Assembly: GCA_036785375.1 (NCBI GenBank)
Contig: JAWMAR010000755.1
Coordinates: 558,001 to 622,000, forward strand
DNA length: 64,000 bases
Origin: Leucoraja ocellata
Lineage: Eukaryota
Direction: 5' to 3'
This document shows positions 1-64,000 of the stretch, one piece after another. Within the stretch, counting starts at the first letter, position 1, and each line of letters opens with the position of its first letter. The position numbers and the translations under genes were made by a program. The notes below the pieces were generated by a model. That model did not search any database. It had not been told where the DNA came from and saw only the letters and a list, made by a program, of their open reading frames with translations.

Positions 1-114
1 TGTATCATATCCCTTTATTTACCAACAATGGCTGGGATCAATGCATACATTTGAATGCCACACGTGACAAATTCACAGATGCATAGAAAATACAATGATA
101 AATTAAAATTCAAG

Positions 115-1175
115 TCATAGAAACATAGAAACATAGAACATAGAAAATAGGTGCAAGCGTAGGCCATTCGGCCCTTGGAGCCTGCACCACCATTCAATAT
201 GATCATGGCTGATCATCCAACTCAGTATCCTGTACCTGCCTTCTCTCCATATCCCCTGATCCCTTTAGCCACAAGGGCCACATCTAACTCCCTCTCAAAT
301 ATAGCCAATGAACTGGCCTCAACTACCTTCTGTGACAGAGAGTTCCAGAGATTCACCACTCACTGTGTGAAAAATGTTTTTCTCATCTCGGTTCTAAAGG
401 ATTTCACCTTTATCCTTAAACTGTGACCCCTTGTCCTGGACTTCCCCAACAATGGGAACAATCTTCCTGCATCTAGCCTGTCCAACCCCTTAAGAATTTT
501 GTAAGTTTCTATAAGATCCCCTCTCAATCTCCTAAATTCTAGCGAGTAGAAGCCGAGTCTATCCAGTCTCTCTTCATATGAAAGTCCTGACATCCCAGGA
601 ATCAGTCTGATGAACCTTCTCTGTACTCCCTCTATGGCAAGAATGTCTTTCCTCAGATTAGGAGACCAAAACTGTACATAATACTCCAGGTGTGGTCTCA
701 CCAAGACCCTGTACAACTGGAGTAGAACCTCCCTTCTCCTATACTCAAATCCTTTTGCTATGAATGCTAACATACCATTCGCTTTCTTCACTGCCTGCTG
801 CACCTGCATGCCTACTTTCAATAACTGGTGTACCATGACACCCAGGTCTCGTTGCATCTCCCCTTTTCCTAATCGGCCACCATTTAAATAATAATTTCCC
901 CCTTATCCTTAAACTGTGGAAGCTGGGGGGCTCATGCTGCCCCCCAGCTTCGTGTCATCCGCAAACTTGGAGATTGCATTCAATTCCCTCCTCCAAATCT
1001 TTAATATATATTGTAAATAGCTGAGGTCCCAGCATTGAGCCTTGCGGTACCCCACTAGTCACTGCCTACCATTGTGAAAAGGACCCGTTTACTCCTACTC
1101 TTTGCTTCCTGTCTGCCAGCCAGTTCTCTATCCACATCAATACTGATCCCCCAATACCGTGTGCTTTAAGTTTAA
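115..1175 (-). mobile_element. CR1 LINE 3' fragments
   Basis: RT C-terminus (RPHLEY..QFWSP), (CATAGAAA)n tail at ~116-145. Confidence 0.9.
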
Positions 1176-1299
1176 GAAGAATGCTATGGTGGAGTGCAGG
1201 AAACTATAATTGCCTGTATGCACATTAAAATTTTCAATACTCCTCGTGTTTTCCTCACAAATCGGGTAACTACTGTTTCTATCTATCTCCTCAGATAAC

Positions 1300-2735
1300 T
1301 CAAGATTCCAGATTCGAGAGAGTTTATTGTCATGTGTCACTGATAGGACAATGAAATTCTTGCTTTGCTTCAGCACAACAGAACATAGTAGGCATGACTA
1401 CAAAACAGACCAGTGTGTCCATATACTTGATATAAATATATACACACATGAATAAATAAACTGATGAAGTGCAAATAACAGATAATGGGCTATTAATGTT
1501 CAGAGTTTTGTCCGAGCCAGGTTTAATAGCCTGATGGCTGTGGGGAAGTAGCTATTCCTGAACCTGGTTGTTCAGATTCAGATTCAGATTCAGATTCAGA
1601 AAACTTTATTGTCTGTCGTAACGGAAAATCTTCTTTGACGTGGCTCAACATACAGACAGGACAATGTACTGATAAGCAGTCATACAACACAGATTTCTGC
1701 GAGCACACACAGTGTGTATCGATCTTAAAAGCAAATATAAAGATTAAAAACTGTAAAAATAGACAAGATAAAAGTTGTGGATACGTGTAAAGTGACAATG
1801 GGTTAATTTGTCCATTGTTCATTGTTTATTGAAGCTGTTTATGGCAATGGGTATGAATGAGTTTTTGTGGATGTTTTTCTTGGATAGGGGGACTTTATAT
1901 CGGCGGCCTGATGGCAGAAGTTGGAAAGACTTGTGCAGGGAGTGGGTGGGATCCTGTGTAATGAGATTGGCTTTCCTTTTAACTGCCTGGGTGTGGAGTA
2001 CTGATAATTGATTTTGAGTTTTGCCAGTTATTTTGCTTGCCTGATTGATGATCCGTCTTCAGGCTCCTGTACCTTCTACCTGAAGGTAGCAGGGAGATGA
2101 GTGTGTGGCCAGGATGGTGTGGGTCCTTGATCATACTGCCAGCCTTTTTGAGGCAGCGACTGCGATAAATCCCCTCGATGGAAGGGAAGTCAGAGTTGAT
2201 GATGGACTGGGCAATGTTTACTACTTTTTGTAGTCTTTTCCTCTCCAGGGCGTTCAAGTTGCCGAACCAAGCCACGATGCAACCGGTCAGCAAGCTCTCT
2301 ACTGTGCACCTGTAGAAGTTAGAGAGAGTCCTCCTTGACAAACCGACTCTCTGTAATCTTCTCAGGAAGTAGAGGCGCTGATGAGCTTTCTTAATAATTG
2401 CATCAGTGTTCTCGGACCAGGAAAGATCTTCAGAGATGTGCACGCCCAGGAATTTGAAGCTCTTGACCCTTTCAACCATCGACCCGTTGATATAAATGGG
2501 GCTGTGGGTCCCCATCCTACTCCTTCTAAAGTCCACAATCAATTCCTTGGTTTTGCTGGTGTTGAGGGCCAGGTTATTGTGCTGGCACCATATGGACTGT
2601 TGCTCGATCTCTCTTCTATACTCTGACTCATCCCCATCAGTGATACGTCCCATAATAGTTGTGTCGTCAGCGAACTTGATGATGGAGTTGGCACTGTGAC
2701 CGGCTACGCAGTCATGAGTATAGAGTGAGTACAGT
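1300..2735 (-). mobile_element. Rex1/Babar-like LINE 3' part, with a nested 3' end of another LINE (~1572-2045, (TCAGAT)n tail)
   Basis: ORF 1979-2653 (KFLGVHISEDLSW...LLPSGRRYRS). Confidence 0.75.
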
Positions 2736-2851
2736 GATATCTCTTCAGATATCTCTATTAGATTTTTCTACACCATCCGCCCTACCAGTCCATTGAAACA
2801 CTATCCAACAAATATGCTCAATGATTGATTGGTTAGAATGGGCCTTCATTC

Positions 2852-3449
2852 AACAGGGTCCTGGTGAGACCACACCTGGTGTATTGCGTACAGTTTTGGT
2901 CTCCAAATCTGAGGAAAGACATTCTTGCCATAGAGGGGGTGCAGAGAAGGTTCACCAGACTGATTCCTGGGATGTCAGGACTTCCATATGAAGAAAGACT
3001 GGATAGACTTGGCTTGTACTCGCTAGAAATTAGAGGATTGTGGGGGGATCTTATAGAAACTTACAAAATTCTTAAGGGGTTGGACAGGCTAGATGCAGGA
3101 AGATTGTTCCCGATGTTGGGGAAGTGCAGGACAAGGGGTCACAGTTTAAGGATAAAGGGGAAATCCTTTAGGACCGAGATGAGAAAAACATTTTTCACAC
3201 AGAGAGTGGTGAATCTGTGGAATTCTCTGCCACAGAGGGTAGTTGAGGCCAGTTCATTGGCTATATTTACGAGGGTGTTAGATGTGGCCCTTGTGGCTAA
3301 AGGGATCGGGGGTATGGAGAGAAGGCAGGTACGGGATACTGAGTTGAATGATCAGCCATGATCATATTGAATGGCGGTGCAGGCTCGAAGGGCCGAATGG
3401 CCTACTCCTGCACCTATTTTCTATGTTTCTATGTTTCTATGTTTCTATG
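2852..3449 (+). mobile_element. CR1 LINE 3' fragment
   Basis: ORF 2864-3361, (TTTCTATG)n tail. Confidence 0.9.
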
Positions 3450-4584
3450 CTCATTGGAAGCAGCATCTGAAAATCAACATCACATGAATCATCCCTAATG
3501 CCGATCATTTCTCCAATCGCTCCACAGATCTACAATTCCCCTCCTGCACTATGCCATCCATTAATTTCCTTCCCATCTCTTCATGACATTTTAATAGAAT
3601 GTTGTGTTTGCTTTGTTACCAATTTCCTCTACTGCCTTTTTTGTAACCAATCTCGATATTGACATGTTATCTGTATGGCTGTACGGTGACCACACATTTC
3701 ACTGTACCAACTGGGACATGTGACAAATAAATGTATCTTGATATTGGAATGGACAGTCCCAATATTGTTCGAATGGCTCATATTGATAACAACGAATGTG
3801 TAGGAAAGAACTGCAGATGCTGCTTTAAATGAAGCTAGACACAAAATGCTGGAGTAACTCAGTGGGACAGGCAGTGTCTCTGGAGGTCTGAAGAAGGCTC
3901 TCGACCCAAAACGTCACACATTCCTTCTCTCCAGAGATGCTGCCTGGCCCGCTGAGTTTCTCCAGCATTTTATGTCTACCTAANNNNNNNNNNNNNNNNN
4001 NNNNNNNNNNNNNNNNNNNNNNNNNNNNNNNNNNNNNNNNNNNNNNNNNNNNNNNNNNNNNNNNNNNNNNNNNNNNNNNNNNNNNNNNNNNNNNNNNNNN
4101 NNNNNNNNNNNNNNNNNNNNNNNNNNNNNNNNNNNNNNNNNNNNNNNNNNNCTCCTCTCTCCTCTCTCTCCCTCTCACACACGCAAGCACACGCACACCA
4201 CGAAGCATTTTAATATAAATTTGAGGAATTCCGAACATATTTTACGAAAAACTGCACGATGAGACCAATCTTTCAACCATCTTATTCATCTTATTTACAA
4301 CTATACCGTGAGTTTATATTGTGTAAGGGGCGGATTAGTACGCTGTTTTATTAACCTCGTGTGCATGTGTATCAGTTAATAGATGTGATATCGTGAGTCC
4401 ATCTCGCTGTTGAGTTTGGAGCCGTGTCTCAGCTCCGCCCGCTGCACCACTGGTCCCACCCACAGCCGCGCCCACTTTTGCCGGGTATTTAATTCTCTCT
4501 AAGAGGGGCCGAAGTCCAACTTCCTTGCAGTGGGTTTGTTGCGAGGTTCTGTACAGAAACAACCGGGTCACACTTCCCAGCGGG

Positions 4585-4630
4585 ATGATGTCTGCGGTTT
4601 CACTCAGTCTGTTCCTGGCGTTAATAGTCC
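4585..4630 (+). CDS. IGHV: IgH leader exon (MMSAVSLSLFLALIV + phase-1 base)
   Basis: ATG at 4585, hydrophobic signal peptide, donor C|GTGAGT at 4631; splices in frame to the V exon at 4804. Confidence 0.9.
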
Positions 4631-4803
4631 GTGAGTAATGAGTTGGACAAATTCCTCACGCATTTCTCAGTGCTATATCCCCTACACCATTCCCCTTCTA
4701 CCCACTCTAGAACCCTCACAATTTATTTCCTATTGATAATTAGAGTGGGGGATTCATGGTCAATATTTTATCCTCGCCATTCATGCCTTTTTTTAACTTG
4801 CAG

Positions 4804-5107
4804 GTGTCCATTCCGATGTCGTTCTCACTCAGCCCAAGACAGGGACCGCCGTTCCTGGAGGATCCATCACACTGACCTGTAAAACCAGCGGGTTCACTCT
4901 TAGCAGCACCTATATGTCTTTGGTCCGTCAGGTCCCCGGGCAGGGGCTGGAGTGGCTGCTTCGCTACTACAGTTCTTCTAACAAGCATTTCGCTCCAGGG
5001 ATCGAGAGCCGATTTACTCCGTCCAAAGACAATTCGAATAATATGTTCACCGTGATCGCCAGGAACCTGAAGATCGAAGACACCGCTGTCTATTACTGTG
5101 CGACAGA
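4804..5107 (+). CDS. IGHV: Germline VH segment, IgM type ([11 protein letters not shown]...LTCKTSGF...[12 protein letters not shown]...[10 protein letters not shown])
   Basis: Acceptor TTGCAG at 4798-4803, both canonical Cys, YYC motif, open frame, followed directly by heptamer CACAGTG. Confidence 0.95.
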
Positions 5108-5146
5108 CACAGTGTGAGCATTCAGTGTCAGACCCGTACAACAACG
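5108..5146 (+). promoter_or_regulatory. VH 3' RSS, 23-bp spacer
   Basis: CACAGTG 5108-5114, 23 nt, nonamer ACAACAACG 5138-5146. Confidence 0.9.
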
Positions 5147-5483
5147 GCAACGGTTGGGAAGTCCAGCTTTTACCATCAAAGACTAGAGGTGAGCAATTAT
5201 TTCAACAGCTATAATAACAGTCGGGAAATGGAGGCAAACTACCATTCGCAAATCCAACACGATATTCAAAAATGTAACCAAATGTATGAGGTTTTTTTAT
5301 ATTCGCCTCACGCATACCGATAGCGTTGTGTAAAATCATAGACCACGAAAATATACTCATTCCATAACGCAAGTGAGACGAAGGGAGATTGTTGGTGTTA
5401 TGTATATTTACTGTGTTCTCTGTGAACTGCTGGACCATTTAAAATCGTGTTTCAAATGAAACCTGAGTGTGGACTGTATGTGA

Positions 5484-5562
5484 GGTTTTTGTGCGGGTCT
5501 GTCTCACTGTGTACAACAGGGGGTCACGGTGCTGCAAACAGCGACTTCCTCGTACAAAAACC
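5484..5562 (+). other. IGHD: D1 segment (TACAACAGGGGGT, 5512-5524) with 12-RSS and 22-RSS
   Basis: GGTTTTTGT-12-CACTGTG (5484-5511) and CACGGTG-22-ACAAAAACC (5525-5562). Confidence 0.93.
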
Positions 5563-5814
5563 TGGGCACCTAGTTTTACCCTGCTCCAACCTACAAGCAC
5601 CGTAGGAGAGGCCGTGTGAAGCAAATTCAAATGAATTTTCACCGCTTAAAGTTACATGGATTGTTTCCAGAAATGTCCAACTGTCTTCCGAACAATTAAC
5701 GTTATTTTATATGAGCTTTAGAAGAACAGCGTTTAGCTTTACAAGTGACAGCGAAGAGTCCCCTGGGACATCCATCCTCTGTTAGCTGTACATGCATCAG
5801 TTCTTGAAGAGCGA

Positions 5815-5882
5815 AGTATTTGACATGGCATGTTTCACTGTGTATACTGGATGGCACAGCGGTTCCTACCAATACAAAAACA
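5815..5882 (+). other. IGHD: D2 segment (TATACTGGATGG, 5843-5854) with 12-RSS on both sides
   Basis: AGTATTTGA-12-CACTGTG (5815-5842) and CACAGCG-12-ACAAAAACA (5855-5882). Confidence 0.9.
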
Positions 5883-6209
5883 TCCACAACCCATAATACT
5901 GTGATCTGGGCCAGTATATGATATTTTCAATTGAATATTTCATACAACAGGAGCATAAACATGTCCCGGAATATTTCCGCATATTTTATTGTAGAGGTAA
6001 CTTGAGTTAATTTATATTTTATATGTAGATGATTCTTATCACATTTCACTGCCTGTTTAATACACGGGGCCGTGATATGTGATTATTGTTGGAAATGATT
6101 TTTTTAATGCATTCATTGTTTTCAAAGAGCAATAAGACATTTGCTTTAGATGTGAAATACGAATAATTACAGTATTTTTGTTCTTTTTTTGCCTGCCTTG
6201 TGCAGATCA

Positions 6210-6248
6210 TGTTATTGTGTGAAGAACCCCATAGAATGTAACACCGTG
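6210..6248 (+). promoter_or_regulatory. JH 5' RSS, 23-bp spacer
   Basis: TGTTATTGT 6210-6218, 23 nt, heptamer CACCGTG 6242-6248. Confidence 0.85.
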
Positions 6249-6296
6249 CCTATCTTGACTACTGGGGAGGAGGCACCATGGTGACGGTAACCAGCG
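6249..6296 (+). CDS. IGHJ: JH segment (YLDYWGGGTMVTVTS)
   Basis: WGxGT motif, phase-1 donor G|GTAAG at 6297. Confidence 0.95.
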
Positions 6297-6702
6297 GTAA
6301 GAAACTTCATCCTATTCAGTCTCTAGATGTATCCAGTTGTAATTTTAACCTATATTTCCAATAATTATATTAAATTGTTCTTCTACATTAATTACCCATT
6401 CATTGCAATGTTGGATCGATGTTGCTTTAGAATGTAATGTGATTTTGCTGCAGTGAGATTGCCGATTTAAACGCCTTATGTGCTATGACTTTCGATCCTT
6501 TGACTATGAAGTGGATGCGGTTTAGTTCCAAATTAGTGGAACATTTTGCATCAATTTGCTTTCACTATGCTTTCTAATTGTTTGAGATTGTTGTGGTCCT
6601 TGATCTGCGATGCATCGAACTGTATTTTCTAATCAACAGCGGGTACTTGGTCTCAGTTTGTTTCTTCTCAGCGCATATGAAACAAACATAGTAACGGATA
6701 AA

Positions 6703-6920
6703 ATGTACACAAAAAAGCTGGAGAAACTCAGCGGGTGCAGCAGCATCTATGGAGCGAAGGAATAGGTAACGTTTCGGGCCGAAACCCTTATTCAGTCTGA
6801 AGAAGGATTTCGGCCCGAAACGTTGCCGATTTCCTTCGCTCCATAGATGCTGCTGCACCCGCTGAGTTTCTCCAGCTTTTTTGTGTACCTTCGATTCTCC
6901 AGCATCTGCAGTTCATTCTT
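6703..6920. mobile_element. Palindromic Penelope-terminus-derived insertion with 19-bp target-site duplication
   Basis: ~90-bp inverted arms matching the PLE end at 35199-35292; AAACATAGTAACGGATAAA at 6684-6702 and 6921-6939. Confidence 0.8.
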
Positions 6921-7724
6921 AAACATAGTAACGGATAAATCCTGGGTGTAAAATGTTCAAGTTTTTAAAGTGTATGTATTAATTGGTGAAATCGCCTTGC
7001 CACCTTTCATCCAATCGCTAACAAAACTTGCATGGAAGAAGTAAAAATATCTTGCAGCAAAACACAGAAGTGCAAGGGTCAGGGTTAATTGCGCAGTTAT
7101 ATATCTTGATGTACAATGAATAGGAAGGAATAGTGGATGCTGATTTACGCTGCCGATTGACACAAAGCTGGAGTAACTCTGCCTCTCCCGCTGAGTTACT
7201 CCAACTTGTTTTGTCTATCTTGAAGTACAATGAGTTGGCCATGTGAACCAATGTTACAGCAAAGCTAAGAAAGCAAAATCCGTGAAACGCGATCTATAGA
7301 ATGACAATGTACCGGGTGTACTAGGTACAGAGGAACTGAAGGAAATTCACATTATATGGAAATGTTAATCCACGTGTATTGTGTTATTCATCTTTATTTC
7401 AACAATGATTGGCTCTGTGGTCATTGGAACAATGAATTTCGGTGGTGTTTAGACAGAGATATTTGGATTTTTGTGGAGGTTCAGCAAATTTGTGTATGTG
7501 ATTCAACCCATCGGCGGTATGATTCAGCCGGTCACTGTGGGAGACGATATTGTTGCGCAGTTTGACGTGTTTGTACGTTCAATTCGAGTGGCAGCGACCG
7601 GGTATTTCTGTTGTCCGATTATGTTATTTCAATGAACGCAAAGAAGATATATGTTTAAAAATAAAAATAAGAATATATTACTAGAAATCATAAATAGGAA
7701 CAGTAAATGTTGCAAACGCCTAGA

Positions 7725-8030
7725 GGGTCACGCAGCCTGTGGCGAAAGACAAATCCCATAGAGGGGAGCCGAATGACAAGTTGTAGCGCCAGAGACCAGA
7801 CTTCGTTCCCGAAATCAGGTGCAGACGGTGAGAACTGTGCGTTCTCCCTGTGGTTTCTTACTGGTGCTCAGCTTTCCCCCCACAACCCAAAAGAGTGCAG
7901 GTTTGCAGGTTAAATGGCCTGGGTGATTGACCCGGGTGGGTCGGGGGTGAATGCGATAGTGTGATAACGTGGAACTTGTGAGTGGCCCTGGATTTTGTTG
8001 GCAGAAGTGTCTATTTCTATGCTATACCTC
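7725..8030 (+). mobile_element. Degenerate tRNA-derived V-SINE (HE1-like)
   Basis: Core 'gtgcgttctccctgtggtttc...ctcagctttcccccca...gtgcaggtttgcaggttaa'; related copies at ~38475-38660 (+) and 43680-43875 (-). Confidence 0.55.
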
Positions 8031-8361
8031 TACTGAATTCGCCATGGTTTAGTCCCCCAATGATAGTCGACATGGAAAATGCTTGGTTTTCTCTTTCCAC
8101 AGTTGCTGCCTAACCTAATCTGTTTTATGTCAAAGATCACGATTTTTCCCATTTGGAAAATGCGTTGAATGTATAATGGGGAGATTTCGGAACAGTTGTA
8201 GTTTTGGAATAACGTTTAATCCATGGATTTATTAGAAATAGAATTTGAATCCATGTTTGTCTGTGGCTCCCAATGTCATTTAAACATAAAATGTTTCTCT
8301 ATTTAGTAAATTGCTAATGAAAAATATCAGTTTTACGAATAGTTACGGTAAAAAAAAAGAA

Positions 8362-9770
8362 AAATTGGGAAATAAAATGGAATGTTGGAAACTAAATTTT
8401 CTCTGCTATTTTAGACAATAGACAATAGGTGCAGGAGGAGGCCATTCGGTCTTCGAGCCAGCACCGCCATTCAATGTGATTATGGCTGATCTTCCCCAAT
8501 CAGTACCCCGTTCCCGCCTTCTCCCCATATCCCCTGACTTTGCTATCTTAATTTTAATTATAAAACAGGGTATCTCACTAATCCTTGAACAGAGTGGGAA
8601 TTGAAATCGGTGGCTTAGGGGAGGGTTTGAGTGACGTTCAAATTTACATTTGCATTTATTTAATTAAAACATTGATTTAGCAACATTGTGCATTTTCACT
8701 ATTAAACGTAGACTACTATATGACTTAAAACCTTTTCCTGTTAAAGTCACGAAGCAAACTCAGATATTGTTTTAATAGATTGCAGGTTGTAATTTATAAT
8801 TGGTATATTTTTTATTCGTTTCCTATCGGACAGAGATACAATGTTAATCATTCGTTCTTCAGTGCCGATGACATTGGGAACGTTAACTCGTTTTAAAGAT
8901 GCTGGAAACGGAACTGAGCGTCATTGTATAAACATTCATTTCAATGGATTATTATTGAATTCATTAAGGCAATGGTGCACACAGACAAACATTGAAACCT
9001 GTACCAATTTATTTAATTATGAAGTATTTACATGTTCTTACAATGTATATGCTACATTTAGTTTCCAGAAGGTGTGGTACATAACCTCTATTAATTCAGA
9101 TATTATATTGAGAGAGTTATTTTTAATCCTTATAATGTAATCTCATACATGTGTTTAATCTGGTGTGAATGTAATGTTCTTGTCGGCTGGTTTGCGTTTC
9201 GGAATTTACTTGCAATTACTGTCGGCATACAAATGATCGGTATATTCTCGTGAGTGATGGGCCCACAAAATACAAAAAAACGTGTGTTATTTTAAGTGTG
9301 TTATTTGTTGTTAAATAACAGAGCTACCATTTCAATCCCATCCACCCCCTTAGTTGGTTTCGTCCGATGGACACATTTAAGGCCAAATTTCACGAACAAG
9401 ATTGTGATTGTTTATTTTTGTCTTCTCCCAAATTATGTTCGGGAGCCCGACATGGAAAACCCGTTACCCTTCCATTTTCTGTGATTTTGTCAGATAATCT
9501 CTGAACACATTTATAAAACAAAAACTCTTCCCTCTCCCTCCAAATCAAAAGTTTTGCCATGGGCATGCACAGTGGCCCAAGCGAAACCTACCTAAATTAT
9601 TTAATTTTAATTAAATAAATGCAAATGTAATTTTGAACGTCAGTCAAACCCTCCTTTGAACCATTGATTCCAATTCCCACTGTTCACGGATTAGTGGGAC
9701 AACTGTTCTATAATTCAAATAGCAGAGAAAATGTTGTTTCCAACATTGCGCATCATTTCACCAATCTCCA
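8362..9770. repeat. Diverged inverted repeat pair (~170-bp arms) in the J-Cmu1 intron; candidate enhancer
   Basis: 8362-8670 (minus a CR1 insert at 8412-8550) is the reverse complement of ~9604-9770; octamers at 8648-8655 and 9619-9626. Confidence 0.8.
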
Positions 9771-9774
9771 TTTA

Positions 9775-10235
9775 GTTGGGTACATGGAACAACCCATGAC
9801 ATAGACTGGCCCCTATCCCCGAACTCTTCATCCTGTACCCAGACAGAACTCATTGACTTCATTGTCTACAAACTTTGACCATAGATCAAATTCACCGGGT
9901 CCATCCCCAACACATACCTCCTCTTTGTTGATCTCACCGTCTCCATCGCAGGAGTTAGACTATCGACTGACATAAATTGCAAATCTACGGACTCCCACAG
10001 CTATCGGGACTTCACCTCTTCCAACCTTGCCTCCTGCAAAGGCTCTATGTCCTACTCCCAAATTCATCCGTCTCCGTGCAACTGTTCCCAAGACGAGTTG
10101 TTCCATACCAGGATATCCGAGGTCCTCATTCTTTAGGGAGCGGGTATTCCCCACTTTTACCATAGACGAGGCTCTCACACGTGTCTACACTGTATCCTGT
10201 AGTTCCGCCCTTACTCCATCATCCCCAGTTGCAAC
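9775..10235 (+). mobile_element. Penelope-like RT remnant
   Basis: Degenerate coding similar to PLE RT (FVDLTVS...TDSHSY). Confidence 0.6.
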
Positions 10236-10537
10236 AAGGAGTTTGGTGAGATTGTAACCCATAGGCCAACGTTAGTTATAGCCACTGAGTATTGAGCATT
10301 CCTGAGAAACCCTGGGAATTTGACAGTAATTAATACTGGAGGCCTATCGATATATTTCCAACTCTAATATGGACAGTAACTGGCAGATATTGGCACCCCA
10401 AGAAGTTTTCAGCCAATGTTTTCCAAGGTGGGATCAAGGCGGAATGATTAGCTAATAGTTGATGATACTCGGGTGAAGTTGCATGAAATAGAAAACTGGT
10501 TAACGAGTTTAACATTCATGTGGCCTTTGCCTTGCAG

Positions 10538-10834
10538 CGGCTCAATCCCAGCCCAGCCTCTTCATTCTCTTCACCTGTGAGGATCACGGCTCCAGTGGTT
10601 CGTTCACCTACGGTTGTTTGGCGTTGGGCTATTCCCCTGCGGGCGCCAGTGTTTCTTGGAAGATAGATGATAAAGAACTGACCACCGGAGTGAAGGACTA
10701 CCCAGCAGTGTTCAATAAGTTGGGAACTTACACCCGGAGCAGCGAGTTAACCATCACCGAGGCGGAGGCAGGGACAGGCGACATCTTCTGCGTGGTTCAG
10801 CACAACCAAAAAGACTATGTAGAGAAAGTACCAG
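10538..10834 (+). CDS. IGHM: IgM Cmu1 exon
   Basis: Acceptor TTGCAG; AAQSQPSLFILFTC...YGCLALGYSP...VSW...IFCVVQH; extra N-terminal Cys in the light-chain-bonding position; donor G|GTTCGT. Confidence 0.88.
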
Positions 10835-10874
10835 GTTCGTGTTGGGGTGCAGTGCGAGGCCGAGGGTGGAGTTG

Positions 10875-11310
10875 AGAGTCGAGTCAAGAATGTTTTATTG
10901 TCATATGTCCCAGATAGAACAATGAAATGTTTACATGTACACATGCACACATACTCAAAACAAACAATAACAGTGCAATAATGATAATAATAATAATAAT
11001 AGTCTATTGTAGTTCAGAGCATATGAGGTTATAGTGTTTAATAGCCTGATGGCTGTAGGGAAAAAGCTGTTCCTGAACCTGGACGTTACAGTTCTCAGGC
11101 TCCTGTACCTTCTTCCAGTGGTGAGGTGAGTGTGTGGGCAGGATGGTGTGGGTCTCTGATGATGTTGGCTGCCTTTTGGAGGCAGCGACTCCGATACATC
11201 CCTTTGATGATGGGGGGTCCGAGCCGGTAATGGATTGGCCAGTGGTTACAACATTTTGCAGCCTTTTCCGCTCCTGGATGTTCCCGAAACAGGCCATGAT
11301 GCAATCCATA
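10875..11310 (-). mobile_element. Rex1/Babar-like LINE 3' fragment
   Basis: Similar to 1300-2300; frameshifted ORFs 11004-11330. Confidence 0.7.
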
Positions 11311-12105
11311 TAATCCGCGGGATTTGACAATTGGCGATAAGTACTTGACTTAATGTGCCCTGTTCGGTTTTATTCTTCATGTCATACTGACTGTCGAACG
11401 CTCATCTGAGCTCCACGATCCAACAAGTCAAAGACAGACAATTCATGTCGATACAGTGATGTGAAAGTGTGGCTGCATCCACAGATGCCATGTAACATCT
11501 GGAACACTGATAAAACTCCATTCTCAATTTAACTACCAAAGGCTTAAAGTCTCAATAGAAAGTGACACATGCCTTATCCGCCAAATTATTCCAGCCCTTT
11601 GCTTATTTTTTTAATCAAACAACATCTGCTGTTGTTGTTTCGATAAAACGGTGAGTTTTGTTTCCTGGCACCGAGGGGCGAGAGCGATATTCATAATACT
11701 GAAGCACTATCGTTCGTTCTTGTGACGGAACGAAAGGCAGTGCTTCAAATATCGAGACAATTCACCATCTACAAAATCATAAAAAAACAAAAATGTACTT
11801 GTAGAGAGCTTGAAAAGAACTGATTAATGTATTATCATCACCAGCACATCCATATAATTTGTGAGGAACTGATCTATCCATAGATAGGTTACATTTTAAC
11901 TCGCGAACAATCGAAGCGGCTGAGTGCATCATGTTGAGAACATTATCAAGAGTATTAAAAGCACAGACACAGTCACAGAGAACAAAAGCAGAAGTCGGCC
12001 CCATCACATCCCTGTGACAACAACTTACCGAGCTATAATGTCCACATTTACGAGCACTCGATGTACCGCGATGAACAAATAATTTAGCAGCATCTCGGGA
12101 AGTCC

Positions 12106-25700: not shown

Positions 25701-27177
25701 CATAGAAACATAGAAACATAGAAATTAGGTGCAGGAGTAGGCCATTCGGCCCTTCGAGCCTGCACCGCCATTCAATATGATCATGGCTGATCATCCAACT
25801 CAGTATCCCGTACCTGCCTTCTCTCCATACCCTCTGATCCCCTTAGTCACAAGGGCCACATCTAACTCCCTCTTAAATATAGCCAATGAACTGGCCTCGA
25901 CTACCCTCTGCGGCAGAGAGTTCCAGAGACTCACCACTCTCTGTGTGAAAAAAGTTCTTCTCATCTCGATTTTAAAGGATTTCCCCCTTATCCTTAAGCT
26001 GTGACCCCTTGTCCTGGATTTCCCCAACACCGGGAGCAATCTTCCTGCATCTAGCCTGTCCAACCCCTTAAGAATTTTGTAAGTTTCTATAAGATCCCCT
26101 CTCAATCTCCAACATTCTAGAGAGTATAAACCAAGTCTATCCAGTCTTTCTTCATAAGACAGTCCTGACATCCCAGGAATCAGTCTGGTGAACCTTCTCT
26201 GCATTCCCTCTATGGCAATAATGTCCTTCCTCAGATTTGGAGACCAAAACTGTACGCAATACTCCAGGTGTGGTCTCACCAAGACCCTGTACAACTGCAG
26301 TAGAACCTCCCTGCTCTTATACTCAAATCCTTTTGCTATGAAAGCTAACATACCATTCGCTTTCTTCACTGCCTGCTGCACCTGCATGCCTACTTTCAAT
26401 GACTGGTGTACCATGACACCCAGGTCTCGCTGCATCTCCCCCTTTCCCAATCGGCCACCATTTAGATAATAGTCTGCTTTCCTATTTTTGCCACCAAAAT
26501 GGATAACCTCACATTTATCCACATTATACTGCATCTGCCAAACATTTGCCCACTCACCCAGCCTATCCAAGTCACCCTGCAGTCTCCTAGCATCCTCCTC
26601 ACAGCTAACACTGCCCCCCAGCTTAGTGTCATCCGCAAACTTGGAGATATTGCCTTCAATTCCCTCATCCAGATCATTAATATATATTGTAAATAGCTGG
26701 GGTCCCAGCACTGAGCCTTGCGGTACCCCACTAGTCACTGCCTGCCATTGTAAAAAGGACCCGTTTACTCCTACTCTTTGCTTCCTGTTTGCCAGCCAGT
26801 TCTCTATCCACATCAATACTGAACCCCCAATGCCGTGTACTTTAAGTTTGTATACTAATCTCTTATGTGGGACCTTGTCGAAAGCCTTCTGGAAGTCCAG
26901 TACACCACATCCACTGGTTCTCCCCTATCCACGCTACTAGTTACATCCTCGAAAAATTCTATAAGATTCGTCAGACATGATTTACCTTTCGTAAATCCAT
27001 GCTGACTTTGTCCAATGATTTCACCACTTTCCAAATGTGCTGCTATCCCATCTTTAATAACTGACTCTAGCAGTTTCCCCACTACCGATGTTAAACTAAC
27101 TGGTCTGAAATTCCCCGTTTTCTCTCTCCCTCCCTTCTTAAAAAGTGGGGTTACGTTTGCTACCCGCCAATCCTCAG
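25701..27177 (-). mobile_element. 5'-truncated CR1
   Basis: ORFs 25800-26816 (FADD) and 26855-27184. Confidence 0.92.
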
Positions 27178-27184
27178 TCGTCAT

Positions 27185-27645
27185 GGGCCCCAGTATCGGG
27201 CCCGTGTCTCCCTCCAGAGTTACTACCTTAGGAGACAGATGTTAGAGTTAGATGTTTTGCCACAAAAGTGGAAGGAAGTGGAAGCAGTAATATGGCGTGG
27301 AAAGGCTTCTTCTGCACCGGGACCGAATGGAGTCCCTTACCGGGTACATAAAAGTGCACCTGATGTGCTTAGATTCTCGCAGAGGCTCTGTCCAATAGTT
27401 TGGTAGAAGCAGGTCATACCAAGGGTTTGGCATAGAGCAGGGGGAATGTTCATTCCCTAGAAGAAAGAGTCTCCAGAGTTAAATCAGTTTAGGCTGTTTG
27501 TCTCCTAAATGTAGATGGTAAGATTTTCTTTAGCATAGTGGCACAGAGGCTAGCAAGTTATATAGAAAGGAACAGGTTAATTGATCCCACAGTGCAGAAA
27601 GCAGGTATACCAGGGTTCGCAGGTTACTTTGAACACATTAGTTAA
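27185..27645 (+). mobile_element. HERO/NeSL-like (restriction-like endonuclease class) non-LTR RT remnant
   Basis: Manual translation: SSAPGPNGVPYRV...LLNVDGKIFFSIVAQRL...VQKAGIPGF, broken by stops. Confidence 0.6.
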
Positions 27646-27651
27646 ATATAA

Positions 27652-28945
27652 AAACATAGAAAATAGGTGCAGGCGGAGGTCGTTTGGCCTATCGAGCACA
27701 AACCGTCATTCAATGTGATCGTCCAAAATCATTACCCCGTTCTTGCTTTCTCCCCATATCCCTTGATTCCATTAGCCCCAAGCACTATATCTAGCTCTCT
27801 CTTGAAAACATCCAGTGAATTGGCCTCCACTGCCTTCTGAGGCAGAGAATTCCACAAATTCACAACTCTCTTGCTAAAAAAAAGGTTTTCCTCATCTCAG
27901 TACTAAATGGCCTAATCCTTATTCTTAAACCGTGACCCATAGGTCTGAACCCCCAATATCAGGAACATTTTTCCTGCATCCAGCCTGTCCAAACCCTTAA
28001 GAATTATATATCTTTCTATAAGATCTCCTCTCATCCATCTTAATCCCTTCATTTAAGCCCAGTCGACCTATTCTTTCATCATATGTCTGTCCAGACATCC
28101 CGGGAATTAACCCTGTGAACCTACGCTGTGCTCATTCATTGACACGGATGTCCTTCCGCAAATTAGGAGACCAAAATTGAACCAGATGCTCAGGTGTGTT
28201 CTCACCAGAGCCCTGTACAACCCACTACCAATGTCAGGCTAACTGGTCTATAATTCCCTGTTTTCTCTTTCCCCTCTTTCTTAAAAGGTGGGGTTACATT
28301 AGGTACCCTCCAGTTCACTGGAACTAATCAAATGTCTATAGAACATTGGAAAATGATTACCAATACATGCGCGATTTCGAGGGCCACCTCCTTGTGTTGT
28401 TTCGGATGCAGACCATCAGGCCCTGGGGATTTACATGTCTTCTGTCCCAACAGTTTACCTAACAACATTTCCTGAATCATGTGGATTCCCTTCACTTCCT
28501 CCCTCCCACTAGATCCTCGGTCCCCTTGTACTTCTGGAAGACTGTTTGTGTCTTCCTTAGTGAAGACAGAACCAAAGTATTTGTGTAACTGGTCTGCCAA
28601 TTTCTTGTTTCCCAGTATAAATTAACCTGTTTCTGACTGTAAGGGGCCTATATTTGTCTTCACTAATATTTCCCCCGCAAGTTTCCTTTCATGCTCTATT
28701 TACCCCCACTTAATTCATCCATTTGTCCTCCTCTGTTAAATATTACATTTAAATTTCTCCCAGTTTGTTGCTTTATCTGGCCAATTTATATGCCTGGATT
28801 TAATATTCCCTAATTTCCATTATTTGCCACGGTTGAGCCGCCTTCCCTGTTTTATTTTTACACCTGACGGGTGAACAATTGGTGCAATTCATCCATAGGA
28901 TCTTTAAATGTTTGCCATTGCATATCTATCATCAAGCCTTTAAGT
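27652..28945 (-). mobile_element. Old degraded CR1
   Basis: Diverged 3' end plus ORF 28328-28600 (KSPGPDGLHP). Confidence 0.8.
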
Positions 28946-28949
28946 ATCA

Positions 28950-29675
28950 TTTCAATTCAATTCAATTCAATTCAACTTTAATGTCATTGCACAAATACGA
29001 GTATGGGTACAACGAAATGCAGTTTAGCGTCAGTCCATAGTATAGTGCAATATAGAAATAAAAATAAAAATACAGAATAATCAAACAATAATCGAAATCG
29101 AACGGTGTGGACGGAGAGAGACTGGAGAAATCTATCGGCGGGACTCCGAGTTCAGCAATGTGATTGTATTATCGTAGAAGCTGTTCCTCATCCTACTGGT
29201 ACGAGACCTGAGGCTCCTGTACCGCCTCCCTGATGGGAGGAGGGCAAACAGTCCATGGTTGGGGTGGGAGGGGTCTTTGATGATCTTCCCGGCCCGTCTC
29301 AGACACCGTTTTCGATGGAGGGCATCCATGGCAGGGAGCGGGGCACCGATGATGTACTGCGTGGTTTTCACCACCCGTTGTAGTGCCTTCCTGTCCGCTA
29401 CGGTGCAACTGCTGTACCATACCGTGAAGCAAGTGGTCAGGATGCTTTTGATGGTACAGCGGTAAAAGTTGGTCAGGATCTGGGGGGACAGGTGAGCTTT
29501 CTTGAGCCTCCTCAGGAAGTAAAGGCGCTGCTGTGCCTTTTTGATCAGCTTGGAGGTGTTGAGGGACCAGGACAGATCCTCCGAGATGTGTACCCCGAGG
29601 AATTTGTAGTTGGAGACGCGCTCCACCTCAGTCCCGTTTATATGGATGGGGGTATGTCTGCCCCCTCTGACCTTC
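28950..29675 (-). mobile_element. Rex1/Babar-like LINE 3' part
   Basis: ORF 29132-29626; (TTCAA)n tail at ~28950-28975. Confidence 0.8.
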
Positions 29676-29839
29676 CTGAATTCAGTTTATCCTAGCAAAT
29701 TCCCGTATCATACCATCAAAAGCCAATACGCGTCTCACACCGTCAAAATCTGATTCAGTATGAACACAGTTATGAATAGTTATGGCACTAGATTCAGACT
29801 GCCAAGCTCAAGAGAAGAGGTTTGCATGGCCTTTCTACC

Positions 29840-32290
29840 AAGAAGATTTGAGTATAGGAACAAAGAGGTCCTTCTGCAGTTGTACAGGGCCCTAGTCAGA
29901 CCACACCTGGAGTATTGTGTACAGTTTTGGTCCCCTAATTTGAGGAAGGACATTCTTGCTATTCAGAGAGTGCAGCTTTATGAGGTAGCGCAGCGCTAAT
30001 GTTATCCCACTTTTCAAGAAAGGAGCGAGAGAGAAAACGGGGAATTACAGGCCAGTTAGCCTGACTTCGATGATGGAAGAGATGCTGGAGTCAATTATTA
30101 AAGAGGTGATAATGGGGCATTTGGATAACAGTAAAAGGATTAGTCCAAGTCAACATGGATTTATGAAAGGGAAATCATGCTTGACTAATCTTCTGGAATT
30201 TTTTGAAGATGTGACAAGTAAAATGGATGAAGGGGTGCCAGTGGATGTAGTGTATCTAGACTTTCAGAAAGCCTTTGATAAGGTCCCGCACGGGAGACTG
30301 GTGACCAAAATTAGAACACATGGTATTGGGGGTAGGGTGTTGACATGGATAGAAAATTGGTTGGCAGACCAGAAGCAAATAGTAGAAGTGAACGGGTCCT
30401 TTTCAGAATGGCAGGCAGTGGTGAGTGGAGTGCCGCAAGGCTCGGTGTTGGGGCCGCAACTGTTTACCATATATATATTCATGATTTGGAAGAGGGAATT
30501 AGGAGCAACACTAGCAAGTTTGCGGATGACACAAAGCTCGGTGGCAGTGTGAACTGTGAAGTGGATGTTAGGAGGTTGCAGGGTGACCTGGACAGGTTGA
30601 GTGAGTGGGCCTTCCGGTAGGCGGCGCGGCTCTGGCCAGCAGCGGCCTCTGCAGCCTGTCCGCGTTTTTATTATTTTTTGTCTGTGTTTTTATGTAGTTT
30701 TTGTTATTTTATGTTGGGGTGTGTGTGTGGGGGGGCGGGGGTGGGGTGGGAGGGGGGGGGGAAACTTTTTGAATCTCCCCCTGCACTGGAGACCCGACCT
30801 TTTCTCGTCGGGTCTCAGGTGTCGTTGAGGCCGCAACGAGGAGCGGCCTCCAACAGGAGGAAGCCGGGGACTCTGGTGCCGACTCACCGAGTCCGGAGCG
30901 GTGGAGGAGCGTTGCTGCTGCTGATGCTGTTGCTGTTGCTGCTGCTGATGCTACCGGAGAGTCGGAGGCTGCTGCTGCGGGTCTGCGGACGACGGCACCG
31001 GGAGCCCACAGCTCCCTGGGGGGAGACCGCTTTTCGGGGCTCTGCAACGGCGACTTCTCCCGCCCGAGTTGCGGGGTTGAAGAGCTCCTGGAGCGGGGCC
31101 TGACATCACCGCCCCGTGCGGCTGGAATGGCCGCGGACTCTGCGAGCGCACGCCGGGGGCTCTAACATCAAGACCCGGTGTGCGACCTCGCACCACCCGG
31201 CGTGGCTTTAATGGCCGCGGGACAATCGCCATCGCCAGCCGGGGGCTATGACTTTGACTCTGACACCGGGGGGGGGAGAGTGCAGTGGAGAGATAAGTTT
31301 TTTTGGCCTCCATCACAGCGATGTGATGGATGTTTATGTTAAATGTAATTATGTTGTGTCTTGGGTCTATTTGTGTGTAAAGTATGGCTGCAGAAACGGC
31401 ATTTCGTTTGGACCTCCAGGGGTCCAAATGACAATTAAATTGACTCTGACTCTGACTCTGACAGATGCGTGGCAGATGCACTATAATATAGATAATGTGA
31501 GGTTATCCACTTTGGCGGCAAAAACAAGGGGGCAGATTATTATCTCAATGGGGTTAGGTTAGATAAGGGGGAGGTGCAGCGAGACCTGGGTGTCCTTGTA
31601 CACCGGTCACTGAAAGTTGGCTTACAGGTACAGCAGGCAGTGAAGAAAGCTAATGGAATGTTGTCCTTCATAACAAGAGGATTTCAGTATAGTAGTAAAG
31701 AGGTTCTTCTGCAGCTGTATAGGGCTCTGGTGAGACCACATCTGGAGTATTGTGTACAGTTTTGGTCTCCTAATTTGAGGAATAACATTCTTGTGATTGA
31801 GGCAGTGCAACGTAGGTTCACGAGATTGATCCCTGGGATGGCGGGACTGTCATATGAGGAAAGATTGAAAAGACTAGGCTTGTATTCACTGGAGTTTAGA
31901 AGGATGAGGGGGATTCTTATAGAAACATATAAAATTATAAAAGGACTGGACAAGCTAGATGCAGGAAAAATGTTCCCAATGTTGGGCGAGTCCAGAACCA
32001 GGGGCCACAGTCTTAGAATAAAGGGGAGGCCATTTAAGACTGAGGTGAGAAAAAACTTTTTCACCCAGAGAGTTGTGAATTTGTGGAATTCCCTGCCACA
32101 GAGGGCAGTGGAGGCCAAGTCACTGGATGGATTTAAGAGAGAGTTAGATAGAGCTCTAGGGGCTGGTGGAGTCAAGGGATATGGGGAGAAGGCAGGCACG
32201 GGTTATTGATTGGGGACGATCAGCCATGATCACAATGAATGGCGGTGCTGGCTCGAAGGGCCGAATGGCCTCCTCCTGCACCTATTTTCT
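29840..32290 (+). mobile_element. Rearranged CR1, interrupted at 30610/31463
   Basis: ORFs 30070-30620 and 31574-32209. Confidence 0.88.
30611..31462 (+). mobile_element. ~850-bp GC-rich non-autonomous retroposon, copy A
   Basis: Splits host CR1 GAGTGGGC|AGATGCGTGG; (TGACTC)n tail; homologous to 56264-57114. Confidence 0.85.
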
Positions 32291-33548
32291 ATGTGTCTAT
32301 GTCTCTATGTTTCTATGTTTCTATGTGTCTATGTGTCTATGTGTCTATGTGTCTATGTCTCTATATGTCTATGTCTCTATGTCTCTATGTCTCTATGTCT
32401 CTATGTGTCTATGTGTCTATGTCTCTATGTGTCTATGTCTCTATGTCTCTATGTCTCTATGTGTCTATGTGTCTATGTCTCTGTCTCTATGTTTCTATGT
32501 GTCTATGTGTCTATGTCTCTATGTGTCTATGTGTCTATGTCTCTATGTGTCTATGTCTCTATGTCTCTATGTCTCTATGTCTCTATGTGTCTATGTGTCT
32601 ATGTCTCTATGTGTCTATGTCTCTATGTCTCTATGTCTCTATGTGTCTATGTGTCTATGTCTCTGTCTCTATGTTTCTATGTGTCTATGTGTCTATGTCT
32701 CTATGTGTCTATGTGTCTATGTGTCTATGTCTCTATGTGTCTATGTCTCTATGTCTCTATGTCTCTATGTGTCTCTGTGTCTCTATGTGTCTATGTCTCT
32801 ATGTGTCTATGTCTCTATGTCTCTATGTGTCTCTGTGTCTCTATGTGTCTATGTCTCTATGTGTCTATGTCTCTATGTCTCTATGTCTCTATGTCTCTAT
32901 GTGTCTCTGTGTCTCTGTGTCTCTATGTGTCTATGTCTCTATGTGTCTATGTCTCTATGTCTCTATGTCTCTATGTCTCTATGTGTCTATGTGTCTATGT
33001 CTCTATGTGTCTATGTCTCTATGTCTCTATGTGTCTCTGTGTCTCTATGTCTCTATGTCTCTATGTGTCTCTATGTGTCTATGTGTCTATGTGTCTATGT
33101 GTCTATGTCTCTATGTGTCTATGTCTCTATGTCTCTATGTGTCTATGTGTCTATGTCTCTATGTGTCTATGTCTCTATGTCTCTATGTCTCTATGTGTCT
33201 CTGTGTCTCTATGTGTCTATGTCTCTATGTGTCTCTGTGTCTATGACTCTATGTGTCTATGTCTCTATGTCTCTATGTCTCTATGTGTCTATGTGTCTCT
33301 GTGTTTCTATGTGTCTATGTGTCTGTGTCTATGTCTCTATGTGTCTATGTCTCTATGTGTCTATGTGTCTATGTGTCTATGTGTCTCTGTGCCTATGTCT
33401 CTATGTCTCTATGTTTCTATGTGTCTATGTGTCTATGTCTCTATGTCTCTGTGTCTCTATGTGTCTATGTGTCTATGTGTCTCTGTGCCTATGTCTCTAT
33501 GTCTCTATGTGTCTATGTTTCTATGTCTCTATGTTTCTATGTTTCTAT
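32286..33548 (+). repeat. 8-bp-unit satellite (TCTATGT[G/C/T])n expanded from a CR1 tail
   Basis: ~1.26 kb contiguous with the CR1 3' UTR. Confidence 0.95.
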
Positions 33549-33621
33549 AGCCACCTGGTCGCAAGGGGGCCCTCCCCCTTGCGACCAGGTGGCTATAGAA
33601 ACATAGAAACAGGGGGGGGGG

Positions 33622-35600
33622 GGGTGGTCTTCCTCGCCACCACGTCGTTCTGTGCATCAAACCGGGCGTAGAACATGTTCAGCGCATCAGGCAGAGATAC
33701 ATCGCTGTCACAGGCTGGTGTTGATGTCCTGAAGTTGGTGATGGCTTGGATGCCTTGCCACAGCTTCAGTGTGTCCCTGCTGTCACTGAAGTGGCCGTGG
33801 ATTTTCCTTGCATGCGCTCGCTTTGCTTCCCTGATGGCCCGGGACAGTTTGGCCCTCACTGTTCTCAGGGACTCCTTATCGCCTGCTCTGAAGGCCGTGT
33901 CTCGGGCTCTCAGCAGCGCACGTACCTCTGCAGTCATCCATGGTTTACTGTTGGGGACGTGTGGTGATGAGCTCAGTGACAGTAATGTCATCAATGTATT
34001 TACTGATGTAACCAGTCACTGATGCCGTGTACTCCTCCAAGCCAGTGGTGCCTCCCTAAACATGTGCCAGTCAATGCAGTCCTGGAGAGCAGAGATGGCT
34101 CCTGCTGGCCAGGTCTTCACCTGTTTTTTAGCTGGTCTGGAGCATCTGACAAGCAGTCTGTATGCTGGGATCAGCATGACAGAGATGTGGTCTGAGTATC
34201 CGAGATGGGGGCGTGACTACACCCTGTACGCGCTGGGCATATTGGTGTAAACAAGATCTAGCACCTTCTCCACTCTCGTTGCAAAGTCCACATGTTGGTA
34301 ACATTTAGGAAACACAGTTTTGAGATTTGCACGGTTGAAATCTCCTGCGGCAATAAACAGTCCTTCTGGGTGTGTGTATTGTAGATTGCATAAAGCTCCA
34401 TACAGTACAGTACAGCTAGTGGTTCCTTAGCATTAGCACTGGGGGGGATGTGAACAGCAACAATGAGCACTGTGGTAAACTCCCGTGGCAAATAAAAAGG
34501 TCTACATCTCACAATCGCATTCTCCACCAGCAATGAACAGAACTTGGAGACTAAGACAGAGTTGTTGCACCAGTCAGTGTTGATGTAAACACACAGGCCA
34601 CCACCTCGAGTCTTACCGCGCAACTTCCTTATCAATTCTTCCCTTCCCTCCCGCACCACCCCCTCCCCGGGCACTTTCCGTTGCAACCGCAAGAAATGCA
34701 ACACCTGTCCCTTCACCTCCCCCCTCGACTCCATTCAAGGACCCAAGCAATCGTTCCAGGTGCAACAGAGGTTCACCTGTATCTCCTCCAACCTCATCTA
34801 CTGCATCCGCTGCTCTAGGTGACAGCTGATTTACATCGGGGAGACTAAACGTAGGTTGGGCGATCGTTTCGCCCAACACCTCCGCTCAGTCCGCAATAAC
34901 CAACCTGACCTCCCGGTGGCTCAGCACTTCAACTCCCCTTCCCATTCCCAATCCGACCTCTCTGTCCTGGGTCTCCTCCATTGCCAGAGTGAGCAACACC
35001 AGAAATTGGAGGAACAGCACCTCATATTCCGCCTGGGTTGCTTGCGTCTGGATGGCATGAACGTTGAATTCTCCCAGTTTTGCTAGCCCATGCAGTCTCC
35101 TCCCCTTCCTTAACCCTCGAGCTGTCTCCTCCCATCCCCCCGCCCTTGGGCTCTTCCTCCTCCCTTTATCCTTCCTTCTCTCCCCCACCCCCCATCAGTC
35201 TGAAGAAGGGTTTCAGCCTGAAACGTCGCCTATTTCCTTCGCTCCATAGATGCTGCTGCACCCGCTGAGTTTCTCCAGCATTTTTGTGTACCTGTGATGG
35301 GTCTCTGTCGGCTCGGTGCGAGACTAGCCCGGCTAGCTGAATGGCCACGTCCGGGACTCGATCGTTGAGCCATGTCTCAGTAAAACACAGACACAGCAGT
35401 CCCTAGTCTCTCGCTGTGTACTCCTCTGTAGTTGGATGTTGTCCAGTTTGTTTTCCAGGAAGCGGACGTTGGAGAGTAGGATAGATGGGAGAGCTGGCCG
35501 GCCAGCTAGCATTATCTCTCAGCCTAGCACGGACACCCTCTCTCTTGCCCAGTTTCTGCCTCCTCTTTGCCTGCCCAACCTGGCCCTGAGCTCAGGCCCT
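33622..35600 (-). mobile_element. Rex1/Babar-like LINE endonuclease region, split by a Penelope insertion
   Basis: [28 protein letters not shown]. Confidence 0.75.
34618..35292 (+). mobile_element. Penelope-like element 3' part (GIY-YIG domain + terminus)
   Basis: NLIYCIRC..IYIGETKRRLGDRFAQH...LEEQHLIFRLG; CTGAAGA...GAAACGTC terminus. Confidence 0.85.
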
Positions 35601-38600
35601 TCGAATCCTTGTCGTTAAAAGTATTGCTGTGAGATTAAGGGTGTGATGAAGATGGTGGGAGATTTTGAATCATTAGTGGTGTATTAATTTGAATTGTCTG
35701 ACTTTGTCAATCTGTCAGGACCTGAACTGTATGGAGATGGGATGCAGGTAAGGACCTTTTTAGAACCACCTCTGGTTTCAGACCGATAAATGTTTGGAGG
35801 AGAAAGTATTTTCCTGATTATTGTTGGTTTAAAATACTAGAATTCACGGTGCTGGAATCATGAGGGAGAAAAAAGTCTGCTGGAGTAAACCAGTGGGTCA
35901 GGCAACATCTGGAAGGAATGGACCAATGAAGTATCAGGTCAGAAGCCTTCAGCTTGATGGAGTAAAGGGAGAAAGCTGGAAATGTGAGGTGGGGCAATAG
36001 TCTAGCAAGTGATGGCTGGATGCAGGTGGGGGGGGGAGAGGAAATTGCCAGATGGGTGGAACACCAAAACATCAAGTACTGCCCAGGTGAGGTCAGCCAC
36101 GTGATTTTACCAGGTTGTATGGAAAACAAAGCATTTCATTGTTTCACATGGTACATGTGACAAAAAATAATTGAATCAGTAAGTAACAAAGGCTAAAGGT
36201 GTAAAAGTCAAAGTCAATTGTATTCGTTAGATGCACCCAAAGGTGCAGTGAAATAAATTTGCCAGCAGCGATACACTTAAAAAGAACACACAATACACAA
36301 TAGAATTTAACACAAAACATCCAGCACAGCATTCTTCACTGTGGCGAAAGGCAACAAGGTTCAGTCAGTCCTCCTCCTTTGTTCATCCGTGGTCGGGGCC
36401 ATGAACCCTCTGTCATCGCCGCTATGATTTATGAATATCTCAGAAGGAGAAAGCAAGGTGTGAACTGTAAACCTGGTAGAAGGAATATGAGTGCAATGGG
36501 ATAGGATGTGGAAAAGGGATGAATGCACTGAGGACTCTCCCTTTCCCCGCATCACCCATTCACCCGGCACCTTCCCCTCTTTCCACACTCATCTCCCATC
36601 CCTGACATTCATCTTTGCCTCTTTACCCTTCGACCCATATCCCGCCCTCCAGCTTCACATCTCTCTGTCTCCTCATCTAAACCTTTTGTCTCCTCTTCAC
36701 CTCTCGCCTTTGTCATTGCTCCAAGTGCCAATTGCTTGTATTTATTGTCTGAAGGACAGCCTCTACCTGAAACATCACCCATTCCTTCTCTCCCAAGATG
36801 CTGCCCGTCTCACTGAATTACTCCAGCATTTGTGTCTATCCACATCACTTGCCAGCTTTTGTCCTGCTCCCACATCTTTCCAGATTTCTCCACTACTCTC
36901 TCAGTCTGAAGGATCCCAAACTGAAACATCTGTCCGGCAGATGGTGCCTGACCAACTGTGTACATCCAGCATTCTTTGTAGACTTCTTTATATTCCCTAA
37001 AGTAATTCTAGTTGGTTCCTGTTGCAGTGAAAGTAGTTTAGTGTTCATGACACTTGTTTTAAGTGTCAATACAAATTAAGTAATCCTGCATTCCATTCAC
37101 CATACTGTTTTTTTTGGAATAGGTCTAAATCTATTTGGTTTAGTATGTTTGTGTCAGTGTTGCCAGAATACATCTCCTCTCCCCTCTGCTCTTTTCTGAA
37201 GGTGTGACCAAATTGTGTTCATTTCCACGAAGGATCTCCAAAGACTGGAATCTCTGCTTTTTATTTTAATATTTATTTTATTAGAAGCAATTGTACAAGG
37301 AGAAAGTCATCGACATAACAATTATAAAATGTTCGTAAGCTTCAATTTTAACATTTTATGAACTAAAAACTAAATCGGAAAAAAGAAAAATGAAAAGAAA
37401 GGAAAGGAAGAAGAAAAGAAAAAGAAAAGAAAGAATTTTGTAAAAGACACGAAAGATAAAAAAGAAAAACCTCTGAAACAACGAAAAAGTGAAAAAAGTG
37501 GAGATTTATCCCACTATCCTTCCCTACGCCCGATCACCCGACCCTAGCGTCGGTTTTCAATGGAAGGAGGTTTTCAGGTGTAAGGGGACGGGAGGGGATA
37601 AAAGGAAATGAGATTTGGAGATGGGAATGAGCGTATTGATTAAGGGAAACCCCCTCTTTCCCTGCACTCCCCACCCTGGTGTGCACCTCACTCAACGGTC
37701 TCCCTACCCCTTCCCCTCCTCTGTATACTCATCCCTGTCCCACATTCCCCTCTTTCCCCGATCCTTCCCCCTGGCTTTGCATGACACCTCTCTTCCCCTT
37801 GTTTGACACTCGTCTCCTCTTCACCTCTAGCCTTTGTCAGTACTCCACAATCTGCTAATCAGCCCCCAACTGTATCCAGAATCACTCACCAGGCTCTGCC
37901 CTGCTCTCGTCTCTTTCCAGCTTTCTCCCAAATACATCAGTCTGAATCAGCATCAGAGAATCAGAATGCTGTTTATTGTCATTGAAACATAGGTTCAAAC
38001 AAAATTACTTTCCTGCAGTCATAACAACAACAAAAAAACACACAATGAACACAATTCCACACAAACATCCATCACAGTGAATCTCCAAATACCTCCTCAC
38101 TGTGATGGAAGGCAAAAGTCTTATCTCTTGCCCACAGTCAAGCAGTCAAACTGCTGCATCGAGCTGATCGAGGCGCTTGATGTTAGAGGCCCCGGTGGGT
38201 AATGGTAAGTCCTGCGGCTGTTTAAGCCGCGCCAGGTGATGTAAGGCCCCGCTCCGGGTCGATTTATACCCCTCGATTCGGGCGGTCAAAGTTTGCCGTT
38301 GTGGATGATTAGCCATGATCACAGTGAATGGCGGTGCTGGCTCGAAGGGCCGAATGGCCTACTCCTGCACCCATTGTCTATTGTCTCAGGATCTAGTCTT
38401 TATGGAGATGACGTTAAGGTAAGGCCGCTGTTTTATAACCCTCTCTTGGGTTTCAGTGTTTGTGGAAAGATTGGGCAGCACAGTGGTAGAGTTGCTGCCT
38501 CACAGCACCAGATACCTGGGTTTGAAACTGACACCATGTGTTATCCGTACAGAGTTTGAATACTCTTCCTGTGACCAAGTGTGTTTTCCACATATGTTCT

Positions 38601-38949
38601 GGGGTCCTCCCATACTCCAAAGATATCCAGATTTATAGTTTAATTGGTATTTCCTAATTGGCATTAGGTATTTCCTAACATATTTCATTTGAGATTCTTT
38701 CAATTCAGTGTTCTGGAATCTTGTACAAAAACAATAAACAATAGGTGCAGGAATCGGCCATTCAGTCCGTCGAGCCAGCACCGCCATTCAATGTGATCAT
38801 GGCTGATCATCCCCAATCAGTACCCTGTTCCTGCCTTCTCCCCATATCCCCTGACTTCTATTTTTAAGAGCCCTATCCTGCTCTCTCTTGAAAGCATCTA
38901 GAGAACCTGCCTCCACCGTTCTCTGAGGCAGAGAATTCCACAGACGTGG

Positions 38950-61877: not shown

Positions 61878-64000
61878 GTTGGATGATCAGCCATGATCAT
61901 ATTAAATGGCGGTGCAGGCTCGAAGGGCCGAATGGCCTACTCCTGCACCTAATTTCTATGTTTCTATGTTTCTATAAAACAAAATGTCCCAGTTCACTCC
62001 TTTTAAATCATCTCGCATCTCATCAAAGTTAGCCTTTCTCCAATCAAAAATCTCAACCCTAGGTCCAGTTCTGACCCTCTCCATAATTATATTGAAACTA
62101 ATGGTATTGTGATCACTGGACCCGAAGTGCTCCCCAACGCATACCTCCGCCACCTGTCCCGTCTCATTTCCTAACAGGAGGTCCAGCACTGCCCCTCCTC
62201 TAGTAGGTACCTCTATGTATTGCTGAAAAAAACTATCCTGCACACATTTTACAAACTCCAAACCATCCACCCCATTTACAGAATGTGTTTCCCAGTCTAT
62301 GTGTGGAAAGTTGAAATCTCCCACAATCACTACCTTGTGCTTACTACTAATATCTGCAATCTCCTTACATATTTGCTCTTCCAATTCTCGTTCCCCATTT
62401 GGCAGTCTATAATACACCCCTATAAGTGTTGCTACACCTTTCCCACTTCTCAATTCCACCCAAATAGCCTCCCTAGACGAGCCCTCTAATCTATCCTGCC
62501 AAAGCACTGCTGTAATATCTTCCCTGATAAGCAATGCAACACCTCCACCTCTTGCCCCTCCAATTCTATCACACCTGAAGCAACGGAATCCTGGAATATT
62601 TAGTTTCCAATCACAGCCCTCCTGCAACCACGTTTCACTGATCGCCACAACATCATACTTCCAGGTGTCAATCTAAGCTCATCCACCTTTCTTACAATGC
62701 TCCTCGCATTAAAATATACACATTTAAGAAACCCCCCGCCTCTTACTCTCTGTTTATTTCCTTTTTTTTCTTTCTTCTCTTGTGTCCGAGTGCTTCCCAT
62801 TTCTGCTTCCTGCCTCCCATTCTGTCTACTAGCTTTCTCTATTTGAGTCCCTCACCCCAACCATTCTAGTTTAAAGTCTCCCCAGTAGCTTTTGCAAATT
62901 TCCCCGCCAGGATATTGGTCCCCCCTCGGGTTCAAGTGCAACCCATCCTTCCCCAAAAGAAGTCCCAATGATCCAGGAACTTGAATCCCTGCCCTCTGCA
63001 CCAGTCTTTCAGCCACGCATTTATCCTCCATCTCGCTCCATTCCTACTCTCACTGTCGCGTGGCACAGGCAGTAATCCTGAGATTGTTACCTTTTTGATC
63101 CTTTTCCTTAACTCTCCTCCCAACTCACTAAATCCTCCCTTCAGGACCTCTTCCCTTTTTTTACCTATGTCATTGGTACCTATATGTACCACTACCTCAG
63201 GCTCCTCTCCCTCTGATTTCAGGATATCTTGGATGCGTTGAGACACGTCCGAGACCTTGGCACCAGGGAGGCAGACCACCATCCTGGTCTCCCGACTGCG
63301 TCCACAGAATCGCCTATCCGACCCCCTAACAATAGAGTCCCCAATTACTATTGCCCTCTTCTTTTTTCCCCTACCTTTCGGGGCAACAGGGCCGGTCTCT
63401 GTGCTGGAGGCCCGTCCGCTGTCACTACCCCCGGGTAGGCTGTCACCCCCATCCGTACTCAAACAGGAGTACTTATTTGCGAGGTGGACCGACATTGGAG
63501 TACTCACTCGTCCCTGCCTCTGCCCCTTGCCCTTCCTTAGCGTGACCCACATGTCTCTCTCCCGTGGTTTTGGAGTGACCACCTCCCTATAACTCCCCTC
63601 TATGACCTCCTCACTCTCCCTGATCAGACAGACGTCATCGAGCTGCTGCTCCAGGATCCTAAAACAGTCCCTTAGGTGCCCCATCTCGCTGCACCTGGTG
63701 CAGATGTGGACGTCTGGAGGGCCAACCGACACCATGACCTCCCACATCTGACATCCAGAACAGTACACTGCTCTGACTGTCATTCTCCCGCCTTACCCTG
63801 GATCTGATACAAGTATATTACAATAGAAACTGCTGGGAGATATCAGCAGGTACCTGACGCACAACAGCTGCTCCCTCTTGACCTTTAAACTGCACCTTAA
63901 TTATATAAACAAAAAGCACTGTACCCTTAGCCCACTGTACCCTTGGCCCACTGTACCTTTAGCCCACTGCCCCTTTAGCCCACTGCCCCTTTAGCCCACT

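Follow-up and report, generated by a model that had tools for sequence, protein, structure and literature searches.

A mirrored octamer block in the J–CH1 intron of a skate IgM cluster: an old, locus-confined inverted duplication and enhancer candidate

Introduction

The core of the mammalian intronic heavy-chain (IgH) enhancer Eμ consists of clustered E2A-type E-boxes together with Ets/PU.1 sites. Eμ has one octamer, located outside its core (PMC1800861), and its MARs are ATC-rich (PMC1852116). A skate IgM cluster within the 64,000-nucleotide stretch of DNA analysed here (the window) contains an inverted repeat that resembles Eμ in its position in the J–Cμ intron, its consensus octamer and its A+T-rich surroundings. 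Conversely, the skate repeat has two mirrored octamers and no CAGSTG or GAGGAA site in its arms or spacer, whereas Eμ has no inverted repeat. As the E-box/Ets core is absent from it, the skate repeat is not classed as Eμ.

An inverted duplication in an IgH locus is also found in the mammalian 3′RR palindrome (hs3a – hs1,2 – hs3b). In human, its arms of ~3 kb at 94% identity surround hs1,2, and in mouse hs3 is duplicated on both arms (PMC3068965, PMC9936319), each of which carries an enhancer copy (hs3a, hs3b). Unlike the skate repeat, that palindrome lies 3′ of Cα, spans 25 kb in mouse and has a maintained self-match. The parallel to the 3′RR drawn in an earlier note on this DNA is a poor fit, given decaying arms of 0.19 kb at 80% in a J–C intron as opposed to ~3 kb at 94%; it is an analogy at most, and no homology is claimed.

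Among fish, a related case is the channel catfish Eμ3′ enhancer, an IgH enhancer with two octamer motifs, both of them variants, in a core located 3′ of IgM (PMC1800861). It differs from the skate repeat in this position, in combining variant octamers with a μE5 site and in lacking inverted arms. With regard to origin, staggered breaks are described to produce inverted duplications of unique sequence, and the corresponding inversion breakpoints in Drosophila resemble the skate repeat in that unique sequence stands in a decaying inverted duplicate (~88% mean identity) round a segment (PMC1885836), although the Drosophila inversions are large and the skate spacer measures 0.9 kb. Non-autonomous TIR DNA transposons (MITE/Tc1-like derivatives) likewise have two inverted arms round a non-coding middle. 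In contrast to these, the skate repeat lacks dispersed copies at 80% likeness as well as a transposase remnant, and neither a terminus nor a target duplication can be read in it.

Much of the work on shark immunoglobulins appeared in subscription journals and older papers. In a literature search that covered few subscription papers or older scans, we found neither a published enhancer nor a report of this repeat for the IgH introns of sharks and skates, and passages of two reviews (PMC3308330, PMC6795676) mention neither. Shark IgH promoters are reported to lack an octamer and the clusters to be activated singly or in small numbers, and a promoter–enhancer complex in limiting supply has been proposed for them (PMC2435157). 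As the many small IgH clusters of sharks and skates open independently and lack a promoter octamer, each would have to carry its own B-cell switch. The same search returned no published location for this switch in a shark or skate cluster; a cluster-confined candidate of 1.2 kb with two octamers makes the question assayable. It also bears on whether a J–C intron enhancer predates the split between cartilaginous and bony fish, the teleost enhancer being located 3′ of Cμ.

Results and discussion

The host locus

The window locus is a cartilaginous-fish IgM (mu-type, four-domain) IgH cluster, in which the features of such a cluster are all present: V-D-D-J, four C1-set exons, a secretory tail and a TM exon. 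The frames of the cluster match one V-set and then four C1-set domains, and RSS were located at 5108 (V), 5511/5525 and 5842/5855 (D segments) and 6248 (J). CH1 is 93% identical to a named Amblyraja radiata protein (one of two hits among 91 candidates), and mapping of both matching proteins placed CH1 at 10537–10833, CH2 at 12656–12970, CH3 at 14385–14690, CH4 at 16463–16873 and TM at 19991–20128. For the last C exon and the tail, IgM constant regions were the best match among solved structures. Two features delimit the intron under study:

6250..6297, forward strand: J segment with its RSS at 6248 and a donor site; the intron starts behind it
10539..10834, forward strand: mu-type CH1 exon with a C1-set match and a spliced contig edge at 10537; it ends the intron

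From the J donor to the CH1 acceptor the intron comprises positions 6298–10538, which together with the mu-type C exons bears out the placement of the repeat in a J–Cμ intron by the earlier note. Its remark on an octamer-less promoter also agrees with the sequence: the 439 bases 5′ of the leader (4152–4590) contain no octamer at up to one mismatch, in a view limited by an N gap at 3984–4151.

The V exon (4806–5108) is open. Trp is the usual residue at one position of V framework 2, where this exon has Leu, and the V may be impaired. Within window positions 4152–20000, the CpG o/e ratio reaches 0.76–0.86 in V–J, the first intron and CH4–TM, compared to 0.35–0.46 outside the cluster, and low germline methylation across the whole cluster is a possible reading. 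CpG retention at o/e 0.80–0.86 is therefore not distinctive, as V–J shows 0.79 and CH4–TM 0.76.

Structure of the inverted repeat

The inverted repeat in the J–CH1 intron is real and old. It is composed of the following elements, listed with the insert in its left arm and the remnant that adjoins its right arm:

8355..8411, forward strand: left arm, outer part; pairs with 9717–9773
8412..8549, reverse strand: 3′ end fragment of a CR1-type LINE inside the left arm; 83–91% identical to other copies in the window, depth 7–10 million, loose contig ends at 8412 and 8549
8551..8680, forward strand: left arm, inner part; GTGGGAA at 8594–8600, CRE half-site at 8632–8637, variant octamer at 8642–8649, consensus octamer at 8648–8655
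8620..8669, forward strand: best-kept arm block with CRE half-site and octamer; 48 of 50 columns matched
8681..9591, no strand assigned: spacer; A+T content 65%, nothing above threshold in Pfam or Rfam, internal symmetry not above the level of chance
9592..9773, reverse strand: right arm; octamer at 9619–9626, CRE half-site at 9637–9642, TTCCCAC at 9674–9680
9774..10240, forward strand: decayed, Penelope-like retroelement remnant; broken frames, depth 6,000–17,000, adjoins the right arm and hides its outer end

The two diverged inverted arms proposed earlier are thus confirmed, at ~185 bp each and with inner ends 911 bp apart (935 bp for the ungapped core). Over the whole repeat, 149 of 185 columns are paired (~80%). 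The inner arm (8551–8680) aligns to the reverse of 9592–9720 in 109 of 132 columns with a local score of 162, while 100 shuffles gave a mean of 28.9 and a maximum of 44; the outer arm (8355–8411 against 9717–9773) contributes 44 of 57 columns and a score of 62, compared to a shuffle maximum of 30. No match above shuffles extends the arms outward past the retroelement or inward into the spacer. Ten inverted hits within 3 kb were detected in the window, among which only the two arm pairs have no further copy there. The Penelope-like label of the remnant at 9774–10240 was given from its translated motifs.

A CR1 fragment in reverse orientation interrupts the left arm; the right arm is continuous and lacks it. 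The insertion therefore came after the duplication, which confirms the sequence of events in the earlier note. In folding calculations the inner-arm duplex reached −144.6 kcal/mol compared to −35.7 ± 4.4 kcal/mol for shuffles; a strong duplex is to be expected, as any inverted repeat can form a stem.

The same intron contains a second palindromic repeat of 190 bp at 6702–6891 (93% self-match), with related pieces at 3796–3981, 35195–35293 and 36747–36838. It has the character of a dispersed, MITE-like element, unlike the arms studied here. No Rfam match at gathering level was obtained in the stretch of the repeat; two hits there, with E-values of 0.04 and 0.08, were at the level of chance and far below gathering.

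Copy depth and distribution

The region 8541–10875, or part of it, is contained in 20 of 24 listed public runs (nine studies, three coded organisms), and contigs of four of the 24 were aligned to positions 8000–10880 at 80% likeness. Summed depth is not a copy number and is read here as orders of magnitude only. In DNA run X5, median depths were 1167 for the left arm, 797 for the right arm, 648 for the spacer, 1206 for the 5′ flank, 501 for the 3′ part of the intron and 774 for CH1; the Penelope-like remnant reached 14,683 and CR1 8.5 million. Run X17 from organism C gave depths of 50 for each arm, 22 for the spacer, 41 and 51 for the flanks, 497 for the remnant and 775,000 for CR1. Retroelement remnants of one and the same stretch thus show a 20- to 10,000-fold excess in depth, the arms none over their flanks. 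As the arms share the depth of spacer, flank and CH1, they are not widespread transposon ends, in a comparison that a few dispersed copies, or copies less than 80% alike, would escape. Transposon copies would be expected to differ as the arms differ mutually (12–17%, inner part) and should therefore have aligned at least partly; such alignments are absent. A wide occurrence of the arms as TIRs outside Ig loci, which the earlier note had named as a finding that would refute its reading, is not what the two runs display: arm depth equals cluster depth, four orders of magnitude below CR1.

Within X5, 13 of the 15 listed contigs that bear joints have a depth of 27–36, contigs near-identical to the window have ~355, and per-site totals amount to ~430–760 on arms and CH1. 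Contig depths set against these totals correspond to some 10–20 clusters, which suggests that the repeat travels with roughly that number of IgM clusters. Scanning metagenomes for the introns of other species returned 0 matches to the arm motif and 277 CH1 candidates, none of them confirmed.

Two local irregularities of the depth profiles should be noted. In X17, CH1 is almost uncovered at 80% likeness (window positions 10522–10715) and the intron is covered at ~96%, due to either a hole left by the filter or a fast-changing CH1. In X5, the depth at 8000–8193 is 1570–2827, above that of arms and CH1, perhaps because of a repeat present in few copies or of numerous short contigs with variants.

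Age and decay of the arms

Of 180 aligned sites, 31 differ between one arm and the other (17%, K2P 0.20), with 16 transitions, 15 transversions and 5 gap columns. Both parts of the right arm, the outer part of the left arm, the spacer and the 5′ flank are represented in contigs that diverge from the window by 8–12%; no single contig reaches from one arm to the other. As the divergence of the arms exceeds that of these paralogues, the duplication would predate the subfamilies, provided that rates are even. The CR1 junction was also detected in organism C, on a contig that reaches 36 letters into the insert. Taken together with the depth data, the repeat is an old inverted duplication confined to the locus. 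Its multiplication along with the IgM clusters came after the insertion of CR1.

Sharing of the repeat among clusters shows descent and not function, since the CR1 and Penelope-like remnants are common to the clusters in the same way. Organism C differs from the window at 21 of 581 spacer sites, 5 of 200 sites of the retroelement remnant (P = 0.65) and 10 of 197 sites of the 5′ flank (P = 0.40), the organisms being too close for a difference in rate to emerge. Unitig ends shared by subfamilies at 9323–9352 and ~9593–9623 suggest identical 30-mers; as a sign of conservation these were rejected, because 0.9^30 = 0.04 per site makes them ordinary. Among the 40 of 403 variant rows listed, two fall into the arms (8575 and 9750), and in both cases other copies pair where the window copy is broken. 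Arm pairing thus appears to be decaying, at least in the window copy.

Motif content

All motif coordinates of the earlier note proved right: the octamers stand at 8648–8655 and 9619–9626, TGACGT at 8632 with its mirror at 9637–9642, and GTGGGAA at 8594–8600 with its mirror at 9674–9680. Of the "CRE-like" motif, the TGACGT in both arms holds; it is a half-site only and not the full CRE palindrome. The variant octamer at 8642 overlaps the left consensus octamer. No consensus octamer other than the arm pair occurs between V and CH3. Five octamers were counted in the window compared to 4.0 expected, two of them being the arm pair and two a single site that recurs in the duplicated C region. Shuffling produced at least one octamer in 37% of 500 trials for the whole intron and in 2% of 5000 trials for a 198-base arm.

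The argument that motifs were kept while neighbouring bases differ could not be upheld, as the octamer is embedded in a perfect run of 26 bases and 47 of 178 arm 8-mers are intact in both copies. Permutation of the mismatches gave P = 0.17 for retention of the octamer in both arms, 0.27 for the CRE half-site, 0.21 for GTGGGAA and 0.008 for all three, the last value being post hoc because the motifs were chosen after they had been seen. The longest perfect run has P = 0.08. A best-window scan yielded P = 0.011 for a width of 50 columns (8620–8669, 48 matches), which is the best of three widths, with P = 0.12 at width 40 and P = 0.22 at width 30. Overall, the case for an enhancer from motif retention is mostly post hoc and weaker than claimed, and the scan hints weakly at constraint on the CRE–octamer block.

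A motif scan with commonly known patterns located no CAGSTG E-box (E2A-type) and no GAGGAA (PU.1) site in arms or spacer. Within the intron, CAGSTG occurs only at 7816 and GAGGAA only at 7330, both outside the repeat, and one RRGGAAR is present at 9533 in the spacer. MAR-like ATC runs are spread over the whole intron.

Origin and function

The reading that we favour, at a probability of roughly 0.45, is that an old inverted duplication within the locus copied an octamer block, that this block belongs to the intronic enhancer of the cluster and that the mirror geometry is incidental. One old rearrangement in the J–CH1 intron of an ancestral skate IgM cluster, i.e. an inverted duplication by staggered breaks or template switching, would have copied a block of ~185 bp with the consensus octamer, the overlapping variant octamer and the CRE half-site in mirror image 0.9 kb away. 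Staggered breaks may have produced the skate repeat. Insertion of the CR1 fragment into the left arm came next, and after it the multiplication of the entire intron with the IgM clusters. Oct2 or Oct1 together with OCA-B, of which orthologues are present in sharks (PMC13043367), may bind the block and act on the octamer-less VH promoter ~4 kb upstream, or closer after VDJ joining. The mirror geometry would be a by-product that doubled the site and not a maintained hairpin. Judged from the letters of the locus, an enhancer role of the octamer block is plausible, and the block is a candidate only. It is favoured by the rarity of octamers in shuffled arms (2%), by the peak of identity on the CRE–octamer block, by the confinement of consensus octamers between V and CH3 to the arms, by the octamer-less promoters of singly activated shark clusters (PMC2435157) and by the octamers in IgH enhancers of fish and mammals (PMC1800861). 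The octamer count at chance level in the window, the missing CAGSTG and GAGGAA sites of arms and spacer, the spacer divergence in organism C, the tolerated CR1 insertion in an arm and the teleost enhancer, located 3′ of Cμ and not in this intron, were counted against it. The more far-reaching proposal, which makes the mirrored block the intronic enhancer of IgM clusters in cartilaginous fish, a doubled, inverted Oct module that makes up for the octamer missing from their VH promoters, appears unlikely. If true, the module would be present once per cluster, and the few clusters that open in a B cell could be determined by competition for it; it would also represent an independent origin of an inverted-duplicated IgH enhancer, in parallel to mouse hs3a/hs3b.

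Quite possibly, the same local inverted duplication is neutral, so that a chance 8-mer in an A+T-rich intron was copied a single time and afterwards spread with the clusters as these duplicated. This would fit an octamer count at chance level in the window, the octamers in 37% of shuffled introns, the retention value of P = 0.17 and an ordinary pattern of decay (16 transitions, 15 transversions and 5 gap columns), as well as the broken pairing of the window copy at both listed arm variants (8575 and 9750, among 40 of 403 rows) and the lack of excess conservation in organism C. Against neutrality stand the octamer in only 2% of shuffled arms, the peak of identity on the CRE–octamer block and the consideration that every cluster should need cis-elements of its own. 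A neutral repeat would be an ordinary old duplication.

Clearly less probable is a descent of the arms from the TIRs of a DNA transposon (~1.28 kb without CR1), extinct or with very few copies, that landed once in an ancestral intron. Two inverted arms of ~185 bp round ~0.9 kb do have the shape commonly associated with a non-autonomous element, and neither a target-site duplication nor sharp termini can be read because the outer ends adjoin an A-run and the retroelement, which hide them. Still, two DNA runs showed no excess of arm depth over the flanks at 80% likeness where remnants reached 20- to 10,000-fold, no further copy exists in the window, and no empty-site joint was present among the 15 of 48 joints listed. 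The spacer has no coding remnant either, as all six frames are broken and one 115-aa frame has no Pfam match. Very improbable in our view is that the pairing itself matters, i.e. that a stem in pre-mRNA or single-stranded DNA loops out the spacer, a mechanism that has been put forward for the mammalian 3′RR palindrome, and tunes splicing, AID access or enhancer exposure. The calculated pairing of the inner arms (−144.6 compared to −35.7 ± 4.4 kcal/mol) would permit such a stem, and the mouse 3′RR palindrome affects hypermutation (PMC4757795); on the other hand, the arms are 80% alike compared to 94% in the human 3′RR (PMC3068965), CR1 interrupts the stem, and pairing is lost at the two listed variants.

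Expression data

In raw RNA run X24, arms and spacer were free of reads and CH1 had about one, too few to weigh in either direction. In run X15, which we guess to be RNA, contigs with a depth of 3–7 cover 8828–9622 and 9720–10212, a contig ends at the CH1 acceptor, and none cover 8000–8387, 8582–8775 or 10231–10521. These intron contigs were rejected as evidence for transcription, since their depth is near the assembly floor and pre-mRNA or DNA would explain them.

A second cluster copy

A second, shortened copy of the cluster is located at 45835–56270. It comprises CH3, CH4 with the tail and TM, and lacks V-D-J, CH1 and CH2. With 97–99% likeness to 11224–11699, 13108–17505, 18262–19037 and 19297–22848, it represents a pseudogene or an assembly artefact. 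Just before its left end lies a fragment of 28S rRNA (45564–45707, 137.7 bits), which in turn is preceded by a tandem array at 44421–44971 with periods of 20, 41, 99 and 140 bp.
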